Shown: in pieces, positions 1 to 64,000 of the stretch
Numbering within the stretch: the stretch's first letter is position 1
Layout: each line of letters starts with the position of its first letter
The notes under the pieces: generated by a model
Database searches by the model: none
What the model was told of the DNA's origin: nothing
The model's input: the letters and a program-made list of their open reading frames with translations, nothing else
Position numbers and translations under genes: made by a program
From: Magallana gigas
Taxonomy: Eukaryota
Length of the DNA stretch: 64,000 nucleotides
NCBI RefSeq assembly: GCF_963853765.1
Contig: NC_088855.1
Location: 39,246,001-39,310,000 of the forward strand
Direction of reading: 5' to 3'

Positions 1-192
1 GGCACAATTCAAAAAGATATGTATTGTATAATTGCCCTGGCTCTCCCTAATAGTATTTCAGAAAACCTGTAATTTACTGAAACCCTACATGTACCAGAAA
101 GCAATGCTATGATAAATGTACAAGTACAAATCCAAACATACCTTTATTATAAAGCTTATTATAAAGAGTACCGTAAGTTCAAAAACACTGAC

Positions 193-3100
193 CTCATGCC
201 TGCCCCCTGACCACTGGTTTAGGTGTTCCATCTCCTCCACCAGACTGTCACAGAACTTTGTGCTCACAATGGGGAACCAGAACACATCAGGACAGGGCTG
301 AAGGGCCGAGAGAAAATTAATCATTAAACATTATTCTTTTGTAAGCACTTCTAATGCTACATGTATTACGGTTCAAATGGATAGAAGCCACTTATAAAAC
401 AGCTCTAAACTGGCACTGGATTTATCTTGACATGAAGTACATGTAGTATATCTATCAAAAGTATTACAAAATAACCATTATTTATTTATGCAGTGGATAA
501 AATCATCAACATCTGCTGGAATGGCAGTGCTTTTTTTCCTGTGATTATGCAATATACACTGTAGCTAAAAATGATGTGCATGCTCAAGCATACGTGGTTG
601 GCTGGTATCTCTATTACTAGTACTGTTAGATTTAAAAGAAATTATGCATTACATGTACCTGAACAAGAGTCCTGTTCAATTCCAAGCTCTGGGAATAATT
701 TTCATGAATGTACTTCAGTTTCCAATCCTTTAATCAAACATAAGATTTAACTTATACATCATCATCAAGCCAAAGAATGGAATCCAAATATGACTAAACA
801 TCTTTACATGTATAAATTAATTAACATATGCAGGTGTACTCACATAAGGGTTTTGTACAATCTGATAAAGATCATTATGAAGATGAGAGGTATCCATGTT
901 GTCATAATCCACAAGATGGCCAAGGATTTTTCTGTTTGTGGCATACATAAATATACCCTAAAAGAAAAGCATAAGATAATTAAAATATGATTGTTGAAAA
1001 CAAAGAAACTAGAAAATGTTAATGCTTTTAAAAACAATATAGAGGTGTTTTAGACTAAATTGTGCTTTAATTAAGGCGATTTTGAAAAGTTTTAACTTTT
1101 TGAATAGGTACTGAGTTGGCAAAGGAAGTTATCTCAAGATTTTCAGCTGACAACTCTCTATGTTCATAGTAGTTTGGCCCATGACCTTGTAACTCATTAT
1201 TTCAAAGGGTTGTCTACTTCTTAACAGCAGCAGCGTACTAAGTTTGATTATCAGTTTACTATAAGTTCTCAAGTTAGTTAACAGTATTCCTATATCCAAG
1301 TAGTATGACCCTTGACACTTCAAAATCAATAGGGGTTAAATGCCAATGGCAAAGATCATTTTCTATCTAGCAAAGATATCATTAGGTGTGTCCAGAGCAG
1401 TTTAATGACCTTTGACCTCTGACCTCATCTGAAAAAGAGGTCATTTCCTTTTTCGAGAGAATCTTTGACAAATACTGATGATTGTCCAGCAGATATATAA
1501 ACATAAAAACTGACAACACAAACCCTTTTCCTGAGACCTCCACAGAAAGCCATATCAGGTTCAACATTTTCTGCAGAATAAATGTCTCTCAGTTCTTCCA
1601 TTAGAGATCCATGGATAAGGTAGGCTCCAGTGATGTATGGAACATTCCACAGTCCACTAAAAGCAGATACATGTAAGTAAGCTTTGCTATCATCACTTAA
1701 CATTTGGGTACATGCTCATTAAATTGTACATGTACCGGTAACTTAGTGACTTACATTTTTTTCTTCTCCACAATATCTATGTAGTCTTCAGACCTGGCAT
1801 ACCATCCATCTTTGTTGACAGCTCCCCAAAAATTGGACCATAATTTGTAAGGGCGAGACAATATTGGTGCCAGAACAGTTCTGAAAGAGATAAAAAGCTA
1901 ACCACATTACACATTGAATACATACCATTCATCAGTCATCACACATTTCAATGCATTGTCATATTCCTTTGATTTTTTTTATGACTAGGCCAAAAAAAGA
2001 AAATGGCTTGTTTCTATCAAACAAACACTAATTTTTCTCTTAATCTACTGTGGTTTCATTAATATTCAAGGGTATCAAATTTCATGGATAAAGTGAAAAT
2101 CACAGTTTTAAGGATACGTAAATCAATGGCCAATTACCCCATCAATACAAAATGTTAATAAAAATTGCACTTCAATGAACATTTAATTTTGTGGATCAAC
2201 TAAACAACGAAATCCACGAAAATTGGTATTCAACTAATATTGATGAAACCACAGTACTTGTATTTTTTAAATTCATGCATGGTTCTGTCACAAACAAAGT
2301 TAATTTTGTTTACATATATAAATGTATATCATCTAGATATGTTGTACATGTACATGTAAATGTATGCAAGTACTTAAATTAAAATTTGTATTTGGTCAAA
2401 ATTTTATCCTTAACAAATGCTTCTGTTTTTACAGTTATGTATACATGTGCATGAATATCATGCAAATTATTACTTATTCAAGTTTTAATGACAAGCATTT
2501 TTCATCCTTGCCAGGGTTGAATTTGTTAAGAAATTTCAAGTTAAATGATTTTTACCTGTTTTGTTCTATTAGATCGATCAAGGTCTCGGGGTCTGTGATT
2601 TGAGCATAAACATCCACAGAAAACAAATACTGGTCGTTCTTCTGTTTACATACTTCCCTGTAAAGACAATTGTATGGGCATTTACTGTAGAAACATATAT
2701 TTTCGTTGGGTCAAAATTTCGTTGTTTTTAAACCAAACAAGATTTCGTTGGCATTTAATTTCGTCATATCGTAATCTTGTTGTATTCATTAATACCAGGG
2801 TTAAAAATTCGTCATGGAGTTAATTTCGTTGATTTATATTGCCAACGAAAATAACGAAATTAAATCCTCAACGAATATTTCTGCTTCTACAGTAATTAAC
2901 TAAAAGTTTTTGTAACATGGAGTTTTTAAAAATACATGAAAAAGATTACAGAAATAAATGCAGATAAATGTAGTTGTAACAAGTTACAAATTCTTACACT
3001 GCCCAGTTCCTGGCAGCAGCTTCATAAATTCCATCAGATGGCATCAAGATGGTTGCAGACCTATACATGTCATTGTATTTCTCAAGGAAAGACGCAATAT

Positions 3101-6100
3101 CCTTGTTGTGGAATTCCACCTGATCAATTAAATAAAGATTTGCTTTAAAAAAAAAAAGGTTTACTTAACATAGAAGAACTTAGCACTCAGAATGTAAATA
3201 TGTACAATTCATAGTCTTACTCTAGCTTACAAAATTTAATACAAGATTATACTTTATCAACAACTTACCTTATTGTGAATGAATAGGTCTATTCGAGATT
3301 TTGGATATTTCAGGTTAGCTATTCTCTCCAAGAAGTCCTCTGCAAATGGTGTCGGCTGCTCAAAGAACAGTGAAACTAAGACTGTAGGGAATTCATCATC
3401 CTGCAACAAACAAAAAGAAAAGTCATGATTGTATATCTTAACAGTGTTATTTTGACTGTTCTGTACAACTGTATATATGAAAAAGGTTTTTTGTTTTTTT
3501 TCATTTGACCAAAATTCATGATATTAAATAAATACTTCAATCTACCGCACATATAGTTCATGTATAAATTTATCTGTGTTGTTTCAATTTTATTTCTTAA
3601 TATGTACATTGATTGTTAAGGAACACACATATGTAAAAAATTCAAATGCAAATAAATATCATATAACAGGTATTTTCTGCTATTTGTTTTTTCTGCATTT
3701 TGCCAGTACATGTATCTGCATTTAATTCTTACCTTCAACTCCCTAATAGATATTGTCTCTTCCTTGCAAGCCTGACAGCCATTTTGAGTTGTCCATCCAT
3801 CTGCTAGGTAGTTGGCAAATCTGTTGAATTCAGGCTGAAAAAGAATCGTCAAGTTTCATTATGTATATTCTGAATACGTACATGTATGTGTACCTACATG
3901 TAGAACTAATATTACAGTAGTTTAAGTCCCAAGTCCATAATCAATGACTTACCTTGATGGGTCCATTTCCATGTACCACAACTGGAGTAGTTCCAGTTAT
4001 GACATTGTATGCATAGCTGTGGTCACTTTTGAACTTAATTGTGACATCACCTGTTCATTGGAAAACACTTTTTATTTTTAAGGGAATTTATTTTTAAATC
4101 AATGTTAAAAAATCAGGGGTATTAAAGATTAATTAAGAGAAAATTTACTATTTGTTTACCTTGAGCCCCATGCATATTTTGGAAAAGCTCCGATTTAACG
4201 TCAAGTTTTATGTTCCATTTTTTCTGAAATTTTAAAATGGAGACATTTTTTCTATCCAAAATCAAAAGCAAATTGCGTTGACATGTAAGAATTAACTGTA
4301 AACCCATGTTAATTAAATACATGTATGATGTAATACAAAACTGTACCATACTTTTCTGAAGTGCTTCATAAGAATTTAAGGTATCTCACTCCTCATGTTT
4401 TGATTTCATTGCGCAGATGATCATTATATTTAAAATGAATATGATTTTATTTATTTAATCATCACAGATAGATTATTATTTCATAATTACACAACATTCA
4501 TAAAGAAAATCCATTTGAATTCAAGAAACAAACAAGTTTTTTGGGGAACTATTTTTTTGTGCGGAAGGTTTTTTAGACGAAAATGACAGAAACAAGCAAT
4601 TTTATGAATTTTCAATATACTTTTCTTTTTATTATACTTTAAGGTAGTCCTATACTTGGCACTAAATGGGCTCAATCATTAAAAGCTTAGCTTTAAATGA
4701 TAAATATACATTCTAGCAATACATATACAAAAGAAAATATGTATGTTTACATGCTAGTTTGTTTGTTATCACCTCTCAGACGGGTGTACCCCCTTGCAAA
4801 AATTATTGACAATTATGAAATTTGCCAGACGTCCGTTTTTCCTAAAAATAATTACCAATTTTGGGAAAATTAGAACTGAACATACAAAATAGAGTATAAA
4901 TATTTATTTAAGATATATCTCATCAATAATTTTGAGCAAATTTTTTTAAGTAAGTACGCTTTATGGACCTGATGTATCAAAATAGAATACAAAAAATGCA
5001 ATGCTAGTATCGCGTTTGGTAATTTTTTTACTATTTTATGGACTCAAACTTAAATTCATGGTGTTTATTCTATAGATTGACATCTTAGAAAAAAGATTTG
5101 GTAAAATAAATTATATGTTGACGGATTACTTTTCACGTTATAAGCTCTAAACCAAGTAGACCCTGACGAAAAAAATCCGTAAAAATCACATTTTGCTACA
5201 GTTTTCTGTCTAGATCTGTCAACAATGTTAGATATCATTTAAACATTAATTAATTGACGATTGATTAAATTCGAAATAGCTTCTGTCTCTAAATTTAAAC
5301 CGGTTTTAGTAAAAGAAAAAGAAAAATTCGGGGTGGGGGGGGGGGGGTGGGGCTCAAAACAAAGACGATATAAGCATACCTAAGATCCTGGTTACCGGTA
5401 ATCAGAAACTTTGTTTTTCATTTTACTTTAACAGAATCGAGTTTCTCAACATTAATCATTTCTATCTCTCATAGAATACATATATTACCATTCTAATTGC
5501 TTATTATTGCCATTGTTTACAACAGCGATGTAGAGCAAAATCAATACCGGGTATAAAAAACGCTTTGTAAAAGTCGAACCAGTATTGTAAAATCCGTATA
5601 ATGACGTAGTGCGATACTCGGACTACTTTAATCATTATTCACATTTTAACATTTGATAGGTTTGTAACATATTTTATAGGTTCTGTGTGACATGTACAAA
5701 ATCAAATCTTGAGAATGTGATAGCCGTTTAGCATAAAATCATGCATATATATAGAACATGTCTGAATTTTTTTAAGCCAAATTTTGCGAGAATTTTACCT
5801 TTGAAGCCCTATATCTAAAATTTGACATCACTGACCCCCATGTTATATTATGTCAAAATGATACTGAATACATATTTAGGCAAACTGGATTAATCTTATA
5901 AAATTCTTGATATTCAAAAAGTTTTTATTTCAAATCCAATTGTAACTATTAAAGAAATTGTCTATTTTAAGTGCAAAAAGGTCACAAAAAAATTTATGCA
6001 GCTTTGTACAATTTTTTTTCGTAATCCCTCTATTAAGTGTGACCATTGTGCATAATTAAAAACAATATTTGAAGAAATAAGTTTGCTTAATCAAAAATAC

Positions 6101-9100
6101 TGACAACAAATCCTAATCAGGATGAAATTGCATTTTATGTGCAAAAAGGTCAAATTAAATGGGCCATAACTCAGAGGGATGGATACTGATCCCCCATTAT
6201 CTTTGTATTTTTAAAGTTTGTTTTGTCTACAGATTTCAATGATATACTTCTCAAGAAAATCTTTATACAACAACATTGAGGAGTGGGATACCTTAAGCAT
6301 ATAGATAACATAAACCATATGTATACACCAATTCATGCATAGAAATATTTACAAAAATCTCCGCATATAAGAACTGTTCAAATTTTTATTGTTATTAATT
6401 TTGCATGTGTATGTCCTTTTTATAGATGCACATTCAATGATGGCATTCACACACTAGTAAGTACACAAAGGATGTGGTCACTTATGGCCAGACATCGACT
6501 CACCCTGAGTGTCTCATCCAGAAAGATGTTTGTGAAATAGAGCTGGTCGTCATCAGTATCCTTAATGCTGCGATGTGTGATTATCTCATACAGGTCTTTT
6601 GCATAACCAACGTAACCTGCATACACAAGTTATGCAATATGTACTCAATCAAAACATGTACAATCATTTACTCTCTAGGAATATAAAATCAATACCCAAA
6701 AATATTTAAGTACAAAATACAGCTAATTATGAAAAAATAAAAGTGACACATCATTTTCATAAATAATCGATAATTCATTGTAATATGAACTTCGATTTTC
6801 TAGAATTGGCCATCATAATGAGGAACTGTATTTTTTTCTAACTATAAACTGTGTTTCATCATCATCAGCTCTACACTGCCTGTATATACTTTCCAGTGCA
6901 GTACGATGTATCTTTTTACCTCCTGAATTAAGGAAACGTTTCTCTTTAGATTTGACTTCAGGATATGAGGCCTGAAAAATAAATTGTATCATAATAATAA
7001 CATGTACTTTGAGAGAGAGCAGCATACATATTTTTCTTATACGAATTCATGTTTTTAAAAAATTTACAACATGAAAACTTGATAAGTGTCTCGCGCCATG
7101 TACTAGCTGATAGGTATGAACTCTAGTAAGATTATCAAGAATTAAATCTGTCAAAGATTCCACATCATTAATTTTATAAAGCGATTTTAATGGACTTGAA
7201 GCACCTTATTCTCATCTCCTATATATATCGGCATTTGATAAAATCAATTCAGGTATGTTAAGGGTTTATTTTTTAATATGTTTTTTTTTTTTTAAGATCA
7301 TGCAGATTTTCATGAAACCTACAGCCAATGATGGATCAGGCCAGCAAAATCCCTCAGCAGAAAATACAACCCTTGCATTGAACTTCTTAAACTTCTCTAG
7401 AATGTCCTGCTTGCCAGCAGTAAGGACAACATCATAGCTACAAAATATAGAAATTCTATTCACACCTGTTGTAGCAGTGTGGGCTTAATGCTGTTGTTAA
7501 ACTAATGCAGCATTATAAACATATCTAGGAAACTAATGCTTTGTTTCAGCATGAATGCTTATCAGAAGGGATTAAGACACATAGAGATACATAAGATATA
7601 CATGCGTGTAATTCCTTGTAATAAAAAATTGTAACTTAGTTCTCAATATTTTTACATTTACATGTAAATGCAAATAGTATTGTACTGTAATATTCCAAAA
7701 ACAATTTTATCTTAATCTATCATTACACATGATTAACTTTGTTCTGCCCTATGAAACTTGTAAAAATGCATATCAGCAATTAATTAATTTAGATCATGTA
7801 GATGGAGACATTCAAAGCAAATAGGATTGGAAGGAAAAAAATAAAGATAGAGGTTCATATGTATCAACCAACTCTGCTTCAAATAAAACTGCAAGTACCT
7901 GTCTGTGAACATGAGAATGAGGTTTTCTTGGTCCTTGTATTTCTCCAGCTCTTTTTTAAGGATGTTGACTTTGTGACCCCCGCCAGCAGAATTGGCTACA
8001 TCCCCTCCCTTCCAATCCATGCCAATTCCAAAGACCTACAGAAAAAAAAAAATCTATATACATTAATTTATCTTGTAAAATAGTGAAAAATATCCTCTTG
8101 TCCTCATACTACTTATTAAATAAAAAATGTCAAAATCTGTCATTTGTCACTTATTTTTTTAGCAAATTCCTTGATATTGACTCAGACTCAGACATAAGAT
8201 ATAAGCACAGCATGATGTTAAAAATCGTAATTTCTGATTCAAGTGTCCAAAAAAATGTTATTGTATAACGAAGAAAAAATTCTTGAACCCTTTTACTGTT
8301 GCAGCATAACTTAAGCATAACTGCAGCATAACATAACAAGGACATAATGACAATTTTTATTGAATTAAATGTATGTTGGTTTTCCTTTTGTTAAAGCGCT
8401 AAGCATAGCTGCAGCGCTTTTTTGTCGCCAGATTTCTAAATGTACTTCCACTTTCGTTTTCGCGTTTCCTATATACCGCCACCTACTGGCGGATGCTGGA
8501 GAAGTCGTATCATGGAGAAGTCGTACTCTGGAAATATCATAGCTATGCAGTAGGGAGAACTTAATTATCTTCAAGTTATCCTGCATGCAGATGCATTTGT
8601 TCTACCAGTATTAAATTAACAAAAACAAATGACCTCGATTTCCAAAAATTGCTAAAATTTTAAAATCAAGCATTTTTAAACATGCTTTAAGGCAGATTGT
8701 TATATTGTAAATTGGAAATTTTGACTTTACAGTCAAATGGATAAATCATTCTATGCCTCAAAATAAAGATACACTTACATTTATTGCGAAATGCTTTTAT
8801 CATGTTTATTATGATTTTTTAAAAAGTCATCAGCGTTTTGTTTTCACTGTAACACGACAACATGCATTAATCATTAAAAAAATTTGCATTCTATAACTGA
8901 GACATATCCAAATTCTACATCATTTCAGAATTCTGAGTAAGTGCATTTTTCTCAATAACTAACAATATGATTCTTTACATGTATTTTCATATCAATCGAT
9001 ATATTTTTAACACTTTCTTCCCGACTTAGCGCTTCTCAGTACTTTCAGTACTTTGATTTAATGTACCTCTGCATCCAAGTCATACTTGTTGGTTGATCTG

Positions 9101-12100
9101 AGGTATCTTCTTAGTCCATCAGTAACATCTGTCCCTATTGTAATCAGCTTCAACTCTGAAAAAATTTTGCATTTCATAATTTATATTCAAATTCATTTCA
9201 ATTCAAGATGAATTGTTTTAGATGGGATCCCACTAAGTTTATATGCATTGCTGACTAATTCAAACTTTATAGGATAAACAGTTCTGTGCAATGTGTTTAT
9301 TTTCCAATTAGCCATGCAGCAACGCTTTCAAGTTTTCACCATTATTGTTGGTGAATGCCAATGTCATTTATGTATTAATCTCTGTATACAAGAAGGAATA
9401 AGTAAGAGTAGATCATCGACAAAATCAACTGTTACCCTTTAAAAATCAAAGTACTGAAGTACTGACGGGAGTTGATTTTATCGATTATCATTTATTTTAA
9501 AATCAACTTACCTTGCATGGCAATTAGTTTCTAGTCTGTATTTGAATTACGCACTTTTTTATTATATGAATTTAAGACTTTTACATGCAGGGTTGGCAAA
9601 AAAGCGCGAAATACTCATATTTCCCAGGACGGTGGGAAATATTGGTAATTCCCGGGAATTACTGGTATTTCCCGGGAAATACTGGGAAATAAAGTACAAC
9701 TACATATTAAAGTACTTCATACTCAGTCTAAATCAAATCTGTAAGGATGTAGACAATAGTACACTTTGTCAGCAATGACATTTTATAATTGTCTTTGATT
9801 TTAACAAGTTTTAAATGGCCAGTAATGCGTTGGTTATCTTCTCACATGAATACTCCAAACATGGTTCATTCATACACCATTGTTATTTGTTTTTAAGGTA
9901 CGTAAGTCAGGTACATGTATAGGTGTATCTATAAGTTGTCAATAACATGATATCAAAAGTTCTGTTTTCTAGTTATTTGATGTATGTGAAAATGGGCCAA
10001 GAAAATTATGAAAATTAAAGTGTGACTGTGTCACTACCTCAGTATGCAACACACCTAAGAAGAAGCCAATTAACCACACTCATAGTATATATCTCCCCAA
10101 AACAGGAGCACATAAACTGTCAGGAGTCAATTATTCATTAAAACAACATGTATGATTATTTAATTGTTACTTGTAATACCTACAGTAATTATAACAGTTT
10201 ATTTTGTGCTTTGAATTATAAATCTGTAAAACACAAAACTTGGGGTTCAAAAAGCTGGACTAAAATTTGTTCACTAGCAGCTATAGAAGTCTTTGGGAAT
10301 AGGTGATCTGGTGAATTTAAGATTCATAAACTGACAGTGAAATGGCAATTGAAAGTATGCTAAATTATGTTTTGATGCTTATTGTTAATATAGCATTGAA
10401 TCATGATTTTTTGAAGTATACACTCTCATAACTGCCGCTGTGTGTGCATACAAATTGAGTAACGCGCGTTAGCGCGTTATGAAAATTTGTATGCACACAC
10501 AGCGGCAGTTATGAGAGTGTATACTTCAAAAAATCATGATTTAATGCTTATATTTACATTTTTTCAACTTCTTGCCTTGTCTGCAAATGTGATTCATGCC
10601 TTAAAATTCCTATCTTATTCTAAGGGTAAGTTAATATTAATGGAAGAGCCACAGTAACAGCCACAAGCGTGAACTTTGATTTTCGCTTGTGACGTTGCAG
10701 TTTGCAGCGTTCAGCGTTTATGACGTCATAATAAAACTCGTCAATTTGACCTTTGACTACTTGTTGCATTTAGAGGCATTTGAAGATCACAGAATTTAAT
10801 GGAAAAACACAGTAGAATGTAAATATTATCTTATATCCTAAACATACGTTTTACTTTGAACAAATTAAAGAAATTAAGATTAAAAATTTGTATTTCCCAG
10901 TATTTCCCAGTTTAGTGAAAATTAGTAGTATTTACCGGGACGGGAAATACCGGTATTTACCACCGGTAATTCCCAGCACTGGTATTTCCCAGCCAACCCT
11001 GAATACATGAGACTATAAAAATATCTTAGTTGTTCGTATTATATAAAATCTGACTATTTTCAAAGTGTTTATTGATAAGTTTCCTTGAAAAACAATGCTT
11101 CAGCATACATCACTTTAAATTTTTCTATTATTTTCAAGAACTAAGTCTTGTCAGCGGTGATGATTTGTGCTTAGGTCCAAACACTGTTTCACTTTCGGTT
11201 TGCCAGAGCAACTGCATAAGAGAGTTGATTAAAATCAACTCCCAAAAATGATATTTATGATCAACAATACTACTACAATAACATGTGCATTGCCAATCAA
11301 TTTTATATATACATATAATATAGCTAGAACCTTTCTTTTATAGCATCCATTAAATATGCTTAAAAATCGGACCAAACAGCTTTATTAAGATTTTCATGAA
11401 TGCATTAAAATCACTATCTCAAAAGTACACAAAAGTGTAAAAAATACAAATAATAATTAAATCATAATTTGTTGTAAAGCACAGACCAAAACTTACAATA
11501 TTATAGTAAATCATTCTATTATTTGCAGCTCATGGTTTTAACATGTTTAATGTAATTATCAATTCAAAATAATGTTATCCCGTAATTACCTACAATAACA
11601 TTTCAAAAAATAAAGACAGCATCCTGAAATTAGAATCTGACAGCTTAATTGGCAGCAAAAGAAAGTGGTAAAACAATTTTTTTTAACAATTAAAGACTTT
11701 AAAATCATCCGCTTTATTTTAAATGTAAATCAGAGACCAATCTATTATAATATAAATATATAATATTAATATTATATATTCTATATCATATTCGATCAAT
11801 GTTATATTTTAATATAATATTAAAGTACTAAGCTTTTATAATGCTCGCTTTTAGCATTAGTCTCTAAACATGCTAAAAGTTTGATCTTGAAACATTGCAC
11901 TAATACATATACTATAAATCTGATGCTTTTATAATTTACAAGAACTGAAACTTAATCACTTTCTCTTTAGTTAATTGATGTAGGGCTACATAACCTCCAT
12001 CAGCTGTCATTACAATATTAGTATAGTCAAATGTGTACATTAGTTACAAATAATTTATATGTTATAGAATTGGCTTGATCCATGTCACGTACACCATTCT

Positions 12101-12207
12101 ACGTTATACAAACACTCACCGTTATCTTCCAGAGAAGCCACGGAATATATACCACAAGTAAAGATAAGAACATCGATAAAGAAATTATAACGCTTCAACA
12201 TATCCAT
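193..12207 (-). CDS. PLOD: Procollagen-lysine,2-oxoglutarate 5-dioxygenase (lysyl hydroxylase), partial; the C-terminal dioxygenase part lies beyond the left edge
   Basis: 17 phase-consistent GT-AG exons (minus): 12207-12120 ([29 protein letters not shown], signal-peptide-like), 9155-9067, 8035-7899, 7437-7323, 6971-6920, 6616-6504, 4223-4160, 4050-3953, 3834-3733, 3400-3269, 3119-2998, 2657-2556, 1880-1755, 1656-1524, 957-844, 727-659, 297-193; 587 codons. PLOD motifs: [18 protein letters not shown] (glycosyltransferase motif), [62 protein letters not shown]. Confidence 0.97.
2048..2254. mobile_element. Non-autonomous DNA transposon (MITE), TA-flanked, in a PLOD intron
   Basis: Inverted termini ta|CTGTGGTTTCATTAATATT ... 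AATATTGATGAAACCACAG|ta. Confidence 0.75.
2685..2892. mobile_element. MITE, TA-flanked (CTGTAG...CTACAG termini)
   Basis: ta|CTGTAGAA ... TTCTACAG|ta, with internal repeated AATTTCGT/ACGAAAT motifs. Confidence 0.65.
4643..5627. mobile_element. Kolobok-like non-autonomous element, copy 1
   Basis: TTAA at 4639-4642 and 5628-5631; termini GGTAGTCC...GGACTACT (RR...YY); closely similar to 55929-56895 along its whole length. Confidence 0.8.
9588..11001. mobile_element. hAT-like non-autonomous element in PLOD intron 1, with nested sequence
   Basis: TIR CAGGGTTGGC / GCCAACCCTG; subterminal GGGAAATA/TATTTCCC repeats at both ends; candidate 8-bp TSD tttacatg / aatacatg (6/8 match). Confidence 0.65.
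10392..10548. repeat. Long near-perfect palindrome (65-bp arms, 27-bp spacer with an inner hairpin)
   Basis: 10392-10456 is the reverse complement of 10484-10548 with one mismatch; the spacer contains TAACGCGC-GTTA-GCGCGTTA. Confidence 0.9.
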
Positions 12208-13449
12208 TTTGAAAATTTGTACAGTTCCTGTGAAAGACAGTCTCCTCAATTCATTGCTCGTTCACCCGGCTCTCTAGAAACGATGATGTGGCAACCAGAT
12301 TTTCTTGGTTCTCTACAGAAGTGTAATCCGATACCACCGCCGAATATTCCAGCTTCAACTTTGACCCACATGTGCTTTTGTTTGGAATCCGCAATGTTCT
12401 TCGGGTTTACTCTCGAGTTTATGGCACATACAGAGTTCCGAATGGAAAGGACTTCTATAAAAATCAGATAACCATTGTGTAGATAACCATCCGGAAATGT
12501 GTAAGAGCCAGAAGAATGTGCATACATGCGACGCGGAATACTGCTTATATTGTTTCTCGTCGTCGAAAGAAATTATTCATGCATAATTTATTTACCACAC
12601 ATGGTGAGCTACTTAAAAACCCATTACTGGCATTAGAAAACCAGACTCCACCTCCTCCACACTATAGAACTTAAATAAATATCTACAAGTACAGTACAAC
12701 AGGTTATATCAGAGACATAATCTGATAAATACCAGTATTTGAGTCTCTGGTTATGCATAGAATTTTTGTTCTGAACATTTTCATTTACTATAAGTGTTAT
12801 ACTTTAATAATTGCTTTAACACTTTTTCAATTGATATATCTTTCCTTTGTAATTGTAATAATTGATCCACACTTTGTCTGCTCTGGGCTCTAAATTAGAG
12901 ATAAATGTTATGTTTTGTTGTATTTTACAGCATGTTGATATGATAAATGATATCAAAATAGAGGCTTGAACAAAATTTTAAGGTTTTATCTATGTTCGAC
13001 GAAACTTACGCACACTACCTGACGTCTTGTACTTTTAGAAAGTATTTCTTTGAGAATGCATGGTTTATGATATTGAAATTAGGACAATTTGGATATCATT
13101 TAAACTATAAAATGCTTCCTTTTGTGATTCATGCGGGATATGAAGGTGGCGAAATTGCAGAAAAAATACATGTGATTGATTTCTGTCTGGCTGATTCTAT
13201 AGAGCTATGAATTAACTATAAGTTTTCGTAAGAAATAGAGGAAATAAAACTTGGTAGATGTAAATATTACTGTATAAACCAAAAACCAGAGGCTGATCCA
13301 GCGATAAAAAAGGGGGGTCCAACGAAAACGAATGAAAAAGAATTCGTATGAAATTCAGTATTCGTAAAAAAGGAATCTTCCTGCGTAGAATTTAACACAT
13401 TTATCTCATCACTAAATCTATTTCAACATCAGAGTGCATTGGATTAAGC

Positions 13450-13690
13450 AGGCACGTAGCATCGTTTTTGAAAGTGGGGGGGGGGGGTGGGGGCAGACTC
13501 ATCCAAAAAATCTTGACAAGCCAAAAAAAAAAAGAAAAGGATTTTTTAAATTTTTCAAGATCTTCAAATTCCTAATCCTAATCTTACATACTCCCAAAAA
13601 AGTGTGAGTGTGTGTTCAATTTTTTATATGTAAATTTAAGAAAATTAGTTTTTCCGAGAAAAAGTGCCCTCACCCGATGCTACGACATTT
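13450..13690. mobile_element. Degenerate MITE with poly-G/poly-C subterminal tracts
   Basis: CAGGCACGTAGCATCG ... CCCGATGCTACGAC imperfect inverted ends; a related element at ~19078-19495 (CAGCGGCGTAGCGT ... ACGCTACGCCACT). Confidence 0.5.
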
Positions 13691-26900: not shown

Positions 26901-29270
26901 AAATCCAATCCTGTAAATGCAGATTAGAAGCAATTAAACATTTTATATACACAGGATCATGAATGGTCAAGTCATAGACATGTGTTGCATGTATTATAAA
27001 ATATTTGTTTCATAGGTTGAAATTTATTTTGATAAAGTAAAGAAAAGGGTCTGATAGATGTTGGTAAAATTAATCACCTTCATGTACAATTGTTAAATTT
27101 TTCAGATAGGAGACTTTGGGCTTGCTAGGGAATATGGATCCCCGTTGAAGCAGTACACTCCCATAGTGGTCACCCTCTGGTACCGAGCTCCAGAACTTCT
27201 TTTGGGCATCAAGGTATTCCATAACACGTACCACACAGAGTTTAACATTCATGACCCAGAAGACTAGGAATTTTTCTCTCTATGTGATATTTCACTAAAG
27301 ATTAGATTCTAATCAGGTTTTAATTCTTATTTCACCTTAATGCTTTGATGAGCAGAAAATGGGTACTGCCAATGGTATATTTCTGGACATCAGATGAAAA
27401 ATATGTAAATTACAAATTTTAAAGTTTGAAATAATGTTGTGATGACTTATGGAGTGTATTGGCAGATTATCTGGAATTCATTATGTCCTGAGTTTTACTG
27501 TAGGGGGATGATCATGTATACATTTACATTGACCAGAATGTGTACTTTTATCTTGTAGGAATATTCTACCCCGATAGATCTGTGGAGTGTAGGTTGTATA
27601 TTTGCTGAATTCCTGACAATGAAACCGCTGTGGCCAGGAAAATCTGAAATAGATGAGCTTAACAGAATATTCAAGGTATGTTAATATTAACAACCATATA
27701 GGGTAACCGATAGTAGATGTAAGTACAGTGTACTGGTATTGCTAAGTATGTAAGTATCCCTAAGACTGGACACCCCACCCCCCACCACCCACCCCGAAAA
27801 TTTAAAAAAAAAAAATTATGACTCAAAACAAACGAATATTAGACATGATACCACAAGTGCAGATTTACTAAAAATGTGCTGTTGAAGTTGAAGATTTGTT
27901 CTATAAAACAAAGGGGGTGTGTGGGTATTTGTGTGTTTGAAAATCTGTTTTATTCAGTTTTTTAACATTGATTTGTCAATTCAATTCTCTCAATGACTTT
28001 CTTTTAATGAGTGTTGTAAGTTTAAAACCTTAATTAGCTAAAATAGGTTGGTCCATGAAGGCAAAGTGTTTGAATAATGAATATATAAGTTAAAAGAAAT
28101 GTAAATGCTGGTTACCTAATATGATTTTTAGGACTTTTAAACAATGAAATAGAAAACACTTATTTTACATCAATTTCTATACTAACCTGAATCAACTTTT
28201 TACATTGTCCTTTGGACGCTTAAGTTCAACCCTGAAATTTAAAGACCACCCTGTGGTAACATATATACTGTGTGTATACCTATAATGGGCCAGTACTTCT
28301 GCTTCAGTTTTTTGCTGGGTTCTGAGAGGAAAAACCACATAGTTTATTACTTACTTTATTGTATTATCAGGACCTTGGGACCCCTACAGAGAAGATTTGG
28401 TCTGGAGTGAAGGAACTGCCAGGAATGAAGAAGTGTACGTTTGCTGAACACCCATATAACACACTGAGGCAGAGGTTTGGGTCTTACCTCACCGACTCAG
28501 GATTTGGACTGTTAAACAAGTAAAGCCACCTATTCCTATTTTGGCTACTGTCTTTTTCAAAATAAGTTCCTGAAATGCAGTACATCTAGTGCTAAAGCAT
28601 ATTTGTTAGAATGTAACACTTGTAAAAGGGTTACTGTATTTCAAGATATCACTGGTAACTTGAACATAATAATTTTTCCACTCATATTAGTAATAATTTG
28701 TAAAATACCATAAATGTTTATTTTCCTCTTTTTTGATGTATGTACAATTTGATATACTGGCAGATTCTTGACCTATAACCCAACAAAGAGAATAACAGCG
28801 GAGGAGTCTTTGAAGCATGAGTTTTTCTCCGAGTCCCCTCTTCCTATTGATCCCTCAATGTTCCCCACCTGGCCAGCCAAGAGTGAGCAACCCCGCAAAC
28901 ACACTAGCTCCCCCAAACCTCCCTCTGGAGGAAAGGCTTACTCAAAACTTCTGGTGAGATAATTTAGTATTTACAAATTATTTATTTTAATATAAAGCAG
29001 AACTAGGTTAACTTTATTGTTTCAAGAAGAAAAAACCGCTCTGGATAAAACATTTAGGAAAGATGAAATCCTAGTAATGTTAATGCTTTTGTTAGCACAG
29101 ATAATGAATATGAGTTTCCTTTTGTTCATGAATTAGAAAGTTAATGAAATGCATTTGTATTGTAGGGAGGAGATGATGATAAGATGATAGAAATGTCAGG
29201 AGGGTTCCATCTAACAAACGCTGCTAAAGGAGTCAGTGCGTCAGGGCCAGGATTCAGCCTTAAATTCTAA
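20916..29270 (+). CDS. CDK11: Cyclin-dependent kinase 11 (PITSLRE kinase, p110-type), complete, 784 aa
   Basis: 16 phase-consistent exons: 20916-21106, 21210-21409, 21511-21682, 21789-21940, 22354-22494, 22698-22835, 23059-23142, 23388-23645, 23924-24045, 24338-24443, 26247-26368, 27106-27213, 27559-27675, 28371-28519, 28764-28953, 29166-29270 (2355 nt). RE-rich N-terminus, acidic tract, [60 protein letters not shown]-terminal GPGFSLKF*. Confidence 0.98.
24563..26187. mobile_element. Non-autonomous DNA transposon with TTA TSD (Zator- or PIF/Harbinger-like) in CDK11 intron 10
   Basis: tta|GGCCAAAAAAAATTAATGATTTGTTTCTC ... GAGAAACTAATGATTAATTTTTTTTGGCC|tta; explains the unusually long intron. 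Confidence 0.75.
26631..26847. mobile_element. MITE, TA-flanked (CTGTA...TACAG) in CDK11 intron 11
   Basis: ta|CTGTAGATTCCT ... AGGAATTTACAG|ta, with internal CGCGA motifs. Confidence 0.7.
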
Positions 29271-29554
29271 GGAAGGACCAGTCAAATTGTGCTCTATCTA
29301 GACAGTGAATGCAGCCTCAGACACTGTGTTCAGGAATTGATTTCATCCAGATCATAAAACAAGTCAAGATCTCTTGTATGAGCTGCAGAATGACACATAT
29401 ACTAGTATGTGAATGCATTGATACAGTACTTGTTAGACATGTCATATAAAAAACAAATCTTACTACTAAAGGTGAATCAGTACTATTACTTGTAATATAC
29501 GTGTATATTCATAACACTAAGTTGTCATTGTGCTTTTGCAAAAAAAAAGAATGA

Positions 29555-29560
29555 AATAAA
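29555..29560 (+). terminator. Candidate CDK11 polyadenylation signal
   Basis: AATAAA ~285 nt after the stop codon, followed by T/G-rich sequence. Confidence 0.55.
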
Positions 29561-30480
29561 ATCAGCGAAATGTATTTGAAATTGTTTGGCCTTGCATTGA
29601 TTAGGTCATCCATATGACCAAGTGAGCTTAAGTCGCTAACAACCATCCATCGTCATGTAATCACCTATTACTGTAGACTTCTTAAAAAATTTCTTTGTTA
29701 TAGAGTGATCTTCATGCTATGTATGATGCTTTGTCCTTGCAAAGTGTTGTTACTACTGTTATCATGCTCCTATGGTGTTTCTACAGTTTTCATAAGTAGC
29801 GTTGGTAACTCTGTACTAATCGGTAATACACTGAGGTGGTTTATGGACTTCTTTATTCTTATTCAACTCGATGTTGTGGTGTTATGTTTATCATTGATCT
29901 ACCCAGTTCAAACTACATATTTTCTCATATACAAGTATTAGACATTTCACATGAATTCAATATATATTGTACGCATTTTATACATGAATGTTAAATGTTC
30001 TGGGTTTATTTATATAACAATCGACTACTTTATTATCATGGGCTGTCAAAACATCATTTTCCATGTATCTTATCAAAAATGACAATGGATATGTTCCAGT
30101 GTTTCATTTTACCCAGTTTTCAACAAGTACTATCCAATGTACATAATAAAGTTGGAATTTCAATTCGCGTTTAGCGGGATGTTTCTTTTTCATGAGCACT
30201 TTGTCAAATGTTTCACATACTTTGATATAAATACGAATTACCTCTTATTTATATGGACAACATTAGAAAAACATTCATTTGAATTTACGTCTTTTTAATT
30301 ATATTTTAAACTTTGAATAACAAATAAAAACAATTGCACATCGTTTTCTATCACAAATCTCGTCAATATACATCAATTTTCTTTAAAAATATAAAAAACA
30401 AAACATTTTTTTTATTGACAACTGGGAAGTTTCTTTTGTTGTTGTTGAAAGACTAGTCCTCTTCTGTACATGAGTTACTT

Positions 30481-32118
30481 TTATGGTGACTCTTCTTCTT
30501 TTTTGAAGAACTGCAAGCGTTTACCTTTACTTTTCAGTTCATCGTAAATGTATTTCATATCAGAACACAAAACAAACTTGGATTCTTCTGTTTCACCCTG
30601 CTCAGTGTATCTTCCATTCAAGATAGCCACTACCTCTATACTCTCCTGACTTGCACTAAAGCTATTCTGAAATACGAGTGATCCACTATCCCCAGGGACA
30701 CTGAAAGGTTGTTCAAGGTCTTCCACTAGAAAAGCACTATGGGTTTCTCGATCACCCAGAACTTCTCTGTAGGTCATCATTTCTACTACAGTTCCTTGTG
30801 TTATGCCTGTTGAAGCTCCCTTTTTATGGACAATGGCGGGAATAATCAGGTTTGGCTTTCCTAAGTATATCGTAGCACTCTTGGGTTGGTCCTCATCATC
30901 AACAAGGGGTTTTCTACACTGTTCTGTCAGTCCATTATTGACCTGAATGAGGGCAAAATCTGCTAAAGACTTCGAACCAGGAACTAGAACAAACTGGCAC
31001 TTTCCTAACTTTATCAAACTGTCACCGTCTTTCACGTATGCTTCGATTCCTTTGTCAACCACATGGAAATTCGTTAGTCCTACCACGTCCTTGCGGTTTA
31101 CTTGTGCAAAACCCCCAAGAGTTCCGTACTTGCCTGGATTTTTTTTATCAGGCACTACAGGACTACCTGTTCCAAAGTGTTTGGTATAATGGACACCATT
31201 AGAGTTTACAAATTTGACTTTCCAGGAAAAGTTTTCGTTTTGTATGGTTTTTTGAATCTTGCCTTCAAGAGACTTCCTTTTTTTCGATGACAGACGGTCA
31301 TTCACCAAGACGTAAAATTCATCAGGTCGAAATCCATAACCGTAGATATGGTCAGCATTCCTGCAAATTAAAAACGTTAAAATTATATTCAACTACAATT
31401 TTTATATTTTGAGATCATAAGATAATATCGATTTCATCATGTTCCTTAGTCCGCTAAGTACGTCTTTAAAGATAAAAACCCATACTTGTCTAGTTCTTTA
31501 AGTACTTCATTGGGGACGGTCATGGACGGGGAAGCAGTCACCGGTTCTTGTGGTAGCTTTGAAGACATCCGAAGTCTCTTTAGAAGGGCATCGGACTCTG
31601 TCTTTAGGGACCTAATCCTTTTGGCAGACGACATACTCTCTATACATAAGTTTGACTGTAACAGAGTGATATATTCGTTCATCGGGACTTCGAACGCTGA
31701 CGTTAAAAGCTCCAGTAAGTCTTCCCTCTCACCATTGGAAATAACGATTTGAACATTACTTTTAGGCACATCAGTATCCTGAAAATTCTCATCCAACAAA
31801 GTAAAGGGTATTCCACAATTCAAAACAACCATCACACATGAACCCATTCCAGTCAACTCAGAATTGGCTATATCCACAGACAGCTGAAATTTAATTATGT
31901 AAAGTATTAGTTTGGGATGTTCTTGAGAATGTCGTAATCAGACGGACTCGGGAAAGGTCGGTACATACCTTTTTAATCAAAGAAATGTTTTCCTGTTTTG
32001 ATTTTCCTTCAAAGCAACGGTATACGATACACGATAAAGACCAGCCTTCGAAGTCGGAGAATTTCAACTTAGGATGTGATTTATGTACATCTAAAAATAA
32101 GAGGTAGATCAAAATCAT

Positions 32119-32164
<46 letters not shown>

Positions 32165-34463
32165 TGAAATCGATTAAGAGAAAATATTGGGACATTTTGT
32201 AATGTAATACCTTTAGTTTTTAATGTTTCTTTTTGTCTATCAACAGAAAGAAATGGCAAGTTTTCCCAATGACCCCTTGTTTCTCCAGCCAGGTAAATGA
32301 TGGGGTTCTTTTTCACCTTATCCCAGTGAACAAAGTTCACGCTATTCAGCCCAGGCTCTTCAGCTTGTAGAGTAACAAATCTGTCTCCAAGACCCCTTAG
32401 CAGCTTGCCGTGATATCGGAGTCTTGGAAAATCCTCGAGTTGACACTTCAGAGCTTCAAAAGTCGTAAAATGTGACAATGGATTATCTGAAAGAGAAATA
32501 ATCAATTATATTATGAGATTTCATCAGTTGGGAATTACTTATCTATAGTAGTGATGCATTACTGCGATCTCAATTCCCAAATACGCAATAAAATACTAGA
32601 AAAATCAAAATTGGATTTAAATTGTGATACAACATACCCATCTCTTCATATATACTGGGCGATTCTGGAATATTTGTTGCTTCTGACGAATCTTGCATTA
32701 GATGCCTTTTTAACAACCTTTGCATCATCTCTAATGAACTACAACCGACTGCAGTCTCAACAATATGTTTTCTACCCTTCATTCTCTGCAAAAGTTTTTC
32801 CACTACTAAGAAGCTATTTGACCAGCAAGAAAACCAGAAGAAATCAGAGTTTAAAAGCATATCTAATTGTTCTTTACAGCCCGATAGATTTTCCAAAAAC
32901 ATTTGAAGAGTACGGTCATTTTTCAGTAAATTGAACAGTTTTAGGTTTACTATGGTGTTCAATTCCAAACTCAACCTCCCGCAAAGCCTTTCAATGTTAA
33001 CATGATCAGTGTTATCAAAATGTTTTGAAAGCTTGTCTAAAAATATCAAATCGCAATAATCTATGAAAGCCTCAGGATAGTGTTTCAGTGAACAGTTGCA
33101 TGCTTCATTGAGTACGATAGTACTGGATATAGAGTAAGAATTTTCATCCTTTTCCAACAACGACTTTGATAAGGTTTCCAATGACATTTTGAATTTTTTT
33201 TCATTGGTGTCGTATCCAATCTTTTTAGCTACTTCGTACAGTTTTGAAGATTTCCAGTTATCCTCTGTTAACTTGTTGCCAAATATCAGAGTCATTATAA
33301 TGGCGAAGGACAGGTCCTTTCTTCTTTTGAACATATCCTGAAAAAAGGTCTGTAACGATGTTTCAGAAACATCAGAAGTCACGTCCAGGAAAGTTTGTTG
33401 TTTTAACCTACTCCAAATATCACAGGCTTGAAACAGCTCATAGTTACTTGTATTTGCACCAAATGGATAATCAAATCCTGCTATTACGTTTTCTCGATCT
33501 TCCTCTGTAAGTTTGATGGACGATAAACGAATAACAAATTTCTCTAGAAATTGCAACCCTGTCCGATCTCTACATCGAGAATATATATCTTCCCTTGAGG
33601 TCAGAATAAAGAAAACTCTTTTACTCGACTCTTCGAATTTTTTCGTCCTTGAATACCACGCTATGGTCATTGACACGTCTTCATCATACCGACCGAATAT
33701 ATCATCGAATAGAATTGTCGTTCCATGACCCACAGTTCGGAGTTCTTCTGGGTGCCGAATTTCGAAACAATTAGCCGAAATTCGCCCTTTTCGATCTTTC
33801 AAAAGTCTTTGAGCAATAGCGGTTTTACCAGATCCAGCATCTCCTGTGATCAAAATAAGGCGACGTTCTTCAAACACCGACTTGCATTTGAGGTACTGTG
33901 CAGTTTTTATGAAGGTCTGTTTTCGTAGAGTGTAACCACCTTTATCAGCCACTGGAAATGTAAAAATATTAAAATTAAATCATTCATTGATACTTATTTT
34001 TTCATATATTGATTGAGGGTGATGGTATATGTCATTTTGGTAGCGCTTATATTTGTCATGTAATGCAATCAATCGAAGTCATCTAATTTAAAGATCATAC
34101 TAGTTTTTATTTTAAAACCGCCATTTTAGACATATTTCTGGTAAAAGAAAAACATGTGTTTGCGGTCGGTTTATTGACACTCGCTTCAATCTGTTTATTG
34201 TTGTTTTTAAGTATTTATAAGTACTATAAAACTTACTGTTGAGTGTTACTGTGCTGTTTTGTCCTTCATAACTGGCTTCCTTTAAAGACAAAATTATATA
34301 TCTCAACGAAATCACATACAAGTTTATGTTTAATTTGTAAAAACTGACATGTCAACTCTGCAATAAGTACCATATAAGAAAAACAGGGATACCAATCTAT
34401 TTTTTTTTACCTTTAAACAAGCCTTAGTTGCAGAATACACACTATTTGGATACTTTATGAAAC
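30481..34463 (-). CDS. STAND-class NTPase (nSTAND3-like) - ankyrin-like repeats - unassigned domain - trypsin-fold (Nal1-like) serine protease fusion, ~1000 aa; 5' end uncertain
   Basis: Phase-consistent exons 34463-34411, 34279-34237, 33951-32638, 32486-32211, 32090-31969, 31883-31486, 31360-30481 (3086 nt, no internal stop). Walker A GDAGSGKT, Walker B TILFDDIFG, FILTSR; ankyrin-like SCWSNSFLVVEKLL / AVGCSSLEMMQRLL; protease GTLGGF, LTNFHVV (His), ADFALIQV (Asp), KKGASTGITQGTV, PGDSGSLVF (Ser). A Met (A|TG, context AACATGG) forms at the 34237/33951 junction. Confidence 0.85.
32123..32154 (+). repeat. (GA)16 microsatellite
   Basis: Direct reading; intronic in the STAND-protease gene. Confidence 0.95.
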
Positions 34464-34877
34464 CTTGACAAGATCATAAAAATAAATTTTAGGTCATGTT
34501 TTATTAAAGGTAAATCCACGCAATAAACCTTTATTATTCAAACTACTCTGGCATTTAAATTTCTTTAAGCATCAACGGTGCATAGATTTTTAAAAAATTT
34601 TGTAAACGGCCCAGTGGGTATCAAATTCATGTCCGTCTTGTGACAATGACTTGAGCTATAAACACTCAGATACAAGTACCATTGATTAGTTTCAGTTTAC
34701 GAAACTCGATTAGATAACTAAAAGAAAAAAAAATAAGGAAATATTTCAACATGTACTGAACTGTACGAATACAATGTTTGAAGCTACAGAATTGATATAA
34801 TTAAAATTCAGCAAAAGATTATTGTTTTACAAAAATACTCAGTCAAAGCCCATACTTTAACCTACTATATAGATACC

Positions 34878-36323
34878 TCGGTTCTGTAATAAGTTTAACA
34901 ATCTTTCGCTAAGTCTCCACCTTTCGTACAACACTAACACAGCTAGTAATATTCATCAGCTGGTAATATTCCTGAAGCAAATGTATATAGATCTAAATAT
35001 ATGTACCCTTTTAAAAGTTACCTTGGCTATTCACTGGTTCTCAATGCATGAACGCGTAAATCTTATTTCTTGTTGTTTGTTTTACTAGACGTTTTACTAC
35101 CTGGTCTAGAGGACATTTAAATGCCTAACAACACACGATATTATTACGTACAAAATGATATCAATATACTTGCTTTTTCCATCAATCTAGATGGACTGAT
35201 ATTGACATGATGGTATAGTTTATAGACGGTCGACAACATTGCAGAGCGGTACCCATTTTGTCACTGGATAATGTAGTTGCTATTGGTCTTGTTTAACATG
35301 GCTGACTTTGTATTCATTGTTATGATGTCATTGATATTGTTTGATATGAGTGGAAATTGAATAATCATTAGACTGACGCAGTCATATTCACTAAATTTTG
35401 GAATGAGACAATATTCAAAATTCTAAGACTTTTGAAAACGTTTTGCAAAACGCTTCGTTTAATACCGTCGTTGTTTTTTTTCTTTTTATCTTGTTCCCCT
35501 TCAGGGGTAAAAAGCTGTCAATGACGTATTCAAGCATTAACCAGTAACTCTTCTTTGGTGTAAATAACCCTTAATCTATGCATTTTCAGCATGTATTACG
35601 TAATAAAAACGATTTGCTCTACAACAGTACAATGATTTGGTTATACTGTGAATATTTACATCATCCTTCAAGCTTGATTTAAGTACCTAGGCCTTGATCA
35701 ACGTGCTGTATTTGATATCGAAACAGCACTCTAGTAAATCAATATAAGAATGCATTAATTGTGCAGGACACCCAGATATTCAAATTTGAAAGGTTAAACA
35801 ATTGAAGTATGTATTCTACTCAGATGACGTTTTACAGTATTACAGTATTTTATTTTTTTTCAGGTATGATTTATACATAATGCACTAAATAAATACTATT
35901 GAAATATTTTCCGTACCAAATTTCATGACCGTTTTTTTTTTTTTTTTTTTTTTTTACATCATTACATCATTTTTCTATTTTCATTTTGGATCGATAACTA
36001 TTCATCAACAAACCAAGCAAATGTATTAAAAATGGCCTAATTAGAAATACTTAATCATTATAATTATTACGACGATATTCGAACCATTAGTGTTGGTGTT
36101 ATAAATCATATAAGTGAAGATTTAAGTTTAACTTACAAATGTAGCCAAATCAGCTATGATATTAGGTTCTAAAAAGATTTAATCTGAAAGTAACACGTAC
36201 CTACCTTAGCCAAAACTCTTATCTAGCCCCCCAAACCGCTAGGAATATTCCATAAAGATTAACTAATATAGGTACGACCGTTTTCAATCATTAGAACAGA
36301 ACACCTAACTTGTGATCGATGTC
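34878..36323 (-). pseudogene. Three decayed exons that read as a Death-domain-like N-terminus of the STAND-protease gene
   Basis: Exon-like units 36323-36205, 35124-35022 and 34972-34878 with good AG/GT sites. Joined they give IS*SLWNIPSGLGG*IRVLAK|AFKCPLDQVVKRLVKQTTRNKIYAFMH*EPVNSQ|GILPAD(frameshift)ILLAVLVLYERWRLSERLL, then splice in phase to 34463. The Death-domain resemblance is by eye. Confidence 0.5.
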
Positions 36324-37898
36324 CTGTGAAGTATTTTGCGAAAATCAATAAATGTTTATATCTAGCTACCGACGCATTTTACTTCCTTTATGGGTGTAAT
36401 GATTCACTGCATTTACTTAGTTGCCTAAAAATTAGCTGACGAGATTTTAAAATAATTTAGTCGAACCTCTCATTTTCACTATCAGTGAGTTATGCAGTGA
36501 ACAGTGGACTTACGTTTATATCACAAAATGTGGCTGTTATCGGCAATGTAGATTTAACTTTATATATCATGTAAGCTGCTTTGCAAAACTAAAATTGAAA
36601 TGTCGAAATGACATAGCACACTATAAACTCAAACTGACATTGAAAGGGTGGATTGGCATTGACAAGTCATAGCACAACTGTCTACGTTGTATAAACAAAA
36701 GAAACAGAACTGCTTTATATATTGTGTTAGTAACCTGCTGTTGTTGTCCTTTACTTATTTGTAAATGTCATCCTCAGTAAGGTTTCCATGACAAGGTGTA
36801 TTGTGGTCCTAATAAATCCTATGATTACAATTAGAAAATACTACAGTTCATGTAACATCTCTTCACGAGTCTTAACAAAATGAGATAAAACAAAGGAATT
36901 CTTTTTATAAAAGCTGTCATTTGTACACAACATTTTTAAAATGTTAAAAAACCAAATACCAGTTGCAAGCGTCATTAATGTATATTGGGAAATAAAGCTA
37001 TCGATATACTGCCGAAAGACACAGTTGTATAGATACCAAGCTAGAGAACAGTTAAATCTGAACCTTGCCGTTATCATGCAGTTTCAAATCATAAACACCA
37101 AGTTATACATGTACCAGTACATTGTTAGTGGTATACATGTATCTTGACTAAGATTTAAGTGTCATTGATGGCCCAATATCTCACGGTTTCCTGTTCTCTC
37201 TCGTGATTTTTTAAAAAAGGATACAAGATTAAAGATCTAAGTTTGAATAACAACATCAACAACAACAACAACAACAAAATTCTCATTCTATTCTCTTAAA
37301 TTATTTTTCCAAGAAAGGACTGCATTGAAACACTTTTAATTTTTGTATACCGTTTAATATTATGTACAAGTCCAATTACGGTGTATTCTTTCCTTCTACT
37401 AAAATAATGGATACCTTATTAAAAACCTGAGCAAATTATGACAAAGTCTTAATTCTATTTCAAAGGTTAGAGTTTTATGTTAGGGGAATATCGATTGGGT
37501 AACCTATCGAAAACCTTGAAAGTCCTGCGTTAGACAAACTTTTTAAAAGATATAAAATAATCCTAAAAACTACTTGTATTCTTATCTAAATAATAATGCT
37601 ATACATGTAGGATAATTAAGTCGTGTATGAGAAACAAACTCATAAGAAAAGATTATTTTATTTCTACCCCCAGCATCCCTGTAAATAATAACACAAATGA
37701 ACCCATCAGGAAGTTTTAATCAATTTGTATTGTATCCAAATCACCAACATCAGTCCAATATTATCTTTTTGAAATTTAGTTTCTGAATAAAATTTGAATT
37801 GATGGGAAGACTTATCTGAAAGTAAATTGCATTAATGAAATAGATTTTATTTGAGAGATAGCTTTATTTTTAGCTTTATTTTAAAATGACCCTGACCA

Positions 37899-37936
<38 letters not shown>

Positions 37937-40584
37937 CACCAAACCCCCCCCCCCCCAAAAAAAAACAAAAAAAAACAAAAACAACTCATGTCTGTGTGAG
38001 TAATTATATCATAAGACAAATCCTAAAAATTGAGAGGATAAAGCACCGGGGGGGGGGGGGGGGGGATGGAGCTTCAGAAGGATTTGTAACAACCTTAGGC
38101 TCTACCAGTCAGTTAGAGAAAAGACGCTTATTCAAAGCTCTCAATGTTGAAATGGAACAAAACTATGTGATCAATTTGACAAGAAAAGGAAACCCATCAA
38201 AATCAGCTTCTTATTGAGATTATAAAGGGGAGGGGGAGTAAATCAAGCCAACTTCCATTTTAGCCAATAGCTCACGTTTAGTATTTGATTAAGGGTGTCA
38301 CTTGATCTGTAGAAGGCGAATAGCAGAATATAGACGAGTACTGTACTACATGACAGATGCAATGTGTTTTTATTGCGTTTCTTTCTTATATATTTTGTTA
38401 CACATATATACGGTTTTGCTCCTCGACAAAAACAAAATTTTCGCCTTGCCTTCTATGGTCGTTAGCAACCCAACAAGTTCTCATAGATAGTCAGAAACAC
38501 TATAGTAAGGCTAAGCATACATTATATTGATTATGCAATCATTTTGTTTCACGAACTTAAAAGATAAACCATTGTTATATAATATTTTTAGGTTGCCTGA
38601 GCTTTGTCTGCTAACATGGTGGCAATTTGTTTGTTCGTATATAATACATTATAAACAAATCAAAAGAAATTTGACTATAGGATAAGTGTTTTATAAAAAC
38701 CCCAATATTTTTTAGCCAAGATTTGGTGGAAAATGATAAAATTATGGTTATAGACTTGAACTATTGTAAGACAGATGAACTCATGCAAATATTTCGCGTT
38801 TTTATCGTGTAGACAGAGCCTTTCCTTAAGTGGAGTGAATTAAAAATAAATAGCGTCCGGATCTGAGAGTTATTGGTCTTTGCTGAGGATGGAATAACGT
38901 TAAAGATGTAAAGAAAAGAGTCACTTACGTATAATTGTGGTCTTAAACGCAATGGTGGCCGGAATTGTCACTGCGCACTTTGGATGTATAATAAACAACT
39001 CGATAACATTGTAAATCATATCAAAACGGTCAAATTTCATTTATGTACATGTAGATAGCAAAACAAATATTTATCATTCAGTTTCAGATATCTAAAGAGA
39101 AAACCCTTATTTAAGATAACACAGATCGTTTAATCAAATTCTACCGAAATTGCATATAACTTACCAATTTGTTTTCCCCTGATCGGTGTCCAGATAGTTT
39201 TAATTTGATATCAAAATAGATTTATTTAATAAACTACTCGTAATAATCAAACGTTTATGACTATGTGACACCAACAGTACAAAACACTTTGTGTATACAC
39301 ACAGGAAATCACAGTCCTTATACGATGATATTACTTCTTAAATTTTACAATTATTTTTATTACAAAATCACTTTATGATGGTATAATGGTGTTTTACTTT
39401 GAGCTATAGGTAATACTTAGTTATTTATAACAAGATATGATTGTAAGCACAGACACAAACAGATAACACTATAGGGATAAAGTCCAAGTGACATTTTTGT
39501 AACTCGAGGGCAAAATTTACAACAACCCCCCCACCCAGAAAAATAAAATGGCAATTTTAACATCAACACTAAAAAAAATAAAAACTGTGGTCAATTCCTG
39601 AAATGGTGTTCTTAGAATTTTATAGATATTGACGTAGCTACAAAAAAGTGCTAAATTTGGCTAAACCTGAGAGACCGCAGATCAATTGATTTCACTAAAC
39701 AGGAGGAAACTTAATTCCAACTTAAAAAAGACTGTCATCTTTGTTTCATTTTAAATCCCCATGTCTGTATCTTGAAGCAAATGTCAGCGGGAACAGAGGA
39801 TGTCTGGAGATCAGCTCAAGCTTCTCTCTGGTGAGCGTGGCCGATAAGACCCCCACTCGCACCATCTGCAAATAAACCGCTTAGCAACTATTGTTAGAAT
39901 TTGGGTATAAAACGACCGTCTTTGCAATGTTCGTCTACCTCAATAGTAAAAATACTATTCATGGAGTAATAAATGATGTTCTAATTGTGAGTATACAACT
40001 GTCGATGCTTTATTTTGTAATAATAGTCAAAATATCCCGACACCAACGTTCCGGTTAAAGCAGGTACTTGTAATTGGTTGAAAGTGAGTACATTTGCAAA
40101 TATCTGTTTGTACTGGTGGGTTGGCACGCTCTTCACGTTCTTCAATTCCATAACATTGGATATCCAATTGGACATATTCTTAGTGTATTGAAAAGCTATC
40201 TAATTCCTCATGTTTCCTTTCAGAATTCTAGTAACCATTTTTTTAAAAAAAAGATCAGAATCTAATAGATGTAAATTTTAGAGAGCAAAATTAAAAAAGA
40301 ATATCTTTAAAATTTTGTTAACTCATTTTAATCTTTGTTTTCATTATTTTCTAACAGAGTTTTGTATTATAATTCGTAGTAAGTTTAAAGAAGATGAGGG
40401 AATAAGATGGCGCAAATGCCCATTCGGTTTAGTAGTGAAATACAATTTTGAATTTATTTTTTCCCAATTAAATCTATTCAGATACATTATGATACGAGTT
40501 TGCAAAAGCACAATTTCTTACTATATTCAGTTTTTAATATATATAACAAAATATAAGAAAAAAAAAAGTATTTCCATAATTTTT

Positions 40585-40665
40585 AGTGGTATCGAACCCA
40601 CACCATAAAAACCTTAAATATACAAGGTTAGCTTATGTCAGGTACTCTAACCACTGAGCCATTTC
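40585..40665 (-). pseudogene. tRNA-derived sequence (Pol III A and B boxes) within a dispersed repeat
   Basis: Minus strand TGGCTCAGTGGTTAGAG ... GTGGGTTCGATACCAC; the anticodon arm is replaced by a longer AT-rich spacer, so this is not a functional cloverleaf. Confidence 0.55.
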
Positions 40666-41199
40666 AGACACAACAATGTAGACTGTTTAAATATTATGTG
40701 TGACTTTGACCACGACTTTACGGACTTAAAACGTTTAGTTGTTAGGATACAAATATATATTTTTAATGTATAGTGGGTCATCTCTCCACGTTTTTGTTGA
40801 TTAAAATCGGTTTGTTTTCCAATAGACCTAATTTAGACTATGAGAAAAATATGGAGCACAGACCCACTCTATAAAAGAAAATGCCCTGAAATTCTAAAAT
40901 ATGACAGTATTTGCAGGTTTGATGCGTATACGCCTGTTTGAGTTAACATATTCCAAGTATTGAAAAAGTTTATAAAAAATCCACGATATGTAAAATGTAT
41001 ATTGTTTTAAATGATTTAAAAAAAAAATATCAGATTTATTGATATTTTAATTTTTCGGTAGCTTGTCCGACCGTGTATGGGCATTTTATACGCCTTATCC
41101 ACCCATCTTCTTTACAAGATACTGAGAATATCTTGTAAATTTACAATTATTTGTGAGTTGTATTAAGTTTATTAGTTTCGTAACAAATTATATTATATT

Positions 41200-41705
41200 A
41201 CATGAGAGTATACATAGGAAAAAAGCACCATCAGGTTAAAAAACTGAAAACATCTGGAAATCAAAAAAGATATCTAAAATAATGGAGAAAAAGCTGAACA
41301 GCAGGAATGTAGGAACAGGGCAACTATATGCCGCTTAAAACTTGGAGAACAAACATGGAGATAAAAAGCCTACTTCGTGGGTTTGAAGGCAGATGCTTAA
41401 GGCAAATAATGGGTATTAAATAATTTTTATTGTAAATGGCTGAAAGAACAAAAATAGATGATATAAATATTGAAATGGTGATATAGAGATATAGAGAATA
41501 ACGTTGTCAGAAGATCTTTGAAATCGACTCCACCCGGGAAAAGGAAGCCTGGAAGAACATAGAAACAGATGGAGGAAGCATGATATGACATCAAAAGAAA
41601 TGCAAATGATAGATGTGGATGGAGATACCTTGTTGCCTCCTTATGTGCAGAAATACATGAAGAAGATTAAGTCAGGCAGTAAGTAAGCAAACAAGTAAGT
41701 TGGTA
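41200..41705 (+). mobile_element. Highly decayed RTE-clade LINE 3' end
   Basis: Frame fragments LRGFEGRCLRQIMGIK (from 41373), TPTREKEAWK/GKRKPGR-like, DRCGWRYLVASLCAEIHEED* (41608-41670), followed by a (TAAG)n-like tail. Confidence 0.7.
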
Positions 41706-42370
41706 ACAGGAAATTGGGGAGAGATGGATATGAAACTCATAGGGGTTATTTTTCTTTTTGATTTTCTTGATTGATTATATTACGGCAAAGTTGTTCTTGT
41801 TGTATGTTCTAGAGTCGAGAATGTCATTAATGAAACAGTATGTTTAATTCTTGCATTGGGATGCTTACAAAAATACAGGCATCATTTCGGAATTTGTTTT
41901 TTAGCTAGCATACGACCGTTTCGAACATATTTTTATAAATCATTAATAAATGCCATGTCAGTTATCTAGGAAAAAAAACTACGTACATAATACTGGCACT
42001 AACCAGATTGCTGAATGTGCAGTGTGTATGTTTATGTTGCCTTGTTAGTACAAAATAATCATATTTCTTTTTAAGTCAAGTACATTCACAAGGCCACGTT
42101 GAGTGGCTCCTTTGCTTTACGCATGTAATATTTTTCTCTCTAGATAACAGTTCAAATTTTCTCAATCTAATTAAAATTAGAACTTCCATCCGCTCCCCGG
42201 TTTTCGATATGTCGCGTGGAAGATCTAACAACATCCCATTAAGGGTCACGTCAGAGTTCAATATGAATACATTATCTTATTTTTTAACAAGCCAATCAAA
42301 ATATGGATCAACCTTTTCAAGCACCCAATCAGAAAGCGTCTTTCTTGCTTGATTCGTTTATGCTTACAAG

Positions 42371-44684
42371 ATGGCGGCGTCCACGATAGAAGCGTTAGTT
42401 TGCGATTTATTACCAGTTTTTGGAGTCGATGCGTTAAAGGACGAACAAAAAACAATACTACAGTGTCTGATGAATAAAACGGACTGCATGGCAGTTCTTC
42501 CCACGGGCTATGGAAAGTCCCTGCCTTATCAGATGTACAGTTTGGTAAACCGACGACTGACGAGTGATAAAGAAATCGTTCTCGTGTGCTGTCCACTTGT
42601 GGCCTTAATGCAAGATCAAGTAGAAAAAATGTCAAAGATTCCAGGTGTGAAATCAGCCTACGCAGGTATTTACCTTTCTATTTTTTTTTTCAGCAATAAT
42701 GTTGCAAAAATCACTTGCTACATGTATGGGTAATAATACCGTTGATATAAAACAATGATACTTGGATTGTAAACATATAAAAGAAAAGCTGTTAAGGTTA
42801 AGTTTTGATATGATTACAAATAATTCAGAAATTGTGAGATAACTGAATGTAGAATTTTAGGCAATTTAGTGTCATCTCCTATAAGTTTGCCAAAGAGGCC
42901 CCTATATCAACATTTGATAGAAAATTTCTGTTTCCATGCAATCTTATCTTTAAACAAAAAGATTAATTATATGGCCAAGTTTAAATATTCTTCTCACTCT
43001 TTGAAAGCATGACTAATATTATAACAAGGTAATTTTTCACTCGGACTATTTGTTTACAAGTCAGTTTGTTTACGAGTTGACTGTAATTCGTAATATTTAC
43101 TCATTTGTACTTATCAAATTCCATGGCATTTTCTTTTCCCGTTAGGTTCATGTCCACAGAGTGACATTGAAATAAAGGAAGGCAAAGTGGACATCATATA
43201 TGCATCGCCAGAAACCTTGGTAGGTGATCCAGAATGGAGGGCAAGCATCCAAAATTTGCCAGTGTCTGTGCTTGTCATAGACGAATTCCACACAATTGCT
43301 ACATGGTATGTTTAATTAAAAATACAGGTATTATTTATCAAGTTCCATACTGAACTATGTTCTCTGAAGATACTGAATAACTGATGACAAAAACAAAAAA
43401 AATATAATTTTTTTTGTCACTCATTTGTCTGGAACATGTCATTGTCAAAAACTATATGGATTCAGGAATAATGCATGTGCAAACACCAAAATTATCAGTG
43501 ATAAAAATGTTCACATCTCAAAAGCTGAGCTACAGATTTTATACCAGTGTTTATATATATAATTGTTCATATTAAATTTCTTCAGTTAGTCCAAATCAAT
43601 TAAGAAAAAAATTATCTACTTAATGGAAATGTCCCTCCATATAAATTAGCATTGGCACCATTAATTACTGGTATTTGATTAATCTTCATACTGCACAATA
43701 TATTGATAAATATACCTGGTTTCAAAGTTTTGTTGAAATCTTTTTTACAGGGGGGACGATAGTGAAAGTCAAGGCAAGGAAACATTTCGTAAATGGTTTA
43801 ATGATGTTGGAGAATTACGCTCCCTTTACCCAAGATCATCAGTGTTGGCACTCAGTGCAACGTGCACTATAAAGATTAGAAAGAGGGTGATGAAGGTACT
43901 GCATTTAGCTGACAATTTCAAAGAGATAGTTATTTCTCCAAATAAAACAAATATTAGAATATCAGTAGCCAAAGTATCAAACACTGTAGAAACAGCAATG
44001 CATTGGCTTATCGAGGGGCTGAGTGAACTCAAAGAAAAATTTCCAAGAACGATTATATATTGCACCTCGATAAAGGATGTCTCTGAAATTTATTCATATG
44101 TTACAAAGGAATTACCTTTCACTTCAACTTTACTGGAAATGTTTCATTCTGAAACCCCACAGACCAAAAAACAAAGAATCCTGGAAAGTCTAACAAACAT
44201 TACAGGGGAAATCAAAATTGTTATTGCCACTAGCGCATTGGGCATGGGATTGGATGTGAAAAATTGTCACAGTGTCGTATTATTTGGACCACCTGTGCAA
44301 ATTGTTGACCTGCTTCAAGAAATCGGACGAGTCGGCAGGGATGGAGGACCTTCAGTTGCTATTATTTTATATAACTGTTATCATCTTAGAAAACTCTCAT
44401 CAGATGTGAAAGAAATTTTGAAATCAACTGACTGTAGGAGAATTTCATTGATGCAGTGTTTTTTAAAGCCAGAAGCTATTGCATTGCTTAAAGAGAATGA
44501 AAGCAGGAAACACACATGTTGTGATTTATGTAAAACTAAATGCAAGTGTCAGAACTGTAGTATGCTTCCACTGGAAGAAATCTATTACCATTCATCGGTA
44601 AGCGTCAATCAGAAAGACAGTGATATTTCTGACAGTGATACAGAGGAGTACTTCTCCAATGATGAAAATTTAGAATTGTCTTGA
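42371..44684 (+). CDS. RecQ-like SF2 DExH helicase carried by the transposon, 462 aa
   Basis: Exons 42371-42665, 43146-43305, 43751-44684 (1389 nt, open). Motifs LPTGYGKS (I), CPLVALMQDQ (Ia), VIDEFH (II), LSAT (III), IIYC (IV), ATSALGMGLD (V), QEIGRVGRDG (VI), CRR...CCDLC Zn-binding region; no HRDC or long N-terminus. Confidence 0.93.
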
Positions 44685-45096
44685 TCAAATAAAAATTGAA
44701 CTTTTTACTGCTTTTATTTATATGCGAGAAAAATTACTTAAATTGATTTTTGCTAAAATATCAAACTTTTTAAACAGTAATTAGGCTGTCCAAAGTCAAT
44801 TCTATATTTATTGTCACCTTCGAAATACATTACCTACTGTACAAGGAAGATTAAAGTTGGACTTATAATAAGTTATTTTTCAAAATGGCAATTTCTTCAT
44901 GTTTGTTGGTGATGTTCAACAAAAAATTATCTTTGGACAGCCTTAGTGAGGGTGAATTAAAGGCAAGAATCTTGAAAAACATCCACAGAAAAATTTTCAC
45001 TGTGACATTATTTACTTTAGATGACTGTTCAATATTAACATGACATGGATGATAATTCCTGTACTACAATAATACAATGTACAATCATTATGTTAA

Positions 45097-45438
45097 GGTA
45101 CTTCACTACACCAAGACTTGTACTTTTCAAGACGCTACGTCACAAGATGGCGATTTAAATGTTTCGTTAAACTGTTTGTATCAATTGACTCAGATGTATA
45201 TCGTAATAGCTCAGTGGTTAAAGTATCAGGCTTGTGAACCGCAGGTCATGAACTCGAATCCGACTGGGGCTTTTGTTTATGTTTACTGAATGAAATTTTT
45301 GAAAATGTCATTTTTTATCTAAAATTGCACATTTTTTCGCCTATTTGACACATATACTTCTTATCCATCATGCTATCTATCATAATCAAGTAATTTTCTG
45401 GTGAATTAAGAAACTACTTCAAGGTGTAGTGAGGTACC
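45097..45438. mobile_element. 342-bp Kolobok-like MITE nested between the helicase and transposase 3' ends, carrying a tRNA-derived core
   Basis: ttaa|GGTACTTCACTACACC ... GGTGTAGTGAGGTACC|ttaa; internal TAGCTCAGTGG (A box) and GAACTCGAATCC (B-box-like) followed by TTTT at ~45205-45275. Confidence 0.8.
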
Positions 45439-45443
45439 TTAAG

Positions 45444-48400
45444 CTAAATATGATGACTTCGGAGTCGTCGGTATGGTAAGCTTGGCTTGTGGCGATGAAT
45501 CATTTCTGGAAGTCCAGAGTAACAGTTTTCAAAAGGGTTTTTGTCATTAACAAGGCATCTGCATTGTAATTGACGTTTTGGAATGTTACACAGTACATTA
45601 TGTTTCACCAAATCTAAGGCAACTTTTTTAACATCATCATGGTAATTTGGTAAGTGATGAAATCCTTTCCTTGGGTTCATATCGCTGATTGACTCCAAAT
45701 GTTGCACAAATCCAACTAAATGCGGATATTCCTTTGAATGCTCTATAATACTTTTTTTAGTCTGATGTCCTGAACAGGCTATTTTGCTTTCCCGGTTTAA
45801 TATCTCGAGGTATTCATCCAAAGCTATGTTATTGTTTCGCCCTCCTTGTACATTGACAAATCGATTAGCAACCAAACGCTCACATTGCTCCTCTTCAAGT
45901 ACTCCAGATGTCAAAGCTGATAAATGAATAGAACCAATCACATACTTGACTTTTCTTGTTCTGTTATAAATAGGTAGTTCATACTTAGTAGAACGTACTG
46001 AACGCTCACCGTCTCCCATATCTACAGCAGTGTCAAGGTTTTTGTGCAGCAAGGTTAACTTAAACAGCAGAGAAATGTAGTCTTGTAATTCATCCGAGTC
46101 ATTTTTTTTCTTTGGCTTTTTATCCTTCATAACAACGAAATTATGAACTTTAGATTCATGCGACTTTAATGAACCTATAAAAGCATAATCCTTTTCACAA
46201 AAGTGACACTTAATCCGACCACCTTCACAAATGTTTTCAGTCCAGTAATTTTCAGGGTGATTGGGATCTGATAGTACTTCTCTAAGGGATTGACAAATAT
46301 CTGTGCCATTGTCAAAAAACCACTTCTGTACAATTTCTTCACAAATGTCATTCAACCAATGCAATTTCTGCTCCTCTGTAAAATTCTGAAAATGTTCTGG
46401 TACAGGAATATCGCTTTCAAAATCCTTTAACCCAAAATGATTATAGAAAAGTGCCATGATTATACCATCCAAAACAGTATAGTATAACATTTTGTGTGGT
46501 CGATATGAATTCTTTACTTTTCCTTTGACATTTCTCATGTTAAGGACATTTCTATAATAATAAACAGTTCCAGGATCACTTGCACTTTCTGTACTGAATG
46601 TCATCTTGTGTATTGCCTAAAATTTAAATATATCAATTTAAATATTGAATGCTTGGTAATTAATTTTGGAAACAATGGTATAATAATATCAAAATTAAGA
46701 ATGATTTAGCTAACCATACACAAATATTTCTTAAAATTTTAATGTGAAAAAATTGCCTTCAACCATAGCAAAAATTGTACCTCTAAGAAATTCATGAGAC
46801 GGTGGAAATCCTCTGTCTTAGAAATAAACCCCTCTAGCCTCTCTTTCGCAGAACCTGCATTGCTCATTGCTTGTTGAGCTCCCTGCACTCGTTCGTCGGT
46901 GAGTCGGTCTCCTGAAAATGAATAAGATATTATGCAATATGCATACAACTTATAAATCAGTAGCCAACTGTGGACCATCTGAAAGAATTTTCACTATTCT
47001 GAGATTCATATATCAGTGTACCTGAGATCCATAAATAGATGGATTGCATTAATGTTAATTTCTCACAGGTAAGATATACATGATATTAAGTAGGATATAA
47101 GCTATAGATATACTCCCATAACAAGATCTGATATCAGTTTTTAGGCTTGAATACAGGGTTGGATGGGTTCTAAATTTCATTTCTTTGAAAACAAGCTTAT
47201 ATTCATAGTATTGAAGATGTGACATTGTGTAAATATTTCTACTTGTAGAGGTGTTAACTATTAAATTAAAAAAAAAATATAAAAGACAAACCTCCAAAAA
47301 ATACTGGCTCAACAATTTCATCATCTTTCATTGGCACATACATGTTTGTTAGCTTCTTCAGCAACTGGACAACATCAGCAGTTTTTGTTTCGTTACAGTC
47401 ATACAATCCAAGTGGATACTGCAAAATAAAATGCATACAATGTACATATAGTTATAAGAATGATATTGGATTATAAACATTAATGAGGTACTTACTTATC
47501 ATAAGCAATATTTATATAACAATCTATAATCTAAAATATGGCCAATTATTAGTTTAAGCTAATTTCCGAGACGTGATTATGCTCATAAGCTTTCGGTAGG
47601 TACATATTATGGGATGGGATGGTCATACAAACAATGCTGGCACATATTAATTTGCTCCTTCTTTTAACTACTTTATAATTCAATCTAAATCACCTGAGTG
47701 GTCTTCAAACCAGCAAAGCGACTGTATTTGTGCTCAAGATGATCAGGATATATTTTGTGGAACAAATTTCCAATCTGTGGTATGTTTTCAATGACAGAAC
47801 GTGCACATAGAAAGGTCATTTCCTTTAACAGAAGCTCCTGTTCTTGAGTTGATGGAATGAATTTCAGATTGTCAAGTTCTGGTCTATTCTCTGTCAGGGA
47901 GTTTGTTGAAGATGCTGGTACAACCCGATCCACAATGGCATACATATTAAAGAGATGAAGCGAGAGGGTTTTTCTATCTGAAGTTCTATAAGATGGTAGT
48001 ATATTCTTATCCCAGTTATCGCCTATGATCTGGAACTTCGTCTGATCACCTTCTGCCCATGAGTCTCTAATAGAAACCAAATCCATGTCTAAATTGTCTT
48101 GCCAGCTGATAAGTTTCTTGTGAACGGTTTGTGGGTGGACACTAAATCCAATTTTAGACAACCTCTCAATATCCTGTTATGAAGATTAAAAAGAAATATA
48201 GATTAAAATTTGCACAGCATGGCTCCTGCAAATTAAAAATGTTATGCTAGTTCAGCACAAACCTGATGCATACTTTGTATATCCTAGATATAAATTACCA
48301 ATTTTAAAATGATATGGTTGGCAGAAAACCACAATTACAACTGCAATTTAAAATAGACTTAGTAAATTATATACATGTACATGTATAACTTACCCGTTGC

Positions 48401-51400
48401 GTGCAACCTCCATGTGTAAGTATAAACCCGGTAAAGTAATGCATCAATGACATCTCCTGATTTCTACCATGTAGTGCCACTGCAGCAGCTAACATGATAT
48501 GAACAAAGGGTTTACTGGGAGGTGCAGGCGGGATGTCACATACAACAGATGATAGTAATTCAAGAAGTGAAGGACAGGTTCTGCTCAAGTCATCATACAT
48601 ATCTTTCCAATGGAAGCCAAAGAAGTTATGATAGTCTTTTCTCTGTAACAGGGAATTTCCTCTCTTGCATGTTCTTTGAGACTCCTCCTTCAGAATTTGC
48701 CCTGCACCATGAATTACTGCTGACTTATTTGCTTTGCAAATACTATCAACTATGATTTTTTCCACACCTTTTCCTCTGATGAATGCTTTACATATAGTTT
48801 TGTGTGCATCATTTGTGATTTCAACACTCTTCTTTCCACTGGCATAATACACGGACACCTATAAACGCAAATATCAAAATCTAAAGTTAACAAGGTCAAC
48901 ACTTGTCAGTACTGTTTGAATTTTTGAATTTAAACTGATCATTAATATCAGCATCAAATTTTCATTGGAGTATCTCAGTTGTAAGTGTTCATCATTACAC
49001 AAAATAATTTAACATTTTCTTAAAGCTCCTTCATTTTTTCTAATGCCAATTCATTTGTCCTTTTATATACTTAAAAAGCTGATTTAGACAAAAGTACATT
49101 ACAATATTCAGTTACTTGCATTGGCAAGGTTACTTGTTGGAAATTTAATACTGGTAGACATTGGTTGGTCATTATGTTGATTTTAACCTGTACAACAAAA
49201 TCAGAAACAAAAACAAAGAAATAATTTAACAGTTCAATAAAACAAAAATCAATTAAGGACTATAAGGAACAATGAAAATTTATACATGTTTACATTTGAG
49301 TCATGACTGCTTAATATAAAATTTGATATTTAAACCAACAAGTAGTTTGTTGGCAATAAGAATTTTACATTTTTTTTTTTTTTACAATATTTGAATCAGT
49401 GTGACAAATGTCAGATAGAAAATAAAACATGTATAAATCAGAATTTTTTTTACAATAGTCTCCTCTAGTAATATACCGTAATCTCAGAGAGATTTTGACT
49501 GAAAAATTTTGACCGATCCGTCAAAATCTTTTAGTCTCAACAAATCTTAATGAGATTACTAGTGAAGGTTTAAGTTTAAAGTTTTCCAAAGATTTCTGTC
49601 ATTGGAAAACTTTTAAAAACAACTTTGGAAGTCTTTTGTAAAATAAAAAAAAAAATTGTATGAATGAATTGAATACCGATACATAAATTTGAAGTAGGTG
49701 GAAAATGACCGACTACCTACATAGATATTCAAAAGAGCAGTGATTATCTTTCTGGGTGTATTCATTTATTGACATTGGAACCCTTAAGTATTTATTTTAT
49801 GGTATATATCGGTACACAAAACATACTGTTAAAGGAATGTTCAACACAGTTAATTAACAAGTTCCCTACATTTCTACATAACATTCAAATAAAACAGGTG
49901 TAATCTAAGACTAATCGAAACAAACGAAATTGAAAAAAAAAAAAATTTGTAACATTGCACCTCAACTTTCCCATCTAGACAACACTGGTCCGATTTTAGT
50001 GCGCTTGAGAATAAGGCCCTCTTAGAGGATTTAGGAACTGATTCTGTTACAATTCATCATAAATTTATCAATACAATAAAAATATTTTCTATCATGATTT
50101 GGGGCAGTAAATACATAATTAGCATTATAACATTTTCAACACTTAACAACTACTAAATGTTTTGAATTAACCTCAATCCGTCTAATAGTGTGGAATGAAT
50201 GTCACTAAGATCTTAAGATCGCTTAAACCCTTGTATTTCCAAACTAGATGTAACATCGATGAAGAAGAAAAATCCAGAATAAATTGATAATACAAGATAA
50301 AAATTATTTAAAACAAATATTTTATTTTAGATCGCTACTCACCAACGACCAATTCTCTCCAAGTACCATTTCCTGCCAGTAAATTGTTGCGTCAAAAATA
50401 AAAGAGGTGGCAAGAATTGGTACTTGGTGAGAATTGATTGTCTGCCAGTATATTCAAATTAAATTTATGATTTATTTGTGTTTCATGTTTACATGTACTT
50501 ACAACAACAACAACATATCACTCAGTTAAAATTATATAACGAGTACTTCATGTGAAATATGGTCATATTTTATTATTTCATACATTCATAACTTCAATTT
50601 TTTAAAACAAATCCAACATACCTTGTTTCTCCTTTGGTGCAATAGGGATATTGGTGGATGCACTAAATTCCGGTGGACAGGTGACTGGTAGAGACAGCTG
50701 TGAATATAATGTAGTAAATCATAAAATCTTTAATCATACATGTCATACATGTATAACTTCAAATAGAGTAGATAAATAACCAAATCCTATTGATTAAAAC
50801 ACAGTTGATATACATCTGTATCTGTATTTACCGGGTAGTTTAATATATGGACAATACAGTTAATTCTTTCAGACATAGGCGTCAGAACAGGGGGTGCATT
50901 TTGGACAACTATATTCCTGGTTATTTTTTGTTTAGTTTTTTTGCTTGTCAACATTCCTGATAAGCCTAGCCCTTCACTTTCAATTTGCTTCCGACGCCAA
51001 TGTCAGATTAAAACGGCAAAATCTTCATTATCTTCATATTGTAAACAATAAAGTGAATGTCTACCTGTTAATTGATATAGAGGAATTTCGAATTACTTCC
51101 TACATCCCATAACAGTATGACAGCAGACTTACCTCAGTTTTCTGCCATTCTGTTGTATTCGTCAGGTCCTTAAATGGCGCTATTTGCACGAGCTTTCGAT
51201 ATGATAGGTTCACCAATGTCTGCTTTTTTGAAGATGGCATGGACGGGCTTCTCAGCATTCGTTTACTTATGGATTTTCTCCTAGGTGAGGGCAGTTGTAG
51301 CATGTGTGATTTCATTGTGGTTTCTGCAATTTCGCGGAATCTCTGCTTGGTTATCTGGTTTTTTTCTTCCGTCTTTAAAATAGACTCTACTGATCTGTAA

Positions 51401-51621
51401 CATTTTTTGCAAACGCCAGCATTCGTTGCTACATCAATGTCTGGCAGTCCGGTAATCTTCTTTACATTGTCGACTCTTTCCTTATTTAATTTTAACTTAA
51501 TATCAAAAAACTTGTGAATTTTCTCTCCACCATCCGTTTTTTCAATTTGAATGAAGGAAAATCCGCATAGAATGCAAACGTCTGACAAAACACACGTTTT
51601 TCGAGGTGTTGATGCAGCCAT
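45444..51621 (-). CDS. Academ-type transposase, ~1007-1030 aa
   Basis: Phase-consistent exons 51621-51133, 50697-50622, 50043-49961, (optional 49187-49134 or 49116), 48858-48394, 48173-47694, 47418-47292, 46911-46781, 46616-45444; no stops. N-terminal C-x2-C...C-x2-C; acidic motifs IIGDNWD, FGGDRLT, EDFHRL, ALDEYLEILNR; inserted C2H2 finger CHFCEKDYAFIGSLKSHESKVH. Confidence 0.82.
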
Positions 51622-52200
51622 TTTTGTAATTCGGAACACATCGGGTATGTACTAAAATACATAGAATGAGAAAACTTCCGAACGCAATGACAGAGAACCA
51701 GTCTCTACCGGACACAAGAAAGTCTACTGAGATTTGATTGGTTAATACAGAGTTCACCAGAACATGACCTCTTACGGAATGTTGTTAGATCTTCCACGCG
51801 ACATATCGAAAACCGGGGAGCGGATGGAAGTTCTAATTTTAATTAGATTGAAATTTTCTTTTATTTAAACCATAATTCATTTTAAAGATAAAGAGGTTCG
51901 AATATAATCTATGACATGATTTTCAAAATTGTTGAATGCAGACATATAACAGGTACAAATTACAACAATGATCCTTTGATTAGAACAGATTCACAAATAC
52001 AATATAAATGATAATGATTAAGGCAAGCAACAAAATCGCATTTCATTTATTTGTTCTTTTGAATCCAAAAAGACATAATTCAAAATTAAATTCTGCATAC
52101 ATGTAATAAAACGTTAAAATCAATAACAAATATGGCCGACGAAACAATTCTAATCCGGTTCCAAAATAAAGATCTGTAAAAATCAAAGAATGTTCAAATT

Positions 52201-52628
52201 TTACGAAATAAGAATTTCTTTTTCGACTGTTTGTCCCTCCTCACAAAGCTGTTTCCGGCATTTGTGTTTTTTGACCGGTCCGAGATTCTCGCACGACTCG
52301 CACATTGAATCCGCTAGGTACACTGTTTTTGGATCTTCCTCCAACGGTTCCTCGTGCTCATCTGCACCTATCTTTGTTTGATGGTTGACTGGTGGCTCAT
52401 ATGGTGCAGAAGAACCAATTTTGACAGATGGCCTGGTTTTCATGTCTGTAAGTTTTACATTTTTTTAAAACTTAAAATTCAGTTTACTTGAATAACTTTC
52501 AAAGATTGAAATTAAAACTTACCCAATACTACTGCTTGGTTATTCATCCAAAGAGTTATTTTCTGACCATTTCCATATGTCAGAAAAATTAGTAAAAGAC
52601 TGAGGACTAATAATGTTGAAGGATTCAT
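52201..52628 (-). CDS. Unrecognised small secreted protein, 116 aa, with four C-terminal cysteines
   Basis: Exon 52628-52523 (MNPSTLLVLSLLLIFLTYGNGQKITLWMNNQAVVL, signal-peptide-like, donor G|GTAAGT) splices in phase 1 to 52445-52201 (DMKTRP...MCESCENLGPVKKHKCRKQLCEEGQTVEKEILIS*); minus-strand AATAAA at 52046-52051. Confidence 0.7.
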
Positions 52629-52734
52629 GCTGAGCTAAATCTGCAATACGCTGATATAAGTAGGCGTTGAAACGGTCTTTGCAGCCGAAACGTTAATAAG
52701 TCAAGGTCCTCTCTCAAAGAGCGATTTCCGGTAC

Positions 52735-52738
<4 letters not shown>

Positions 52739-52800
<62 letters not shown>
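52739..52800 (+). repeat. (GA)31 microsatellite
   Basis: Direct reading; ~110 bp upstream of the small secreted-protein ATG. Confidence 0.95.
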
Positions 52801-52803
<3 letters not shown>

Positions 52804-54399
52804 TATTCAACTGTTCAAAGAATATGCATGTAAGGGTATATATTCGATTGGTTTTGAGTTAAAAGAAAATGAAATAAAAACTTTCAAAAGTCCATTTATG
52901 GCTTAATACAATCTCTGTTAGCCTTATCTAAGAAGACATCAATTACATGACTAATCTGCACAACAAAAATGCTTCAAATTCACAATAATGAACCGGTTGT
53001 TTTTTTTAATTTTTTCGTCGCCATCTTCGACAGTTTTTTTTTAACGTCATTCAGGATACTTAATGTGAACAAAACTTTTTCACACAAGAATCTTCTTTCA
53101 TTTTGTAACAGAGGCTACACATCATATCAAATATCAAGACGGTGATAAACATTGCCTGAAAAAAAAATGGAATTAAATGTTTACGGACACAATGCCAAAA
53201 AGAATCACACACACAGATATCCTATCTCATACATACCGATCAAAATCCTTTGACTACCTCCCCTTTGCATCCAAAACGTTGCAGGAGCAGCTGAACAGAA
53301 AAAATGTAGATTCCCAAAAACCAATACGAAGACGACGTGAGCAAGCGTATTGTTTAATACTGACAGGCTATAAACCACAAAGCGGTTCAGGAACCGTGTG
53401 TTTATATGGCAGTTTCTGCTGATTATTGGTGAAGTGTTTAGAACCATATTAACAAGAGCTTGGACTTTGGGTAGTTGGTGTCAAACAGCAATGTGACGTA
53501 GGCCTGTCTATTTCATTGTCAGCGACTCAGCAATTGCTCTCTAAAATCAACAAGATTTGTCTGGCTTTTGAGCTAACACTATGCGATCGGTGTATATTTC
53601 ACATGAAACCAGCGTCATTTTTAACTTGTTTTGACGCAAGAAATTGATAGTAACGTCCTACTGAAAGTCCAAGGCCTTGTTTTAAGAGCAGCTGAGACTG
53701 CCAACAGGCAAGACAGGCCCAGGAAAACCAGCTATGCAAAAACTAATTTTAAGCTGTATAATAGTCCGATTACGAACGCTTACTTTATCGTACTGTTCTT
53801 TTATAAATATGGCACGTCTTTTTACAGCTATACTCATTTTCTTTTCACCAATATTTTTATGAAACCCGATGTGTTGTAAAGTGTGTGAACTGTCAATCTG
53901 AATTAAGAAAAAAAAATGTCAAGCCCGTAGCATCAGTAATTTATTCCAACACAATACGAATGAATAGATGAGCTATGAAATACAAGGTTGCAAAAAAGTA
54001 TTTGTGAAAATGCCATATACCATGAACATGTATTTATCTATGACAATCAAATGATAGTTTCAACTATTGTCATTATTTAGAGATACCATTCAGAGGCTTC
54101 AAATTATCACTACAGAACCGTTGATTTACATGTTCTTTTTTCATCTTCAAGAGACTGTAACAAGCCAAAATAAATATTTTAGAAAATATTGAACCGATAG
54201 GCAATTGCACTACCTTATTCGCTCAATATATTCCTTCTAAAATTCGTTTTTGAAAAAATAAATAGCTAACATTTTGATAAAAAGATTAATGTATTTGTTT
54301 TATTATAAATCAGCTAACTGGCTAGCAGCTAGCTAACAGCTAGCTATTAGGAAAATGAAGTTAATTTAAGTTGCTGTAGAGGAGGGGAATAAATGTATA

Positions 54400-55834
54400 C
54401 TAGCGGAAAAAAGAAACTGTGCATTATAAAATTTAGTATAATTTTTCTATATCCATTGCTTGTATTTATAAAATTTAAACAATCGATAATGGTAATGTTT
54501 TTGACAATATCGGATGGTAACCGTCCGGGTGCACGGACTTTTTCATGGTTAGTGAGCACCTGTTGTTTATTGAAGAATTTGTACGCACGAGTTTTATGGG
54601 ACAATACTGTTTGGAATAAGAACTGTAAAGGATTTGTTTAAACCTTTTTTTGTTAAGGAAATCACTTTAGTTTCAACAAAATTTACCCCTATGTCATGCC
54701 ACGACTCAACGAAAACCAACGTAATCGTACTGTTGAGATGCTGCAAGCTGGAATGGCACAAAATACTGTAGCAAGACAGGAACACAATCCAGTCATTATG
54801 GAGACGTTTTCAACAATCTGGCAACATTCAGGATCGACCGCGCTCTAGGCGACCTCGTGTGACGTCACGTCAACAGTACAACCACATTAGACTTGTGCAT
54901 TCAGACAGCAAGTTTGACTGCCCGTAGCATTCCAAGGCTTCGACCAATTAGTCCAAGAACTGCGTAATCGTCTGCGTGAGCAAAACATCAGACCAAGACG
55001 TCCAGCGGTGCGCCCAGTACTGCTTCAACGTCATCATCATAGGACTGGGCCAATATTCTATTCACTGATGAATATAGATTTCATTTGGATAGCAGTGACG
55101 GCCGTTGTAGGGTGTATCGTCGCGGTGGGGAGCGTTACCAGGACGCTTGTGTTGTGCAACGTCGACAATTTGGTGGAGGTAGCGTTATGGTGTGGGGTGG
55201 AATATCAGCACGTGGAAGGACCCCTCTACAAATTCTCAATGGAAATCTCACCGGCGTACGCTATCGAGATGAAATTTTTCAGCGTCATGTGATACCCTTC
55301 ATACAGAGACATCAAAATCACATCACTCTGCAGCAAGACAACGCAAGGACACACGTTGCACGTATAGTCAGGGACTTGTTTGTTCAACAGAATGTCGATG
55401 TTTTGCCTTGGCCAGCTGTTTCCCCCGATTTGTCGCCGATCGAGCACGTCTGGGATGAAATGGAAAGACGTTTACGCCGTTTACCAAACCAGCCAATGAC
55501 TTTGGCTGATTTAGGCCAGGCTTTAACCAACATCTGGAACAACATCCCTCAAGCATTTTTGAACACTTTAGTGGCATCAATGAGGCGTCGCTGTCAAGCA
55601 TCTGTGAACGCAGATGGTGGTCACATGCGTTATTAATTTTGTTAATTCAATTTCAAATAACAGTGACTTTCGAGTGTGCTGAAATTGACGTTATTCGACG
55701 TTGACATTAATGTGTTATGAGATGTTGTTACGGATACATGTGTTCACAGTATTACAAAAAATAAAATTTGTTCATTGTAATTTTTAATTTTTTTTTCATA
55801 TATCAAATAATGCTCAGTTTCTTTTTTCCGATAG
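54400..55834 (+). mobile_element. Tc1-family (DD34E) DNA transposon, full-length but with a frameshifted transposase
   Basis: TA-flanked ~30-bp TIR CTAGCGGAAAAAAGAAACTGTGCATTAT / ATAATGCTCAGTTTCTTTTTTCCGATAG; transposase 54696-55636 with MPRLNENQRNR, DRPRSRRPRVTS, FTDEYRF, VMVWGGI, QQDNARTH, SPDLSPIEHVW (34 residues between D and E); indels in the HTH half. Confidence 0.92.
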
Positions 55835-55928
55835 TATAGTTGGCGATTCAGAATATCTCATACACAAGTAAGAGTTATCGATCTTTGAATTCGACCTGTA
55901 ACCATCCGGTATCCACTAATGACATTAA

Positions 55929-56895
55929 GGTAGTCCTATACTCGGCACTAAATGGGCTCAATCATTAAAAGCTTAGCTTTAAATGATAAATATACATTCT
56001 AGCAATACATATACAAAAGAAAATATGTATGTTTACATGTTAGTTTGTTTGTTATCACCTCTCAGACGGGTATACCCCCTTGCGAAAATTATTGACAATT
56101 ATGAAATTTGCCAGACGTCCGTTTTTCATAAAAATAATTACCAATTTTGGGAAAATTAGAACTGAACATTCACAATAGAGTATAAATATTTATTTAAGCC
56201 ATATCTCATCAAAAATTTTGCGCAAATTTTTCTAAGTAAGTACGCCTTATGGACCTGATGTATCAAAATAGAATACAAAAAATGCAATGCTAGTATCGCA
56301 TTTGGTAATTTTTTTACTATTTTATGGACTCAAACTAAAATTCATGGTGTTTATTCTATAGATTGACATCTTAGAAAAAAGATTTGTTAAAAAAAAATAT
56401 ATGTTGACGGATTACTTTTCACGCTATAAGCTCTAAACCAAGTAGACCCTGACGAAAAAATCCGTAAAAATCACATTTTGCTACAGTTTTCTGCCTAGAT
56501 CTGTCAACAATGTTAGATATCATTTAAACATTTATAAATTGATGATTGATTAAACTCGAAAAAGCTTCTGTCTCTTAATTCAAACCGCTTTTAGTTAAAG
56601 AAAAAGAAAAAATCGGGGGGGGGGGGGGCAAAACAAAGAAGATATAAGCATACCTGAGATCCTGGTTAATCAGAAACTTCGTTTTTCATTTAACTTTAAC
56701 AGAATCGAGTTTCTCAACATTAATCATTTCTATCTCTCATAGAATACATATATTACTGTTCTAAATGCTTATTATTGCCATTGTTTACAACAGCGATGTA
56801 GAGCAAAATCAATACCGGATATCAAAAACGCTTTGTAAAAGTCGAACCAATATTGTAAAATCCGTATTATGACGTAGTGCGATACTCGGACTACT
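55929..56895. mobile_element. Kolobok-like non-autonomous element, copy 2
   Basis: ttaa|GGTAGTCCTATACTCGGC ... GATACTCGGACTACT|ttaa; colinear with 4643-5627. Confidence 0.8.
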
Positions 56896-58468
56896 TTAAA
56901 CACTAATCAAGAAGGTACACGCCATCACCTCTCCATATTGTGGCCATTTAAAGACGATGGGTTTTCGAATGGATAGCATTACGAAAGGAAAACTCTTAGA
57001 CATGTATAAGCATACTTATGTATCTAGTCTAAAGGAAAAATGATTTTTAAAGAATACATTGCTTAAAATTAAACGATTTCTCTCAAAGGTTATAAAGTTC
57101 AAATAGGTATTCCACTGTTATCATTGTAACAAAGTAAGTGTATATGTACATGTATTAACTATACAACCTTGTAATAAAATACTTTTTAAAATTACTAGCA
57201 TTCCTGAATCTCCAAATCGTTTACTAGTACTCATATATATATAGTCAAGCTCTTTGTAGTGTTAAATAAACAATTTATTTCAATTTACAATGAGCACCAT
57301 TGAAAAAAAAAACGTGTGTAGTTTTGCCCAGATCATTTTGAAATTCATGTTGAAGTGAAATTGATACCCCAAATCGCTATGGATAAAACAAGTCTTGAAA
57401 AATAGAGCTTTGTTCATTGAAAAGTAAACATTTCATTGATTTATTGATGTAGAAATGAAGTGGGAACAGTTTATTATTCTCATTTTGCCGCTTTAATATT
57501 ATCCATACACAAAAGGGGATTAGGACATATTTCTTTCTTTCTTTCACACTGTCCGTTATGGCTGCTGTTCAAAACCCTCACACCAATATCAGATATCAAT
57601 GGGGTACTGTGGTATGAAACCAATATTTCCCATTTTCATTTTCCTTTTTGCATAAAACACAACAAAAGAAGAAATAAATATACAAGATCTTATAAAGTAT
57701 AAAAAGCATTGTTTCTACCAATACCCATAGAGGCACATGTTTGAATATTATGGAGGGACTTCATAATATATTCTAAAGATTATCCACAACTGCTTTGTAC
57801 GTAATAATGTTACTATATTATTCAAAACAGAACATAGAAAAAAATCTACAATTCATCGAACTCAAGTTGTACAAGTAAAATAATCAGATATATTATTACA
57901 TATTAAAGATCTAGAATCCTGTATTTGTATCAAGATTTAAAAATTAATCAATGTATGTAAACACCAATTGATTGCATTTATCCTATACTCAATGATGTAA
58001 TGAGTGAATGAATTCCATCGTACATACCGGGTAGTTTAAGTGAATGAATTGGTCTGAATGGCATGTTCTATCGGACAGACGGGTGGGCGGGTATCTAAAA
58101 ATCATATATACTTAATAACTTCAAAATGCTTAAATCCTCAGAAATTGCAGACTTTGTATTGACATTTACTATACAGTACATAGAAATGTCACGTTATCTT
58201 AGGGCGGATATCCGTGGGTAAATTTGTATTGTACACCGATCTTCTTAACTCTGTTTGGAAGGGGATAATGGGGGAGTGAACGAGTGCTGAAAACGTTATT
58301 TCGTACTTGGTCATTTTGTATGGTGAAAGATAACATATAGATCTATGATTCATACATGTACAATAAGTATATTTAAGTATCTGACACATGGGTTTTACTT
58401 CCTCAGTTTCATTCACATATAATAATAATAGTCATTTTTTGTAAGCTTTCTGAATTTTTTTTTAAAGT

Positions 58469-58717
58469 ACTAGGCTTTGACCCGTGCGTGCACGGGTTGA
58501 CATTGCATATCGGACATTTACGAAATAGGTATATCGACACACCTTTTTCGTTTATTATTAATAAGCGAAGCTTAACTGAGAAAAAATAAAAACAAATTGG
58601 TAATCTTCAAGTACCAATGATGTTTAAAATATACAAAACAAAAGACAGTATTCTTCCGATTTCTCGGTATTAAAGACAAAAAATTCGAGTCTATTATTTT
58701 AATATAGTAGTATAGAT
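58469..58717 (+). mobile_element. Helentron/HINE-like non-autonomous element
   Basis: 5' ACTAGG followed by the hairpin CCCGTGCGTGCACGGG; 3' end TTTTAATATAGTAGTATAGAT. These are end structures typical of DINE-1/HINE-type elements. Confidence 0.6.
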
Positions 58718-58875
58718 ACTTTTAAAGTAAAAATTAATTTAATAATACAACGAAACATGATAAAGTTGAGACCTTTACCCAGCCCTAGTAACGTCATAAG
58801 CTAATTTTTTCTCAGTTTGACAATGTTTATATCATTAAAAGTAGTGAACTTCTGCAATGATCAATTCATGACGAA

Positions 58876-58935
58876 ATATGAAACAATGTCGGAATATATG
58901 AGACAATGTCGGAATATATGAGACAACGTCGGAAT
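58876..58935 (+). repeat. Tandem repeat, 3 x 20 bp
   Basis: ATATGA(A/G)ACAA(T/C)GTCGGAAT x3 with no spacers. Confidence 0.9.
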
Positions 58936-59185
58936 ATTTACATGTTTTTGAAATTAAGAAAGGATGGCTTACTCTGTATTGATGTCGTTATACTTGATTA
59001 AAATATCGCCGGTGCATCTAGGAGAAAAACTTTCAGAGGCTTAAAACAGGACAAAAATAATAGCAAAATCCGTCCACTGACAGCACCATACATAATTATA
59101 TGATCATGTGTCTACCATATCTAGTTGATATAAACCAAATGTTGTTGTTTGTTGTTGTTTTTTACTTGACAACTTATATCTTATC

Positions 59186-59188
<3 letters not shown>

Positions 59189-59242
<54 letters not shown>
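59189..59242 (+). repeat. (GA)27 microsatellite
   Basis: Direct reading. Confidence 0.95.
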
Positions 59243-59244
<2 letters not shown>

Positions 59245-61009
59245 CTAAAGTCCAACTTTAAGTGCGCGTCCTGGGTTTGTATTCCCGTTACCATTAAACA
59301 TGCATAAAGTGCATTATCAATACTTCCCTCACACATTTGAGCTGAATAAAGGTTAAAGAAGTCAAAAGCTTAATCAAGGCAATCAATTCATGATTGTGTT
59401 TACTTATCTCGAATCGGGGGAACACCGGGCGAGGCACAAATTCATTTCTTCGTTGACTGAACTCAAAATTTATAATTCTAAATAAATATGAATTTCTGTA
59501 AGCGGAAATTCAAACAAAACGACATCAATTATGTCAAACCATTGAAATGCTTGTTTGAAACAAAACCACATTGTTTAATTTAATTCCTGTTAGAGCAATG
59601 TTGCTATATATCTTAAATTTTGCCCATGAAATTATTATTACCTATAAAAATCTATATCGAGCCTCCTTTGAACATGGGGCTCAAGGGATTTAAGGGTCAC
59701 CTGAGAACAAAAAAAATCATGTATAATGGATTCACAGAATGAAAATTTGATGATAAGTAAAATTAAATAACAATATGATATAAAAAATCATGTTGCTCAA
59801 AAACAAGATTTTAACATTATAGATGAACAATTAAAATTGTTAGTCTGTTAAACTGAATTTTAATTAAAACTTTGATTCTATATTCAGCATTTGGAGGGCT
59901 ATATATATTATGTATGTCATGTGTATGAAATGTATTCATCGTCGGTAGCCAATTTAAATGTGCCGCGTCTCTATCAGTAAGATACAAAAATACAACCGAC
60001 AACAGATGATGAAACGAAATATCAATGGGATAACATCTCTGCTGAAAGTATGTCAACTGTTAAACAACTGTCATCACGACATACTTCGCAGTAACCCAGT
60101 TAAAAACTGGTTGGCAGCGACTAATTTTTTCGACCACAAGCCCAACTTTACAACTGCAAAGAACTTTAAAGAAACTGGTTCACGGCAATTAACTCTCTTG
60201 ACTTGGATGTTTTAAAAAACCTCACAAATTTTCTTGCAAATGAATAAATATTGGTGTGTACTAGTCACTGTATTGTCTGCAATTGTATTTGTACCACATC
60301 TTCCTACAATGGGGATTTACTGAATTTAAAATTTCACAAAATTGAAATCCGAACCCTTGGGTCTCCACCAAGTAGAAGTTCTTTTGAAATCGAATAAACA
60401 AGATTTGAGAACTACATTTATTTGAAAGAATAATTTTAATTTCCACTAGTTTATAAAAAACCAAGTGGTGGTTTTTGTCATGAGTTATGTAATATCAAAG
60501 TACTGACAGGAGTTTATTTATTTTATTTTTTTGTTTTTATTTAAAAATCAGAGTTTTTTTTATCTTTTTCGCATGGCAAGTAGTTTCTAAGCCGTATTTG
60601 AATAATTACGCACATTTGTTTGTAATATCAATTCTCGAGGTTTCCCGACCTGAAACCCGAGCTGTAGACGGAAAACCCTATTTGAATCATCGTGTGTAAT
60701 ATTTAAAAATAGAATTAACGGGATCAAACTCAGCGGTGCATTAAGTATGAGTCATCAAAATATTTCTGAAAAAATTGTATCCAGGCAATTCTTAACAAAA
60801 AGTAATAATAAAGTCTAGTCTATGCCAGTACTGTTTCTATCTTAGATTTGATTGTCTAGCCCCTCTTGATTTCAAACGCAGCTGCTGTAGAAATGGCGCT
60901 TTAGTAAACCTTTGGAGTAGGAATACAAACAACTTAAAAAAATATCTAAATTGTTCGTATCATTAAAATCCAGCTATTTTCAATTTATCTATGAATTTTT
61001 ATTGAAAGC

Positions 61010-61146
61010 AATGCTGCTAAATACATTATATCGAATTTATTGATTATTTCTAAGAACTAATTGTTGTCAGTGATGATTTGTGCTTAGGAGGTCCAAACAT
61101 TGTTTCACTTCTGTTTTGCAAAAGTAGTTGATTAAAATCAACTCCT
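61010..61146 (+). repeat. Dispersed repeat; second copy at ~11095-11245
   Basis: Shared AAGAACTAA..TTGTCAG..GATGATTTGTGCTTAG..GTCCAAACA.TGTTTCACTT...AGTTGATTAAAATCAACTCC. Confidence 0.75.
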
Positions 61147-61214
61147 AAAAATTAACCATGCCTTTTCACAACCGTCATGTCATCTACTTGGTGAGCAGGT
61201 ATATGGCTGCACGA

Positions 61215-61288
61215 TTAATCAATCAATAAATCAATCAATCATCACAATAACAATCGATCAATCAAATTGTTCAATCAATCAATCAATC
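61215..61288 (+). repeat. Degenerate (ATCA)n microsatellite
   Basis: Direct reading. Confidence 0.8.
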
Positions 61289-62279
61289 GTTGTCAATTTA
61301 TCAATTGAGAAAAAAAATCAATAATGGATCAAATTAGACACTAAAGAATAATTCCTTGAGTATCATAAGGTAATAATTTTGTTCGGGGTGTGGTCAAATC
61401 CAATAAAGCCGGAAGACCTACATGTATACGATAGATTTGATCACGCTCCGACCCGAAATTGTCACCTCATAATATTCACAAAATGATATCTTGTCACTTA
61501 TATTTATTTCAATTTCAGCAATTGTTCGATTAAATAATAAAATATTGACATATTTATGTGATTTTTTAAAATCATCGTGTTATCACAGACATAGACATTT
61601 AAAACGTAAATATTATAGTTGATAAATATAGCGATTTGCTTAAAGCTTGTTTAATGGCTACATTAGGAAGATCCTGGGAGCAGTTAACCACCTATTCAGC
61701 TTTGAGTAGGCATAGGAACAGTTGCCTACATAAAAAAACTGAGAAGCCTGTAATGGTGCAAATTCCACCAAACAAACAGCCTCACCATGTAGAGTATGAG
61801 TTACTGTAGCCATATTAGACTGAACAGATGCAATACTGAAATGACATGCGCGGATCGTGAGGGGTGACAGGGGGGTCCAGACTAATTTCATTATATTTGT
61901 GTATTCACATGAATCTTCATATTAAAGAAATTCAAATAGTAGAGCCATATGCGACATCTAAAAATTAGCTGCAAAATTAGCAAGTTCATTGAACTGATAA
62001 GCCAATAGATAAAGTAACCTAATCATGGCAGTCAATAGTTCGAAGTGATAAATCATGATAAAATAGATCTAAATAAGACGGAAAGGTTTGGGTGATGTGA
62101 TGATCCAGCATCATGGAATAATTTGATGAGATTCCATTATCTATGCTAGTCATGCCTATACAACCAGTTTGTCACAAATGAAATCCTGTGTAAAGACGAA
62201 CAGTCTGAAAAAGAGTTATGTATAATTTTAAAACACCATATAACCAGTGGAACCCTATTCTGTAATCCTTACACTCCAA

Positions 62280-63280
62280 GTTCAAGTTCATTTATTCGCT
62301 CAAAACCGTTTCAAACATATGGTACATGAGGACAAAAATAACATTAAAATATACATATAAATTGGTCAGAGGTAAACAATTATATTAATATAAAGGTTAT
62401 AGAGTTAGGAAAAGTTATACAAAGTGAAACTCATGGAGGACAGACTACCTCGTATATCTTTGTTATGAAAATACACAATTTTCTCAGCAATTTCAGGTTA
62501 CATGTTGTCATAAGATACGAAAATTTTAACACATTAGGTCTAGCTGAAATTTTTTTGTCTATAAACTTGTTCCGGACTTGTGATATTGCATCACATTCTA
62601 AAATATAATGAAATTCATCGGCTATACGTTTTGTATTACAGAGAGGACAAAATCTTTCATTTAATGGGATACCCTCCCATCTTCCCAGTTCAACTGGTAG
62701 ATGGTGATTTGAAGTATGAAATTTACCTAGAATTTTTCTGAATTTCAGGGGTAAAATATCTAAATATTTTTCATATCCAAAATTTGTTTTAAAATTTTTA
62801 TATATTACTCCTTTTGATGAATTATTTATATCAGCATGCCACTTTTGAATAAATTGATCTTGTAATCTCTGTTTAACTGCCGTTGAAACCCATTTTTGAT
62901 TAACAATATTTAAAAACTGACTATGCCAAACATTTGATAAACCACATGAGTTAAAAACATGACGAATACAATCAATCCAAGGGTTAGTACTGGTTGTATT
63001 TTCAGTCTGATTCAACAAGTACCGGTATAATATATTTGTAATGCTAGTATTAGTACTAGAAATTAATTTACACCAGTATGATACCATTCTAGTAAATACA
63101 ATTACAGATAAAGGAAAACGACCTGTTTCTCCGTAAACCATATAGTTTGGAGTACTACTTTTTAAACATAAAATGTGCTTTAAAAACTTTAGGTGAACAC
63201 GTTCAATACTATCAAGATTTTCAAAACCCCATACTTCGCAACCATACAGCAATACAGGTACAACCGTGAGCCGTGCTCTA
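62280..63280 (-). mobile_element. 5'-truncated LINE (RTEX-like ORF2 C-terminus, 3' UTR and repeat tail)
   Basis: VPVLLYGCEVWGF...ERVHLKFLKHIL...MVYGETGRFPL...KFHTSNHHLPVELGRW...RFCPLCN...DEFHYILEC; minus-strand AATAAA followed by TGAACTTGAACTT at ~62280-62295. Clade assignment is tentative. Confidence 0.85.
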
Positions 63281-63449
63281 AAAAATTGATTGATACCTTC
63301 TTGATCATTATTATACTGTGCTAATTGTCTTTGCAATGCCTTGAGGTAGATATAAAAAAAATTCAGAGAACAATGTTTAAAAGTTTTAAACAAAAATCTT
63401 TCGCCGAAAGGGATACGGCTCGTTTTTAAAATGTATGCATTTTTCAACT

Positions 63450-64000
63450 ATTAACCAAAGGTTAAGAGATCAATTTTTACAAAAATGGCATAACGATATT
63501 CAGGAATCGACTAAGGGTGTTATATATAGAATTTATAAAACAAATTCTGAATGTGAACGCTACTTACTCTTGTTACCCAATAAATTAAGAAAAATATTAG
63601 TTAAGTTTAGAACTACAAATCATCATCTTCCTGTTGAAATAGGAAGGTGGGGTATTGTTGAAAGAAGTAAACGTTATTGTAATTTGTGTAATTGTAACAA
63701 AATTGGTGATGAATTTCATGTTATATTAGAATGCAAGGCATTAAGTAAATTACGAAGTCAGTTTTTAGATACATATTACTGTTCTTCTCTTAACACTAAA
63801 AAGTTCTATGAAATCATGTCTTCAGTCGATTATATCACATTAAGAAAATTGTGTTTCTTTATTTCAAAAATTAATCATACTGTTCGTTCACCCCACTTAC
63901 TTTCTTGAACTTTACAACTTTATTGTATATATGTAAATATGTTTGTTCTTCTTATGTACTCTTGTACCATTATATGGTGTTGAGTGAAATAAACTGAACT
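63450..64000 (+). mobile_element. Second, related 5'-truncated LINE 3' end in the opposite orientation
   Basis: QRLRDQFLQKWH...KFRTTNHHLPVEIGRW...RYCNLCN...DEFHVILEC; AATAAA followed by CTGAACT at the window end. Confidence 0.85.

Follow-up and report, generated by a model that had tools for sequence, protein, structure and literature searches.

In animals, STAND NTPases act as the switches of the NLR inflammasomes and the Apaf-1 apoptosome, where they control proteolysis through oligomerisation. These assemblies combine NACHT or NB-ARC with LRR or WD40 repeats and work through CARD, PYD or Death-fold adaptors; to our knowledge, the protease of such animal systems is always a caspase on a separate chain that has to be recruited. 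Outside animals, couplings of proteases with STAND NTPases have been catalogued in bacteria and fungi; for prokaryotic defence, a preliminary description of the locus presented here had stated as much. Bacterial Avs and bNACHT systems and fungal NLRs with Peptidase_S8 follow a shared logic, uniting a STAND NTPase with a protease effector within a single chain or a single system, and their effectors are caspases, generic trypsins or S8 peptidases. The nSTAND3 family of STAND NTPases has been aligned by Kaur, Iyer, Burroughs and Aravind (eLife 2021, PMC8195603), and the bivalve nSTAND3 proteins listed in that work carry TM, TRADD-N, nSTAND3 and ankyrin. Rice NARROW LEAF 1 (NAL1; PDB 8PMG, 8HAS, 7Y77) is a free-standing plant protein and forms a hexamer by self-assembly. 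It is active only in this assembled form, the hexamer being needed for a productive triad (PMC12012508). Here we describe an oyster gene in which an nSTAND3 NTPase and a NAL1-like protease are encoded by one open reading frame.

The window analysed is a 64,000-nucleotide stretch of the Magallana gigas genome. The gene lies on its minus strand at 30481-34279, with further exons of the 5' UTR at about 36.2 and 36.7 kb (Table 1). The preliminary description had reported one spliced frame, joining NTPase and protease, within 30481-34463. The single frame held: the spliced ORF has 996 codons (996 aa), GT-AG borders are found at all introns, and the five coding junctions (34237|33951, 32638|32486, 32211|32090, 31969|31883 and 31486|31360) are all present in RNA contigs from three runs of three studies. 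The extent held for 30481-34279, while 34280-34463 proved to be a minor alternative 5' exon that is open in frame and has no ATG. In-frame stops occur in all three 5' exon variants, the start ATG is split by the 34237|33951 intron (A|TG), and the ORF starts 13 residues upstream of the NTPase. Stranded polyA raw reads also contain four of the five junctions, 34237|33951 by a single read; 32211|32090 has no raw read in these data and is found in RNA contigs only. A 2446-nt RNA contig running from 30519 to 33445 crosses four junctions and reaches from the protease exon into the body of the NTPase exon. It stops short of the Walker and LTSR motifs, which lie 5' of its end at 33593-33844 and are covered by other contigs up to 33951. 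Complete ORFs of 995-1000 aa are found on independent transcript contigs of 3.1-3.4 kb. The share of sampled words found in RNA runs was 0.71-0.77 (exonic share, 0.785), and expression was steady across many RNA runs of several studies. The gene is a single-copy, expressed counterpart of Crassostrea gigas LOC105335550, whose RefSeq model XP_011437805.1 is 90% identical to the protein, and we are all but certain of the gene structure and domain content given here.

Table 1. Exons and key residues of the oyster NTPase-protease gene, in positions of the window
Feature	Position	Strand	Content or basis
Main alternative 5' UTR exon 1b	36735..36800	-	3' end at 36735; 36800 is nominal; loose ends of X1 and X2 contigs at 34281 equal the minus-strand sequence ending at 36735; in-frame stops, no ATG
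Main alternative 5' UTR exon 1a	36205..36300	-	3' end at 36205, then donor GTAGGT; 36300 is nominal; junction 34278/9 to 36204/5 in X12 contig and X22 raw reads; in-frame stops, no ATG
43-nt exon, 5' UTR and A of start codon	34237..34279	-	Spanned at 33951|34237 by contigs of three runs and by one raw read
Large exon, aa 1-438	32638..33951	-	nSTAND3 NTPase, helical lid and winged helix, helical extension
Walker A, GDAGSGKT, aa 37-44	33821..33844	-	GSGKT core invariant in all orthologues and the Saccostrea paralogue
Walker B, TILFDDIFG region, aa ~78-84	33701..33721	-	First acidic position acidic in every sequence
LTSR motif (FFILTSR), aa 117-120	33593..33604	-	Kept in orthologues; missing from paralogue P0051
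Exon, start of middle alpha/beta domain, DFPRLRYH motif	32211..32486	-	RNA junctions
Exon, middle domain	31969..32090	-	RNA junctions
Exon, remainder of middle alpha/beta domain and helical linker	31486..31883	-	RNA junctions
Last coding exon, aa 705-996 and stop codon	30481..31360	-	Beta-alpha-beta lead-in and NAL1-like chymotrypsin-fold serine protease
Putative catalytic His803 (TNFHVV)	31063..31065	-	Aligned with NAL1 TNRHV region
Putative catalytic Asp838 (ADFAL)	30958..30960	-	Family conservation
Putative catalytic Ser929 (GDSGS)	30685..30687	-	Aligned with NAL1 GDSGS

Pfam identified nSTAND3 (PF20720) at aa 14-156 with an E-value of 7.9e-20 and 71.6 bits against a cut-off of 27.2; the full-length, 93%-identical relative P0147 scored 69.6 bits. 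With its motifs intact, the nSTAND3-type NTPase that had been read from GDAGSGKT, ILFDDIFG and LTSR is thus confirmed. All three elements, the two Walker motifs and the sensor arginine, are conserved among Crassostrea orthologues. The first acidic position of Walker B is acidic in every sequence (Asp; Glu in P0119), and Asn takes the second position in both the orthologue and the paralogue from Saccostrea. The LTSR arginine is of the sensor-1 type, like that in the TTR motif of NB-ARC. Given the Asn in Saccostrea Walker B and the lack of the sensor arginine in P0051, hydrolysis may not be essential, which counts against the mechanism set out below. A helical lid and winged helix of the sort usual in STAND/AAA+ modules are located C-terminal to the P-loop domain at approximately aa 193-298 (model residues 44-149). 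VIA-align matched the winged helix with moderate Z values to Cdc6/Orc1 (Z 9.2) and a plant TIR-NLR (Z 8.1), as well as to the STAND-TPR protein 6mfv (Z 7.5) and the maltose-system regulator 8bob (Z 7.4), and the structural neighbours of the NTPase-exon region in the ESM Atlas are nSTAND3 clusters.

Assignment to the canonical animal NLRs (NACHT-LRR) was rejected. NACHT reached 18.1 bits against a Pfam cut-off of 26.7, in the P-loop only; across the window's exon ORFs both NACHT and NB-ARC gave only P-loop matches below their cut-offs; the Pfam search returned no LRRs; and the ORF encodes neither an N-terminal Death-fold domain nor a Death-fold adaptor. Upstream of the ORF, the open pieces of the stretch 34860-35570 had no match in Pfam. 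Membership of the bacterial Avs/AVAST systems was likewise rejected, since PADLOC returned no match to an Avs model. Its matches were at the P-loop level only (PDC-S73, mad8 and TRIP13), with none for the protease.

The helical extension (approximately aa 299-438) leads into a family-specific alpha/beta middle domain, the first exon of which (32211..32486) is conserved in Saccostrea, Ostrea and paralogue P0051, and AlphaFold2 modelled most of the 31486..31883 stretch with a pLDDT of 80-90. Ankyrin-like sensor repeats had been proposed for this protein, a proposal that neither Pfam nor fold searches support; between NTPase and protease lie the lid and winged helix, the helical extension and the alpha/beta domain. 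Ank families were absent from Pfam results at E<=1 on the window's four exon ORFs and at E<=10 on P0147 and its parts, no ankyrin protein appeared among the 50 best Foldseek or VIA-align rows, and the helix spacing in the model, 23-25 residues, does not fit the 33-residue ANK period. LRR, TPR and WD40 sensor repeats were equally absent from Pfam at the same thresholds, and the lack of such repeats counts against the mechanism set out below. A 563-residue model of the helical and middle regions gave no row below E 1e-3 in Foldseek against the PDB, the best being NAIP5 at 0.04; armadillo-like rows were weak (E 0.2-0.4). A profile of this region gave 0 matches among PDB sequences, and an ESM Atlas feature search with aa 440-710 gave no usable match. 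The one structural match of the middle domain, to the mitofusin G domain, is weak (Z 8.3, rmsd 4.3) and falls within the noise range of the tool.

The C-terminal domain displays the protease motifs TNFHVV, ADFAL and GDSGS, with the putative triad of His803, Asp838 and Ser929 (H99, D134 and S225 of the domain), together with KKGASTGITQG. Each residue of the triad is at least 90% conserved among 75 relatives, and the NAL1 TNRHV region, with which His803 aligns, holds His234 (PMC12012508). The single sequence scored 23.2 bits for Nal1_C, below the Pfam cut-off of 26.1. A family profile (A1) searched against PDB sequences found NAL1 at E 2.7e-10, with both the His and the Ser regions covered. AlphaFold2 predicted a two-beta-barrel chymotrypsin fold (pLDDT 93.4, pTM 0.82), for which Foldseek placed NAL1 first (E 7.7e-12, probability 1.0), followed by the active S1E proteases alpha-lytic protease and SGPB (TM by target ~0.75). 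Both the trypsin-fold protease with a complete His/Asp/Ser set and its Nal1-like motif, as noted in the preliminary description, therefore stand, and by sequence profile and predicted fold rice NAL1 is the closest solved relative of the oyster protease. The protease and the NTPase are both probably catalytically competent. The protease occupies the C-terminal place usual for a STAND sensor, whereas the protease effectors of bacterial and fungal systems are N-terminal, which counts against the mechanism set out below.

The fusion of NTPase and protease is retained in Saccostrea. The RefSeq model of the Saccostrea echinata orthologue is annotated too short, and its NTPase exon is open, collinear and continuous with the annotated ORF; a Saccostrea paralogue, XP_061198020.1, is 24% identical and has the same three-part layout. 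In Ostrea edulis the RefSeq model is without the NTPase part, which counts against a switch-protease and concerns the annotated model only. A word-based homologue search with the NTPase half recovered only four full-length proteins, of Crassostrea type. No tblastn match of the NTPase and middle parts was obtained in the 10-kb upstream flanks of 18 paralogous protease exons of the same genome, indicating that these exons do not carry the same NTPase. The protease family is bivalve-restricted among the named matches, and in relatives the module is attached to RING-B-box (TRIM-like) and other N-termini. Its recurrence marks the module as a candidate for a portable effector of oysters. Per-domain dN/dS values of 0.04-0.48 indicate purifying selection on every domain. 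Domain-average dN/dS gave no sign of diversifying or positive selection, which counts against the explanation given below, and no copy-number expansion was seen for the gene.

The protein is therefore composed of an nSTAND3 NTPase with lid and winged helix, a helical extension, an alpha/beta domain and a NAL1-like protease. It is probably cytosolic, as its sequence has no evident signal peptide. It is hypothesized that the NTPase serves as a nucleotide-dependent switch. Either the helical or alpha/beta region or a partner would sense a trigger, leading to nucleotide exchange and oligomerisation, and oligomerisation would bring the protease domains together for proteolysis of host or invader targets. 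Sensor, switch and effector would then reside in one chain, most likely for intracellular surveillance or regulated cell death. The dependence of NAL1 on its hexamer offers a precedent for the step from oligomerisation to protease activation, and immune modules of the STAND and Death type repeatedly carry peptidases as effectors. A cytosolic STAND switch that activates its own attached protease is the best overall explanation, and we consider its chances evenly balanced. Oligomerisation-activated proteolysis could equally well prove right or wrong, and for an immune or cell-death role the balance tips slightly to the negative.

Other explanations deserve consideration. The protein may instead be a processing protease of ordinary cell signalling that clips a specific host regulator and for which the STAND module is a nucleotide-gated on-switch, on the model of yeast Ssy5 (S64), rice NAL1 and STAND-type transcription regulators. 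Ssy5, of peptidase family S64, cleaves transcription regulators. The only sequence or fold relatives of known function are NAL1 and Ssy5/S64, and NAL1 processes the transcription factor FZP (PMC12012508). A single copy under purifying selection, free of copy expansion and steadily expressed in many RNA runs, also fits a signalling enzyme. Against it, bivalve nSTAND3 has been described alongside TRADD-N/Death architectures of the apoptosis and immunity type (PMC8195603), and a protease family that is restricted to bivalves among named matches and shuffled onto TRIM-like and other N-termini has the pattern of a conflict system; we regard the signalling role as unlikely. It is more improbable still that the protease is a sensor or bait for pathogen protease inhibitors or substrates, with output through oligomerisation and a partner. 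Its C-terminal place is that of a STAND sensor, Pfam and Foldseek revealed no other sensor repeats, and the few residues ahead of the NTPase leave no room for an N-terminal effector or adaptor domain. Conservation of the triad and GDSG throughout the family nevertheless argues for enzymatic use, and its occurrence behind widely differing N-terminal modules in relatives is what would be expected of a portable effector.

The order of a P-loop NTPase followed by a C-terminal serine protease resembles Lon, and an ATP-dependent degradation machine, in which an NTPase ring feeds an attached protease chamber, might be imagined. However, the NTPase belongs to the STAND class and has a winged helix, and STAND NTPases act as switches, not unfoldases. 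Approximately 550 residues belonging to other domains lie between it and the protease, and the protease fold is chymotrypsin-like rather than of the Lon Ser-Lys type. Even with the proteolytic cage formed by NAL1 (PMC12012508) in its favor, such a machine is very improbable. Least credible of all, and already largely refuted, is an artefact in which two adjoining genes were read as one, or a decaying chimeric pseudogene. The Saccostrea and Ostrea RefSeq orthologue models without an NTPase part would agree with it; opposed to it are the RNA contigs spanning every junction, the raw reads spanning four of five, the full-length ORFs on independent transcript contigs, dN/dS below 0.5 in all domains, and a Saccostrea NTPase exon that is open and runs straight on into the annotated ORF.

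With a STAND NTPase wired straight to a serine protease, this conserved and expressed animal gene provides a test case of whether oligomerisation alone can activate a protease in cis. It also connects rice NAL1 with a protease family that is small and apparently confined to bivalves, and even as an ordinary signalling protease the gene would be the first to set a NAL1-like enzyme in an animal context. Oysters are important in aquaculture and suffer mortality from OsHV-1 and Vibrio. At its most ambitious, the switch-protease reading would make this the first STAND sensor of an animal to contain its own protease, equivalent to an inflammasome or an apoptosome condensed into one chain. Ligand-driven oligomerisation of the NTPase would gather the NAL1-like domains into an active proteolytic cage, which would carry out an immune or cell-death response with neither caspase nor Death-fold adaptor, and the bivalve module, shared with TRIM-like RING-B-box proteins, would be a new protease effector arm of molluscan innate immunity. 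We consider this extension doubtful.

No mention of LOC105335550 or XP_011437805 was found in the main texts of the literature, nor any description of an nSTAND3-protease fusion. The earlier view that the architecture is not among characterised animal proteins holds to the extent that none turned up; complete novelty was overstated, given a published nSTAND3 row, protease-STAND fusions in bacteria and fungi, and amphioxus proteins that pair trypsin with TRADD-N/Death. The published row is XP_011437805.1 itself, in the nSTAND3 alignment of PMC8195603. The tables of that work, which cover only TRADD-N, GT4 or bDLD3 proteins, do not include an 'nSTAND3+Trypsin' architecture. The oyster protein shares with the bivalve nSTAND3 proteins described there an NTPase above the Pfam cut-off and a winged helix after it, but has none of TM, TRADD-N, Death or ankyrin and ends in a protease. 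The amphioxus TRADD-N/Death-Trypsin proteins (PMC8195603 source data) similarly join invertebrate modules of the apoptosis and immunity type to a C-terminal trypsin-like domain, but they have no STAND NTPase. The oyster protease resembles NAL1 in its motifs GTLG...LTN-H-V and K-G-xxTG-T-G...GDSGS and in a small lead-in ahead of the two beta-barrels, at 18-21% identity, and differs in being the C-terminal domain of a STAND NTPase. Bacterial and fungal systems place the effector at the N-terminus and the sensor (TPR, WD40 etc.) at the C-terminus, whereas the oyster protease is C-terminal and NAL1/S64-like. The likeness to the inflammasome and apoptosome lies in an oligomerising STAND switch over proteolysis, which we infer for the oyster gene; in contrast to both, its ORF has no Death-fold domain and carries a serine protease in cis.

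We have found that a minus-strand gene of the oyster, at about 30481-34279 of the window, encodes a single polypeptide that combines an intact STAND module, winged helix included, with a conserved and likewise intact serine protease. It is a real gene, and it is both expressed and conserved. The sequence involved contains no N. Its product has 996 aa and an N-terminus reading MADKGG, with a start codon split between an A at 34237 and TG at 33951-33950. The introns between the four long open frames are canonical GT-AG and preserve the frame. All three alternative upstream exons carry in-frame stops and lack an ATG; therefore, no domain lies N-terminal to the NTPase. In the extent of 30481-34463 proposed in the preliminary description, the left limit corresponds to the minor 34411 exon.

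Features of the STAND-protease gene (window positions, or residues of the product)
Feature	Position	Strand	Remark
Open frames 1-4	33952-32570, 32505-31891, 31877-31446, 31392-30481	minus	ORF reading
5' exon, 43 nt	34279-34237	minus	carries A of split start codon
Coding exons	33951-32638, 32486-32211, 32090-31969, 31883-31486, 31360-30481	minus	GT-AG introns
Three alternative upstream exons, 3' ends	36205, 36735, 34411	minus	in-frame stops in 3/3, ATG in 0/3
Protease domain	aa 705-996	minus	C-terminal, NAL1-like

A low-depth RNA contig from run X2 covers 34876-36229 (minus), splices onto 34278 and departs from the window by 28 mismatches and 26 gaps, so the upstream stretch is transcribed in some individuals; within this stretch (34860-36323, minus), the open pieces of 34860-35570 gave no Pfam match. 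The intron separating exons 32486-32211 and 32090-31969 holds a (CT)n microsatellite (32115-32171), left out of the read comparison as a repeat. Elsewhere, positions 20001-22000 display a strong strand asymmetry unlike the remaining window (GC skew +0.24, AT skew +0.19), helicase-like open frames occur on the plus strand (43842-44684) within 42371-46604, and a 386-aa ORF lies on the minus strand at 45444-46604.

Several lines of RNA evidence place both halves in one transcript. Sampled 31-mers of 30450-34350 were present in RNA-type runs of eight studies at a fraction of 0.71-0.77, for which the exonic share of this interval, 0.785, is the yardstick. Four runs were mapped, and all five predicted junctions were found in contigs of three of them, each from a different study. 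Raw reads of stranded polyA data crossed four of the five junctions (31359/31485, n = 9; 31883/31969, n = 4; 32486/32638, n = 3; 33951/34237, n = 1), with none at 32090/32211. The first mate lay on the plus strand in all of these junction-spanning reads, which in most stranded libraries denotes RNA from the minus strand. A single 2446-nt contig (30519-33445) spans four junctions and connects the protease exon with the body of the NTPase exon; it ends short of the Walker and LTSR motifs, which lie 5' of it at 33593-33844 and are covered by other contigs up to 33951. In other runs, independent 3.1-3.4-kb transcript contigs contain the whole ORF (995-1000 aa, with 74-93% identity to the window's protein), and RefSeq XP_011437805.1, the 1000-aa product of C. 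gigas LOC105335550, shares 90% identity. Given the spanned junctions and the full-length transcript ORFs, the NTPase and protease are therefore not two separate genes, and the fusion claimed from the open frame is borne out.

The NTPase is of the nSTAND3 type, as originally described: aa 14-156 match Pfam PF20720 with an E-value of 7.9e-20 and 71.6 bits (cut-off 27.2), and matches to NACHT, NB-ARC and AAA families are confined to the P-loop and fall below their cut-offs. Crassostrea-type orthologues conserve Walker A (GDAGSGKT), Walker B (ILFDDIFG) and the arginine of LTSR; Walker B of the Saccostrea orthologue reads DN. The middle region (aa 150-712) was modelled with AlphaFold2 on P0147, a full-length relative 93% identical overall to the window's protein, using an alignment of ten sequences (mean pLDDT 72.9). 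The model places a helical lid and winged helix at residues ~193-298, structurally matched by Cdc6/Orc1 (Z 9.2), a plant TIR-NLR (Z 8.1), a STAND-TPR protein (Z 7.5) and the maltose-system regulator 8bob (Z 7.4). The closest ESM Atlas models to the modelled region are nSTAND3 clusters (TM 0.33-0.39).

Ankyrin-like sensor repeats had also been proposed for this region, a reading that we abandon. No ankyrin family was matched at E-values up to 1 by the window's exon ORFs, or up to 10 by P0147 and its parts, and the short helices at about aa 299-438 are spaced by 23-25 residues, which mismatches the 33-residue ankyrin period. An alpha/beta domain follows at aa 446-685, with pLDDT mostly 80-90 in the model. 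Searches of Pfam, PDB sequences and Atlas features found no match to it, nor did Foldseek find a significant one, and its sole fold lead, the mitofusin G domain (Z 8.3), is inside the tool's stated noise range.

As a single sequence, the protease scores slightly under the Pfam cut-offs for Nal1_C, Peptidase_S64 and Trypsin_2. HMMER, run exhaustively over 1.84 billion representative proteins, recovered only 117 relatives at E-values up to 1e-3, and the named relatives looked up among them are all bivalve (Crassostrea, Saccostrea, Ostrea and Mercenaria). In an alignment of 75 relatives, conservation is at least 90% for the triad residues His803, Asp838 and Ser929 and for the motifs GTLGGF, LT-xHV, VHK-GA-T-xT-G and GDSGS. 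The profile of this alignment retrieved rice NAL1 from the PDB (E 2.7e-10), with the His and Ser regions both aligned. The AlphaFold2 model of the domain (pLDDT 93.4, pTM 0.82) placed NAL1 structures at the top of a Foldseek search (E 7.7e-12, probability 1.0), followed by Streptomyces and alpha-lytic proteases (TM by target ~0.75). These results agree with the NAL1-like, trypsin-fold protease with complete triad of the preliminary description; judging from fold and conservation, the triad geometry is probably formed.

The gene is single-copy in the 564-Mb genome. Elsewhere in it, identity reaches no more than 32% for the best NTPase exons and 28-35% for the best protease exons. Such other protease exons number at least 18, one of them on contig C6 and the rest in clusters on C1, C7 and C8; the window's NTPase is absent from the 10 kb upstream of these paralogues. 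The clusters include at least 11 exons at 41.9-43.9 Mb of C1 and four at 1.47-2.14 Mb of C8. The C1 cluster comprises members of a 712-764-aa family (e.g., C. gigas LOC117687101), whose N-terminal half gave no Pfam match. At 40569674-40583800 of C6, the protease exon lies downstream of RING and B-box exons; this paralogue encodes a TRIM-like protein with the NAL1-like protease module at its end and is orthologous to Ostrea edulis LOC125649015.

The Saccostrea echinata orthologue (LOC133205754) is annotated with 689 aa only. Directly upstream and in the same frame (L038:9074-10390, GCA_033153115.1), the whole NTPase exon is open, collinear and 43% identical, with a Walker A of GEVGSGKT; the annotated model starts inside this longer frame and so looks truncated at its N-terminus. 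In a Saccostrea paralogue, XP_061198020.1 (1012 aa, 24% identity), the layout is repeated: nSTAND3 is matched below threshold, with a Walker A motif, and is followed by a middle region homologous to this one and by the protease. Given this shared layout, the fusion is old within oysters. A quick tree grouped the window's protease with its orthologues (SH-aLRT 99) and gave no resolved placement relative to the XP_061198020.1 clade or the RING-B-box clade. Pairwise dN/dS against four transcript sequences was 0.25-0.35 overall and 0.04-0.48 per domain, which means purifying selection on all of them. The transcripts L039-L043 carry full-length ORFs in several groups, 74-93% identical to the window's protein; their dS of 0.11-0.59 may reflect either unusually deep alleles at the locus or sister Crassostrea species.

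STAND NTPases are nucleotide-gated oligomerisation switches, as established for Apaf-1, NLRC4 and MalT. What we infer of function is a simplest model, by analogy, in which a trigger would induce oligomerisation of the N-terminal half, and this would assemble and activate the C-terminal proteases in cis. Candidates for the sensor are the helical extension at about aa 299-438 and the alpha/beta domain after it. By eye, the 996-aa protein shows no signal peptide. Among characterised proteases, rice NAL1 is the closest; its triad is misaligned in the trimer, and activity requires assembly into a hexameric cage (PMC12012508).

Alternatively, and less probably, the protein could be a signalling protease in the style of Ssy5/NAL1, its protease domain could serve as bait or sensor, or the whole could work as a Lon-like machine. 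An artefact is the remaining rival and, with every junction spanned by contigs, a very unlikely one.

The C. gigas counterpart is already a row in the published nSTAND3 alignment (Kaur et al., PMC8195603), and the NTPase belongs to nSTAND3 as defined there. The tables of that study, which cover TRADD-N, GT4 or bDLD3 proteins only, list TM-TRADD-N-nSTAND3-ankyrin in C. virginica and TRADD-N/Death-Trypsin in amphioxus, with no nSTAND3-Trypsin architecture (PMC8195603). We found no mention of LOC105335550 or XP_011437805 in the main texts of the literature. Identity as a canonical NLR was rejected: unlike such proteins, this one has no above-threshold NACHT, no LRR and no Death fold. Identity as Avs was likewise rejected, as PADLOC matches were at P-loop level only. 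Catalogues of bacterial NACHT and Avs-type systems and of fungal NLRs include STAND modules with a peptidase effector, which is N-terminal there, whereas the oyster protease is C-terminal. The novelty first claimed was thus somewhat generous: the nSTAND3-NAL1-like protease architecture is uncharacterised in animals, but the theme of a STAND switch with a protease effector is known. The oyster protein is a variation on it that lends itself to clean testing, and confirmation of the cis-activation model would come as a surprise.

What the first reader, a model, noticed from the sequence alone, without database searches (positions are those of the whole stretch)
42154..51859. Apparently intact, possibly active helicase-encoding (AcademH-type) DNA transposon
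Perfect 72-bp TIRs, a perfect 9-bp TSD, and two uninterrupted multi-exon ORFs (a 462-aa RecQ-like helicase with all motifs; a ~1000-aa transposase with DNxD, GDxLT, DxxH and D-E-x-x-E-x-x-N acidic motifs) point to a young autonomous copy. The lineage has been described computationally, but to my knowledge the role of the helicase in transposition is not established. It might act in donor-site repair, end unwinding or replicative transposition. An intact copy is an experimental entry point. An annotator would probably miscall these as host RecQ/WRN-like and uncharacterised genes.
Basis: partly seen in the sequence, partly recalled or inferred. Interest (0 to 1): 0.8.

Follow-up and report, generated by a model that had tools for sequence, protein, structure and literature searches.

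The report
Oyster AcademH helicase-carrying DNA transposon
This is a young, transcribed copy of an already described kind of jumping gene (AcademH) in an oyster genome that carries its own RecQ-like helicase, but the transposase message as actually spliced contains one premature stop, so "fully intact" is only partly true.

Summary
The structure is real. The element spans 42163-51850 (9,688 bp), with perfect 72-bp terminal inverted repeats (TIRs) and a perfect 9-bp target-site duplication (TSD), AAATTTTCT.

The plus strand encodes an intact three-exon, 462-aa RecQ-like helicase. The minus strand encodes an eight-exon DUF6589 transposase whose splice junctions appear in RNA contigs from two studies and not in a DNA run.

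With those junctions the 1,002-codon frame holds one in-frame TAA at codon 190. It separates a ZAD-like zinc module (189 aa) from the catalytic core (805 aa from the next ATG). Skipping exons 2 and 3 would give a clean 954-aa frame, but I did not observe that form.

A model of a 60%-identical relative folds as an RNase H-like DDE transposase, closest to Hermes, P element, ISCth4 and RAG1.

Related elements in Saccostrea and Ostrea share the terminus CAATCT(A/G)ATTAAAAT, the tail-to-tail helicase gene, and 9- or 10-bp TSDs. So do many MITE-like derivatives. This matches the published AcademH signature.

Verdict: a new member of a known kind. This scan has already reported AcademH copies elsewhere in this genome. 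Autonomy is unproven.

The most novel lead is that stop-bearing exons sit between the N-terminal module and the core in several families.

The parts
42154..42162 (.). left copy of the 9-bp target-site duplication, AAATTTTCT
42163..42234 (+). left terminal inverted repeat: 72 bp, perfect, starting CAATCTAATTAAAATTAGA
   Evidence: The terminus is conserved in L003, L004 and more than 120 metagenome contigs.
42292..42329 (+). two CCAAT motifs (42292-42296 and 42325-42329) in the left subterminal region, upstream of the helicase start; promoter-like, inferred
   Evidence: CCAAT(C/G)AAAT recurs at both ends of the Saccostrea and Ostrea relatives.
42371..42665 (+). helicase exon 1: ATG, then motif 0, Walker A (PTGYGKS) and motif Ia
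43146..43305 (+). helicase exon 2: motif II, DEFH
43751..44684 (+). helicase exon 3: motifs III-VI, a RecQ-type zinc-binding Cys cluster, and the stop; AATAAA at 44688
45444..46616 (-). transposase exon 8: inserted C2H2 finger (C749-H770), DMGDG, D879/E880/E883/N886, and the stop at 45446-45444
46781..46911 (-). transposase exon 7: GGDRLT with D570, and D603-x-H605
47292..47418 (-). transposase exon 6
47694..48173 (-). transposase exon 5: GDNWD with D418 and D421 on the first strand of the RNase H-like core
48394..48858 (-). transposase exon 4: the start of the conserved core (VSVYYASGKK...); many relatives' annotated proteins begin here
49120..49187 (-). transposase exon 3 (68 nt), followed by a GC-AG intron; holds the in-frame TAA (49185-49183) and the next in-frame ATG (49161-49159)
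50622..50697 (-). transposase exon 2 (76 nt): linker
51133..51621 (-). transposase exon 1 coding part: ATG at 51621, then a ZAD-like C4 zinc module (C16, C19, C71, C74) and a long helix. RNA contigs continue upstream to at least 51837.
51737..51741 (-). CCAAT motif in the right subterminal region, upstream of the transposase start; promoter-like, inferred
51779..51850 (-). right terminal inverted repeat: 72 bp, perfect
   Evidence: The end at 51850 joins several different flanks in runs X13, X15, X17 and X21.
51851..51859 (.). right copy of the 9-bp target-site duplication, AAATTTTCT

Best explanation
This is a young copy of a bivalve AcademH-lineage DNA transposon. Each end carries a 72-bp TIR, followed by a promoter-like subterminal region with CCAAT boxes and an ATG in the shared context TTACAA(G/A)ATGGC. 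The two genes are therefore read inward and end tail to tail.

The minus-strand gene encodes a DDE transposase with an RNase H-like core. The core has a large helical insertion that contains a C2H2 finger. The likely catalytic residues are D418 or D421, D570, and E883 or D879.

Inferred mechanism: the transposase binds the conserved CAATCTAATTAAAATTAGA termini, cuts the element out, and joins it to target DNA with a 9-10-bp stagger.

The plus-strand gene encodes a minimal RecQ-type helicase, made of the two RecA-like lobes and the zinc subdomain. It has no detectable winged-helix or HRDC part. Inferred role: it processes the branched or nicked DNA made at the transposon ends or at the gapped donor or target. 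That is the role the XPG nuclease would play in the sister lineage AcademX.

In this family the transposase mRNA includes two small exons that place a TAA between an N-terminal ZAD-like zinc module, probably for dimerisation, and the core. Full-length transposase can arise only if those exons are skipped. Otherwise the family depends on a core-only protein or on transposase supplied by related elements.
For: Shown:
- Perfect TIRs and TSD.
- Helicase: an intact spliced ORF, confirmed by P0087. Its best solved relatives are WRN, RecQ, RECQ1 and BLM, and all motifs are present.
- Transposase splicing: every junction is present in RNA contigs of runs X15 and X17, and none in DNA run X13.
- Transposase family: Pfam DUF6589 is the only family hit.
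- Fold: the AlphaFold2 (AF2) model of P0333, 60% identical to ours, has pLDDT 90.4. Its best solved matches are Hermes (Z 9.3), P element transposase (9.0), ISCth4 (8.0), RAG1 (7.5) and Transib.
- Near-invariant D, D, D-x-H and D/E columns.
- Gene arrangement: the convergent transposase and helicase pair occurs in 4 of 4 fetched loci, from Patella, Saccostrea cucullata, S. echinata and Ostrea edulis.
- The S. echinata element has 103-bp perfect TIRs and a 9-bp TSD. The O. edulis element has a 10-bp TSD. Both share our terminal sequence.
- Of 13 MITE-like two-ended elements with the same 19-nt terminus, 7 have a perfect 9- or 10-bp TSD and 4 more have one mismatch.
- Literature: AcademH makes 9- or 10-bp TSDs and AcademX 3- or 4-bp (PMC10045372). 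Academ is amplified in bivalves (PMC10294476).
- Multicopy and young: the TIR end joins several different flanks. Internal k-mer depth is about 46, against 15.5 for the flank contig in X13. Contigs from other runs differ by only a few letters per kilobase.
- Premature stop.
- ZAD-like fold of the exon-1 product.
Against: - No Repbase or Dfam Academ consensus could be compared, and Kojima 2020 was not held. Superfamily membership therefore rests on architecture, TSD length and the literature statement, not on direct homology to a named Academ transposase.
- No fungal relatives appeared among the named hits.
- The fold-match Z scores (7-9) are moderate.
- The catalytic residues are assigned from conservation and secondary structure only.
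- The in-frame TAA argues against a functional full-length transposase from the observed mRNA.
- The exon-skipped form was not seen.
- Excision, or an empty site at this locus, was not demonstrated.
- The helicase's role is entirely inferred.
Confidence: 0.85

Rival explanations
1. The family is no longer autonomous. The TAA at codon 190 is a recent nonsense change in a coding linker. Copies like this one spread only because related AcademH families with the same 19-nt termini supply transposase in trans, as they must for the many MITE-like derivatives.
For: - The TAA is the only stop in 1,002 codons, and exons 2-3 are otherwise open. My estimate of the chance of that is about 0.03, from a per-codon stop frequency of about 0.07 in AT-rich sequence.
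- The same letters occur in RNA contigs X15 and X17 and in DNA contig X13.
- Ostrea edulis and Saccostrea RefSeq models fuse the zinc module and the core in one ORF: P0331, P0332, P0336 and P0361.
- The terminus is shared by many families and by MITEs.
- TIR k-mer depth in X13 is about 30 times the internal depth.
Against: - The helicase, and the other 1,001 codons of the transposase, are undamaged.
- An in-frame ATG follows the stop by 8 codons.
- Several other families also show stops just before the core exon, some followed directly by an ATG. That looks like design rather than decay.
Confidence: 0.35
2. The split is functional. Alternative splicing of stop-bearing exons, or a second start codon, yields a ZAD-like N-terminal protein, a core-only protein, or the full fusion. 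This would regulate transposition in the way intron retention does for the Drosophila P element.
For: - Five mRNA-derived or RefSeq models from different families have in-frame stops shortly before the core exon. They are ours, S. echinata L003/P0324 (a 15-nt mini-exon GATTAGCTTGATATG), L007/P0338, L128/P0333 and L129/P0328.
- In L003, L129 and L005 an ATG directly precedes the core exon.
- Skipping exons 2 and 3 here is frame-neutral and gives a clean 954-aa ORF.
- O. edulis P0331 splices the zinc exon directly to the core exon.
- The ZAD fold implies a dimerising module that could act alone.
Against: - No exon 1 to exon 4 junction was seen in three RNA runs.
- Contigs drop rare isoforms, and the raw-read run gave only 43 reads.
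- Some 'M' starts in Logan proteins are artefacts of bacterial-type start calling; L128 starts at GTG and L006 has no ATG.
- The stop-bearing segments are not homologous between families.
Confidence: 0.3
3. This is a pair of host genes (a RecQ/WRN paralogue and an uncharacterised DUF6589 gene), or a domesticated transposase locus, and not a mobile element.
For: Public annotations name the relatives WRN-like, RecS, RecQ-like or 'uncharacterized protein'.
Against: - The element has perfect 72-bp TIRs and a 9-bp TSD.
- The same TIR end is joined to several different flanks in four runs.
- Relatives in other genera lie between their own TIRs and TSDs.
- Many MITE derivatives exist.
Confidence: 0.02
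4. It belongs to another DDE superfamily that also makes 9-10-bp duplications or also carries a helicase, such as MuDR/MULE or KolobokH.
For: - MuDR also makes 9-10-bp TSDs.
- ISCth4, an IS256-type relative of MULEs, is among the fold matches at Z 8.0.
- KolobokH and Kolobok-1_CCri carry RecQ helicases (PMC9587614).
Against: - There is no Pfam MULE, Transposase_mut, hAT, THAP or P-element hit, even at E = 1; only DUF6589.
- From my own knowledge, not checked in a paper here, Kolobok makes 4-bp TTAA duplications.
- Hermes and P element match at least as well as ISCth4.
Confidence: 0.05

Closest known systems
AcademH lineage of the Academ superfamily (Kojima 2020, Mob DNA 11:15; cited in PMC10045372 and PMC10799480)
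   Same: TIR-bounded DNA transposon with 9- or 10-bp TSDs, a DDE transposase and a separately encoded RecQ-like SF2 helicase. It is found in marine invertebrates, and Academ is especially abundant in bivalves (PMC10294476).
   Different: Nothing defining differs. Three features were seen here; I could not check them against the original paper, which was not held:
- a ZAD-like N-terminal module;
- stop-bearing small exons between that module and the core;
- a 19-nt terminus and start-codon context conserved at both ends.
AcademX lineage
   Same: The same transposase superfamily, according to the literature.
   Different: AcademX fuses an XPG nuclease and makes 3- or 4-bp TSDs (PMC10045372). This element has a helicase, a 9-bp TSD and no XPG domain.
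Drosophila P element transposase (PDB 6pe2, 6p5a)
   Same: RNase H-like DDE core with a large insertion domain (Z 9.0 over 363 residues). A possible parallel is a truncated N-terminal product made by alternative splicing.
   Different: No THAP domain and no P-element Pfam match. The TSD is 9 bp, whereas P elements make 8 bp (my own knowledge). P carries no helicase. The splicing parallel is a hypothesis only.
hAT transposase Hermes (PDB 8sjd, 4d1q, 2bw3)
   Same: It is the best fold match (Z 9.3, 302 residues; Foldseek probability 0.96-0.97). [quoted passage not shown]
   Different: Sequence identity is about 12%. There is no hAT dimerisation-domain hit. The TSD is 9 bp rather than 8 bp (my own knowledge).
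KolobokH and Kolobok-1_CCri (PMC9587614)
   Same: DDE transposons that also carry a RecQ helicase, in one case on the complementary strand.
   Different: They belong to a different transposase superfamily. In KolobokH the helicase is fused downstream of the transposase, and KolobokH is known only from fungi.
ZAD (zinc-finger-associated domain) of Grauzone, M1BP, Serendipity-delta, Pita and ZNF276
   Same: The exon-1 product is predicted to form a C4 zinc knuckle followed by a long helix. All six ZAD structures take ranks 1-6 of 48,161 chains (Z 6.4-4.1, against 3.6 for the next row).
   Different: There is no Pfam zf-AD hit. The model confidence is moderate (pLDDT 68). Here the domain heads a transposase rather than a C2H2 transcription factor.

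Membership tests
AcademH | Terminal inverted repeats bounding the element | tested here: met
   72/72 complementary at 42163-42234 and 51779-51850.
AcademH | Target-site duplication of 9 or 10 bp (PMC10045372) | tested here: met
   - 9 bp here.
- 9 bp in S. echinata L003 and 10 bp in O. edulis L004.
- 7 perfect and 4 near-perfect 9- or 10-bp TSDs among 13 MITE-like relatives.
AcademH | A separate gene for an SF2, RecQ-like helicase inside the element | tested here: met
   A 462-aa ORF with DEAD and Helicase_C domains. Its best solved relatives are WRN, RecQ and RECQ1. The motifs and Zn cluster are present. The same convergent pair occurs in 4 of 4 related loci.
AcademH | Transposase homologous to the Academ DDE transposases of Repbase | not testable with these tools
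   No Repbase or Dfam sequences were at hand, and Kojima 2020 and Yuan & Wessler 2011 were not held. Indirect evidence only: Pfam DUF6589 is the sole hit, and the fold is RNase H-like.
AcademH | DDE/RNase H-like catalytic core with conserved acidic residues | tested here: met
   The model of the 60%-identical P0333 has pLDDT 90.4 and a beta1-3/alpha/beta4/alpha/beta5 order. It matches Hermes, P element, ISCth4, RAG1 and Transib. D220/D223, D372 and D678/E682 are invariant or nearly so in 42 sequences; they correspond to D418/D421, D570 and D879/E883 here. Metal binding and catalysis were not tested.
AcademX | XPG nuclease domain and 3-4-bp TSD | tested here: not met
   No XPG hit in any exon product, and the TSD is 9 bp.
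MuDR/MULE | MULE or Transposase_mut catalytic domain | tested here: not met
   No such Pfam hit at E up to 1 for P0331, P0333 or our exon 8. The TSD length alone would fit.
Kolobok / KolobokH | Kolobok-type transposase, with the RecQ helicase fused downstream of the transposase | tested here: not met
   The helicase is a separate convergent gene. The TSD is 9 bp; the Kolobok TTAA TSD is from my own knowledge.
RecQ helicase family (the helicase gene) | SF2 motifs 0-VI plus the RecQ zinc-binding subdomain | tested here: met
   FG...Q, PTGYGKS, CPLVALMQDQ, DEFH, SAT, ATSALGMGLD, QEIGRVGRDG and C-x20-CCDLC-x3-C. PDB E-values are 2.6e-16 to WRN and 4e-14 to E. coli RecQ.
RecQ helicase family (the helicase gene) | RQC winged-helix and HRDC domains of the long cellular RecQ proteins | tested here: not met
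   Only DEAD and Helicase_C were detected. The protein ends about 50 residues after the zinc cluster. So it is a minimal RecQ core.
ZAD domain (exon-1 product) | C4 zinc-coordinating fold followed by a long helix | tested here: inconclusive
   Structure search: six ZAD entries rank 1-6, with Z 6.4-4.1, rmsd 2.4-4.1 Å and 59-83 aligned residues. Foldseek probability is 0.97. Against this, there is no Pfam zf-AD hit and the model pLDDT is 68.

The most novel reading that the evidence does not exclude
Bivalve AcademH elements may not make their transposase as one fixed protein. A ZAD-like dimerisation module (exon 1) is separated from the catalytic core by small stop-bearing exons. Splicing or start-site choice would then decide between a module-only protein, a core-only protein and the full fusion. 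That would be a built-in regulatory switch of the P-element type. It is coupled to a mirror-symmetric design in which both ends carry the same promoter-like motifs and start-codon context for the two convergent genes.
Probability: 0.25. Interest if true: 0.55.

Novelty: new member of a known kind. Interest (0 to 1): 0.3.

Why it matters
AcademH was described computationally. As far as I know, no one has shown how it moves or what its helicase does. This copy gives precise, RNA-supported gene models, the conserved terminal sequence, the candidate catalytic residues and a defined set of natural protein forms: 189, 805 and 954 aa, plus the 462-aa helicase. That is the parts list a transposition assay needs.

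It also warns that 'intact' copies judged from sequence alone can hide a premature stop once real splice sites are used. And it warns that bivalve genome annotations list many TE-borne helicases as WRN, RecQ or RecS genes.

In itself the element is an ordinary member of a family that is abundant in bivalves, and this scan has already reported it elsewhere in this genome.

Tried and rejected
- **Papers not held.** Kojima 2020 and Yuan & Wessler 2011 could not be read. The TSD rule therefore comes second-hand from PMC10045372.
- **DUF6589 literature.** One unrelated mention only.
- **Exact 34-nt TIR search in metagenome contigs.** No hit. The 19-nt terminus gave more than 120 hits.
- **Foldseek on the 801-aa model.** No match reached E <= 0.001. 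The verdict rests on the coherent list of transposases in the re-alignment.
- **Pfam on exons 1, 4, 5 and 6.** Nothing meaningful.
- **Alternative acceptors inside exon 3 that would avoid the TAA.** None is in frame; I checked the sequence by hand.
- **Other exon-skipping patterns.** Exon 2 joined to exon 4, or exon 1 joined to exon 3, breaks the frame or hits a stop.
- **Empty site.** An X13 DNA contig aligns to the right flank from exactly 51851 and then runs on for 43 letters unlike the TIR (table 8).
- **Host-gene reading.** Rejected because of the TIRs, the TSD and the multiple flanks.
- **This family's own proteins.** Neither the 805-aa nor the 954-aa protein was found in the protein collection.
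Full report
**Observation**

The window has no N runs. The element runs from 42163 to 51850 (9,688 bp). Its first and last 72 bases are perfectly complementary, and similarity falls off after that (90 nt at 93%). The nine bases AAATTTTCT stand directly outside both ends, at 42154-42162 and 51851-51859. Neither feature can be a chance match. No other copy or fragment of the element is in the window. The flanks hold no long ORF apart from a Tc1/mariner-like DDE_3 remnant at 55085-55636. G+C content is about 33% both inside and outside the element.

**Helicase gene (plus strand)**

- Pfam finds DEAD and Helicase_C in the ORF pieces.
- A transcript-derived protein in the public collection, P0087 (62 member sequences), matches three blocks at 95-100% identity. 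This fixes the splice sites.
- The exons 42371-42665, 43146-43305 and 43751-44684 have GT-AG borders and give 462 aa with no stop.
- All RecQ-type motifs and the Cys cluster of the RecQ zinc subdomain are present.
- The best solved relatives are WRN (E 2.6e-16), bacterial RecQ, RECQ1 and BLM.
- No winged-helix or HRDC part was detected, so this is a minimal RecQ core.
- Its closest database relatives are bivalve and gastropod proteins that annotators named WRN-like, RecS, RecQ-like or Q1-like.

**Transposase gene (minus strand)**

The large ORF pieces hit only Pfam DUF6589. Homologues fixed the five 3' exons.

I laid one DNA run and three RNA runs on 46010-52009.

- RNA contigs from two different studies (X15, X17) carry seven joints: 46616-46780, 46911-47291, 47419-47693, 48173-48393, 48859-49119 (a GC-AG intron), 49188-50621 and 50698-51132.
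- None of these joints is present in the DNA run X13. The gene is therefore transcribed and spliced.
- One 3,912-nt RNA contig joins all eight exons.
- The raw-read run X21 gave only 43 reads, so it adds little.

The exons are 51621-51133, 50697-50622, 49187-49120, 48858-48394, 48173-47694, 47418-47292, 46911-46781 and 46616-45444.

**The break in the transposase frame**

These exons keep a single frame of 1,002 codons, but codon 190 is TAA, at 49185-49183 (the second codon of exon 3). The RNA contigs and the DNA contig of X13 show no difference at these positions (table 3), so the stop belongs to the family and not only to this copy.

- Upstream of the stop lies a 189-aa ORF.
- The next in-frame ATG, codon 198 at 49161-49159, opens an 805-aa ORF that holds the whole conserved core.
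- Leaving out exons 2 and 3 (144 nt together) gives a clean 954-aa frame. No such joint was seen.
- Exons 2-3 are otherwise open across 47 codons. From a per-codon stop frequency of about 0.07 in AT-rich sequence, I estimate the chance of that at about 0.03. This suggests a recent nonsense change in a coding linker.

The claim of 'two uninterrupted ORFs' is therefore right for the helicase only.

**Relatives**

Word-based and exhaustive searches find hundreds of DUF6589 proteins.

- About 50-64% identical: oysters, mussels, scallops, clams, pearl oyster, limpet and abalone.
- About 24-28% identical: amphioxus, acorn worms, sea cucumber and a jellyfish.
- No fungal protein was among those named.

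Four fetched loci all show the transposase followed by a convergent helicase gene. They are from Patella caerulea, Saccostrea cucullata, S. echinata and Ostrea edulis. The exon pattern of the core is the same.

- The S. echinata element has perfect 103-bp TIRs and a 9-bp TSD, ATCAAGCCC.
- The O. edulis element has a 10-bp TSD, ACCCTTTTGC.
- Both begin CAATCT(A/G)ATTAAAAT(T/A)AGA, like ours.

An alignment of the six ends shows further shared blocks: AAGATCT..ACA.CCCGT..GGTCA, CCAAT(C/G)AAAT, and an ATGGCNGC start context for both genes.

The 19-nt terminus occurs in more than 120 metagenome contigs. Of 13 short two-ended elements (57-318 bp), 7 have perfect 9- or 10-bp duplications and 4 more have one mismatch.

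This matches the published rule that AcademH makes 9- or 10-bp duplications and AcademX 3- or 4-bp (PMC10045372). It also matches the reported amplification of Academ in bivalves (PMC10294476).

**Fold**

Our spliced protein cannot be passed to the tools by reference. I therefore modelled P0333, which is mRNA-derived, 801 aa and 60% identical, using 42 relatives. The model has pLDDT 90.4 and pTM 0.86.

- Foldseek's best hits are Hermes chains (probability 0.96-0.97, E about 2e-3).
- The re-alignment lists Hermes (Z 9.3), P element transposase (9.0), ISCth4 (8.0), PFV integrase, RAG1 (7.5), Transib, TnsB and the Prp8 RNase H domain. These span model residues of about 150-720.
- The Z scores are moderate, but the list is coherent.
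- The strand and helix order around the conserved D (GDNWD), D (GGDRLT) and D/E (LDEYxExxN) columns is that of an RNase H-like core with a large insertion, which here includes a C2H2 finger.

The assignment of catalytic residues remains an inference.

**N-terminal module**

The exon-1 product is conserved from oysters to mussels and a limpet. Its pattern is TPRK..LS..C.LCGFSF...KL.L..ER...GVC.KC.RS.E..LK. Its model is of moderate confidence (pLDDT 68, core 70-94).

An exhaustive structural search of 48,161 chains puts the six ZAD domains on ranks 1-6. Grauzone scores Z 6.4 at rmsd 2.5 Å over 72 residues, and the next unrelated row scores 3.6. ZAD domains are dimerisation modules, so this part probably pairs transposase subunits. 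That is an inference, and Pfam zf-AD does not hit.

**Is the split a defect or a design?**

RefSeq models in O. edulis and Saccostrea fuse the module and the core: P0331 (983 aa), P0332, P0336 and P0361. In O. edulis the module exon splices directly to the core exon...LKQ|VYVHYPSGKK.

Other families behave differently.

- In S. echinata the RefSeq protein P0324 starts at an ATG that ends a 15-nt mini-exon, GATTAGCTTGATATG, with an in-frame TAG before it. The module ORF lies 3 kb upstream in the same element.
- mRNA contig L007 has the module and the core in one frame, separated by a segment with three stops.
- L128 and L129 have in-frame stops 17 and 1-8 codons before the core exon.

Five families thus show stops just upstream of the core exon, and three of them place an ATG right there. 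Some 'M' starts in Logan-derived proteins are artefacts of bacterial-type start calling.

I cannot decide between repeated decay and a conserved way of making separate or alternatively spliced products. I give the two readings 0.35 and 0.3.

**Age, copies and expression**

Twenty runs from nine studies hold the stretch, under two species labels and as 'oyster metagenome'.

- In DNA run X13 the internal contigs have k-mer depth 41-47, the flank contig 15.5, and the TIR about 1,400. This suggests a few full-length copies and many TIR-bearing derivatives.
- The end at 51850 continues into several different sequences in X13, X15, X17 and X21 (table 7). These are other insertion sites.
- Contigs from other runs differ from this copy by a few letters per kilobase.
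- An X13 contig that matches the right flank stops matching exactly at 51851 and then runs on for 43 unlike letters. This would fit an empty allele, but I could not verify it.
- The 3,912-nt RNA contig extends about 1,465 nt beyond 46010, to about 44545. That is past the helicase stop, so the two convergent transcripts probably overlap at their 3' ends. Poly(A) signals lie at 44688 (+) and at 44713/44807 (-). This too is an inference.

**Mechanism**

Shown: two inward-facing, spliced genes between conserved ends; a DDE-type fold; 9-10-bp duplications across the lineage.

Inferred:
- cut-and-paste transposition with a 9-10-bp staggered target cut;
- dimerisation through the ZAD-like module;
- a helicase that handles the nicked or branched intermediates at the ends or the gap left behind, which is the job that XPG would do in AcademX.

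Nothing here tests the helicase's role.

**Comparison and verdict**

This is a member of the AcademH lineage in every feature I could test. The one feature I could not test is direct homology to the Repbase consensus. It is not AcademX, MuDR, Kolobok, hAT or P.

Earlier notes of this scan report several AcademH copies elsewhere in this same oyster genome, including one of identical length about 82 kb upstream. The find is not new for the scan or for the literature.

Interest is low to moderate. Its value lies in the exact gene models, the caveat about the premature stop, the ZAD-like module and the recurrent stop-bearing exons.

Read laying was given 6,000 letters.

Noticed in passing
window 55085-55636 (+): A 183-aa ORF hits Pfam DDE_3 (E 4.9e-13). 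It is a Tc1/mariner-type transposase remnant about 3 kb from the element.
   Followed up: partly
window 50810-51009 (intron 1 of the transposase): In DNA run X13 this stretch has k-mer depth about 850, against about 45 for the rest of the element. RNA contigs break here (loose ends at 50874 and 50979). It is a highly repeated segment of unknown kind, and no TIR or direct repeat was found around it.
   Followed up: partly
L018, L060, L074, L081, L106, L107, L116 and other loci: Short elements of 57-318 bp consist of little more than two inverted ends beginning CAATCTAATTAAAATTAGA, with 9- or 10-bp duplications. They form a large MITE-like population sharing the AcademH terminus in marine metagenome assemblies (OBLZ, OCZB, JYMV records).
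   Followed up: partly
window 42363-42385 and 51629-51607; L003 and L004 ends: Both genes start in the same context (TTACAA(G/A)ATGGCNGC, encoding MAAS/MAAP), about 210-230 nt inside each end. This holds in three oyster genera. The inverted repeat therefore extends, in degenerate form, to the start codons.
   Followed up: partly
window 44545-45443: An RNA contig of run X17 runs from the transposase 3' UTR into the end of the helicase coding exon. The convergent transcripts probably overlap and could form double-stranded RNA.
   Followed up: no
window 44640-44968: Protein P0097 (93% identical) joins 44244-44639 to 44909-44968. This points to an alternative 3' intron, and so a different C-terminus, for the helicase in a related copy.
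   Followed up: no
L004 19107-19243: The right end of the Ostrea edulis element carries an internal duplication of about 33 nt of its TIR (CTTTGATCCGCTCCGTTATTGTTATGTCGCTAC occurs twice).
   Followed up: no
L001 5572-7467 and 8001-11955: In Patella caerulea the annotators called the ZAD-like module (204 aa) and the core (752 aa) as two separate genes. A piggyBac-type DDE_Tnp_1_7 gene lies just beyond the helicase.
   Followed up: partly
This could be local hopping or a duplication.
   Followed up: no
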